A stretch of 64,000 nt of DNA, taken from Epiperipatus broadwayi. Its lineage: Eukaryota > Animalia > Onychophora. A model generated the notes under the pieces. The model had not been told where the DNA came from. It did not search any database and saw nothing but the letters and a program-made list of their open reading frames with translations. The stretch spans positions 17,608,001 to 17,672,000 of the forward strand of contig JAQFVV010000009.1 of assembly GCA_028023455.1 (NCBI GenBank), written 5' to 3'. Shown here one piece after another: positions 1 through 64,000 of this stretch (position 1 is its first letter; every line of letters begins with the position of its first letter). The translations under genes were made by a program, and so were the position numbers.

Positions 1-1580
1 ATATGTAACACATTTGGTGCTATTGTTCATCCAAATGGTAATTTATTGCAATTAAATAATCACTTATGGGTGTTAATGATCAAAAGTTTAGTTATTCTTA
101 TCATTATGGAAATGTGATGACATGCAAACTTTAAATTGATTTTAGAAAAATACTTCACTTTCTGTAAGAAGTTAAGATCTCATGAGCACTAGGTACAGAA
201 TAATATCCTTTATTAATGTACTTGTTCAGTGTTATATAATAGTGGCCTCATAGATAAATGATTCAATCCAGCTGTACAATTACCATAATTGGTGTTACCC
301 ATAATGACTCTTTAATAGGTGAAAGAATGCCTCTTTTAACCAAATCTTGGAATTGTTTATTTCACTTTCGACTTTAAGGCAAATGGAATCTTCTATGGTC
401 TATATGCAACTGGATGAATACCTTTCACTAGTTCAGTGTTGATAGACTATATGTTTAACTCTGATGGACCGACAGATGTGGAAATTTTTCTGCAATTTCT
501 TCCAACTGCATACTTTTTATTATGTTAATCCAATTTCTGTCCATTATTGGCCTTAAATTTCTTTTCACTATGTAAAGATGCAGATGTTTAACTCACAAAT
601 TAACTTTAATTGGTATAGTTGCTGCTTCATGTATTACTGGCCTGTTTCCATTTATGTCTGATACTACTACATCAGTTTTCTATAGTATTATATTTTTTTA
701 TTATTCTTTATAATATTTGTCCAATCATTTTGTAACATTAGAGACAATCCTGATTATCTGTCTATTTCCATCTTAACTTTTTGTTCAAAGATGTGAATGT
801 CCAACATAATATGGCTATTATCCACATCATTTGTCTTGTTAATACCACAATCTCTTTTACTTATCCCTCACTTTGATTTAGATTCCAGACATAGCTCATT
901 TTTAGTTTTCTTTAGAAAAACATGTGATAAACGTGCTATTTTTTCACAAACATGGCCTTGTTATCTTTAAATGATTATTCTTACCACAGAAATAACAAAT
1001 CCAAGCATTGGCTATATTTCTGCAGTTTGAATTTTCAGCTTCCATTTTATTTGCAATCATTGGGAATTTTCTTTATGTCTGTATTGTTTTGAATTCTGTG
1101 GTATTTTCTAATATCACTTTGTAAAATAAATATTTTTTCTATTGCACGTTTATATGTTAGATCATGTTAACTCAACAGGTCTTGTCTGAGCTTAGTGAAA
1201 GGTATTCTCCATAATAATTGGTCAAGCAACATGTCATCCAGCTTAGTTCTAAAGTTGCTCTCTTAAGTTAGTGTTTATAATTCCATGTTGTGATCTTGAA
1301 TTTTCTCATGGGTTGCATGATTTCTGTTTCTAAATCTGAGATGTGCCACAATATTGCAGGTTTAAAATACATAATTAACTTTTTTAAAAATTCTTAATAA
1401 GGTACTTCTTCAGAAACTTTCAGTTTGCAGAGTCAGTTGGCTACTTGTAATACTTCTTTAAGTATTTACCAGACCTTCACATTAATGTTGCTACTTTTAT
1501 TTTGTCATTCACAATATTGTTGATGAGCATGTATAAAGATACTTCATGTAGATTTGCCAATGCACTACATTATTAATATC
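1..1580 (-). mobile_element. Decayed Ty3/Gypsy (Mag-like) gag-protease-RT remnant, running off the window start
   Basis: Minus-strand translations with stops and frameshifts: protease end KHLHLYIVKRNLRPIMDRNWINIIK (~520-595); RT start KIPFALK...DLVKRGILSPIKESLWVTPI (~290-390); RT YFSKINLK...INTH...KLPFG.TIAP (~20-160); gag-like LDDMLLDQL (~1220-1250). The RT text closely parallels element B (30267-30575). No LTR identified. Confidence 0.8.
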
Positions 1581-2008
1581 ATATTCACTAATGGAACTAT
1601 TTTGTAGTGCTATTATCCTTCTTTGTTAATCAGCTATGGTGTTCTATGCCTAAACAACTTTTTTTTCACTTTCATTATAGTTTTCTTGAAATGTCAGTTG
1701 TGCCTGTCCGCTATATATTCTGGGGTATTATTGACAATATACGAGCTGAATATGCATCAGTAAAAATTAATATAGTTAAATTCAACATAAAAATTTAAAT
1801 TTAAAAAGTATGAATTTATTAACTTGAGAGGAAATAAATAGGTATTAGTAGAAGGAATTCAATACATTGATTAATCTTCTTAACAATGAAAAAGGCTGGG
1901 TACAGATTTATTCTTCTTAAGGTGTGACTTAAGCTTCTTCGCACTCTTAATATACATTGTATTTGTGTGTACTTCCTTTTCTGTTTCTCTTTTCACATAC
2001 TGTATGGA

Positions 2009-2601
2009 TAGTGTGACCAGATGTCTCGATTTTTCGGGATTTGTTCCTATTTTTGATTAGATGTCCCAGTGTCCTTGAAATGTCTTTTCAGGACTGTTGT
2101 ATGTCCAGATTTTCAAGTATTCATAATTATTATTTGTTTTACATAAATAATAATTCATGGCAAAAATGAGTTTCTTGGCCCTCTCTATCCATTTCAGTCT
2201 CTATAGTAATATTATAAAAACTTCAGACAAATTCCAACGCTAAAACAAAGATTGTTTTTACATTATATAGTCAGGTTCTCACATCCAACCTCACCTTGGA
2301 GCATGCACAGTTGGATTTTTGTATGCTAAAATTTGAACTGCATTTGCTTTGATTGTCAGTATAGTTTTACTAGTTCTTTGTTGATATTAATTTTCTGTAG
2401 TGATAAAATTAATAGGAATATTAATTAATAGGAATATTAATATTCCTAAACAATAGACAACATGCCAAAGAGGAAGTGTACTTACAACGATGAATATGCG
2501 CAGGAATGGAATTTTATAAAAATAAAAAAAAAGAATGCAATGCGGTAAACATGATTGATCATTATGTCCCGATTTTTGATCGAACCAGTCTGGTCACCCT
2601 A
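2009..2601. mobile_element. hAT MITE (Blackjack-like termini), 593 bp
   Basis: Termini TAGTGTGACCAGAT... / ...GTCTGGTCACCCTA (reverse complement TAGGGTGACCAGAC). Perfect 8-bp TSD TGTATGGA at 2001-2008 and 2602-2609. No ORF. The Blackjack subgroup is assigned from remembered terminal sequence. Confidence 0.9.
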
Positions 2602-3892
2602 TGTATGGATAGATTTCTGCAGTTTTACATCACTCATATAATCTACATAAAAGCATACATTAGTTTAATGAGAATTTAAATGCATGCTTAGCATATATGT
2701 AAAATTTTCTAAAGTGGAAATTTATTCGTTTCCTGTCTAACTATAATTACAACAAATATATGAATTTAATTTACAAAACTAATAAAACATACACCACATA
2801 TGGACACGCCCATAGTACTATGGTTCATCAAACAGAGGATGGATTAAGTGGGGTGATTTAACTAGGCTTGTAAACTAAAAACGTTTAATGTAGCAAACTT
2901 AATAGATAACAAGAGTAAATTCAAATAAAATCACATCTTGGTTGCATTGGATATGTGAAACAAATTATATGATTTCTTTAAAAAGCCGATCTCATTTGTG
3001 TTAAAAAGATCCCCTTTCAAATACATTCTATAGAAGTGTAATATTAAGTGTCTTCATTGTTAAGACATGACGAGGGATAAAATCCAATCAGTGTCTTGCG
3101 GTGAGATTAAAAAAATGGGAAGCGAACCTTCTTTTTTATTATACAAAATTTTCGATTATAAATATTTCCTTGTAATAATGAAGAAAATTGATAATACTGG
3201 GCAAGAATATCCATCAAAATTAGCTTTTGGGCATGAATTTTAATTCTATTCAGCCCTGAAATTAATTTTTCTGAAGTTGCATTGATAAAAGATATGATCA
3301 AGATTAAAAAGAAAACAATACTATTCGTGAAAAGAGAGAATTTATATATTCCATAACTTTCATAATATTTTTGCTTTTTAAATAGTCTGAATTATAAACT
3401 TATTAATTTATTTTTTTAACCTTGAAATGTGAAATTTTAAACAAACTAAATTAATATAAGGGCCTTCGCAGAATTTTGTCTAATAAATTTTTGATATTTT
3501 TGTATTAATCAATTCCAGAAAAAGTAAATTTGACAAGTTTTTAAACCGCTCATCTATTTGTATGAAAAGAATATCTAAAATTTTTAAAGAAGACATTTTT
3601 TTTATGGAATATATGTAAATATTTCATTTAAATTACCCACGTAATTTTCAAATTGATTACGTTTACAAATATTGTGGGGGAGGGGGGAGATAACTGTTCT
3701 ATTTTTAATAAACAATATTTTATGTCATAAGTTGAATAAAAGAAAATTTTTAAAGCATTTTATATAAATAACTATGTGTCATATTGGACTCAGTTTTTCC
3801 ATTTATCAGATTTTTTTAAGAATCATTTCAACATCATTATTAAATCTTTCTGGCATTTAAAAAGTGTTTCAATAATTTTTTTATTATATGCT

Positions 3893-4522
3893 TGTCATAT
3901 GTAATCCTGCCTTCAGAAGTGAACTAGGCCAGATTCCTTCCTTATCTGATACGATTGAGCATGCATTGCCGCTAACCAATGTGTAAACGTATGGATAAAA
4001 CACACCGAATGGTTAGTAAGGACCAATAGGCAATAATGGTCTCTGAATCCGAATGCTTCCAATAAGGTTGGGGATCTGGCAATAAATAGTCAGTCATTTT
4101 GGAGATAAGGAGAGAATGTCTGTCTAACCCAAGTGACAGTACACATTCTCCATTGAAACCACCACAAACAGTAAGCGATTCCATTATAGCCATTATGCTA
4201 TAGGTCTATGCAGTGAGACAAGTCCATGACAAGACTGGAAGCTGCTAATTCTGCAGCTGAATTGAGGCAAACTGTCTGATATGGCCAGAAGAATCATTGG
4301 ACAAATTCACAAAGCAGGCTGTTACATTCAGCCGGAAGAGAGTTGAATTTTTTGGGAACCACCTGCCCTGTATTAATTAAGATTATATACATGGCAGTAT
4401 ATTCATTGACAATGTATATGATATAAATATATTTAATCCTAATAAATTATATTAATTGAACTTTAGGTGTTTATATTTTGATTACTGTTAGTTTGGGTCT
4501 GCAATCCAGACCAAACATAAGA
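3893..4522 (+). repeat. 5' LTR of element A
   Basis: Starts TGTCATAT and aligns along its length with 8811-9449. Confidence 0.9.
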
Positions 4523-5009
4523 AAATTGGATCAGTCTGACAAAAGAAATATTTTCCTCCAAGACTGGAAAAATAGATTAAATATGCAAATGTGTAGTTAA
4601 ATACATTCATTGTATTTACAATACAGTGATTATTAAAATCACTATTCTGCCCAAATAAAAATCAGATTTGACAGTTTAGAAAAAAAAAGTTGACCAGAAA
4701 TGTTAGAGGCATGTCAATTGAAGTCTTAAACCAATCACAAGAGTTACTCATAATATAGGATAGGAAGCTCTCCCTAGTGAATTGTTAGCTTTGTCGTTAT
4801 CATTTTTTGACAGTTACAAACTGTAGCTGTCAAATTAACAGTACAAGTGGTAATTTGCAATTGTTCCTCTCTCAACATATAGAGGGGAAATCACAGCTAA
4901 TTTTTCTGGCTCCATGAAAGTTTTTGATTCAGTTTATTTTGAGGGCTGTTCAAGCTATAAGGAGTGATTAATTTTTTACCTACAAGCTAACCAGATCAAG
5001 AAGCCTGAA

Positions 5010-5690
5010 GTAAAATTAGACACATTAATGATGATGATAGGACATCAGACATACAAGATCCTGAAATCACAATCTACATCAGAAAAGCCACCTGACTAGA
5101 TTTTGACAAAACAGCGACTCACAGATTATTTTTCCCCAAAACCTCTGACAATAAGGCAGAGATATTATTTCAATCTCTGCATTGAAGAGCAGGTGGAAAA
5201 AAACAGAGAATTTGCAACATGAATCCAGACATTGGAATTAAAGTGCGATTTCAAAAATTTCCTGAATGAAGCACTTCATGATTGTTTTATTTGCAGGATA
5301 AATGGTCACAACTTAAGACTTAAACTACTAATGGTGCCAGATTTAGACTTTGAATAAGCTTTGTCCCAAGCAATACTAGCAGAATCAACAGCTAGTTAGG
5401 CAAACTCATTAAAAAAAATTTTAATTATGATGTGCAAAAAATCAAACAAAACACTGAGTTGGTAAAACACCCAGCCAACTCGGATAATTCAGCAACAATG
5501 CATATAAAGGGTTGTTATAGATGTGATGAAAAGATGTTGTTATAGATGTGATGAAAAGATGCACACACATACTGAATGCCTGCACTCCTATACTGTGTGT
5601 ACATTTTACAAGTGAGTCAGGCATATAAGAGCTGTTTGCCAGAAAATGAAGAGACAAGTAGCCAATATGAGAATGGGAAAACCCATTCCA
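5010..5690 (+). pseudogene. gag: gag remnant of element A with CCHC zinc knuckles
   Basis: LKCDFKNFLNEALHDCFICRING...KLLMVPDLDFE (~5240-5355); knuckle CYRCDEKMHTHTEC (~5538-5579); second degenerate knuckle ending RHIRAVC. Stops and frameshifts present. Confidence 0.8.
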
Positions 5691-5779
5691 AATGTGAGAA
5701 TGGAATACCCCATTCAAAAAAATAAAGAAGTTGCCTGTATAAATCATATAAAAAAGTCAGTCTGGATTTAAACATAGGA

Positions 5780-8720
5780 GTGTTATTAATGATACACTAG
5801 TTGCAATGGAACTAGACACAGAGTCTGCAATGTTCATCATTTCAAAAAAGACCTTGGTTATCATTAATAAAAATATTGAATAGAAGCTACATCATAGCAG
5901 CAAGTCAATAACAGACTATCAGGGCAATCAAAACTGAGGGGTTAAACAACAGTTAAAATTACAATGCCTAGTAAGACTAAATACCTACCACTGGTGGAGA
6001 CTTCAGATGATCATAGTAACTTATTAGGCCATGACTGTTTCAGTCACTTAGGTTTTGGAGTGACAAAGGTAAACCAGATCACAGCACTATGCAAATTAAA
6101 ATCTGATTACTTGGATGTGTTTAATAAAGATATGGGTCTGTACTTAGGACAACCAATTCATTTACCATTAAAGAAAGAGGTAAAGCTGGTAGGTAGTTGG
6201 TGCAGATCAATGTCTTGGCCTTGAGGCAGAGCTCAAAGAATAAGAGATAGCAAGGATTATACAGCCCATAACATATTCAGAGTCAGCCACCCCAATAATG
6301 CCAATCCTAAAAGAAAATGGTAATTTGTGTATATGTGAGGATTACTGGTGCACAAATAATAAAACACTGGCACCTGTTATATTTACAACTACCAGTGGAT
6401 GATCAGGTTGCAAGAGCATTGCCAATAATAACACATAAAGGCTTATTTAAAATGAACTGATTTCCTTTAGGTACATTGGTCAACCCAGCAATATTCCAGA
6501 GAGTTGTGGATCAACTGGCTGCTGGAATACTGGGTGCATTATCATATTTTGATGATTTTTTAAATAGTGGCACATATACTAGTACAACACTGGAGTGTCA
6601 CAAAGAAACTCCTAAACAAATTCAAAGCTTCTGGCATTAAAACAAACTTATATCTAAGTGTATATTTAAAGCCAAAGAACTGGAGTTTCTTGGATACAGG
6701 ATGAATGCAAGTGACATTCATCCAACTTAAAAGAAAGTTATGGAAATTAAAAAATCCAAAATACCAGAAAACAAGAAAGAGCTACAGTCCTTTTTGGAAC
6801 TCATAAAATTATTATGGTTTTCGATCATAAAATTGAGGCTGCTCTAACATGTGATGCATCACCAGTCAGAACAGGGGTAGGGTTGTCCCATAGGAATGGT
6901 GATGGGACACCCAAACCAATTGCCTTTATGTTAAAGTGTCTCTCAAAAACTAAGAAAAACTATGCTCAAATTCATAGAGAAGCTCCTGCTTTGATTAATA
7001 GCATTAAAAAATTTCACAACTATCTATATGGTAGATTGTTCATCCTACAGTCAGATCATAGATCCCTATTGCAAATATTTACATCTGACAAGAGAATCTT
7101 TCAGTATACCTCACCATAAATGCTTTGGTGGTTCAATTTTTTTCAGGCTATAATTTTACACTATATTAATAGAGGGAAAACATATTTCCCATGTTGATGC
7201 ATTAAGTCAATTGCCTGCAGAGGCTACAAACAATCTCAGAACATCAATCAATTAACATGATTGACTTTGAATCAAAGGCAACCCTGAACATTAAGACAGT
7301 GTCTGTATGGACCACTATGACCCTGGATTCCCAAAGGTACAAACATATATTCAACAGGATTGGCCAAAGAAAAAAACCCAGATGAGTTGGATTAAGTCTA
7401 CTGTATACAAAAGCCGAATCTCTCAACTGAACATGACTGCATTATCTGGGGGATCAGAGTAGTGATTCCCCTGGCTGAACAATCCCAGGTGCTCAGTCTC
7501 TTACATAATGGGCATCTGGGGTAGTCTGAATGAAGATGCTGGCCAGATCATATGTGTATGGTGGCCTAATTTGGATGCTGATATTAAGGCTAAAGTCCAC
7601 TTCTAGCAGTGAAAAATGAATCAAAACATGCTAAAAAAGGACAAAACAATTTAATGGCCCAAACCTGAATGGCCCTGATCTAGACTTTATGTGGATCATT
7701 CAGGCACCTAAAAAGACAAACTTCTGTTTATTCATATACCAAGTGGTTGGAAGTAGTGGAATTCTTATCACTTTAGTCCACATCACCAATAGAAGCTCTT
7801 AGGAGGCTATTTGTAACATATGGCCTAACTAAAACAAATGTCAGACAATGACACAGCATTTACAGCATGTTTGTACCAATAATGGCATTGAACTAATGTA
7901 CAGCCCACTATTTTACCCAAAAAGCAGTGGCCAGTCTGAAAGACTAGTTCAAGGGACACAAAAGTTGATAACAAAGATGGATACAGGTAGCTGAAGCAAC
8001 CAGAGAATGCAACAGCATTTCACCCAAAATACAACAACAAAAAAGATCCCAGAAGAACTGCTATTAAATAGATATTTGCAAACCAACCTGTCAGCCCTGA
8101 AACATGTTCCAAACTGGGGGGAAAAGAAAATGACAATATAAAAGTACAAATAGGCACTCAGGTACTATGCAGAATTTACAATGGTACCACAAAATTGATC
8201 CCAGCAGTGATGATGCAACTAAAAGATTTTACACAGTAGTAGTAATAGTAATGACAGATGATTGTCAACATCATCACCACCTTAACCAAACTGAGCCTAA
8301 GTCATACACAATGGAAGACAGCAGAAAACTAAATGAACATCCAGAGACAAGTACATCAAACAAAGATTATGACAACCAAACTGAAGGTGGCTGCTTATTT
8401 GCAAACCAACCCATCAGTCCTGAAATCTAATCCAAACTATGAGAAAAAAGGAAATGACAATATAAAAGTGCAAATAGGCACTCATGTATTATGCAGAATT
8501 TACAATGGTACCACAAAATTGATCCCTACAGTGGTGATGCAACTAAAACATTTTACACAGTAGTAGTAGTAGTAGTCATTGCAGATGGTTGTCAACATCA
8601 TCACTACCTAAGCCAACTGAACCTAAATCATACACAACTGAAGACAGAAGAAAAACAAATTAACATCCGGAGACAAGTACATCAAGCAAAGATGATAACA
8701 ACCAAACTGAAGGCAGCTGT
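5780..8720 (+). pseudogene. pol: pol remnant of element A (PR-RT-RNase H-integrase)
   Basis: PR MELDTESA (~5807); RT fragments 6150-6800; RNase H LTCDASPV...PIAF...NYAQIHREA...FHNYLYGRLFILQSDHRSL (ORF 6814-7119); integrase HNGHLG...YV.WPNLDADIK and core (7500-7950). Confidence 0.9.
8073..8719 (+). repeat. Tandem duplication (~323-bp unit x2) of the integrase C-terminal tail
   Basis: Units 8073-8395 and 8396-8719 both begin TATTTGCAAACCAACC. They give the near-identical ORF starts MQNLQWYHKIDP at 8167 and 8491. Confidence 0.9.
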
Positions 8721-8810
8721 AAACCAAAGGAACCAACAAAGTGACAAGACATCATCCAGCACATCTATAAGACTATATTCTCCAGAGCTAGTTTTAGCCA
8801 GAGGGAGGGA

Positions 8811-9449
8811 TGTCATATCTCATCCTGCCTTCAGAAGTGAACTAGTCCAGATTCATTCTTTATCTGACCACACTGAGCATTCATTGTTGTTAACTAAATT
8901 GTAAACATATAGATAAAACAGCTAATAGTATGGTGCAATGGGTAATGATGCTCTGAATGTATTGTTTCCAGTAAGGTTGGGGATTTGATAATAAATAGTC
9001 AGTGGGTAATGATGCTCTCTGAATCTATTGCTTCCAGTAAGGTTGGGGATTTGACAGTAAATAGTCAGCCTTCTTAAGGAGATAAGGTCTGTCTAACCTA
9101 AGTGACACATTCTCCATTGAAACCACTTCTAATAGTGAGAAATTTCTACTCTACACAGTGAGGCAAGTCCACAATAGGACTGGAAGCTGCTAAGATCAGA
9201 GCTGATCTGTCTGGCTGATCTTTCAGGTACAATTTGAAGAGTCATTGGACAAACTCCCAGGGTAGGCTGTTACATACAGCTGGAATTGAGTCCTTTTGGG
9301 CACCACTGGCCCTGCATTAATGGAGATTATATATGTAGCAGTATATGATGTAAATGTATTTAATCCTAATAAATTGTATTAATTGAACGTCAGGTGTTCA
9401 TATTTTTGTTACTGTTGGTTGGAGTCTGCAATTCAGACCCAACACAATA
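8811..9449 (+). repeat. 3' LTR of element A
   Basis: Follows the PPT. Contains an internal tandem duplication (8939-9002 / 9003-9068) that is absent from the 5' LTR. Confidence 0.9.
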
Positions 9450-12400
9450 ATTCTCACCTTTTGCACATACAGATGAAAATCTTATTTTAACTTTTTCCAC
9501 TCTGTTATTCTGTTTTGTAGAATTATTGAAAAACGATATCAAACCACTAATTGTTTTAAAAAAAGATTTTCTTTTTTGATTTGTGACTTTTCAAGAGCTT
9601 GAACAAAACTAAATTTATTCTACAGCACAACAGTGAACAAAAAAAACTCCTGAATGTTGTTGTTTAATGTAGTGAACTCATACTAATTCAGAAGAAGCTT
9701 ACCCTCAAATAATGGACTTACCAACTAAATTTAATTCCAATTACAATAAAACTAGCCAAGGAAATATTAATAAAAAGGAATAAACAACAAATTAAATAAC
9801 TACACCAATTGGAAAGCGAGGTCAGTGAGATTAATATTTTTGTGTAAGATCTTATTATGTATAGAAGTCTATTTAAGAGGGAAATCAAACATTGCACATA
9901 ACTGTCAGGATTGAACTTCACTGTGTACCTTATCATTATTGTGTAAGTTGTGAGTCAGGCTCAACAGTAGAGCTGGAAACTGCTGACTAAAATCACCAAC
10001 ATACCTGTACATAATGCAGATTCCCAGTGGGATGGAATGTCAAGATCTCAACAGGGAAATCACTGCATTCCTCCCAAACAATAGCTGCATGGCTCACAGC
10101 TAAACTGTATATTTCACCAACCATGATAAAGGCAAAGTATTATATATAAATGCTCATATATATTCTATCCAAAATATCATGTCTGTATTTGTATATATTT
10201 ATAATGTATTTTTTAATAGTAAATACCTTTGTATTTATTTCTTGAGGTGTATTGTTATAAAAAGGCCAGAAATATGCTGGCCCTATTACACTATAAACAA
10301 TTACAATATAGGCACAACATTTTATTTTTTCCCAAAGCTCTGACAAATGTTTACACACTGCACAATCACAGATTTGTACAATTATCTTTTCTATATATAT
10401 ATTTTTTTAAAAATGAAGTGAATTTTCGGCAAAAGCAGATGATATTACAGTTATGGTTAAAATGTACAAATTGTTCATGAACATTTTCATTTAAATAGGA
10501 ATTAGTATAATTGATAACTAAAATATTCCTACAATCTGTAGCTTCATCAAATGATATCACATCAAATAAAACCCTTTTTATTTTATTTTGGAATATAATT
10601 AAAAACACTTCAGCAGAATATATCACATCATTCTATATATGCATAGGAAGTCCGAAAATAAGCTTGCAGTATCTAAGTGACATGACAATAACCATCATAA
10701 ATACTTAGGAATATATAAATTAGCATATTGTAGACTGAAAATTATCATTAATACAATAGAGACAACTGTGTTAATATAGCATATTTGCTAAGTAAAATGT
10801 TATCACAATTAAACATTCTAATTTTTCAAATTTCTCTTAACCTTTTCTTTGTAAATTAAATATTTAAAGCTGTTTGTGAATTTATAGCTCAGTTAAAATG
10901 ACTTCAAAATATATTAAACAAAATCATAAATTTTTAGATGATTTAATGATATTTTATGTTGTTGTTTTTTTTTGAGCTTTGAAAAATTTATTCAAGTCTC
11001 TTAAACCAACAAAATAATTTTCTTTTGTTATAGCCTATTAACCAAAGTTTTATATCATAACAGTATTAAATTGTTAGATAGAGATAACATCTATTTAAAT
11101 TTATTATTTCTGATTTTAGTCACATTTTTTTTATTGTTTATCAATAAATTTCCAATTTGAATGATGTTGGCAATTAAAAAATCAAAATTGTGCAAAATTT
11201 ATCAAATAGATATGTTTATTACAAAATTATAATCAATCTTAAAAATATATATTGTAAAAAAATGTGCATAATACAAGCAAAGTACAATTGAAATATTATT
11301 TTTTGCTTACTAATATTAATTTAATAAAAGTATTTTTAAGTAATAATTTACTAAAGCTGTAACCTTAGAAATAAGCGTCTGAAAAATACGAAGGTAGGGA
11401 CCTCTATAGGTCTTAAAACTATTACTTAATATAATAATGGGCGTTTAATAAAATTTATAATTAAAAGTATTTTTATAATATTTAAATGATAATAGCAAAT
11501 TTATTATACACAATTGAGTTATTCAGGGTTGGGGAAAAAATGTATAATTTGTTAAAAAAAAATTAAACTAATATCACTCTGTCACTAGTACAACTTTATA
11601 CTGAGTTACATTGCAAATACAAATTGATAATTGCTTCCATGAGAAAGGAAAAAACATGTTATTACTAATATCTTTGAATTATAATCATGACATAACTTTT
11701 TAATATTGTATAGATTTGATTCAATCAATTGCTTCCACAAGACAAAAATATGACAGTGCAAGAAATATCAGAAAAAAGTATTCTGGGACTAATAGTAATG
11801 GAATATTATAATGATGAACTAAAATAAATAATTCTTTGATTTGCCTTTATATTGTAATGGTCGACTCGTATATCTTGTTAACACACTGCAGAATTCAAAC
11901 GCCAGACAGAAATTCAACACTCTAGGAGGGTTTGCCTTCTAGAAATCCTAAGTTCAAATCTAAAGTCTACACTCCACAGTGCCACCTATGTGATAACACA
12001 TCTGATGCTACTAATAACATAGTTTTTTTGCCAGTGCCAGTGGTCAGGGAGAAACAAGAGACTCTATATTATAATACATCATTAGGTTCGCTAACTAACG
12101 ACTATGGATGGTACAAAATATATAGATATAAAATAAGATATAGACCAAGGTATTGGTGTACATCACAGAAAATAAATCAATAATATCAAAATGATTAAAA
12201 TTTAAATACTGTTTATTAATTGAACATTATAAAGATGGCATTGTCTGTATAAGCCAGACCGTGCTATTAACTCATTAAAATGTAGGTTTGAAATAACTTT
12301 AATGAAATGCCATTTAGATTTACATTAATGACTTGTTAATTTATTTATACTCTTTATACCTTGAGTTAATGCAAGATAATATCATAATAATGTGCTTAAG

Positions 12401-14027
12401 CAAAAGTATAGTTACATAAAGAAAGGTTGCTTTCAAAATATGCGAGACCTACAATGAATATAATAATTATTAGCTTAATTCAATTTTACATTTAAGATTG
12501 GAGACAAGAACCTATATTGAATTCAAGAATAGTACAGATGAAAGTTCACTATTAAAAGAGATTGGTGGTACCAGTGAAGGATCAATATACAGGATGGAAT
12601 GTGATATGTTAAAACTGTGTGACTTGGTGAATTAAAATAAAATAATAAATAACAAAATTAAAGCAGATGGGATGGCATCTCACCATGGACTTCTGTGGAA
12701 GTTTTTGTCACAAACAGTCTGAGTTTGGTATTGTACCATGAAACTCCATGGCTGGGTGACTTAGACATAAAATTCATAGGTATAGCTTTCTTGTGCATAT
12801 ACTATCTGGAAACTGTGAAAAGGGAAGGGAAAGGTCTGAGCTGTAAATCCCTAGAGAACAAAGCAGGTCTCAACAACTCATACCCTTACACTGGTAACAC
12901 ACAACTTAAAGCATAAACGAATATAGAAGGGGTAACTAAGTAAGTAAAAGTGCTTAACCAATTCCTAAATAATTTTAAGATGGCCCGCACTTCCTTGACC
13001 TCAACTTTTACAGTTCATAAATTATGTTATAAATACAATAAAATAAGTTACTTTAAAATAAGAAAATTGGAGAGAAATGCATGATTAAAAAAAAGAGGAA
13101 TACATAAGATTATATGTAGTCATGCATTTCTCTATATTATATAGTCCACTTATTAATTTCATGCATATCGTCGCATTATAAAAAAATGCAAAATATACCT
13201 TTCTTGAAAGACATATATAATTAAAAGATTAATAAAAGTTAAAATAAAGTAGCCCTCGAACAAGTGATTTTAAAAGACATTTAATAAGGGGTCAATTATA
13301 CAATTTATCCACAATAATATGGTGGCATATTAATAAAAGGGAAAATAAATAATTTGCTCATTTGATGATTATCTAAGCACATTACCATAATAAAGACATA
13401 AAATAAATTAGCAAATATATAAAATAGAAAATATCAACCCAAGAATAGAGAGAAAAGCATACAAGTTAGATTACAAAATATGCTATAGAATTATGCAGTT
13501 TTATAATAAAAAATACATTTAAATTTAGCTATCATTAAAGGAAAATATACAACACAAGAGCTCTTGGGTTAATTGAGATTACCTCATATCAGTTGAGCAG
13601 TCTGTGCACATTTTGTCTTCTCTAGTTGACTTTAATTGGAGACTTTAATGGAAGTTAAGCACCATTGATCTTGAAGTGACAGATTATTGGTCCATGATCA
13701 AATATGACACATTTTCATCAGCAGCAGCAGTTTACAATAGGTGTGGGGCATCTGATGTTGCAGGTTGGCCATTTTCCCGAGAAGAAAGAGAGCCTTATCA
13801 CCAGCCCTACTCAGACATTCTACTTTCAATTAGCAAAGGCTGTATCAAAATATATGAACTTGTTGAAAATTAAGGCGAGTTCAGCTTCTTGGTATATATA
13901 GTTTCAGTAAATTCAGCTGTATTAAACTCTCAAAATAGTATATTCAGCTGCTAATTCAACTGAATAAAATTTAAAATAATATCTCAAAAGTTAACTAAGA
14001 ACAACTCTGAGTCAGAATAGAATCAGA

Positions 14028-14150
14028 ATAGAAAAGCATAGCATATAATAATTAGAAAAGCATATGCATAGGAAAGCATATGATATATCTCTATTTAGAA
14101 AAGCATAGCATTGGATATCTCTATTTAGAAAAGCGTAATCATAGCATAAC
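14028..14150. repeat. Degenerate minisatellite (TAGAAAAGCATA-type motif)
   Basis: About five TAGAAAAGC-like motifs; GATATCTCTATTTAGAAAAGC occurs twice, nearly identical. Confidence 0.6.
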
Positions 14151-15206
14151 AATTAATAAAATTGGCTCTATATATACCAACAGAGCCTACCATAAACTAC
14201 CCTGTGGCAGTCACTCTAGAAACAAAAATAGATGCAAAACTAAAAGCCACACTTATCTTATCCGAATATCTGAAAACAGGGATTTTATAATTAATTTTAC
14301 TTTTAAGATATTCAGATCAAAACTTGGTTTTAACTTATTTTAAAAAAAATACATGAGTGGACATCTGATGTTTATCTGATGGCAAAATATTTAAACCACT
14401 AATTAATGAATTTTACAAATTTTAACTAATTAGGCCTATTTTTCTCTTCTCAACCCTCATTTACTTTTTACATAAAATTTGTGGTGTGATTTTTATAAAT
14501 CTAAAAACAGCAAAATTATTTTACTTTTAAATTATAAATGTTTAAATCTATTTAAAGTTAAATATTATTTTATTAAATGAAAACAAATATTACAACTGTA
14601 ATATTTCTAAAATAAATAGATTTAAACAAAATAACTTTAAATAATGAAACTATTAATTTTTATTTAAGTTTTAAAATATATTATCGCAGTATGTGTGTAG
14701 ATTTACTTATATGATCTACTTTTTAAAATGAATATGTGTACATGCACATACTCGCAATCTATAAATTAGTAATGTTAGGGTTTTGAAATTATATTCGTGA
14801 TCTAATTCAGATGGGATTTTGGCATATAAGCGGCAGTACAGACACCCTATGATAAATTGGGGTTTAAACTAGAGTATGAGGGTAGGAAAGAAGTGAGAGA
14901 AGGTGAAACAAAGATTTGTAAAGAAAATCTTATTGTTTCAATATATATAAAGTTTACAAAACTTATAAAATATTATAAATATGAAATTGTTATGTAAAAA
15001 AGATATAATTATTAAATGAAAACAGTTATTCCTTATGCATACATGGACTACATATCAATGTTATAATGGAGAGATGCAATTAGAGAAGGTTCTGATGTCT
15101 TTCAGAAAGAAAAGTTTGTTGCAGAAATTAAAGAACAGCACCATAAAATATCAAACAGAATAATGGATCAGTATTTTTCTGAAAGTTTGTGATGATGGTG
15201 TTCTAG

Positions 15207-15372
15207 CTGTATTTTTATATTGGATTATTTCCATCATCTAATATGTGTGTTGAATGTCTTTAGGAAAGTTTAATTTTATTTAAATATTCCAAATGCAATC
15301 AACTGTTAGTAATTTCTAAAGACATTCAACACACATATTAGATGATGGAAATAGTCCAATGGAAAAATACAG
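15207..15372. repeat. Inverted repeat (~59-bp arms, ~49-bp spacer), probably a decayed PLE terminal fold-back
   Basis: Arm 15207-15264 versus the reverse complement of 15314-15372 differs at about 4 positions. GATGATGG...TTGGATTATTTCCATCATCT...ATGTCTTTAGGAAA resembles CpG-decayed PLE terminal text (GACGATGG...CCATCGTC...ACGTTTCGGAAA). The PLE assignment is inference. Confidence 0.6.
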
Positions 15373-18300
15373 ATCGATCAGTATGTTTGTATATATGCAG
15401 TGGTTCATAGTTAGTTGATATAATCATAACAAAACTCATTTCCATATATATTGTAGCCATATGGATACATTGCTGCATGAAAAAATAAATAGTCATTAGC
15501 ATGCTCCTCAAGTTTCATTTATAATTATTTAATTAATGGAGAAATATTTAATTTTCCCATACATATTTTTTTTTACAATAATAATGGATAGTTGATTCAA
15601 TTAAATGTTTTACTTTTCTTCCCACATGATAATATGAAAATATTTAAAATAAATAGTATAAATGTTTGTAAAAGAGAAAGTATAAAATCTGATAACCAGT
15701 TTCTTTTGTTCTCTCTCTTCAGTAATTATAGTTAATTAACAGTTTTAATTTTTAACTTTGAAAATGTATTAAGAAAATAAATTTTCATCTTTGATCAATT
15801 ACTTTATAAATTTTAATTCTAACTTTAAAAGAGATAAATAAAAGTTTTAAAACAAAAGAAAAAAAAGCTTAACATTTTGTTGAATTTTGTTTTAAAATAA
15901 TTATTCTTTATTTTTTTCTCTTTATCTCTCTCAAAAGAAAAGATAGTGTTTATCAAATCAATCTAATTAATCAGATTATTTTGGGTTTTTTGGGAAAAAA
16001 TTTTTTTTAATTCAAAAGGAATATCTAAAATTGTATGATTCTAAGGGTTTGACTTGTTTTTCTATGTCAATGTTGAAGGAGGGAAATTACTGAACAATTG
16101 TGTTTTTAAAATTGATCTGATTGGTTATTATAAAATTTTGTTATATAGGAGATAGATTATGATTGGTTTGAGACAGGATTGTTCCAAAAAGATTAAAGGG
16201 ATGTGAGTTAGTTAGAAGACCTATGTGTCTTGTAAAAGGTAATCAGTCTTGATCCAGCTGTTGAAAAGAACAGTAAGAGAAAAAAAACTTGACCCAATTA
16301 TTGAAGAGAATAGTAGGAGAAAATGTTTTGATACAGTTGTTGGAGAAGACAGGAGAAAAAGTCCTGTCTTAGCCACTAAAAAAGAAGCAGAAGCCTTATC
16401 TAAGCTGTTAAAGTTTTAACCTGTCAAGAAATGGGGCCAAGTGATTAGCATAGCTGTTTTACAAGCAATTGTTCCAGGGTTTGCTTCCTGGCCAATGCTT
16501 TGATACATTAAAAAAGTTTTAACTAAGCTGACAGAACACTAAGAGTTGTTTTAAAATGTTTTATACAATGAAAACCATTTGCTAAATTCAGTTAAAATCC
16601 AACATCACATTTCTCCGTGTAACCTGCCTTTACTGGAATAAAATGTAAAGGAGAAGAAAAATGCCTTAAAGTAATCTGCAACCTTGACTTCAACTAAGAG
16701 CATGAATTTCCATGTATTAATCTTACATGGTAATTTTATTGGAAAGAAAATGGATAAATTCTTGCTGTTTGTTAAGCTCAAAACATTGCATAGAAAAAAG
16801 GACAAATTAATATATTTGGTTTTAAAACCTTCAGGAAGAAAACTTACATGGAAAAACAGGAAGTTATAACTACAAATAAAGATTTTAATAAAAGAATAAA
16901 ACCATGGTTAAAGATATTTTTATGTGCACATTGTATTTTTATTTATAATTAAAAAGGATTTTTTTAATAAAATAATTGATAATTTGAGTAATTGTATTAA
17001 AACATATTTTTTTCATTTATTTTTTTCCCCAAAAAATTATGTACCAATATTAAGTAAATTTAACTTCTTATCCCTGATTGAAAAATGTATTCCCCTCTAA
17101 CTTTTGTTATTTAAAGAAATAACTTAATAAATTAAAAGTTAATTAATTTAATGAATAGATATCAACTTGTTAATTATAATTTTTATGAAACTATATTTTT
17201 GATAAAATGAATAAGTTTTTGTTTCATATTATCATGTCATTTTTTAATTTATTAATAATCAGTTATTAAATAATTGTTTCAAAATATTTTTAGTGTTAAA
17301 GTTGTTATTTCTCCAGCTATCTGTTACATGAATTGGCAATATGTATGACTTTATTTCAATACAGTTTAGAATTTAGGGGTTTTAAATAATACTATAAAGC
17401 TATTTAATTATATCATATTAAACCTATAAATTGTTGAAAATTATTTAGTCTAAGCAATTATATTTATTTATTTATCTTTTGCTCACTGTAATAGTTTATA
17501 GGGTTTTTGCTCACTGAACTAGTTCAGAGAATAATGGATACTTTTAAAAATTAGATGATAGTGTTTGGACATCCAATTGGTTACCCTGGATGACCCAAAG
17601 GTATCAAGGTATCATCTTTAAAGTTCATGGACTAAATTTTATTTTATTTTTTAATTAAAAATTAAGTTTATAGTTGGTCAATACATTCATAATATAGCCA
17701 GAACATTGATGATGATCAGTATGTTTCAGCATCTCAGCATTATTTTTTATATCATGAGTAATGGATTAGTATTTAAGTATGTGCATCTAGATAATTGTGG
17801 TATATTCTGGCTCAAAGTTTGGCAATGACTAGATAATTAGAATGTCTATGGTGGACCTCTTAAATCCAGTCACAAGGCTGATTGTTGATTTTTGATTGCT
17901 CTGTGTTGATTATTTATGATGATGATTTGATTACTTTTGTTTTAATTCTGGGAGAACTTATTGTTAGTTTTATTATTTGCTGATCTCTCATGCTCATTCC
18001 TTTTAGATTTATTTCTTTTGATTAGTTGTGGAGATGAAAATCATTGATTATTGACCATCTCATATTCACCCTTATTTTCTGTACTATATGAGTTACTATT
18101 ACAGCTGATGAGATAATTTATTTTTCTATATGTATGTACAAAATGGAATAAATGTGTAAAAAATAAATACAAATTAAAAGAGGTAGAGAAGTTGATTAAA
18201 TAAGATATTTTTGAATTATATAAGAATAAAAAATATATATTTAAAATGTTAGAGGACCTAATTATCTAGTGCAAAGTCAGGAGTTTTGGATAACAAGGAA

Positions 18301-19288
18301 ACTACACTTGTGATTTATGTAGAAATGGGAATATTTTATGCATGAATCATTGAAGAGATGGATTAGTAATAATTATTTATTCAGTACTAATGTAATACAC
18401 ATTAGTAGTAACAATAAACAATATGGTAAAGGTTTCACAACAATTGTTTATTTTTAAATTATTTACTTCAGTTAATGAAAATTCAAGAAGTAGTCCACTG
18501 AAACAAGTAAAGTATTGACTCTCCTTTTATAATATTTTCATATTTCTCATATTTTACAAGTTTTCTTAACTTTTTTCCATAAAAAATGATAAAATCAAGC
18601 ATTTATTTCCCAATCAGTCTGTTTTTTTTTAAACAACAACAACATATTCATTTCTTCAATAATGAGATGCTTTATAACATTTTCTGACTTTGGTGCATCA
18701 TTTTTCTCTGCTACAGATATGATCTAATAAAAGCAATTTTGAATTAGTTCTGTACAGAAAGTTTTGTTGATATGATTTGACAAAATTTAAAATTTTTTTG
18801 CAATGACCTGTAAAGTATTTTGTAAAAAGTATTAGTAATTTTTGAATTAAATTCAGACTGTAATATGAACTTACTTACGTTGGTGTTTTTTTAAATGGCA
18901 CGATAGTAGTTCAAAGAATTTTATTATAATAATCTATTTATTATTTTGTTCAGTAGTGTGTATAAATGCTGTTTGACTCATATTTAACAAAGTTAAATAA
19001 TTTATTCAAAAATACCATTTATATGGTTTTTAAATATATATAATACTAATGCAAAGTATGCATAAAAAATACTTAAATAAATTTCTGTGTTGTATTTTAA
19101 TGTGGTGTTTATTTTTATGTATGATGCTAAATAAGAATGTTTTATTTATTTACTTTTTCTTGTTATAATATTATGTTACAGATATTTTATTTTAAAATGT
19201 TTACTTTTTTAAAAAAAATTATATTTGATTTCTTATATCTTTATGAAAGTTAACAAGTGATGTATTGTATTTTATTAATAAGTATTAA

Positions 19289-19638
19289 ATATAGAGGCTT
19301 TGAACTCAGACTTTCAAGCACCTTTCAACTCTTCACACTATCTCATATCACTGATACACATAATCACACACATGTAGAAAAGATCAATAATTACCAATAT
19401 ACGTATTTCGTGCTGAACCAGCACTCATCAGTTGGTCTAGATTATCAACTCTCACACATATATATAATCAGTGCTCAGTTTTATATTGGCGATTATTGAT
19501 CTTTTCTATATGTGTGTGATCATGTGTATCAGTGATATGAGATAGTGTGGAGAGTTGAAAGGTGCTTGAAAGTCTGAGTTCAAATCCCCAATATTTACAA
19601 TTAGGCTCCAGGTATATGAAGAGTGCCTATATTTCAAA
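19289..19638. mobile_element. Hammerhead-bearing retroposed element, family F1 (retrozyme/PLE-like), fold-back copy
   Basis: 16-bp TSD TATTAATAAGTATTAA at 19273-19288 and 19639-19654. Inverted arms 19288-19401 and 19482-19596 have about 5 mismatches in the ~100-bp core. An intact hammerhead lies on the minus strand. Confidence 0.85.
19394..19435 (-). ncRNA. Minimal type I hammerhead ribozyme (intact core)
   Basis: Minus strand reads CCAA-CUGAUGA-GUGCUG guu CAGCAC-GAAA-UACGUA-UA^UUGG. Stem I is CCAA/UUGG, stem II has 6 bp, both catalytic boxes are intact, stem III is the palindrome UACGUA, and the cleavage triplet is AUA. Confidence 0.9.
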
Positions 19639-20620
19639 TATTAATAAGTATTAACAAACAAATATTGAAGAATGCATTTTTTATAAACACCAGTAGGAAC
19701 AATTGAATAGCTTATTGACTACTGTTGTTTTCTCTTATTGTTATCACAAGGGGTTCTCTATTTGGTTCCATAGATTATACATTGCATGAGTAAAATATAC
19801 TTAATAATATAAGAAATTAAATAAGTTTTAACAGATTCATTGAGCTTGATGTTTGCCATAGATGTAGCAGTTATTTTTAGGGTATGTGAAAAACATGTTG
19901 GAATATATTAAGTTAGCATAATTAAAAAGTAAAAAACATTGTATATGGAGATTAGTTAATAACATATATATTAATCATTGTAGGCTGGACATATATATCA
20001 GTGCTCAAAATAAGTTTATTGTAGTTATTTAACTATTATTAAAAATATTTTTTATAAAATTATTTTATATCAGTAAAATAACAATAGTATTTCAATCTCC
20101 TCTTTGATTCATTTTGTGTATATTTTTATAATTTTATTTTTAAAGCTATTGTAATTTTAAAATAAGAAAATATATTAATAAATATTGTGTAATTGATTCT
20201 TTACTGACAAAATATTTGGATCATTGAGTTTTGTTGATTAAAAAAAAAGTAATAATAAAGATGGGTAAACCAAAATCATAAATAATTATAATGAAAACCT
20301 ATATTTGATATTTCAAAATTAATACGGCATATTTTAATTAAGGAAGTGTAAAGAAGTAAATTATTTTATTGGCCATGTTTTCTTTTTTCCAATAAAAGCT
20401 AACTTTAATGACTTATTTAGTTTGTTTAAAGTTTAAAAGAGACAGAAAACATTATTACTAATTTTAAAATGATGATTTAATTTAAAACATTTGATTATTT
20501 CTATTGATTGTGCTATAACTCTACAAGCAGTTTTATATATTTCATTCAGAATGAAAGTTTAAAAAAAAAAAATCAATTTAATTCAATTTAGTAATGGATC
20601 TCTTACAAATATATGAATTA

Positions 20621-20834
20621 ATATAGGAAAGATAATGATCTGGACCAACTGGTAAGTGCTGATTCAGCACGAAATATATATATTGGAGATCATTTATCTT
20701 TTTTTCACATGAGTGTAGTCATGTGATAGTATGAGATAGAATGGATAGCTGAAGGGAGTTTGAAAGTCTGTGTATAAATCCCCTACATTACATCTAAACT
20801 CCAGGTATATTAATTATACTTGTATTAAAATATT
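20621..20834 (+). mobile_element. F1 element copy with mutated hammerhead
   Basis: 14-bp TSD AAATATATGAATTA at 20607-20620 and 20835-20848. At 20645-20686: CCAA-CTGGTAA-GTGCTGattCAGCAC-GAAA-TATATA-TA-TTGG (the CUGAUGA box has two substitutions). Downstream body aligns with 19482-19617. Confidence 0.8.
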
Positions 20835-20899
20835 AAATATATGAATTATTGTTCATTATTTATGAGGAAGATGTAATATATTAATATTGTGTAATGCCA

Positions 20900-21360
20900 A
20901 AAAATATTTTCAGTTTTAATACAAAGAATGGAGATAAACTGATTTAAAAGCTTTAAACATTTATTAAAGTTATTTACATTGATAATTTCTCACAATAATG
21001 GTTGGTTGTTATTTAATAACAATAGACTAAGTGCCTCATGAAAGACCTGGTGCTTTTTTTTTTTGCCAGAAGTTTTTTGCTCCAAGATTAAGCTTACCTG
21101 ATTTTCTATTAATGTTGGTGATTAATATTCAGAAAGTATTTCCCGAACTGTGAATTATTGTTCTGTAAGTAAACTGATTATTCTCACATGGATTTCAGCA
21201 TTTATAAACAATTCTGTTATAATGTAAACAATATTAGTTCACTAACTGGATTATTAGTTTGACTTGTTTGTGCTATTGATTATTTATTTGTTCATTCATT
21301 TATTTGTTGTTATTTAATTGTTTTAGCTGCATTGTTTTTTGAATCCAACTTTTAGAGTTC
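20900..21360. repeat. Diverged dispersed repeat (copy 1), unclassified
   Basis: Colinear blocks shared with ~22975-23450, e.g. GAGATAAACT...TTTAAACATTTATTAAA, AGAAAGTA.TTCCC.A, AAGTAAACTGA.TA.TCTCA, TTTGTGC.ATTGATT. Confidence 0.55.
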
Positions 21361-21399
21361 AATTTGTTAAACAAATCCATTATTCAGGGTAAGTTTTAA

Positions 21400-22080
21400 A
21401 TGTCCACAAACTTTCATTTTTCTGGCTAAAGTTATCCTTGAAATATGTAGTTATTGAGTTATGATGATAGACATGGGGATCATCTGTCATCAATATCTGA
21501 TGTTATTCTTATGACTCTTAGTTTGCTTTATCAATTAGTTCTGCTCAGCTCATTATCATGTGATCTAGTAGGCTCTTCACTGTTACAGAACACTTCAGTA
21601 TCCTTTAACTAGTCTTTGTTTCTGTAATAGTGATGTCTATCCAGGATTTGGACAACCACTATTCATAGGTACTTTGATTCTTTAATTATTTCTGGAATCC
21701 ATGAACTAGCATGATCAATGGTAATCTTTGTCTTGATCTTATAAGAATCAGGTTACTGACTGGTTTTACTCTTTTCTGGCATTTCATTTAATATACAATG
21801 TAACATTAATATTGAACTTAACATTTGATGTCATTATTTAAGCTAAAAAAATCAATATAGGACCTGACCAACATTTTCATTCTCTTGATTGCTAAGTGAT
21901 CAATATGCTTAGCATTTGAGAATAATCTCAGGTGCACAATTTGTAGCATTTGAGAGCAGTCTCATAAGGGATCATTATACTTGATTCTCAGATATCTATT
22001 TTTGACTGAGAACTCCAGTCTGTCTATCCAATAAAGTGGATGCATCTCTTTTGCTTTTTATTTGACCAACCAAACAAATC
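21400..22080 (-). mobile_element. Possible highly decayed LINE RT C-terminal fragment
   Basis: Minus-strand QSKID...YETALK-like text near 21950-22010 recalls the non-LTR RT thumb region (IRS.IDYG..Y.SA). Heavily interrupted. Confidence 0.3.
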
Positions 22081-22249
22081 TATTTATTTGAGATTTGGAA
22101 GTAGTGTGTGAAAGCTGCTACTTTTTGCATCTGTAATCCCACCCCCCACCCCCCCACCCCAGATTTGCTATTATTTTATTTAAGCAGTTATAAAGATGTT
22201 TTAGGTGGAGATTCTGTCCCTTTGGTTTTGATTGGATAAGTTTTTGTCT

Positions 22250-22500
22250 CAGATTTCTAGCTGACTAAACTTAATACCAGACCAACTTTCTTTAATGAAT
22301 GAGACTTCTTCTAGAAATACTTGAGAGATTGCAGAATCAAAGGTTATACTAGGGTCCATTATCAGTTTAATCTTTAGTCTGAGATCTTCTATTCTGCACA
22401 TAAATCAGTCTCATTATATCAATTCTTGAAACTGCACCTCAAAGTTAGTCTTTCATGAGCTATACAGCAAAATCTCTATTCCCTCTTTTCACTCAAATCT
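22250..22500 (-). pseudogene. Isolated LTR-retrotransposon gag fragment
   Basis: Minus strand ...NFEVQFQELI..D.FMCRIEDLRLKIKLIMDPSITFDSAISQ matches the gag pattern (RDQFVCGI.D..L..KLL...LT...A). Confidence 0.55.
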
Positions 22501-22974
22501 GGATTCAACTGTACTTCTGTAACATGGTTAAGAGTTTAGGATGAAAAAGTGCTCCATAGATCTTGATCAAAATTTAGCTTAGATGGAAACTCGGGAGCTG
22601 GCTTTAGATGTGCAATCTCATAGGTTGCTGCATTTATTCATAAATATTACTAATTTAGCTAAGTTTTTTTAATTTGGTTTGTCCTAAGAAAAAAGATAAC
22701 TAAGTACATATATATTGGCCAATTTTTTCAGGTTGTCCGATTCAAACTCTTCCTAGGAACCATCAGAAATATTAATCCCCTGCCCCTGAAGAGGGAAAAA
22801 CATGGCTTTGTTGTCTAAAAAGAAGCAATATTTAGCATATATTTGTTTCTTTTAATTGAGACATATTAATAGGGTTGACCAGTATTGAATGTTTAACTCA
22901 GTTGATAAGGAATTGATCAATTTAGGTAAGCATATTATATTCTACATGTATATTGTTTGAAATAATGTTTATCA

Positions 22975-23450
22975 TTTAATATTAAGAATTGAGATAAACT
23001 CAAAGCAAAAGTTTTAAACATTTATTAAACCTATGTACTTTGATTATTTTATACAATAAATTTGCTATCTATTGGGGATGGCAAGTTACAAACATTTGTT
23101 TGTTACATAGTAACAATAAACTAAGCAAAAATAATGCTATGATTTCCAAAAAACTAGTTTTTTCAGTCTTTTTGTTTTGCCATCTGAAAAATTTGATACA
23201 TATTTATCACTAGCAGCTTCTTGCTCTGAGTTTATGCTTGTCTGATAGCTTTTTAGAAAGTAATTCCCAACCAGAAAATCATGGTACAGCAAGTAAACTG
23301 ACTACTCTCAAAAGGATTTATATATTTATTACAACTCCCCTACTATAATGTTATATATATAAAATTCATTGACCACATTACTTGATTAGCTTTTTTGTGC
23401 CATTGATTGTTTGCTTGCATCTCTGAATCTGAATTTTAGAGGGTTACTGT
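22975..23450. repeat. Diverged dispersed repeat (copy 2), unclassified
   Basis: Colinear with 20900-21360. Confidence 0.55.
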
Positions 23451-23668
23451 TTGTTGGACAAGTCTATTATTAAGGACAAACTGTAAACCAAGTCCACAAC
23501 AAAAGAATCATTTTTGCAACAGAGACAATTGTGTTGATACTGTGCATTTAATAATAATTATGAAAATCTATTATCATGTTATTTACACTTTGCAAATATA
23601 TTTTTGGAATTTTTAAATGGAATACAGAATGATTCAATAATTTCTGCTGAAAATGTTATTTCAGTCAA

Positions 23669-23768
23669 GCGTTGTTAGCCGAGAGGTCATTGCACTCACC
23701 TTGCAAGCAAGTAGTTGGTCGGTTGTGGGTTCACGTCCCGGCCGATGCTATGACATATGAAAAAAAAA
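23669..23768 (+). mobile_element. tRNA-Gly-derived short SINE (copy 1)
   Basis: GCGTTGTTAGCCGAGAGG (A box)...GGTTCACGTCCCGGCCGATGC (B box and acceptor stem), then TATGACATATG and poly(A). Flanked by imperfect AAAATGTT(A/C)TTT direct repeats. Confidence 0.8.
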
Positions 23769-25021
23769 TGTTCTTTTAATTAAATATCCAGCCATGCTTG
23801 AACATCATATGCATTGGCTGAAAAAAAAAATGATTGTAAGAAAAGATAATTGCATAAATGTAGGATAAAATAGCTTTGAAGTGTGAACATTTATCAAGGC
23901 TCCAAACAAACATAAATGTTCAAAGGTACTTTTTGTTTTTTCTCATGGATTAAAAAAGGTGTTATTAATTTTGTCAAAAATCACAATCCAAGATCTAAAA
24001 TCTGCAAAACAATTTATGTTAGCATTTTTTTTCCAGTAGTTTCACATAATACACCAACAAACTAAATAAAGAAGTGAAAAAAGATTTCAATAAGAGATTA
24101 GATAATGGAAGTATAATTGAAGCACTTTATGAATACCAGCAAGATTAGATAACAATGTGTGAAATGAATTTAAAAACCTCTGACAAATAGAACTCAGAAA
24201 CACTTAACATCTCATATGGATACTTAAAATATTTAAATGTTTTCAATAGTTGTTTTTTAATTTACTGCTTTTAATATTTCTTCTTTGACTGATGTTCTAT
24301 ATTATATTTTATAAAATAAAACTAATAATTCTTAATATTGTTTATTAAAAAAATATACATAACTATGATCGGTTTGAAAATTATTGAGATAAGTCTAACA
24401 AAATATCTATGTGCATTCCATGGACGATTTTTTCATATAAATCGATTAGCGATTTTTCTTGAATTAGAAAATATCATATTTATTGCACAAAGTTTCTTGA
24501 TGATGTTTTTGAAAATTGAAATATATTTTGATTTTATTATGGTTAAGAAATAAATTAATAGGTGTTTATAATTCATACCATTTAAAAAAACTAAGACATT
24601 AAACTTACTGTATGCTCTACGTATTAAAATTCTGTCTTTCCTCAAGTAACATTATTTTACATTTTAATCTTAACTATACACTCTCTACCATTGTATTTGT
24701 AACTCCAAATAGAATTTAAAATAATGCTCAAAAGACTATTGAATATGAGTTATCAATATTAATACTATAGTTCAAATCTAAGAAAAACAATAAAAAAAAT
24801 TTTTTTAAAAAGGTATACTAAGAACCATACAATATCATTTGAAAATCCTACATCATTACACTATTGAGAAAGTATTTTAGAAATCTATCTAGTAATATTT
24901 AAACACAAGCATAGTTTAATACATATATATAAACCGTTTAAAAATATTATTTCAATTATAATTACAATATTATTTTTAATTAACGGATATTTTTATTTAT
25001 TTTATATATATATTAAACTAG

Positions 25022-25222
25022 ATGCAATTAGAGATTTGAACCCAGACTTTCAAGCTCCCTTTAGTCATGCACTCCACTTTATCCAACCAATACACATGAC
25101 CACATACATGTAAAAAAGATAAATGATCTCCAATATATGTATTTTGTGCTGAACTAGCACTTATCAATTCATCCAGGTCATCATCTCCCATGCATGTATA
25201 TAATCAGTACTTGGTTTATATT
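25022..25222 (-). mobile_element. F1 element copy with dead hammerhead
   Basis: Aligns with 19290-19487. The hammerhead at ~25130-25170 reads TTGATAA-GTGCTAgttCAGCAC-AAAA-TACATA-TA-TTGG on the minus strand, so both boxes are mutated. Confidence 0.75.
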
Positions 25223-25341
25223 AAGATGGCAAATCTTCAAACTTTAATTAAATCTATCTGCTATGTCTGAGGGTTTCTACCTTTCAGAAAACCAGTCAGA
25301 TAGTATAAAAAAATAATGAGCATACTCTTGCTATTATATAT

Positions 25342-25536
25342 ATATATAAAATACATATTTTGCGGGTTCATCCGTGTTAAAAACTTTTAATATCAATACA
25401 CTGACGTTTCGACTTGTGTCACACAAGCCATCCACAAGTCGAAACGTCAGTGTATTGATATTAAAAGTTTTTAACACGGATGAACCCGCAAAATATGTAT
25501 TTTATATATTTAACCCGTGCAAATCTTCGTTTTAAC
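25342..25536. mobile_element. PLE-type terminal fragment, family F3, forming a perfect 77-bp hairpin with a truncated hammerhead
   Basis: Arms 25342-25418 and 25433-25509 are exact reverse complements with a 14-nt loop. Minus strand reads GA-U-GGCUUGUG uga CACAAGUC-GAAA-CG-UC^AGUG, i.e. hammerhead stem II, GAAA and a GUC site with the CUGAN part missing. Inserted in (TA)n; CpGs retained. Confidence 0.75.
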
Positions 25537-25548
25537 ATATATATATAT

Positions 25549-27534
25549 TGTACTGGGGTGGAGGATTTCCCAGAAAATAATTAAATGGACACATAAATTC
25601 CTGATAGAGTAAACACAATATTTACTTTAACTCTTTGAATAAATTTGTCTTATAAAAGCAAAATTATATGACTAAAATATAATACAATATTATTCCTTGC
25701 AATTTACGTATTGCTCCACCGCGGCTCCTTAGGCAGAGAAGAGAGTACTCAAAGAGTACCTGAATCCAAGCCAGCAGATATATCTGAGAAATATATCTAA
25801 CTGACCACATTTGAAGGAAACAGATTTCTTCTCGATTGTTAAATTCAACATCACGTTCAAAGCACTTTTTTATTTTGTAGAAACATGGGTGCCAGTTACT
25901 TACCCAGAGGATAAATAATGTGCTTTAAACCATTGCCACTCATTCAACACCTAAGATACACCTATGACTAGCTCAGCTACTTGTAATCAATAACAAATTA
26001 TTGTTCCAATTAGTGGTAATAGAATTGTCTGACAAATTAAGCTTTTAAGTTTAAAAGACAATTTATTTTAATTAACATTTATTATACTAATTTTAAATAC
26101 GTTTATAAATCTTATTTAACTAACGTAACACTGATATAATTATCATGCACATTCTTAATTCCCACACTATAATATTATATAACAAAACATTAAATAATAT
26201 TTGACATTTAAAAACACACACATCAATAGTTCATCTATGTATGCTATAGAGTTCATATTACTTTACTCTGGGAGGCTTCAAACTAATGTGATGGCTACTT
26301 TAGAAATGAGAATAAGAAAATGTTATTACCTAGGATTTTAGAACATGGATTTCATCTTGCTGTGAACTTTATTTTAATAGATTTTTGTTTTCTTCCTGGT
26401 TGCTGCTTTAAGTGAGAATATTTCCAGCCAGCTGGGATGTTTTCTTGAGGAGTTTTATTATCATTCATTGGCACTATTCTTGGAGACAGTTAAATATTCC
26501 TGGTGATTCTTCAAGTTGTTATGCAGGCATTTTTCTATTCTGGGCAGGTTGCTGTTTCATTGGACTCAGGCTAGAGAAAGTCATATGTTTCCAAGGTTTT
26601 AACACTGTATTATCAGCTGATCGATTGACTGATTTAATCTCAACTGCTCAATCTCAACTCTCAAGCTCAATTGACTGATTTAATCTCAACTGCTCAATCT
26701 CAACTCTCAAGCTCAACTGTTTTCTAAACTGAACTGTCCAATAAAAAACTGGACTATTTATACTTAAGACCTGCTGTCATTTTGATATCCTCCAGCTATG
26801 TATGTTGTCAAAATTCCTTCCTTGCCATTCCTCTGATAAGCTTTTAATGCGGTGTTTTCATTTAGTAGCCACCACAAACTTATTGTTGTTGTTGTTTTTT
26901 TAACTTAATAGCAGTCGCAAAACTTGTTGTTTTATAGATTTTTAACTTAGTAGCCATCACTGAGTGTTTTTAATTTTTTAACTTTCATTTATTTCATTTT
27001 AACACACACATAGTTATGCTATGTTTACAATCGCACATATATATTTTATTAACAAGCTCACATTAATTTGTCATTTACACACATGTATATTTTATTCTAA
27101 TAAACTCAATATTAGTTTTAATATTATTTTTTCTTTCTTTAACTCAAAAGAGATTTATATTTTTAATTATTTGAAAATCAACTACTTTTTTTCTTTAACA
27201 TTTTAAATGAAGAGAGAGAGATATTTTAATTTCATGTAAAAGATTCATTTAAACCACTATAGTTTTAATCTTTTCTAAGCCAAATTCTCTCCCCCGAATT
27301 ACTTTTAAATTAATTCATAAAACTTTATGAATGATGCAGGGTTTAATTTTCCCCGGGCTAACAGTATTTTCTTCTTTATTTTGAAAAACTCTAAACTTTT
27401 ATACTAAACTTCCCTTTATTAAACTTTTAACTATTTATTATCACATTGAAACATTATGTTGTTTTTATGGGAAATTTCTAATTTTAATAATTTTTAAACA
27501 AAATTATTATAGGCACCAATATGATGTTGGTACA
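25549..27534. mobile_element. Unclassified 1986-bp insertion with TGTAC...GTACA ends (possible long solo LTR)
   Basis: Absent from the equivalent position of the 5' LTR of B. Ends are TGTAC/GTACA with ATAT on both sides. Internal tandem repeat of a ~46-bp unit (~26626-26718). On the minus strand TATAAATAG is followed by CAGTT motifs (~26720-26765). Confidence 0.5.
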
Positions 27535-27959
27535 ATATATATATAAACAGTATAAAAGTACAAATATTTACATATTAGTTGATATAGGTATATACAATAA
27601 ATCTTGCATAATGATATAAAGCTAAATGTTACCCATAGTGTCCGAGCTTTACAATTTTGATCACTTCAGCCATTTTTACTTATGGCTTTGTCATGGCTTT
27701 GTCATGGAATCCTATTAATTATTCCAATGTATTTTATATCAGTTCCATACTGGAAAATCCTGGACTGAGAGAGTGAGAATATGACTTTGCCTCCTTTTAT
27801 CTTCATCAGTTTATCCAGTATCTTTTTCAGGAGTGTAAACCGACTGCAGCACTCTTTTTAAATTTATTTACTAGAGTAACAACAACAGGTATGTGACATT
27901 TCAGTTCACTAATTTACAAATACACAGCAGTCCTTCTCCATTCTAGAAATAAACGGTGC

Positions 27960-30900
27960 CTTTAATTTAAAATGAAATCTTTAAATTTAATCGGCAGTTG
28001 GTGTACTCTAAAGACCTTGGGTATGTTCACTCTATCTCCATCTGGGATGTGTGTGAGTTCCAGTAGTGGTTCACACTTCAGATTTTCTTTTTTAAGTGAT
28101 TTTAAGTCTAATTCATTATCATGATTAGTTTCATCTCCAGGTCTCCCATTTAGCTTTGTTTCAGGTAACATGTTAAAATAATCATCTGATATAGTGTGTT
28201 CGCATTGATAGCAAAGGTGATTAATGTGTTTTCTAAAAGCTTTGCCATTTTGCAAAGCAAGTAGGTAAATTTGCTTTGATGGTAACTGTTTAACTACTCC
28301 TAGAATTCATTTACATTTCAACACATCGTTTATCCAAATGCTCTCCCCATATAAAAATTTCCTAGCTTGAAAAGGTTGTCTGACCTTAGCCTTGTTGGGT
28401 AACAGTTGACTCAGATGAGGGTGGAGGACATGACACATTAATAACTCATCAGGGTTTTTCCAGCTGCTATATTCGGAGTAAATTGCTGCATGTACATGGC
28501 TTAAGTCAAAGCTTCTGATATGTTCTGCACTTTTAGTTTTTTCAAAGTATATTTCAGATGTTGAACTCCTTGCTTAGCTATACCATTACTTTCAGAATGG
28601 TATGGAGGTGTAAGAATGTGTTTTATCCTTCTGCCACTCAGAAAGTCTATAAATTCTTTTGAAGTAAAACCTGAGCCATTATCAGTCACAATAGGATAGC
28701 CATGTGTAGCAAACAATTCATTTAAAACTTGGATGGTACTTTTGGCACTGGTATCCTTAACTAATCTGTACTTGGTCCATTGTGAATACACATCAATCAA
28801 TAATAGTATTAAATGTCCATTTAATGGCTCAACATGGTTCATATGAATGTGCAGTTAATGGAGAACTAGGCATTTCCCAAGTTTCAAACTGTTTGGGAGG
28901 TAATTTAGTTGTCTATTGACAGTTTACACATTCTTTTATCATATTTTTAATATCAGCTGTCAAATTTGGCCACCCCACATATGATCTCACTAGAGCTTTC
29001 ATATACACAACTCCTGGGTGTCCTTGTTGCAATAGTTTTAAAATTTTCACCCTGTCCTTAGTAGAGACTAATACACTGTCATTATACAATATGCATCCAT
29101 TATAAACAGAGAGTCTTTTTTGGGCAATCCAAATTGCTTTATTTAACTCTCTGGAGCATTTTATTGGCCATCCATTTCTTATCCATTTTATTAATTGGAC
29201 ATAATTTGTATCTTTCTTTGTCCAATCAGCTATGACTTTGCTATTTATGTTTTTTGAATTTAACTGTCAATGTAGTTTATTTCTTTTAATTTTATACACA
29301 TTTTTTTTAACATCCAGCAATCTGGAGAAAGCATCAGAATGTCCAATCTTCTTTCCTGGCTTATATATCAACTTGTAATCATAATGTGACAAAATGTTTA
29401 TCCACTGTAACATACGTTGACTCAAAGGTCCAGATAACTTTTTTTCACAGCCAAAAATCCCCGTTAGAGGTGATGATCAGTATAAATCATGAAATTCCAT
29501 CCATACACATATTGATGGAACTTCTATAATGCAAAAACCATGACCAATGCTTCCTTGTCCACTTGACTATAGTTTTTTCTGCTGACATCAGCACTCTAGA
29601 AGTGAAAGCGATCAGGCATTCCCCTTCATAGCATGGATGTGAGATGACAGCTCCCATGCCATATTCAAAGACATTCATTGTAATACACACAGCCCAATCA
29701 CTCCGGTAATGAACTAATAGTGCTTCTGATGTAAGCAAGTCTTTTGCAGCTTTAAATGCATTATCCTGTTCAATATTCCAGATACAACATTGTTTTTTCT
29801 TTAATAGCATATACAACGGCAATAATACATGCAATTTTCCTGCTAAAAAACTTTTGTAGAAATTCAGCAGTCCCAAAAATGCTTGCAGCTCTTTCACATT
29901 TCTTGGATTTTCTGCATTCTTTACGACTTTCACTTTTTCAAGATCTGGATGATGACCAAATGCATTTATAATATGTCCTAGGAATTTCTCTCACAGACTA
30001 TATGCATTTTCTTACATTTACTTTTGCTTTGGCTTGTACTAGCTTTGAGCAAACCGGATCTACTCACTTTTCAAGTTCAGTCTCTGTCACTCCAATATTG
30101 AATCAGAATATCATCCAGATAAAAGATTATGCCATCAATGGATCTAAGCAACATATCCATTTTTGCTTGGAAAATGTTTGTGTGACTGTTATGCCATATG
30201 GTAATTTGTTGCACTTAAGTAATCCTTTATGTGTAGTTAATGTGAGTAGCTCTGCTGTATTTTTTGTTATGGGAATCTGGTGAAAGACAGCTTCAAATCT
30301 ATTTTAGTGAAAAAATTAGCTTTCTGTAATAACACCAGCACCTCTAGCACACTTGGAACCATATAAGTTCCTTTGTTTATGTATTTATTTATAGTGATTC
30401 GATAATCCCAACATAACCATATACTTCCATCTGGTTTTATAATAGGCACTATAGGGGTCACCCAGGATGACTCTTCCATAGGGGTTAAAACTCCTTTAGA
30501 CACCAGATCTGTTATTGCATTTTCTACCTTCTCTCTCATCACAAATGGTATCTTTTGAGGTATACATATAACCACTTTTGCTTTCTATACCAGTTATATA
30601 TCAACTGGTCTCATTCTGAATTCAGATAATCCCAGCATAAACAATTCTGGATATAGTTTTTTCATTATATTTTCAATTCAAACTGTTTTTAGTATGTTTA
30701 TATGTATCCCCAAAGAGGTGAACCAATTTCTACCGAATAGTAGGCTAATATCCTTATTTACTATATATAGTACTAGGAATTTATGTCTCGAATTTAACAT
30801 CATTGGTACGGTAACTTTTCGATGAATGTCAACTCTATTTCCATTTATGTCTACAACCAGCACATCTGATTTACATAGATTTAGCTTATTATCATTATTA

Positions 30901-31076
30901 CAGTCTTGTGTGATCTTCATCCAATCTTTATGAGACAGTAGTGACAACCCAGCACCACTATCCACTTCCATAGTGATCCATTTTCTGCAAATTTGCAACT
31001 CTAAAAGGATATGATTCGTTTTCATGTCACTATTATGTATGGCCTTTATGGATGATTTTCTGTATTCCACATCTCC
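27960..31076 (-). pseudogene. pol: pol remnant of element B (PR-RT-RH-IN)
   Basis: ORF-track fragments ITMEVDSGAG; KIPFVMREKVE...WVTPIVPIIKPDGSIWLCWDYR; ELQAFLGLLNFY; LILLLIDVYSQW...IVTDNGSGFTSKEF...PPYHSESNGIAK. Confidence 0.9.
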
Positions 31077-31136
31077 CTGAGATTTGAAATCAGTTGGGGT
31101 TATCCCACACAGGTTCAAATCCTGTTAACTGTGCCA
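31077..31136 (+). pseudogene. Captured copy of the 3' ~60 nt of mature tRNA-Ser(UGA), including CCA, at the PBS of element B
   Basis: CTGA(GA)-TT TGA AA-TCAGT | TGGGGTTATCCCA (long variable arm) | ACAGG-TTCAAAT-CCTGT (T arm) | TAACTGT-G-CCA. The CCA end lies 3 nt from the LTR edge at 31140. Differences from a canonical tRNA-Ser are mostly CpG-type transitions. Confidence 0.85.
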
Positions 31137-31225
31137 TGCTGCTATGTCTGAGGGTTTCTATCTTTCAGAAAACCAGTCAGATAGCATAAAGAAATAATGA
31201 GCATACGCTTGCTATTTTGTATATA

Positions 31226-32220
31226 CACCTGGTCTCTTTTTACGTGGATTTATTTAACGCAATTTTGAAGTTACGCAATCCATGTTTCTTCGGAACTCCG
31301 ATAATGCGCTATTACTTTAAATAATAAATTTCACGCACTTACGTCATATTGAAAGTAATAGCACATTATTGGAATTTGACTTTCATCTTAGTAATTTCAA
31401 TATTTTCAGTGCTTTATAATAGTAAGATTTTATGCAATAATGAAATTAAAATCATGATTTCCACATTTTATGTATACACACATTAAATTTTACAAGATTA
31501 TAATGTAAATTTGTTCAAACATTGTGCGTGTTAATTTTGCATTTTAAATCACATTCTTTTTTTCTTTTTAAAAAAGAACGTAATCAATTATTAATCCTTT
31601 AGTGTCCGCAAGTTTATTTTTAATTATTTTCTTATTAATGACACTAATCATGAACGTGCTCTTAAATTCCGAGAGCTAAATGGTTGTATGTCTGAATATT
31701 GCGAGCTTCATAAACAATTAATAAAATCATTGTCTCAAAGATTAATTACTAATTACGTTGTCACCAGAAAATCATTAACACAACATGAGAGTGAAGTTGG
31801 CGCTAGTTGTATTTCCTCTTGTGAAGAATCTGATTTTTTACCATTTTGCAAACGAACTTATTTATCGGCAAGTAGCGATAATAATTAAAACATGTATAAA
31901 AAAATGTCAATTACTGTACTGTAAATTATGCATAAAAATATATTATTTTGAATAAAATTAAATATTATATTTAAAAAAAGTTTGTCTTGTATCAATTTTT
32001 TTCAAATTTGAAATTTTTTATTAGTCATATTTTATTTCCTTATTTTTTTTTTGCACGAATTTTAATGTAATTTTACATTGGTGCTTTGCTTTTACATAAT
32101 TTTTGAAAAATCACAGTCCGTATCCCCCCTTTTTCAAGGTAAGGTAGTCTATTTTTGCACGATTTCATTTGCGCGTGTTTTCTGAGGAACCTATCTATTG
32201 CATAAAACAAGACCCAGGTG
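31226..32220. mobile_element. Tc1/mariner-superfamily (pogo/Tigger-like) MITE inserted in the 5' LTR of B
   Basis: Imperfect ~20-bp TIRs CACCTGGTCTCTTTTTACG / CACCTGGGTCTTGTTTTATG with TA on both sides. The short ORF 31688-31888 (LIKSLSQRLITNY) may be a transposase C-terminal relic. CpGs retained. Confidence 0.75.
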
Positions 32221-33651
32221 TATATTTAATCCATATTTAAACAGTATAAAAGTACAAATATTTACATATTAGTTGATATATGTATATATGTATATACAAT
32301 AAATCTTGCATAATGCTATAAAGTTAAATGTTACCCATACATGTCTGAGCCTTACAATTTTGATCACTTCAACCATTTTCACTTATGACTTTGTCATGGA
32401 ATCCTATTAATTATTCCAATGCATTTTATATTGGCTCCATACTGGAGAATCTTGGACTGAGAGAGTGAGAATATGATTCTGCCTCCTTTTATCTTCATAA
32501 GTTTATCCAGCATCTTTTTCAGGAGTGTAAACCGACTGCAGCACTCTCTTTAAAGTTATTTACTAGAGTAATGACAACAGGTACATGACATTTCAGTTCA
32601 CTAATTTACAAATACACAGCACTATCTAGTGAAACAAACCAAGTACTTATTTTTTAATACTTATCCAATATAATCTATGAATGAACAAAATAACAATGGC
32701 TTCTAAAAATTTATCGAATAAACAAAAAATGAAAATTAACAATTTCTTCTCTTAAATAAATCCTGAACTCCTAATTTTTGGAGTATATAATAAAGAATAG
32801 CATGTTCAATATAACTAAGTTATTAACAATATTAAAAAGATTAAATTATTTTTTTAACAGTTGGTTTTAGTATAATTGTTTTATTATTGAAAAAATATGA
32901 GAGAAACTATCCTTATTAATAGAAAACATAAATAAGTTAAATGTGGATTTTAAAACAAATAATTTTTTTTAAGAAGTTGATGTTAATGGAAATATTGAAC
33001 TAATACAAGAAAAGCTATTTTTGTTAATGCAAAACATAAACAAGATATTTGTAAGTTTCAGAATTAAAAGTGACTAATTGATTTTTTAAAATTATCATTT
33101 TTAATAAATTAGTGTTAACAGTATATAAGAATTGCATCAACTATGTTTATGACTAATTGCGAATTAAAGTTGACCTAATTGGATGGTCTGAATGAATTAT
33201 AAACTTGTTCTAGGTGGGGTGGTCCTAGTGAAATGTAAACATTACATTAGCATTGTTATGATTATTGTGCAAAAAATATGATGGAAACAAACCAATATAT
33301 TGTAACATACATAATTATAAGTGTTACATGAGGTATTTTATGTTAAGAATATTTAGAAAAAAATTATGTATTATTTTTTTATTAACAAAAAAGACTGTCA
33401 GTTTAATAAATAAAATAAAGAGAATTTAAAATAAATGAAAAGTTGGTTAACAGGAAAAGAAAATGAAAATAAAACTCTGTATCCTAATCTCAATTTAAAA
33501 TAATAAAAAAAATAAAAAAATAGATGAGGGGAAAAATAATTAAAATATAAAGTAAGAATTTTAATTACATTTACTATTTGAAAGGATGTATCTTCTCTTT
33601 TAATTAAAAGAAAAAATTCCAAAATGTTATGACGTATAATAAAAAATAAAA

Positions 33652-33854
33652 CAGGCAAAACTCTCTCCGTATTGCCACTCAGTGCAAGCCAGAGCAATCG
33701 ATGGATGCCAGAAGGCTTGTGCATAAAATCCCCATCTACTACCTACTCATCCAATATCCCCAGACTAGTTTCTGGCTTGTGGCTTTCATCAGTGATGAAC
33801 CTTGGATCTGAGAGCACTGCACCTAGAAATAGTGATCATGTGATGTTTATTGGC
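33652..33854. mobile_element. Hammerhead-bearing element, family F2 (short copy), in the 5' LTR of C
   Basis: TSD TATAAT(AA/G)AAAATAAAA at 33635-33651 and 33855-33870; the empty site is in the 3' LTR (~41775-41792). Minus-strand hammerhead at 33757-33798: UCAUCA-CUGAUGA-aAGCcacaaGCCa-GAAA-CUAG-UC^UGGGGA. The last ~30 bp is inverted relative to the rest. Confidence 0.8.
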
Positions 33855-36776
33855 TATAATGAAAATAAAAGAAAACTAATTGTGTAATAATTATAAAGTT
33901 ACTTGATGAAAAATATGATTTAATTCAAAGATAAAAATAATTTTGCAAATTGTCTAATCAAAAAGAGAATTTTTTATTGGAAATTTAGTAATCTATTCAA
34001 CTGATTACACAATAAATACTTTAATATATGTTGTAATTAAATAAATAGATATTAGAAGAGATTAACTAATTAGAAAAAAATAGAAAAACTGATTAATGAT
34101 GGTGACCTCAGATAATGATTTTGTTAAGGTTATAAAGGCTACTAAATTTCTGTTAAAATTATTTTGCTGTTATTTATTCTGCTGATATTTTTGATTTGAA
34201 TCCTGTTAATTGGATTCAGTTGTTGCTTTGCTGACTTATCACCTGCTGAATTTTGGAGATTGCTTTATCAAGAATAACTACTTTATACTACAGTGATGTA
34301 TAGCTATTTCCGAGGACACTCTAACATTACCATGAAATGCTGAACTTGCTATGGAGTATTCATTCAGTTTTCATCAGTTTTTATAAATTTGATAGCCTAC
34401 AATGTGACAAATATCTTTGACCTGCCATTGCTGAGACATTACCCATAATTATTGAAGACTACTAACTGAACAAGGCTACATATATATATATATATATATG
34501 CTATCCCAAAAAGAAGCAACAAGCTGTTAAAAGAAATTGGAAAACCTTTTCAAGAATGCCTGTCACCAACTATATAAACTGTCAAGAAGAAAGGAGTTAT
34601 CACTCTAGAAAACTATTGCAAAACCTAGGTCAATATAAGAAAATAATTCAACATCTAAATGTAAAATGATATACAAGGATAAGGTTTCATTCTCTTAATA
34701 AACTTTTGTAAAATTAGAAATGATAAATTCTTACTATCTAGTTAAAGTAGATTTAACTACACTGAATAACTCTGTATTACTTTGATTTAATTTTATTTTT
34801 TGTTCTTATTATTATAATGGTCATGTTTGTATATTCACACAACAAAATTCAGAGTTCTGGCAAATTACACTAAAGCTGATCCAGATGAGGGTTAAGATTG
34901 CAAATCTGACCACACTTCAACTCCTTTATCAGTGCTCCATGATTTAATACCTTATTGATGACATTTGTGAGGTTACACTGGATCTCAATTTTCCTTGTGA
35001 GCTGGCATAACACACACTAATGGCTAAAAAAAACTAATGCATATATATATATATCAATTAATACTAATTTGGATGGATTTTAGAGTGATTTAAAGTGGAC
35101 TGTGAGAGATAACCCTGAACAATATTGTAATTTAAATATCTTTAATATAAAATAAACAAATTAATTAATATAATAACAAACAGATATGCATTAGTTGGGC
35201 TTTACACACACAGGTGTTACTAAAATGATGACATGATTTAGATTACAGGAGTATCATACCAACTATTCCTAGGTGTGCTACTGAGAAGCTAAATATAATA
35301 GAGATGATATATGATAAAACGTTAATTTATTTATTTTAATATATTAATTTAGGTGCACTAATATGCTCTACATACAGATTCCTTTAGTGAACCAGATTCC
35401 ATGTTCAGACTCATGCTGAAATTTACTAATATAGCAGAACAAACTGGTTATTATAGCAAGGCTTCTAATATTATGATGCTAAAATACTAAATTAAAGTGT
35501 GGTTCCTTTGGATTGTATGACTTGCTAGAATAATGAAGAACTTTAGTTCAGAGTGTTGGAACAGCTTTGAAAATTGGTTCTGGACACTCATATTCTAGTT
35601 TTAAGTACAGCTGTCTGAACTAAATGGATGGTCCATCACTGTAAGCCCATTTTAAAAGTAAACATATCAAGGTATAAATACACATATAGTGTTTAGTAAA
35701 AACACATTTGTAATGCTTATAGAATACTATTAAAATTAAAGATAAATTTATAAGTTCTAAATTCTATAGTTTTGTTCAGTGTAACTACCTTGACCCAGTT
35801 CTCAATTTAGAATACCTTAAACATGCTAAGAAGATTCATTAATAGCAATCTAGTTTAGAAATACTGAATTTGTATATTTCATATAATAAACTAGAGAGTA
35901 GAAAAGTATATTTTGAGGTTTAAGCAATAATTACAATATGACTTTAGTATTATCCCTGCCATTATCTAACTAATATGTATACATATTAATAATTTGCAAA
36001 CCTTACTGACAAGCTAATACATAATAGCTTAAACAAACACACGTATAACAATGAGCATTTAATGGTCTGTTGTTATATATAAAAACAGATTCCAAAACAG
36101 AGATTTATGTTTGTTAAAAACAGCAAGAAATATTGTAATGGAGAGCTTCTAATCATCTCTCATGAAAGTTTATTAAATTACTTATATCTGTCTTGAAATT
36201 ATGGCATATCATAACATATAAATTAAGAATAAAATAAAATAATCAAAATATAAATATAGGCATGACTGCAGATTAACCAAAGTTAAATACAGTTATTACA
36301 TTGAAGAGAAGTTATTTAAAATTACATTTATATTCATTTTTATAGGCAAGATAGATTTAATTATTTCAAGTTTAGAAACTTTATTTAGAAACTTTATTTT
36401 ACAGAGTTTTATTTAACTGAGGATTATAAGTTATGGTTTTATGAACGTTCATTACAGACAGCTAGCTTAAGAATTTATTAGGAATTTTAAAGAGATTTAT
36501 AGAGCTCTGTGGAGAAGAAATATTACCAATCTTCTTCTGGGCTGAATTGTCTGGTATTTGAATAGGCACTTCTCTGAATAAGTTTGTCTCCTTGGTATCT
36601 TCTTTGACAGCTGGTGAAACTGGTCTCAATTCCATGATGATGATGATGATTTGCAGCAGGTTAAAGATCATCATTTTTCAAAGGAAAATAGCAAAGCTTT
36701 TCCTTCCTAGCCACTCATGTTAATTTTAAATGGGTGTAGCTCCCAGCACTATCTGCTTAACTTTATAAGAGAGAGG

Positions 36777-36876
36777 TTTTTTTTTGTGTCATAGCATCAG
36801 CCGGGATGCGAACCCGCAACCCGGGCAACTGCCTGCAAGTGCAAGGCAGTCATGCTGACCTTGCGACCACCAATGC
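36777..36876 (-). mobile_element. tRNA-Gly-derived short SINE (copy 2)
   Basis: Minus strand GCATTGGTGGTCGCAAGGTCAGCATGACTGCCTTGC...GCAGTTGCCCGGGTTGCGGGTTCGCATCCCGGCTGATGC, then tail and poly(A). Closely follows eukaryotic tRNA-Gly(UCC). TSD AAGAGAGAG at 36767-36775 and 36877-36885. Confidence 0.85.
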
Positions 36877-38155
36877 AAGAGAGAGTTTAGTGCTGAAAAT
36901 TTGGGGTTTTTTATATTAGATTTCTAATCTCTCCCTGTAAAACCTATTAACTTGTTTACAACTTTTAAATTTACCATATTTAAGTTTTACATCAACCTCT
37001 TGGTAAAGACAAAAGAAAATCTCTAGCAGATTAAAAGCAGCACTGCATGGATGATTTTGCTTTTGCCCAAGATATATTTTAAATTTGTTATTTTTAAAAT
37101 CTATGTTTGACTCCACACAAATCTAACACAAGTGCATGTGGCATGATCTCTTTACCAAGAATTATTCAATATTTTTAAAACTAAATTATTTTTGCATAAA
37201 CATTCTGCTATATATGTATGTTGGTCACTCTTGGAATTGAAAATATATGTGAGTCTTAAGTCAAATAATGAATAAATTCATTCATTAAATTTATAACAAA
37301 TTAAAGATTTTAAAATATAAATATAATTGTGTTGTAATGCTTATTAAATCTATTGTGTTACAGCTTACTCACATATATAAGTGCACTAATAGATATATAA
37401 TGATGTTTATACAATTAAGCATTTAATTTAACATATGAAATATATTTGAATATACGTATTATACATAGTCATACATGTAGGTACCTAAATATACATGACT
37501 ATACATAAATATATGTACTTGGCTAGGTTTAAACTTAGAATAATGACTACTATGGAACATAGTAGGTGAAATGGGATGTGTTAATAAATACCATTTCATT
37601 ATTATAGTAATGCTTATTTTGTGAATAAATATGACATTTTAATAAGTTGATTTGGCCTAAATTCTCTATTTCTGTACCTCACCATATGACATTAAAAGAT
37701 GAAATTTGTCAATTATATTGTTTGTGTTTAAATAAGCATTGTTTGATAGCCTAAATTAAAGTACATTTTTTGTTCATTTGAGCTAACTGTGAAATCAAGT
37801 TATTGAACTGTTTAAAATCTTTTGTGGATATTTCATTTAATTCTGGCTGGTGTTCAAGGGTTTTGTCCTCAGTATAAATGAAAAGTATTCACAGGAGAGG
37901 TATTTTGCTTCTAGTAATTGGTCTTGAAAGATGGCTGCAGTTTGTGTATTTATAAACAATCTTGATCTGACTATTGGTATGGTATAATATGTAAAATTAT
38001 TGACCATATTAACTTTTCTGACTGTGTAATAGTATTTCAAATTTAAAACAGGCAAAACTCACTATACGTATTGTCACACACAGCAAGCTAGAGTAATCAA
38101 TGGATGCCAGAAGGCTTGTGCATAAAATCCCCATCTAGTGCCTACTCATCCAATA

Positions 38156-38197
38156 TCCCCAGACTAGTTTCTGGCATGAAGCCTTCATCAGTGTGGA
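38156..38197 (-). ncRNA. Minimal type I hammerhead ribozyme (F2)
   Basis: UCCACA-CUGAUGA-aGGCuucauGCCa-GAAA-CUAG-UC^UGGGGA. Both boxes are intact, stem III is the palindrome CUAG and the site is GUC. It is atypical in having an A/A juxtaposition at the base of stem II and one stem I mismatch. Confidence 0.7.
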
Positions 38198-38673
38198 GCC
38201 TTGGATCTGAGAGCACTGCATCTAGATCTTAGGATCTAATGCAACCATCCAGCAGCTACCTTTTATCTCCACTTAACTACAAAACTATGAGTCTTAAACT
38301 GAAAACACCTTAATGTTTTCAAACCAAGCCCATTAGCTTATATAGTCATATGGGTCTGAATTCAGTTCAGTACCCATACATTTTGGTGTCTTTGGTTCTT
38401 TAATAACCATAGCCACCATTATCCTATTAGGCAGAATTGGTTTTAAGCCAATAAACATAACATGACTACCACTTCTTATGCTTGTGTATAACTTGTTAAA
38501 ACAGGCAAAACTTACTATATGTATTGCCACACACAGCAAGGGGCTTGGATTGAAAACATTAAGGTGTTTTCAGTTTAAGACTCATAGTTTTATAGTTAAG
38601 TGGAGATAAAAGGAGGCTGCTGGAGGTTGCATTAGATCCTAAGATCTAGGTGCAGTGCTCTCAGATCCAAGGC

Positions 38674-38715
38674 TCCTCACTGATCAAGGCCACAAGCCAG
38701 AAACTAGTCTGGGGA
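38674..38715 (+). ncRNA. Hammerhead ribozyme copy (F2), core mutated
   Basis: TCCTCA-CTGATCA-aGGCcacaaGCCa-GAAA-CTAG-TC-TGGGGA. G8 of CUGAUGA is changed to C; stem I is fully paired with one G-U. Confidence 0.65.
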
Positions 38716-41700
38716 TATTGGATGAGTAGGCACTAGATGGGAATTTTATGCACAAGCCTTCTGGCATTCATTGATTACCCTAGCTTGCTGTGTGTGGCAA
38801 CAGGTATAGTGAGTTTTGCCTGTTTTAACAACAGTTATACACAAGCATAAGAAGTAGTGGTCATGTGATGTTTATTTCAAATTTATATAAATTTTTAATA
38901 TTAAAAATTAATAATAAATAGAGAGATATCCGTTATAAATATCTTGCAATGTCTATGCTCCAATGTTATAACTGTCGTTGACAGGTATGCTTGAATGTTT
39001 CATTCTATTTTGATATCAGATGTGAGTGGTTGATCATGCAAATGACTATTTGCCAGCCTAAATTGATTTCAGCTATCAGATAAAGTAAAAAAAGTAATAA
39101 ATATTAAATAAAGGTAAATAATTTGGTGAGACATTGCAAAAATGGAGAAACAGCTGGCAGTAAAAATAATAACTTTATTATAGTTAAACAAATTTAATAT
39201 TTATATATGTGAGTGTAATTTTTAAAAAAAAGATAAGACTAAAATAAATAAGAAATTGCAGGTAGATTTATAAAAGTAAATGTATAAAAACAACAATGAT
39301 AGAAGTCATAAATAAGTGGGCAGATAATGTTAGAGTGGATTATGGTGTGAGAGATCAGGTGAACATACCAATTAAATGAAATAAAAGAAACTAAAAATAT
39401 ATAATAGATTAATTTAAAAAAAGAGTTAGTAAAATGATAGCAATATTCAAAATACATAAGTAAAAAACAATGTAACTATTATTATTAAAAGAAAAATATA
39501 ATATAATTAAAAAGTATAAATGCTTAATAGAACAAGAACGAAAATGGAAGCTGAAGATAAAAAAATTAAAAAATGTTTTCAGTGAGGAACAACAGCAAAA
39601 TATAAAATGATAAGCAAAAAAACAATGACATCATAATAATGATGGCTAGAATGTTCAAAGAGATTAAGAAACAAAATAAGAAAATAGCCAATGAGCTTAA
39701 AAAATCAAAATAATGAGACAAATATAAAGCTTGAAAAAATGGTAAATCAAAGTAATGAAACAAACATAAAATTAGAAAATCAAACTCAAATGCTTGAAAA
39801 ATAAGAATAGCAGATTAAATTAGGATATGAAAAAATAAAAAAAGAAATAGGTGAAAATATATAGCAAGTGGAAAGTCAAATCGAAATAGTATATCAGAAA
39901 ATTGAGAAAAATAAAATAGAACAGGAAGGAAAGATGAGCTGTTACAGAAAGTAGTAATAGATAATGATAGAAAATGAAAGGATACTAGAAAATATTAGAA
40001 TAGAAATTAACAGTGTAGTAGATAAGGTAGACAAAATAGATTTCAATAAAAGTAGGCAAGGTAAAAAACACTTAAAGAAATTGGCAAGATAAGGTAGGAA
40101 AAGGTCAACTAGACATTAATAATTATGAGCAGGAGAGCTTGAATATAAACACACATATATAGAATAGTAACCCTGCAATAGTCAATCAATTTCTAAAGTT
40201 ATGTGAATTTTTTGAATACATAGATGAATGCATTGAGAGCTTGGAGAAACATATTTATAAAAAATTCCAGCAAATTTACAAGGGTCCCTATACCATAGTT
40301 TGTCAATATGACAAGAACACCTTGTAGTGGTCAAAGTCAGTATAGAAAAGGAAACGTACAACACCTGTTCTCTAAATTAATTACACTACAAAAAAAATAA
40401 AGAACAGCCAGATAAAAAATAGTCTATTCACCAGACAGACTGGCAGGTTTGTTCTTATGAATAATGACTTCGGATTGTGTTGATAAAAATATAATTAAAT
40501 TTAGATATTTTTTTTTAATAAATGTAAACAAAAGATTTTTTTAAGTGTCCAAGTAAGAAAAATTTAAAAAAAAAAAGTATAATAGAAGTTGGATAATTCA
40601 ACAGTAACAACTCTCGATAAAACGTAAAAATGAAAACTTTGAAATAATAATTAGTGTCAATCCCAAATTTATGACATCCCAAAATTTATTAGTAACTCAG
40701 CTCATAAGTCTGTCCTTTGGACTCGGTGGAGTGTGACTAAATGAAAAAAAAAATTTAAATAAGACATTTAAAGGTGAAAGATAAAAGAAAGAAATAATAA
40801 TAATGTAGCCACATAAATACTAGGTGTGACTGAAAAATAATAGTAATATCATTTGTTTCAATACATGTTGAGTGCTGGTGAATAATGAAGCAACAGATTG
40901 AGGCATGTGTGTATATAAGTGAAGGTAGAAATTTTAGATTGTATTTTGTGTTTGATTAGGCCTTTTTTTTGAGGAGACATTGATCTGCAAATGGATCTGT
41001 GTGTGAAACCCTGTTATGATGATGATGCACTGGTAGAGAGAAGTCCTGGCTCATTAAGGAATATATCTGGAAGAGAAATCCCCAGCCAAGTGAAAAAAAA
41101 ATCATAAGATGAATGTTCAATAAAAATAGTCTTGACATTTGCAGATAAATATTCCAAGTCTATATTTTGCATCTATATTGCACAAAATTTGACCCATGCT
41201 GTAATCACGACTTCTGCAAAAAATTAAATGTGATTTAATCAACACAGAATTGATCTGCATGTGATATGCAAAGTCTTTAAGTTGGATATCTCTCTTATAA
41301 GATTTACTCATTGTAAATCTCACCCAGCATGATACTTACATATTGGAAATTATGATTTTTTTTTGTTTAAAATAAATATGTAGAATTAAAATCGGTCAAT
41401 GCCTAAGGATGCATTTTACTCTTAAATTGGGAGGGGTGCATTGTAATGGATATGTAAATATATGTGTTATGTAAGATATTTTATGTTAAGAATATTTAGA
41501 AGAAAAAAAAAGTATTATTTTTTTATTAATGAAAAATACTGTCAGTTTAATAAATAGAATGAAGAGAATCTAGAATAAATGAAAAGTTGTTTAACAGGTG
41601 AACAACATGAAAATAAAATTATGTATCCTAATATCAATTTAAAATAAAAGAAAAAATAGAAGAGGGAAAAATATAATTAAAGTATAAAGTAAGAATTTTA

Positions 41701-44379
41701 ATTAGATTTACTATTTGAAAAGATGATTTATCTTATCTTTTAACTGGAAGAAAAAATCCAAAATGTTATGAGATATAATGAAAATAAAAGAAAACTAATT
41801 GTGTAAAGATAACTTAAAGATTACAATTACTTAGTGAAATAATTTAAACTAAAAATATTAATTGTAAAGAGTAAACAAGATAATTGTAATGTAAATAATT
41901 GTACAGAATTATTGTTTAAAATTATTTAATTAGAGAAAAATAAGTTCTAATCAAAGATTAAAATAATTTTGTAAATTGTCTAATCAAGAAGGGATTATGA
42001 AAAATAAAAATAATTTTGTAAATTGTCTAACAAGAAGGGATTATGTTTTACTAGAAAACAGTAATCTATCCAACTGATTAGATAATCAATACTATAATAA
42101 ATGTTGTAATTAAATAAATAGATATTAGAAGAGATTAACTAATTGAAAATAATTGAAAAACTAATTATTGACATGGGTAACTTCAGACAAAGGTTTTGTC
42201 AAGTGTATAAAGACTACTAAATTTCCATTAAAATTATTCTACTGTTATTCTCCTGGTATTTTTGATTTGGATCCTGTTAATTGGATTCAGCTGTTGCCAG
42301 TTATATTAATTTTGCTGACTTATCACCTGCTGAATTTTGTAGACTCTTTTATTGAGAACTAGTTTATACTTCAGTGATGTATAGCTATTTATGCAGAAGC
42401 ATTAACATTATCATGTAATAAACTCTCAATGGGATGTTTATTTGATTTTTATCATCTAGTTCCTATGCATATGATAGCCTGAAATGGGGAAAATATCCTT
42501 GATCTGTCATTGCATCAATATCGAAGACAACTACTGAACAAGGCCATGCAGATATATGCTACCCCAGAAAGAAGTAACAAGCCATTAAAAGAAACTGAGA
42601 AACTTATTTAAGAATGTCAATTGTGAATTATATAAACTTTCAGAAAGACAGGAGTGATCATTCCAGAAAATGATCACAAAACCTAGGTCAATATAAAAAA
42701 ATAATTTAAAGTCTAGTTGTAAAATGATATCTAGGGATAAGATTTCATTCTCTTAAACTTTCATAAAAATAAAAATAAATTTTTACTACCTATTTAAAGT
42801 AGACTTAACTATACTGAATACCTGTAATAATTTATTTTTTATTCTTATTATTATAGTAATATTTTTTTTGTAAATAAATATGTTGTTTTAATAAGTTAAT
42901 TTGGCCTAAATTCTTTCTCTCTCAGTAGCTCACCATATGACATTAAACTATGGTAAAATTTGTCAATTGTATTGTTTGTGTTAAATATGTATTATCTGAT
43001 AGCCTAAGTTAAAGTAAGTTTTTTCTACATTTGAGCTAACTATGAAATCAAGTGCTTGAAATGTTTAAAATCTTCTTTTGTAGATATGCCAGTTAATTCT
43101 GGATGGCACCCTCAGTATAAATAAATGTTTTCACAGGAGGGGTATTTTGAATCTAGCAGTTATGGAGCAAGTACAATGTTTATTAAGTGGTTGTGTATTT
43201 ATAAACAATTTCAGTCTGACCATTAGTATGGGTAATGACTGTATTAACTCCTCTGCTTGTGTAATGATATTTCAAATTTGTATAAATTATTATTATAATA
43301 TAATGAAAAGAGAAAAGTAAGAATTGTTTTTACTTTTTGTGATGAGAGATATGGTGCAAGGTCATCCAGACTTCAGAAGCAGAGATGAAGCAAGCGATGT
43401 CAGCCATCCTAACCAGGAAATTGGCCCCTGTAGATAATAAACCTTATAGGATTTTACAGGTCATGCTGACTTATGTTTTTCATAAGCTAAAATTAGTTGA
43501 GTTTATGAAATCCATTAGAATAAATGTTAATAAAATAAAATATCAGACGATGGAATAAATATTGCAATGGAACTAATTATAATTGTGATAATATATGTTT
43601 TTTTATAAAATATGTTGCCACTATTATGAGTCATTATTTTCATTACAATATTCATTCCATAAAATGAGCATTTTATTTACATTTATTATAATTTGACTTC
43701 TAAGAAATGTTGGATAATTACAAGAATGGCAGAAGCAATGTAAATATAATTTTTATATAAAATATATTATCACCATTATAATTTATTCTTATTAATATAA
43801 GATTATATATAATTAGTAGTCTTATGAAAGTTATATGCAAAGAGTTCTATTATATCAGATTTTGCAATTGTTTGCAATATATCCTCTCTCTACAGCATAC
43901 TTCCATTATCCTTGATGCAGAATTAAACATTTTAATTTGCCATACATATTTGCCTGGGTCTATAATGACAAAAACAAATCCATAAAAAAGAACTAATGTA
44001 ATATTTGTTGTTCCATTTTTTAAACTGTATGAACGAATTAATAATTAGAGGTAATCTGAAATATTAATGATTTAAAATATTCCATATTCTTTAAAATATA
44101 GTCATTCATAGTTGAGGGAAAATAATAAGGAAAAAATCTCTGAAGCCTTGCGAATGATTGATGAAACTTGTCAAATGATTTGCTATTTTAAAATGTTGAT
44201 ATTACTCTGAAAAACTGATCTAATGATTTTTTTAAAATTGATAAATAAATATTTTCAATACAATTTTCTGACAAGTGATCAGTCAATCTAATTAACTTTA
44301 AAATTAAGATTCAGATTGATCAAAAAAAAAAAAAAAATCATGGAAAACTAATAGTGCCCTTGCTCCATCTCTCATAAGA

Positions 44380-45235
44380 TCTATTTATAGCTGCCATTTA
44401 AATTATACTTGCTATTGCGCCATTGCATTTTGTAAATTTGTTTTCTACTTACGATTTGTATTCATTGTTGTTTAAAGTAAGTTAAGTTATTCTATTGAAA
44501 TTAATTCTTGCTAGTACACCATTGGATTCTACAGATTTGCTTTCTATTTACCATTTATATTAGTTGTTATTTAAACCAAGTTAAATGCTTTTTAAATTCT
44601 TGCCGTTGAACCACTGCATTCTATAGATTTGTCTTCTACTTACCATTTATATTCATTGCCATTTAAACTAAATTAAATTACTCTGTGCTATTTTAATTAA
44701 TTTTTGCTGGAGAACCATTGCATTCTCTAGATTTGTTTTCCATTTATTATTTATACTTGTTGCCATTACACTTTGCTGTTTAAATTTTTGCTATTGAGTC
44801 ATTGCATTTTGTAGATTTGTTTTTTATTTACCATTTATGTTTATTGCCATTTAAACCAAGGTAAATTATTCTATGCTGTTCAAATTCTGACTATTGGGCC
44901 AGTGAACCATTGCATTTTGTAGATTTGTTTCCAACTTAGCATTTATATAGTGAACCATTGCATTCTGTAGGTTTATTTTTTACTTATTTATATGCATTGC
45001 CATTTAAATTAAATTACTCTTTGCCAAGCCATTGCTTCCAGGGATTTGTTATTCTAACTGTGATTTTACATTCACTGTTAATTAATTAAGTTACTTCTTG
45101 CCTAAGTCATTTCATTCTGAGGATTTGTTATTCTACTTATAATTTATATTCCCTGACATTTAAATTAAATTACACTTTTTTGAGATCTTGCATCCAGTGG
45201 ATTTTCCATTCTATTTGTGATTTATATTCGTTCAT
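44380..45235. repeat. Tandem array of about ten ~90-105-bp units upstream of the hAT transposase
   Basis: The motif CCATTGCATT(T/C)TGTAGATTTGTT...TACTTACCATTTATATT...TTGCCATTTAAA recurs at ~44420, 44519, 44611, 44717, 44800, 44907, 44955, 45028, 45106 and 45188. Confidence 0.85.
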
Positions 45236-45271
45236 CTATATCTAGTCAATCGAGCACACAATATAGACAGA

Positions 45272-47486
45272 ATGTCAAAGAAGTTATCTGGAGCTCAAAA
45301 CAGAAAAAGATGATTACAATGAGAAGAAACTGAACACAAATTGGCAGGATCATTAAACAAATTTTTAACATCAATATTTATAGGAATGAAAGATAGATAG
45401 TTTTGAAGAAGCAAGTGCCTCTGCAAACACTTGCTATTTTTATTACTTTAGTAGAAAACAGTGAAGAATAGATGTTGCTACAAGATTCTGAGAGGAAAAA
45501 ACCTGAAAATTCTCATTTTATATTAAATTTTAATGCTAATGATCAAGGGATCTTGACCAAAAACCATAAACACAAAAATTAGAGATTGTTTAGTTGAAAA
45601 TTCTATTAATCTGATAGATAATAAGGATTTTCCTGAAGATGTGTTTGATCGCAAGTTTTCAGAATCATATTATCATTATTTATTAAATGAAGAGAGTTTC
45701 TAGAAGTTATTTATTCTGGATCATAAATTCAGTTTTTTGATATTATTGCAAATTATTTGGAGATTGTATTACACAACTTACTAATGAGTTTGGTTGTAAT
45801 AACTGACAACACATGAGTTTTTAATTAAAAAAAAAACATTAAACAAATTAATAAAAAACTGATTAAAAATATAGCTAATTTAAAATATCATTAACTAAAA
45901 AATGTACAATCGATTCATCTCAACAAAGACTATAATGAAACTGAGAAAAAATATTGACAATCTGTTATAAAACGATTAATATATATGTAATACATTATTT
46001 ATTAAGACAATGTTTAGCTTTTAGAGGTTCTTCTAAAAATCTTTTTGAGTATGATAATGGTAACTTTTTAAAATTACTAGAAACTATCGCTAAATTCAAT
46101 TCAGTAATGGCAGAACATTTACATTGTGTCCAAACATCACAAAAAAAAAATTGTTGTTCATTATTTAGGTGATCAAATTCAAAATGATATTATTTTTTTA
46201 AGCTAAAAAACAAAAAAAAATGTGAAAATAGTTTAAAGAATCAAAATATGATTTTTTTAAATTTTTGATATTATACTGGACTTAAGCCGTAGCAAACAGT
46301 TAACCATTGTTATTAAATTTGTTCTTCATAATAATGATACAAATACTGCAGAAATTCATGAACATTTTTTGGACTTTCAATGTGTAATTGTTATTACTGG
46401 TAAAAAATTATTTGAGTATATTATAAATTTTTCAAGATTAACAAATATTAATATTTTAGATTTTCATGGGCAAGCATATGATAATGATGTGACAATATGC
46501 AGAGCAAAGGTAAAGTATTCCAGTAGAAAATTGAAATGAATTCAAGAGCTTTATTCATTAAATTTGTTATTTGATGATTTTTTTTTTAGGAATACATAAA
46601 TTATATAATTATTTTTCATTATCTGTAAAACGGTGGGCTATACTAAAAATATATATTATAAATTTAAATTTGAAACAGCTTTCTGCTATTAGAGGGGAAA
46701 GAGAAGTGAAGCAATAGACCTGCTTAAAAATATTAAAAAAATATTTCTGGCTCTTCCAAAAATTGCAAAAAATGATACCAAAGATATAGATTTTAGAGTT
46801 TAGACTGCTAATTTAATTTCAAAAATTTGTTCATTTAAATTTGTGTGTTTTATTCATATTTGGCATGCTATGTTAAATCTAATAAATGTTGTAAGTAAAA
46901 TGATGCAGAATCCAAAATTTAATATACAAACAGTTAGTAAAAATCTTAAATTTATTACAAATGATTTGAAGAATCTCTGGAGCAATCAAAATTTTGAAAT
47001 ATTATTGCTTTTACAACAGATGTAGCAAAGCAACTCGATTTTGATCCTGTTTTTTCAGAAATATGAAAAAGAAAAAAAAAATGTTTGAATACAAAGCTTC
47101 ATGTGAATCAATAACTGATGCTAAACATCATTTTAAAATAAACTTGTTTTTCACAATTTTAGATTCCACTATATCATCGATTACTGAGAGATTTATACTA
47201 TTAAAGTAACACAATGAAGACTTCAAACTTATTTATGGTATTAACAAATTAAAAGAATGGAGTCATAAAGATTTATTAAAATATTGCAAAGATATAGATG
47301 TAAAATTATGTGACAATTTAAATTTTGCTAATCGGCACATGAAAGCATGGCTCTATTTGAGGAACTGAAAACCTTATGATGTTATATAAAAACTGTTATG
47401 TCTCCTCATACTGTTTTAAATTATTTATATCAAAATAAATTAAATGAGACTTTTCCAAATGTAGCTGTTGTACTGCATATAATCCA
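45272..47486 (+). pseudogene. hAT transposase remnant (ZMYM1/DUF4371 type), 5' part
   Basis: Starts MSKKLSGAQNRKR at 45272. RQCLAFRGSSKNLFEYDNGNFLKLLETIAKFNSVMAEHL (ORF 45954-46172). ORF 46843-47025. Dimerisation-domain start NETFPNVAVVLHI just before element D. Confidence 0.9.
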
Positions 47487-50400
47487 TGCTATGTCTGGAT
47501 AATCTAAGAGTGTACTTCTCATGATTACAAATCAATACTACCAGTTAATATTTAGATAATTCTTTCTTCATGATCCTTAATACCATTTAATTATTTACAT
47601 ATATACAATCATTAACATAAGAAGGCCCAAAGGCATACACAAATAATAATTTAGATAAATACAACCTGTAAGAGTCCTTGTTGACTGCTGTCATATTCAG
47701 AAGTCATATCTCCACACTTAAAGTCACTATGCAATGGGAGATGATCTGGTGCAACAAATATGTCCATATGCACTGACTGATGAAACTCCAAGAATCAAGT
47801 GTCCTGTTGTTCATTCCATTAGTACTGAGGTATTCATTGTTTTAAATCCCTGCAATTGATTGGCTACTACTCACTGTCCATCCATTCAGGTGATTCTTCA
47901 TTTTAATCTCCATACAAGAATTTACATCTGCATTTTTCTTTAATTAATGAGTTACTTTTATAGCTTCACAAATGTTTTCTTATAAAGGAAGTCTAACTCA
48001 AATTCCTTTGTTTTATTTCATTAATGATGTTATCTATTCTATTTAATTAGACTATTATTCATTTTAGAAAATAATCTTTTTCTAATCTTAAAGTTATAAA
48101 TCTTTTACTTACTAATTTTAAAAGAATCAGTCTTTTAAAATTCTTTAATTTATTTAACTTATAACTTTTTCTCTCTATAAGTTTATACACATATGTATGT
48201 ACATTTCAGTTTTTAATCTCTGAACTCAATACATAGTCATTAAGATACATGATCTTTTTATTTTTCTGTTAGCATGCTGTTGTTGTTTATGTTCTGCCTC
48301 ACTTGATGTGTTTCCTTTTATTAACTGGTTGTCAGTGTCCATTGAGTTGAATAAGTCAGGTATTATTTTCTTGCTCTTGTCTTTACACAGCTGTTTTACA
48401 TGCTTGTGAAGTACTTCTCCATTTTTCATTCGAACTGTAGCTATTTGTTTTGATAAATGATGAATTCACCTGTGACCAAAACTTGTTCATATTATTTTCT
48501 CCCCACACTTTTCCTGTGGTTTAAATTTATTAAATTTATATGTATGGCTTGATGTTTATTTTGATCCACAATTGGCACACTATTTGATAATTTTGTGCAT
48601 AACTTTCTACCTAAATACATTTCAGCAGGTGATTTCCCAGGTTTGGCATTAGGGATCATGTGTTGATGGAGTTCAGTCAGCACTGCTTCATGTATTTTAA
48701 TTTTCCCCAATTTGTTGATGGAAGATTTTAGAGTTTGTATGGATTTATCAGCTAATCCATTGGATTGAGGATGGTAAGGGTGAGTGAGTGTTTAATCCCC
48801 CACTCTTGCATCACTTCTTCAAACTTGGCTGAAGTAAAGACAGTTCCATTATCAGAATCAAACATTTCCAGAAAGCTGTGATGAGCAAAACTTTCATATA
48901 ATTTGCTGTCATGTCTGTACTGGTGTATTGAGTCCATGCTGAAAATACATCAACCACAACTAAAAACAGATAATTCCTCAAATTGGCTGCAGTGGTCAAT
49001 ATGTACCCATTGACATGGCCTTTCAACTTTAGGCCACAGTTCAAACTTAACCAGAGACACATTAGCACACGTTTGACAGTTTTTGCATTTAAAAAAAATA
49101 CATTTCAACCAGGCATAACCTTGAGCTAATGCTTTTGCCCTAATGATGTCTGGATGGCCTTTCTGCAACAGCTTTAGAATTTGATTCTTATCCTTTAGTG
49201 GGATTAGTACCCAATCACTCCTCAAAATGGATCCCTTGCATACAGATAACTCTTCACAGGCATTCCATAATTCTTTTCTGAAAAAAACTAGGTCGTTTTT
49301 TCAGCCATCCTTCATTGATCTATTTTACCATCCATTGGCAGCCATTGTCTTTGGATGTCCATGCAGCCACTATTGCACTGTTGAGGGTTTGACTCTTCAA
49401 GACTTCAATATAATTTCTATTTCTTTTTTATATCTTTCAGTCTGATCAGGCATACATTGTAGAGCATCAGCATGCCTATTTGTTTTCCTTTTTTATATAC
49501 TAATGTATAATCATACACCAAAATGTTTAGCCAATGCAACATGTGAGGACTTAGATGTTCAGAAATTTATTTAATTCCTAATAGTCCCAATAGGGGTTTA
49601 TGATTGATTACTATCGTAAATCTGCGCTTATAGATATTGATGGAACTTTTTGACACCAAATAAAATCTCAAGGAGCTTCTTGTCCAACTGACTATAATTT
49701 TTCTTTACTTTGCATAATTTACATGATGTTAAGCAATAGGTCATTTGCCTTCATGAGCAGTGTGACACAATACTGCTCCGACATCAAATTCTGATGCATT
49801 CATGGTCAGAGTTACTTTCAATTCGCTGTTGCAGCAATTTTGTGCATAGAAATGTTTTTTCTTTTTACCATTTCCATTTCTGATTCTTTTTGAGATCATA
49901 TAATAGTCATGGCCATGTGGACTTTTTTTTGTAAGAAATTTTTAAAGTAATTAATCAGGCCTAAGTTTTTCACATTGTTAGGCCTCTGCATTTTAGCAAC
50001 TGCTTTAGCTTTTTCAGGACAGGAGACATGCCATTTTTAGATATAATGTGACCTAAGAACTTGATTTTTTTTACTTTCCATATGCATTTTTGGGTATTAA
50101 GTTTAGCACTGAATTCATGGTTTTTTGCAGACTTTCTGTAGACATATTTTAAGTTGTTTTCAGTCATAGATGTAATCAGAATGTCATCAAAATATGAAAT
50201 AATGCCCTCTAATCCATTAAGGAGGGTTTCAATTTTTGATTGAAAGATACTAGGGGCCAATGTTATTCCAAATGGGTGCCTCATACATTTATATAACCCT
50301 ACATGGGTGATTAGTGTTAATATTTCAGTTGTCTGTTCACTAATTAGTATCTGATGGAAAGCAGCATTAAGATCTAAAATTTAGCAAAAAAAAAAAAGGA

Positions 50401-52563
50401 TCTCTGGAGTGACACTATTATTTCCCTGGCATTAATCACCACACAAATGAATTTACTGACACTATTATTTCCCTGGCATTAATCACCACACAAATGAATT
50501 TACTTATTGTGTTTAGTAATAATTACCAATGGTGTAGCCCAATCAGAATTTTTGGTAAGTTGTAACACCCCTTTCTTAACTAAGTCATCGATTTCATTTT
50601 CAACTTTCTCTTTTTGTGTGAATGGCATTTTCCATAGTTTGCATATTATAGGTAGCACACCAGTGCTTAACTCTAATGATATAGGGGTCATTTTAATAAC
50701 ACCAGTCTCCCTATTAAGTAAGTTAGGAAATTTGATTTTTTGCATTTCGTTTTCCATTTTGACCTTTTTCACAAATGTGAGTTTAATATCCAATTTTCTA
50801 AACCATTGATGCCTGACTAGGGGATTTGTTGGAGCATAAACTATGTATAACCAATCACTTTTCCCTCCATTCTACTTACAGGGGTCTGAATAACACCTTT
50901 ACTTTTGACCACATTGCCATTTACATATGTTTTAAGGTCAGCTTTTTCTAGTTTATGAATTTTATTACTCATAGCCCAGTCATGTACTGATATTAATGAT
51001 ACACTGCTACCACTTTCTACCTCCTTAGATATGGGCTGGTTACACAGCTTTAGTTTTAACATAAATTTGTCATCACAAGAGGACATTTTTTTACATTTGT
51101 ATACTGACTTTTCTGGTCCTGATGTGCACATTTTTCTTAACACATTTTTTCCATGTGCTCTCTTTTTTTTAGAATTATTGCAGTGTTCTCTTTTATAAAA
51201 ACAATTGCTGGTTTTGTGGCCCTTTTTCCCACAGCAAAAACTTATAAACATGGTTTTTCTGTTAGCAGTATTTTCATTACTTTTCAAATACTCTTTCTTT
51301 ATGATTTTACAAACATCTGTATGTGATTTGCTATTCTTGAATTTGGAAAATTTTTGAGATTGCTCGAGTATTATCTCATGTTTTATAGCTTCTATATAAT
51401 CTAAATCATTAATGACCAATAATTGTTACTGTAAATTGTCATTACACATACCGGTAAGCAATTGTTGTAGCAGGGCTTCGGGTTCATCTAAGAAAGATCC
51501 ATAGATGCAATTTTTTGCTAGATTACAAAGAGCACTGTCATAATCTTTTATATGTTTATTCCAACCTTGGTTCCGAGCTTGGAATTGCAGTTTAGTGACA
51601 TGCCTCAAGGGTTGGGAGTTAAGATGGTTTGATAAATGCTCTTTAAACTGATCTTATGAACAATCTTCAGGAGTTAGAGGTTCAGTGAGCCTGTTGGCTC
51701 TTTCAATAACTTCTTTCTTATCAAAGCATAATAATGAAGTAATCTTATACTTATCTTTAACTTATTGAGCATTTTCCTACATATTGAATGTCCAGGGGCC
51801 AACTATTTACCTTGTTGACATCAAATTCACCGATTGCTACTTGCATTGCCTAGCTTATCTAAATTTAACTATTATTTTAATTAATCATCTAAATTAAGAT
51901 TGTGGCTGTGCCAATTTGCTATGTCTAGCTAATATAAGTGTACTTCCCATGAGTACAAATTAATACTAAGAGTTAATATTTAGATAATTATTTCCTTATG
52001 ATCCATAATAGCATTTAACTATTTATATATATATATAATCATTAACACAAGAAGACACGAAGACATACACAAATAATAATTTAAATAATTGCGACCTGTA
52101 AGAGTCCTAGCTAACTATTTTCATGTTCAGAGGTAATCTCTCCTAACTTGAAGTCACAGTGCAATGAGAGATGATCTGCTCCAACATATATGTCTGTGTG
52201 CATTACTGAAACTCCAAGAATAAGGGTCCTCTTGTTCATCCCATTAGTACTTAGGCATTCGTTGTTTTAAATCCCTGTAATTGATTGGCCAATACTCTAT
52301 CCATCCATTCAGGTGATTCTTCATCCTTCAGGTGATTCTTCATTTTAATCTTCATACAAGAATTTACATCTTTATCTTTCTTTAATTAATGAGTTATTTT
52401 TATAGCTTGTCAAATGCTTTCTTATAAAGGAAATCTAACTTGAATTGCTTTAATTAAAGGAAATCTAACTTGAATTCCTTTAATTGTTTTGTTTCATTAA
52501 CAATGTATTCTATTCTATTTAATTAGACTATTATTCATTTTAGAAAATAATCTTTTTCTAAGT

Positions 52564-54100
52564 GGTACTTGTCAGTTAGACAGGCCAGCCACTTGGTGGC
52601 ATTCTTGATCTGCAAAAAACACACTATTATAAGCATTCCAGGCTGACATTTTGCAAGCTAATTTAAAACAATTTATAATCGAACATTATTTGGTAAAATG
52701 GAGTCATTTTATTTTTAAATTACTTTTAAACTCATTTTCGAACCATTTTTTTGGATTGAAATTCTTATACATTTTTACTGACACTTGTCTAACAAATTTT
52801 GTTAAATACAACATTTTACAAGCATTTACTTTTTTTACAAATTCATATTTCAAAAGATCTTTATCAATCTTATTACACTTACAAACAAACCAAAACATAA
52901 TAATGACAATAAAAATTAGGTTGTCTGTTATTTGATACTAGTCAGTCTGCTGTTTCAGACTAGTCTGCTCTGTTTTGGCCAGTGATATTTCACCTAGGAT
53001 GGCCTCAAACAAGTCTTGACCTTTGTGGAACCGTCACCATACAAATTCACCAAATAGTTCTCCATGGACTGTCTTGGTGTACTATGCTTCTTCTTGTTGG
53101 CCCACTTGAGAACTTCCCAAAGATGCTTGATATTTTGCACATGCACACTTGTGCTAGGGTCAACAAAGTTGTAGTGGTAGTTGACCATCAGGTGCTTAAA
53201 ACCAGTGGACTGTAGATCACCGCTTCTATACCCCTTCCAACAGTTCAAATAGATGGTCGATCCAGGCTGTATGTTTTTGCAGATGGCCTGCAGAAGGGTA
53301 GAGGCAGAGTGTGATGGAACAGCTGATGCAAAGCAATCTCTGGTCTCATGGCACAATCTGCCAAAGATCCACTGTTGAGGAAGTATTCGGTCTTGATGGT
53401 TCTTCCTGCATGTGAATAGTTTCTCATCCACCTTCACTGTCAAGCCTGACCCACCAATTTGATAGCAGGGGTGGGACCTGATGCTCTTATGGCACGGTTC
53501 CCTCAGTCCTTTGGTCCATTGGATGACAGATTTTTTGGATAGGTCAAGCTCAGTGCATCAGCCCATGGACAATTTTTGATCGCAAGCAATTGCCAAAACT
53601 TTAAGTGCTCCTTACTGCATTCAACCATTTTGTTAGTGTGGCAGTGAATCTCACACAAATGTGAGTAAAGACAGTATCATGCATCAGCTTTATTTGCCAA
53701 AAAAATTTCCAAATTTTTCCCCCCTTCAAAAGTGTGTAGGGAAGCATGTGGACAGGATGACAATTTTTAGTACACAATAATAAATCAGTTTCATTGTAAG
53801 GTGATTAAATGAAAGATGACATTTATAAGAATTATGGTAAGTTGAAGTACAGGTACCTTCAAGTCATACTGTAGTGAAGTTTATAATAGTTAGAATTTGG
53901 ATAAACTGTGTAACAGTGTACATAGCCACTGTTATAGGCCACATTAAAAAATTGCATGGGTTTCTGTCCATTCGCATGGAAATAAAGCAAATAACAGCAT
54001 ATTTCTGTGCTTTTGCAGAGACTGCCTAAATGGCATATTTTTGTGCTTTTGCAGAGAAAGAACACCACCAAGTGGCTGGCCTGTCTAATTGACAAGTGCC
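52564..54100 (-). mobile_element. Merlin (IS1016/IS1595-like) DNA transposon, 1537 bp
   Basis: 36-bp TIRs GG(T/C)ACTTGTCA(G/A)TTAGACAGGCCAGCCACTTGGTGG with 2 mismatches. Right-side 8-bp TSD CTTAAAGT; the left copy is partly deleted. The empty site is visible in sister LTRs (~48073-48090, ~59945-59965). Confidence 0.92.
52994..53443 (-). pseudogene. Merlin/ISXO2-like DDE transposase, catalytic part (frameshifted)
   Basis: VKVDEKLF..RK...RILPQQWIFG...ETRDCF...TLLQAICKNIQPGSTIY.NCWKGY...H.MVNY.YNFVDP.T.VHVQNI..LW..LK. Confidence 0.9.
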
Positions 54101-54239
54101 CTTAAAGTTACAAATCTTTTACTTACTAATTTTAAAAGAATTAGTCTTTTAAAATTCTTTTATTTAACTTATTAACTTTTTCTCTCTATAAGTTTATGCA
54201 TTTATACGTATGTGCATTTAAGCATACACGTATATATCA

Positions 54240-54617
54240 ATCTACAATGAAAGAAGAACACCTAATTAATTTATTACTTGTATCTATTGAAAATGATATT
54301 TTAGATTCCATAAACATTGGCAAATTAATTAACGATTTTGTGATTGCCAAAGCAAGGAGAATTCATTTATAAATAAAATGATGTTTGTAAACAATGTTAA
54401 TAATGAATTTATAACTTTAATGTACCACTTTTATATCTTGTTCGTGGAACTAAATTTTATAATTTTTTGCCAGCCATTTTCTGTATTTTTTATTGAACAA
54501 AAATTTTACTGAATTAAAATTCATCGTTTTATTTTACAAATTTTATTTATGGTGGAGGAGGAGTGGCACTAAAATTCATCTTGCGCAAAAGCATCCCTCA
54601 CCTATGTGGCAGGCCTG
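54240..54617 (+). mobile_element. 3' remainder of the hAT element (transposase C-terminus and right TIR)
   Basis: STMKEEHLINLLLVSIENDILDSINIGKLINDFVIAKARRIHL* (54241-54372) is the end of the hATC domain. Candidate right terminus ...TGGCAGGCCTG at 54617. The matching left TIR was not confidently found. Confidence 0.8.
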
Positions 54618-57038
54618 ACTATGGTTCTTCATGTACATAACTATATTTAAAAGTATAAATGTTTATTATGTAGATTTTTGCTTTTTTTTTTTTTTTTCAA
54701 ACTTGTATAATTTTGACTGTTAATAAGGTAGTCTTTATTTGTAATAGATGACTAAGATTGATAAGAAAAATATTTTGCTTTTTTTTTTATATACATCAGA
54801 GTGTAAAAGCAAATTATTTCATTTATCTATAATAAATAGTTCAATGTAAGATTGATAAAAAAGGACCATGTGATTATTCTAATCTTGCCACATGTTAATA
54901 GCAATTGAGACTTACAGTATAAGAGCATCATGTTTTCATCTTCATGTTCTTAAAGTAAATTATGTATATTATTGGATTTCCTGTATAAGATATGATATTT
55001 TTCTAGCATAAATGATGATCTATCAGTTTAATAATATGAAGCATTTAAATGTATTGTGAGAATTTGGTATATTCTTATACACTGCTGTTCTGGATAGCAT
55101 TATATGATACAATGCTACTTCAGATTTTTTTTAGCAAGATTGAGATCAATAAGAGAATTTTTTTCCCATACATAGTTTAATACAAACGACATTTTATATT
55201 CATATAAGAAAATAATGAAGCATAGAAAGAGATATACAGTATTAGAATTAAGAAAAAAGATTTAAAGTAAAATACATGAGTGAATGAACAAATACAAATT
55301 ATTGTCATTATTAAATAAAATAATTGTATACCTATTTGTTTGTGAGGTCATGCGAATTTGACTATCTATGTAATAGATTGAACACAATACCTCCATTCAA
55401 ATAATTAAACTACTCAGCTGAGAATCAATCTAGAAATTTTTATTTTGTGAGTCTACTTCTTTATCATTGAGCCAAACCTTAAAGGCTGAAATGAAGATGG
55501 TCTGTAAATTCTGCTAGAAGAGATGAAAGCAAGGTTTAAGCCCCAAATGATTTTAAGAGACCTAGAAAGCGACCATGTATAATTATGATCGTTACATATA
55601 GAAATAATATAGTTTTCTAGTGAATAAAAAGTTATCAATTAGGAATAGTGAATAAAAAGTTATCAATAGAAAATATTGAAATGAACTCAGAGAGATTATC
55701 ACACTGAAATAGATTATTGATAATTGAAAATGATGATTAATGTGCAACTATCTACTAACTTAAAAGATTTTATTACACTTTGCACACAAATTTATGCTTG
55801 TCAGTTTTTATAAACATTAATAAAATTGTTATTTAAAACAAAATGTTGTTTTTACATTCAGTTTAAATAGTAACTGTAGTATACATTCGCCTTAATCAGA
55901 GGGAACGTATGCATAGTATTTTTTTACTCCCAGATATAGCTATTTAAAAATTCTAAGTTAGCGTGAAAAATTCTTAGCAAATGAAAATATCTTCAAGATT
56001 CATAGATTCGAACTCCATGTCATGGTAAGCGAATGCATTAATCATTATACCATTTTCATTAATGAATCAAATAATTTTATTCAGGTTCTTAAAATTAGTA
56101 TTAACTGAAACACACAGGCTTAATATATACCTGTGTCTATATATGTATATATTAATACGCTTTTTTAAAAGGCCAAAAGGTGGCAGTATATGTCAATAAA
56201 ATTAATATTTAAAAAAGTACTAGACTGAAGTCTTATTTTAATTAAAGGCTGCAAATTATGTTTATTATTTAGAGATAAACCATGTCTATAGATCTGAATA
56301 AAATATCTAAATTTTCAACAATGTATTATTGTTTGAGAATACTTTAGTTATACATTGGTGATTATGATTCACAAAAAAGATTCGTGTCTCTCGCAGTATT
56401 AAATTTTTTAAAAAAATTAGTGTTGATAAAATAATGTTACTTTGCGGACTATATATTAGAACTAAATACTTGCGTTTAATGCATATTATTGGGAGTTTTA
56501 TTTATACAAGTTACTTTATTTTCTTACTGGAAAATGAAATTTAAAAAATTTAATTACTACTTATTATTATTATTTTTTTTTTTTTAAAAAAAAAAGGTTG
56601 AGTAATAATTTATACGCAAACATTTTCAACTCTGTAAATATATACACAAACACATTAATGTTTCTTTATTATATAAATAGAGAACATTTATTTTAAAAAA
56701 TCTATAAGTTGAAACTCTTTTACCTACATTTATTAAAGATATGAAGAAATTAAATTTGGCAAGCACATGGTCTATCTCCACAAATGACACCTTACATATA
56801 GGATTATCACTGCCACTATATTTTATATAATGTATCTCAAAATTGTGTGTGGCGTAAATATTGTCCAATATTTATTAAAAAGTTAATCAAGATAATTAGT
56901 ATAAAAATAATCAAAAAAAGTTACTCTATTTTATCTGAAATGAAAAAGGCGAGTGGTTTAAATTCAGCAATGTTTATTAATTTAGTTATCTGAAAGATGT
57001 TTACAATTACATCCACATGTGACATGTACAATTATATT

Positions 57039-60000
57039 TAATATGTATGCGTGTGCTTAAATTAAAGTCAGAAAGATAACGATGTAAACTCTTGTATGAA
57101 GATTAAAATGAACAATCACCTGCGAAGAGTATGAGCCAATCAATTGCTGGGATTAAAACAATGAATGCCTCAGTACAAATTTGATGAACAAGACCACTTC
57201 ATTCTTAGAGCTTCACCTGTGCACACGGACATATATATTGGAGCAGATCATCTCCCATGGCACAGTGACTTCATGAGAACTGGCTTCCGAATGTATGAAC
57301 AGTCAGCTAGGACTCTTACAAGTTGTATTGATCTAAATCAGTGGTCTTCAACCTTTTCACACCTGCGGACCGGTAAAAATAAGGATAAGGTTTCTCGGAC
57401 CGGCAAAAATAAGGATAAGGTTTCATGGATCAGCAGAAGTCTATAGATAAATTTTCTTAAAGATGTAAACAGTTTAGCCTTAGATGAAGTTATATATATA
57501 TATGGAGTTTGTATAATAAAAAACTTTTTCTTTTTTAATTTTGATTTTTTTTAGAAAAGTAATAAAAAATTTAACTCTACCCCCCCCCCCATAAACATCT
57601 GTGATAACTAGAAAAACAAATTAATTTATGTATGACTGATTAGATTTTGTTCTGTTTCTTTTTTTTAATCAGGTAAAAGTGCAATGAAAAAAAAAAAATT
57701 GTTTATATTAATTAAAAGTTTAAAATCTTATTATTTTGTTATTAAAACTTTCTTGCCAGTCTATCGCGGACTAGCAAAACACCGGTGGTTGAAGACCACT
57801 GATCTAAATTATCATTTATGTATATTTCCGGGCCTTATTATGTTAAATTATCATATGTATGTAAATAGTTAAAACGCTATTAAGGATCGTTCATTAAATT
57901 ATCTAAATATTAATTGTTTAGTAATGATTTGTACTCATGGAAAATGCACTCTTAGATCAGCTAGACATAGCAAATTGGTGCAGTCACAGTCTTGATTCGA
58001 ACCATTAATTAAAATAACAATCAAATTTCAGTAAAAGAATAGGCAATGCAAGTAGCAATTGGTGAATTTGACATCAGTGAGGCAAGTAGTTGGCCCCTGT
58101 ATGTTCAACATGTAGAAAAATATTTATTCATTAATAAAATTAAAGATATGTATAAGATTGCTGCTATTATTATGCTTTGCTGGGAAATGAGTTATTGAGA
58201 TAGCCAATAGGCTCAGTTAACCTCTAACTCCTGAAGATTCTACATACGATCAGGTTAAAGAGCATTTGTCAAACAACTTTAACCCCCAAACTTCTAGGTA
58301 TGTCACTAGACTACCATTCTGAGCTTGGAACTAAGGTTGGGGTGAAAGTATAAAAGATTACGATAGTGCTCTTGGTAATTTAGCAAAAAATTGCATTTAT
58401 GGATTTTTTCTAGATGAAGCCCTGCTGGAACAATTTCTTATGGGTACATTTAATGATAGTTTATACCAAACAATTATTGACCATTAGCAATTTAAATTAT
58501 ATAGAGGATCTAAACTATGGTATAGCTTATGAACTAGTGCTTGAGCAATCTCGAAAATTTGCCAAGTTCAAGATTAATAGCAAATCTCAAGCAAATTTTC
58601 GTAAAATCGTAAAGAAAGAATAGTCTAGAATAATGAGAATAGTGCTAACAGTAAAAACCTATTTATATATTTTTGCTGTGAAAAAAAGGACCACAAAGCT
58701 AACAATTGTTTTCATAAAGGAAACATTGCAACAATTATAAAAAAAAAGAGGGTACATCGAAAAAATGTGTAAAGAAAAATAAAACAATCCCCAACAGGGA
58801 AAGTAAGAATTATAAATGTTCAAATCAGGGACAAACAAGTCAGCCTACGAATATTTAAAAAATGTCCACCAATGATGACAAAATTATGTTAAAACTAAAG
58901 CTGTGTGATCAGCCCATATCTATGGAGGTAGACAGTGGTAATGGCATATTGTTTGATATCAGTCCATGATTGATATACTGTTCCTTCCAAGACTGACCTA
59001 AAAGTGTTAGATATGAATGACAATGCCATTAAAATAAAGCGAATAATTGAAGAGCAAAATTAAGGTACTATCACTATATGTAATACATGCCCCTATCAAA
59101 CCCATATTAAGACACATCTGGTTCAGTGAAGTGGGAGTAGAAATAACAATTACTAAAAAAATTAATAGCCACTGAGAGATAAAAACTTTCTGAGGGGGTT
59201 AATATGAATTTGGGTAAAATAGATATATTCAGAGAGCAGAAACCTTTCCAGAAGCCAGTAATTAACAAAAGCATGTCAGAGAAGATTCATGATGACCAGA
59301 AATATATGGAAATGAAGTACAAAGACATACAGAAATCGGGAGTAAAACATAAAATTGTAGCTCATTGGACAGCCAAAGATAATGGTTATCAATGGTTTAT
59401 GAAGCAGATTCAAGAAGGCTGGCTGAAGAAACATCCTTCACAAAGAACTATGGAACATCCAAAAGCATCTGTCAGTACACAAAGGTTGCATTATGAAAGG
59501 CAATTGTACGCTGATTCCAGTCAAGGGTAGGCAGCATATAGTAAAGTGGCTGCATAATAGTCTGTGAGACATGGCAGAGCAAAAGCTCTAGCCCTTAGTC
59601 TTGTCTGGTGGCCAGGCATTAACATAGACATTAGGAAAAATCAAAAGAATGATTGTGATATACAAACAAGTACAGTTCCAGAGAATGCACCAAGTGAGTT
59701 GGAACATAATTCACAACAGCATGCTAAAAGAGAAAAAAAAACCTTACATATCTGAATAACTATGTACTAAGTTCAGACATTAAAACCTGATCTCTGATTT
59801 TGGGGGGAAGTAATGATTTGTATGTGTATGCTTAAATGCACATACATAAATAGGTATAAATTACTAATGAAAATAAGTTATAAGTTTAAATAAATTAAAC
59901 AAATTTAAAAGATTGAGTCTTTTAAAATAGTAAGTAAAAGATTTATAACTTTAAGATTAGCAAAAGATTATTTTCTAAAATGAATACCAATCTAATTAAT

Positions 60001-60534
60001 GAGAGCAGAATATATTGTTAATGAAATAAAACAATGAAAGGAATTCGAGTTAGATTTCCTTTATATCATAAATGACAAAGTATAAAAATAAGTCAGAAAG
60101 ATAACGATGTAAATTCTTGTATGCAGATTAAAATGAGGAATCTCTTGACCAGAGTATGAGTCAATCAACTGCAGGGATAAAACAATGAATACCTCAGTAC
60201 TAATTTGATGAACAAGACTATACTTCATTCTTGGAGCTTCATCTGTGCACACAAATGTATATATTGGAGCATATCGTCTCCCATGGTGCAGTGATTTCAA
60301 GTATGGAGAGCTGGCTTCTGAACATATGAACAATCAGCTAGGACTCTTACAGGTCGTATTGATCTAAATTATTATTTATGTATGCCTTTAGGCTTATTAT
60401 GTTAAAATTATCATATGTATGTAAGTAGTTAAAATGCTATTAAGGATCGTTCATTAAATTATCTAAATATTAACTGTTTAATAATAATTTATACTCATGG
60501 GAAGTGCACTCTTAGATCAGCTAGACATATATCA
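57039..60534 (+). mobile_element. Ty3/Gypsy LTR retrotransposon E (same family as D), internally deleted
   Basis: 5' LTR 57039-57972 (with a ~260-bp deletion and a MITE), PBS TGGTGCAGTC from 57976. gag 58060-58780, PR MEVDSG (~58921), IN zinc-finger piece RAKALALSLVWWPGINIDI (59564-59755). PPT TGGGGGGAAG at 59801-59810, 3' LTR 59814-~60534. RT, RH and IN core are absent. No clean TSD. Confidence 0.9.
57339..57801. mobile_element. Young hAT (Charlie/Buster-like) MITE in the 5' LTR of E
   Basis: Perfect 15-bp TIR CAGTGGTCTTCAACC. Perfect 8-bp TSD ATCTAAAT at 57331-57338 and 57802-57809. Empty site in the 3' LTR (~60362). Internal 30-bp tandem repeat. CpGs intact. Confidence 0.95.
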
Positions 60535-60829
60535 TCTATTGCACTTTTATAAATTAATTACACACACTAAATTATTCTCAAGAAGAGAAGTGTCTGCTTA
60601 TCATCTCTTTTGGATCTGGTGCATATATTGTGTGCATGAAAGATGGGAAAAGATCATGATAAAATGAACTTATTGTCAAATGTGTGAACCAAGCAAGTGG
60701 AAGTCACTATTGTTATTTGGATTCCATCTAATTCAAGCAGGTTAATATGGGTTCAAAACTTTAGGGCTGATTTGAATTTAATGTATTTAATTTAAATACT
60801 AAAATGGAATTACAGTATATGGGAAATTA

Positions 60830-61720
60830 GTGATTTGGAAAATGAAAAGATCTACATAGAACAAACTCATGAAGAATGGCTATCCATCAGCTGTCATCAA
60901 AAAAGTCTTTACAAGGCAACAAAAACAGACACCAACAGAAAAAAAACAATTATTGGTACTACAATGTTATCCATTCATTCCAAAAATAGAAGACAAATTT
61001 TAAAAAAATTTGCAATCAGTATACATCAGAACAACTTTCCAGAGCCATGTTACATTATGAGGAATTCTAACATCTATAAACTCTAAACTTGACATGCTGA
61101 AAAGCAACAACTGTATCTATGAAATACCATGTGAATGTAGAAGAATGTATATTGGTGAGATCAACTGTCCCACTGAAAAATGATTGCAAGAGCACAAACT
61201 AATGATATGATTAGAAGAGAGAAAATAGATGTGTCTAAGATAGGAGACAATGTATGTACCAAAGAATATATGTTTAATTGGGAAAATACCAAAATATTGG
61301 AAAGAAAGGAAATATTATTGCAATTTTTTAAGAATTTAATTTCACTATATACATCAAGCGTATTAAATCTTACAAAGGAGAAAATTCAAAGAGGCTGTTC
61401 ATATGACAATGGTAAACAATCCTATAAGTCAATCCAGCATGCAATACATAATGTCTGGAAACCTCTAATTAACCTTGCTCTTAGGAAAAAGTATTACAAA
61501 AATTGGAGAAATCAGGAGGATTTGAACCGATAAGTATATGAAATTTTTATTACCATTGCCTTTGACAGAATGGCTCAGTTGGTTAAAAAATTGCCTTAAA
61601 ATTCAATATTCAATCATCTAAAGTTGTTGACTCCTATGCTAATATTGTCACTCATTGGTCAGGCCAGCAATACCTGAAATAGAGTGGAGAATAATAACAC
61701 TCAAAACATTGTGTAATCTA
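60830..61720 (+). mobile_element. Penelope-like retroelement 3' portion (RT C-terminus, GIY-YIG endonuclease, terminal region with decayed hammerhead)
   Basis: Frameshifted LMKNGYPSAVIK...YPFIPKIEDKF; GIY-YIG CIYEIPCECRRMYIGE (61112-61159); IRREKIDVSKIGDNVCTKEYMFNWENTKILE. Decayed hammerhead ATAC-CTGAAATA-GAGTG..CACTC-AAAA-CATT-GTGT at 61670-61714. Confidence 0.85.
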
Positions 61721-62400
61721 TTAACTTAGATTGTCTATTTTTTATTATTACTAACAATTGTCCATATTTGAAAAGTTTAAATAAAGTTTAAATTTTTTTA
61801 GATATTCAACATTTAATGATAGATGGTGGAAATAGTTCAACATATCATTACGTTTATTTGATGTTTGACTGCATTGCTTTCAATATTAAATTCCAAAACT
61901 TCAAATGCAAAAACCAGAAACTGATCTGAAATGGTGCTTTAAATATAATAAAATATCTAGTAATCATTGATTATTCAATATATTATAGTAGATGCTTTAG
62001 AATAAGAAACTGTTCTTATTTTAATCATATAATGCGTTGGGAAATTAAGTGAATTCTTGTTATTACTAACAACTATTTTAGAAATTCAACAGTTAAATAA
62101 TTTTGTTTTTGAAAAATAAAAAATGCATACATTTATTTAGATAAAAACTAAAGATAGATAAATGAATGCTGAATATATCAATTTAAATGCAATGTAAAGC
62201 ATTATGGAAGGATATATAAATAAAAGAAATTTGACTGCAAGTTTACTTGGTTAGGCTTATTAATAATTTTATTTCAAATTTAACTATAGTTTGAAAATTA
62301 CATATTTAAAATTTAAAAATAACATGAATTGTTAGTAGCATGAATGTTTTTTTGTTTAGAAGCTAGAGTTTGGTATCATTTGAATTTCCTAAAATTAAAT

Positions 62401-62511
62401 TTTTTTTTTTTCATATGTCATAGCATCGGCCGGGACGCGAACCCACAACCGTCTGCAACCAACTACTTGCTTGCATGGCGGCTGCGATACCTCTCGGCTA
62501 ACAACGCAAGA
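62401..62511 (-). mobile_element. tRNA-Gly-derived short SINE (copy 3, CpG-rich and young)
   Basis: Minus strand GCGTTGTTAGCCGAGAGGTATCGCAGCCGCC...GGTTCGCGTCCCGGCCGATGC-TATGACATATG-A11. 12-bp TSD CTAAAATTAAAT at 62389-62400 and 62512-62523. Confidence 0.85.
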
Positions 62512-63246
62512 CTAAAATTAAATTTTGTGATTAAAAAAAAGCATACTATGAAGATATAACATTTCATATTATTTATTATATTACCAAAGTAAAAGAAAAT
62601 ATCGTATATATGTGTATGTGCCAGAAAGTTAAAAATGTGAAAATCACGATCTCTGAAACTATCAAAATATGGCATTAATGACCAATTGAAAATAAACAAC
62701 TACCAGAGTACAAATGACATCGAAAAAGCATTTTAATTTACATATATTGAAAGTTTCAGTTTAAGAATTCCAATCAAAATTAATTAAATAAAGATCTTTT
62801 TATTTTGGAAAATGATAAAAAATCACAAGGTTCAAATTTTTACTTCATATTTGCATCCTCATCTAATAATTGTCATTTCAGTGAAATGGAGAATATGTCT
62901 GCCACTTGCAAAAGAAATATACTTGCTTGATATTCCTATATTTAACAAATTCCTCATAAATGTGAATTTAATTATTTAATATTAGTTACTGTTCCACAAA
63001 TTAAACACTTGTTTTTTTTGCACAGAAAGATCAAAAACAAATGAGAATTTAAACAGAATATTTTATTTTAAAGAAATAAAAGAATTATAGTAATAATTTT
63101 TTTATACATGTGTCATTACCATGTGAATCTATTTATATCACTTGTTTAATCAGTAAGTATCTGTTATATTAATAAAAAGGGTTTCATGGAAAACACTTCC
63201 TAATTTTAAATTGTATCAAATTTTTTTGATAAGATACAGTCTAGAC

Positions 63247-63533
63247 CAGTGGTAGTCAATCTGCTACCTACTGCCTTCATGGTGGGCGGTAGGGATTTTG
63301 TCCAACACTGAAGCACTTTCTTTTTTTTTAAATTTAATTGACTTTTTAAAAAAATTTCATAGAGATTTATATGCTTTAGCTTGCTGTAACTCTGCTTTAT
63401 AAATTTTATAAAGTAAAGTTACTATCCTACTTTATAAATCACCATTACTGTGGAACAGTGGGAAGTTAGAAAATTTTACTACTAACAAAAATACAAAAGT
63501 GGACAGTAGGTTAAAAAAGATTGACTACCCCTG
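63247..63533. mobile_element. hAT (Charlie/Buster-like) MITE, 287 bp
   Basis: 16-bp TIR CAG(T/G)GGTAGTCAATCT. TSD GTCTAGAC/GTCTAGAT at 63239-63246 and 63534-63541, matching the NTCTAGAN target consensus of this group. Confidence 0.92.
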
Positions 63534-64000
63534 GTCTAGATTATTTAAATTAAAAATTGCATTAAATGCCATTTGATATCTTACTATTGAAATTTGTTCT
63601 TGAGAAGTTGAATTTTAAACATTCTTGTTTACATCTAAGGATAGTTAGATACACATTTATAAAACAATGTAGGATAGTTAGCTAGATTGAGTAGGGTCAA
63701 TTAGATTGACAGAAAATTCCTAAACCTCTTGAAAAAATTTTCATTTGGCCTAAATTTGAACCCCAAGTTATAGGCATGGTAAACAAATGTAATATATCTT
63801 CACCACAACACCTTTCTTAATAATTTTAAAAGAAATGTTTTTTAAGGCTTGTGTCAGATAACAAAATTGATTGGTTTTACCCTATGCCATTAGGCCAAAG
63901 TCTATAAGTAAATATAAAGTAAAAGATAATAAAAAAAAAAAGATTATTATTGAGGAAATCTTAGTGCTTATAGAAATTTTATAATTATTTTATAACAACT

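Follow-up and report, generated by a model that had tools for sequence, protein, structure and literature searches.

How did the complement of a long stretch of mature tRNA-Ser, CCA end included, come to lie between the 5' long terminal repeat (LTR) and the protease region of a retrotransposon in the onychophoran Epiperipatus broadwayi, at the place where its relatives carry a leader and gag? In the standard scheme of reverse transcription the plus strand starts from the polypurine tract (PPT), copies U3-R-U5 together with 18 nt of the attached primer tRNA, and halts before m1A58 (PMC13191261). A first-pass annotation proposed that the mature primer had here been copied far beyond those 18 nt, and that the product had been joined to an internal site with gag deleted and then integrated. 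We evaluate this proposal for the window, by which we mean the whole 64,000-nt stretch of DNA that was analyzed (GCA_028023455.1, JAQFVV010000009.1:17,608,001-17,672,000, forward strand); all coordinates are window positions.

Anatomy of the element and identity of its primer

The element occupies the minus strand, and its features are as follows.

25259-32621, minus strand: whole element, Ty3/gypsy, degenerate
32622-32626, minus strand: 5' target site duplication (TSD) GATAG in element sense, read directly and identical to 25258-25254
32221-32621, minus strand: upstream (U3-side) part of the 5' LTR, with its TG start at 32621; 89% identical to 27539-27929
31226-32220, no strand assigned: unrelated insertion X1 at a TA site of the 5' LTR, with CACCTGG...CCAGGTG as its terminal inverted repeats; a very abundant repeat
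31140-31225, minus strand: downstream part of the 5' LTR, with its end ...CATAGCA at 31140; 93% identical to 25258-25344
31137-31139, minus strand: 3-nt spacer GCA between LTR and primer binding site (PBS), where relatives have GAG or GAA
31092-31136, minus strand: complement of mature tRNA-Ser(UGA) from position 76 (CCA) to 41, 45 nt tRNA-specific; absent from the element's relatives
31084-31091, minus strand: 8-nt microhomology GATTTCAA, the crossover zone, common to tRNA positions 40-33 and the gag/protease (PR) linker
27962-31083, minus strand: degenerate pol with PR (DSGA), reverse transcriptase (RT; YLDD), RNase H and integrase, from open reading frame pieces, Pfam and collinearity
27930-27943, minus strand: polypurine-tract-like AATGGAGAAGGAC, abutting the 3' LTR
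27535-27929, minus strand: upstream part of the 3' LTR, with its TG start at 27929
25345-27534, no strand assigned: insertion(s) X2 in the 3' LTR, ~2.19 kb, with approximate boundaries (TA repeats)
25259-25344, minus strand: downstream part of the 3' LTR, with its end ...CATAGCA at 25259
25254-25258, minus strand: 3' TSD GATAG

The assignment to Ty3/gypsy draws on two direct LTRs bounded by TG...CA, a PBS (TGG...) that begins 3 nt past the 5' LTR and matches tRNA-Ser, a GGAGAAGGAC tract before 27929, and the pol order PR-RT-RNase H-integrase, every piece of which is broken by stops. Both LTRs and a perfect TSD had been annotated, and both were borne out, the TSD being the 5-bp GATAG at 32626-32622 and again at 25258-25254. 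Pfam searches of the minus strand recovered RT_RNaseH_2, Integrase_H2C2 and rve in that order and returned only sub-threshold matches for the protease and RT pieces of the window; the pol of this copy carries stops and frameshifts throughout and is collinear with that of relatives from 31091 down. The gag region (capsid and CCHC nucleocapsid), which in intact relatives lies between the PBS and the joint described below, is absent upstream of pol in the window. From the LTR end to the DSGA protease motif we measured ~175 bp, in agreement with the ~170 bp first noted, while intact relatives are ~0.8 kb longer over this interval. The window copy is a deletion derivative of its family and non-autonomous.

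Two interleaved repeat pairs in the window (25258-25344/31139-31225 and 27539-27929/32233-32621) are parts of a single LTR of ~485 bp, as is evident from other genomic copies, and in the window an unrelated insertion interrupts each LTR at one and the same TA-rich spot. Reading the interleaved pairs as two overlapping elements was rejected for this reason, as was reading the 87-nt repeat as a complete short LTR or the body of a tRNA-derived SINE, since other copies extend ~400 nt upstream and match the second repeat pair there. The 87-nt LTR end has many genome copies that are paired 4.3-6 kb apart, and in other family copies the sequence upstream of it is the same as the U3-side part in the window. 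The LTR halves are 7-11% divergent, indicating that the insertion is old. X1 (995 bp) sits at a TA site and ends in the inverted repeats CACCTGG(G)TCT.../...AGAGACCAGGTG, and its word depth of 1e5-1e6 in short-read contigs, versus ~20-40 for unique flanks, marks it as a member of an extremely abundant repeat family. X2 begins with a near-perfect palindrome at ~25345-25540. The two insertions are independent and both lie in the same LTR microsatellite, the TA-rich spot, which suggests that it is a hotspot for TA-targeting transposons.

Read downward from 31136, the element carries the complement of the CCA end, acceptor strand, T arm, long variable arm and 3' side of the anticodon arm of a tRNA-Ser, continuous with the PBS and in register with it, including the post-transcriptional CCA. 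A search of the 5.6-Gb genome with the 64-nt tract gave 10 candidates, all of which were scored and among which were the tRNA-Ser(UGA) and tRNA-Ser(AGA) genes. The host tRNA-Ser(UGA) gene at L032:1498-1581 (identified with ARAGORN), against which the first-pass annotation had suggested aligning the tract, does match: window positions 31084-31136 correspond to tRNA positions 33-76 plus CCA without an indel, in the PBS register, at 47 of 53 identical positions, or 52 of 53 with CpG transitions set aside. CpG to TpG/CpA transitions account for five of the six mismatches, and the one left over, A to G, falls in the variable arm. This arm agrees with the UGA isoacceptor and not with the AGA or GCU genes, which identifies the primer as tRNA-Ser(UGA). 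Because the 3' flank of the host gene is GAGT and not CCA, the template was a mature tRNA, and the proposal that a mature primer was copied far beyond 18 nt is upheld. ARAGORN found no tRNA in the window, as the 5' half of the tRNA is missing. In three runs of a single sample, short-read contigs cover 30986-31191, from the LTR end through the tract to the joint, with 0 differences, so the junction is not an assembly artefact.

The joint in the gag/protease linker and its uniqueness

Aligned with eleven intact relatives, the window loses similarity at the PBS region and regains it at 31091, a point that in all eleven lies 790-840 bp from the LTR end, right after a gag with two CCHC knuckles. 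At the crossover the linker of the relatives reads ...GAAGCCA|GATTTCAAATCTCAGGG and the tRNA complement ...CCCAACT|GATTTCAAGTCAGT; laid out as a three-way joint, the end of the gag DNA is ...GAAGCCA|GATTTCAAATCTCAGGGAGAGGTGG, the window is ...CCCAACT|GATTTCAAATCTCAGGGAGATGTGG and the tRNA complement is ...CCCAACT|GATTTCAAGTCAGTCGCC. The 45 nt at 31136-31092 (tRNA positions 76-41) are tRNA-specific, and everything from 31083 down is the element's own. Between them lies the octamer GATTTCAA (31091-31084, positions 40-33), which matches exactly in both the tRNA and the element linker and occurs once in the 5' 0.85 kb of the relatives that keep it; the chance of eight matching bases at a random joint is ~1.5e-5. 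The annotation had recommended recovering intact family members and inspecting the junction for microhomology, and the comparison of eleven relatives supplied these 8 nt.

Since the microhomology covers positions 40-33, it masks the true 3' end of the copy: the end lies within 40-33, C32 is not copied, and the exact base is hidden. By the alignment, the tRNA copy comprises 45 to 53 nt. The annotation had placed the stop at 27-28, beside m2,2G26, and had taken the 5' strand of the anticodon stem to be copied as well. The relatives contradict both points, as they put the tRNA-specific end at 41 with the microhomology at 40-33, and the supposed stem strand is gag/PR linker common to the 11 intact relatives. 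Because the sequence from 31091 downward is this linker, neither C32 nor G26 was copied. The apparent 5' stem strand is thus a chance resemblance, and the copy ends at or before U33, next to C32 and not next to G26. A GAT in place of C32, considered as a misincorporation or indel at m3C32, was rejected because these bases belong to the element itself. The claim of a tRNA copy running from CCA through the whole anticodon arm therefore holds through the 3' side of that arm and fails for the 5' stem strand, whereas the claim of a joint to an internal site agrees with what we found: the joint is in the gag/PR linker, leader and gag are gone, and the TSD is normal.

No second copy of the window junction exists among the 10 scored candidates from the 5.6-Gb genome. 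Instead, 12 of 13 sampled 5' junctions have an imperfect tRNA-like tract of 15-26 nt, mostly 26 nt; L013 keeps 10 nt only, after a deletion, and altogether 3 of the 13 keep less than 26 nt (10 to 24 nt). Compared with the tRNA, the 26-nt tract has an additional T as well as further indels, and the CCA of the window tract is at the same offset as TGG in every relative. This shorter tract resembles either the decayed remains of an earlier over-extension or something that does the work of a primer over-extension sequence (POS). The junctions of ten family members (L006, L008, L009, L011, L016, L020, L021, L026, L027 and L029) have a PBS with the extra T versus tRNA-Ser, of the type TGGCGCAGT-T-CGACAG when CpG decay is allowed for. 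Were the primer sequence inherited in each cycle the extra T should be erased, so the primer copy may normally not be inherited here, as has reportedly been found for yeast Ty1.

The annotation had offered, as an alternative, a heritable extended PBS followed by a later loss of gag. The imperfect 26-nt tract common to relatives lends this some weak support, but the long copy is in none of them, and no family member combines the long tract with an intact leader. None shares it with an intact gag either, so a one-off origin withstands this comparison. L100, L082, L087, L104 and L034 were rejected as progenitors with the same LTR, their similarity being limited to the tRNA part and ~20 nt; L100 and others have somewhat similar LTR ends and long tracts, but their interiors are unrelated.

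Weighing the routes to the joint

We read the window locus, with a probability of roughly 70%, as a fossil of over-extended plus-strand strong-stop DNA from a Ty3/gypsy element primed by tRNA-Ser(UGA). Plus-strand synthesis would have failed to halt after 18 nt, before A58, and would have continued via the T arm and variable arm into the anticodon loop, ending between positions 40 and 33 with C32 uncopied. The 3' end of this product, ...GATTTCAA-3', would then have paired not at the PBS but ~0.8 kb downstream of it, with the linker octamer as copied into the minus strand, either as the growing minus strand had just reached the octamer or by invading a finished minus strand. Extension of both strands would have yielded double-stranded DNA with two LTRs, the PBS and 35 extra tRNA nt, without leader or gag, and integrase would have inserted it with the normal 5-bp duplication; decay, with no later amplification, would have followed. 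We infer both this order of events and the exact 3' end within 33-40. An end at U33, directly before C32, would have made all 8 nt available with a matched 3' terminus.

A role for tRNA modification would be in keeping with this scheme. On primers that lack m1A58 the strong-stop product is over-extended, and there are documented products that stop in the anticodon loop, at position 37 (PMC8599865, PMC13191261). Yeast and mammalian tRNA-Ser carry m3C32 and i6A37, and m3C32 is a hard RT stop on tRNA-Ser (PMC7969016). By analogy, A58 may have been unmethylated or bypassed in the primer and synthesis may have been blocked at m3C32 or i6A37, and an end at U33 would fit the hard stop at m3C32. A58 is copied faithfully in the window tract, which fits an unmodified A58 but proves nothing.

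We consider it unlikely, although worth weighing, that the joint arose in two steps, from an ancestor that had the long tRNA copy together with leader and gag and later lost ~0.8 kb by a chromosomal microhomology-mediated deletion, in which end joining or replication slippage linked the GATTTCAA of the tRNA tract to that of the linker. Direct 8-nt repeats are typical of such deletions, other families carry heritable extended tracts with shared internal sequence (L063/L084 and the L043/47/55/56/58 group), and the relatives of the window element have their common imperfect 26-nt tract. Because the TSD also survives a post-integration internal deletion, the timing of the deletion is not proven. 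Against this history, a copy with the same family LTR and a long tract was not found elsewhere in the genome, the sampled 5' junctions (12-13) all have the short, indel-bearing tract only, and two rare events are needed where one suffices.

Recombination between two templates is a still more doubtful route. Here the LTR and long tract would derive from another element or a co-packaged RNA and would have been joined to the family pol at the octamer, by template switching or ectopic recombination. Several unrelated families do have long tRNA-Ser tracts, and L100/L118 resembles the window element in its LTR terminus and variable-arm variant. The LTR end next to the window tract (31140-31225), however, is 93% identical to the element's own 3' LTR and typical of the family, L100 shares only the tRNA part and ~20 nt with the family, and a donor family with the same LTR end and tract was not found.

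We find it very hard to sustain that the tract is an independent tRNA retropseudogene, or a 5'-truncated tRNA-derived SINE, inserted antisense beside the LTR. The plus-strand order of tRNA part, CCA, conserved 87 nt and TA-rich tail is indeed SINE-like, and the genome contains many copies of the 87-nt unit. That unit is nevertheless the end of the ~485-bp LTR, paired 4.3-6 kb apart around gag-pol, and the CCA sits exactly where every relative has its TGG. The annotation had named a TSD or poly(A) of its own as the mark of a retropseudogene; the tract shows neither, it lacks a 5' tRNA half with an A box, it is continuous with the element on both sides, and its far side joins the element's own sequence in register. 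Chance resemblance, which accounts for only the short apparent 5' stem strand, or an assembly artefact deserves next to no credence given 47/53 identity in an indel-free register, decay that is mostly CpG (5/6 differences), 0 matches for reversed-pattern controls, and the error-free short-read contigs across the junction in three runs.

The preferred reading, over-extended strong-stop DNA rescued at an internal acceptor, resembles several known systems in part. Retroviral over-extended strong-stop DNA stops at Psi55, m5Um54 and ms2t6A37 of tRNA-Lys3 (PMC13191261, PMC8599865), with a minor class of products, seen in vitro, ending in the anticodon loop at modified base 37, a modification that is bulky or affects the Watson-Crick face (PMC13191261), and in HIV-1 the over-extended product is mismatched to the normal acceptor and described as unable to complete integration (PMC8599865). 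In our reading the plus strand of this element likewise ran beyond 18 nt of its primer tRNA, but whereas the HIV-1 intermediates were seen in vitro and in cell culture, this copy became fixed in a germline; it belongs to a Ty3/gypsy element of invertebrate type with a tRNA-Ser primer, and its rescue was at an internal acceptor. The POS of lentiviruses and spumaviruses is a heritable PBS-adjacent stretch that matches the tRNA beyond position 58 and permits the transfer of slightly over-extended strong-stop DNA, according to what PMC13191261 relates of Muthuswami et al. 2002. The imperfect 26-nt tract of the family's intact members is like a POS but longer, whereas the 45-53-nt copy in the window, unlike a POS of a few nt that is a family trait, is unique to one insertion and has its acceptor 0.8 kb away.

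The window element also shares with proviruses produced by misplaced strand transfer a large deletion with one end at the U5/PBS border, short homology and, if our reading holds, an origin in a single replication round. Defective proviruses of this kind were reportedly described for avian and murine retroviral vectors in culture by Olsen and Swanstrom in 1985 and by Pulsinelli and Temin in 1991, both in J Virol; those reports differ from our case in concerning such vectors. Ohshima, Okada and colleagues are said to have proposed, in PNAS in 1993, that tRNA-derived SINEs with CCA arose from strong-stop DNA. As in that model, tRNA and CCA abut a retroviral-type U5 end in the window, a layout seen also in L040, L033 and L036; unlike tRNA-derived SINEs, the window tract lies inside a full LTR element with a TSD and is not a dispersed family. 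Finally, the element keeps LTRs, PBS and PPT and has no structural gene, as do gag-less elements of the LARD/TRIM-like type, but those are amplified families whereas this is a single copy with a deletion mechanism that can be read from its joint. An integrated element built in this way was not described in the literature that we searched.

Other over-extended tRNA-Ser copies and their meaning

Our genome survey used a pattern, tolerant of CpG changes, that covers the last 18 nt of tRNA-Ser plus CCA, and a version of it extended to position 52. The 18-nt PBS pattern had 588 exact matches, versus 22 for the extended one (25 nt or more; 64 with one mismatch), and reversed-pattern controls gave 0 matches. 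A stop near position 58 is therefore the rule, with read-through in a minority of roughly 4%. Of the 63 extended sites, many have endpoints at 47-51 or within the variable arm, and these are often characteristic of a family. Whether endpoints pile up at modified positions, as the annotation had suggested they might, receives a mixed answer: of about 14 long copies that extend into the anticodon arm, 12 have their end at positions 32-40, but endpoints overall are spread with no sharp pile-up. At 49-51, many endpoints have been passed on within families and so are not independent events, and the concentration at 32-40 is suggestive and not a statistical test.

Six copies extend past position 32 (L050, which is the same site as L035, and L059, L033, L036, L040 and L117). 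All six read T there, while C32 is present in every tRNA-Ser gene or pseudogene found; we searched the genome for a tRNA-Ser gene carrying T32 without success. Of five AGA-type copies, four have G at position 34, as expected for inosine (PMC8062790). As far as the copies themselves indicate, T32 and G34 are most plausibly RT signatures of a modified mature tRNA.

Several of these loci have structures of their own. L050:839-2150 (G000:C6260) has two 628-nt arms, 100% complementary, each with LTR, spacer and TGG, around a 56-nt loop that is tRNA-Ser(AGA) positions 27-73 and differs from the gene only at T32 and G34; these two differences from the AGA gene are also the only ones over positions 27-76. 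A clear TSD was not seen at L050. This locus looks like a snap-back of over-extended strong-stop DNA at G26, or else an assembly fold-back; a copy end at G26 is present in L050 and not in the window element. L080:484-613 holds a 65-nt inverted duplication without spacer, running from tRNA-Ser complement to sense with its axis near position 40 and followed by CCA and an LTR end, which looks like a hairpin formed within the tRNA copy. In L040 (G000:C13372:25672-25716 region) a tRNA-Ser(UGA) copy with CCA adjoins an LTR end; this is the longest read-through seen, reaching the D loop (~position 13), with T at 32 and T at G26.

L054:1212-1525 belongs to a different LTR family and has a tRNA-Ser copy to ~position 32-36 with protease-like sequence within ~200 nt (tblastx to the window's protease; Pfam Ty3 peptidase at E=0.004, below threshold), and is probably a second, independent gag-less derivative. 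L117:1500-3037 has integrase-like sequence, a putative LTR of ~1 kb and then a tRNA-Ser(AGA) copy to ~position 27, which would be a copy attached to a putative 3' LTR instead of the 5' LTR. At L042:1519-1749 a 40-nt tRNA-Ser copy passes immediately into the open frame ...GGRVFTKIDLKK..., which resembles the first RT motif; the motif was read by eye, and Pfam and tblastx gave no support for a join in RT at this locus, where a transfer into RT with loss of gag and protease is possible. Open reading frames beside other long copies had sub-threshold Pfam matches only.

The ingredients of the event that we propose for the window, namely over-extension past A58, secondary stops, POS and misplaced-transfer deletions, are known from retrovirus biochemistry. 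What is new is a germline-fixed Ty3/gypsy product that retains 45-53 nt of its primer together with the visible microhomology that rescued it. Work on HIV-1 treats strong-stop DNA extended past m1A58 as a dead end (PMC8599865); at the window locus such a product would have been completed and integrated in the germline via a short internal homology, at the price of everything between the PBS and that homology. The variable arm names the primer isoacceptor beyond doubt, and the locus would supply a mechanism for the one-step origin of gag-less LTR derivatives.

Taken together, the window and the surveyed loci raise a broader reading, for and against which we see the odds as about even: that PBS-adjacent DNA archives tRNA-Ser modification and that over-extended strong-stop DNA recurrently creates LTR-element variants. 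The variants may include gag-less copies (the window and L054), joins in RT (L042, by eye), LTR fold-backs (L050) and snap-back hairpins (L080). The archive may comprise A34 read as G (inosine), C32 read as T or as an endpoint, G26 read as T or as an endpoint, and A58 passed at ~4% of sites. This suggests that tRNA copies beside the PBS can be mined for natural RT signatures (I34, position 32 and position 26) in organisms for which no tRNA chemistry exists.
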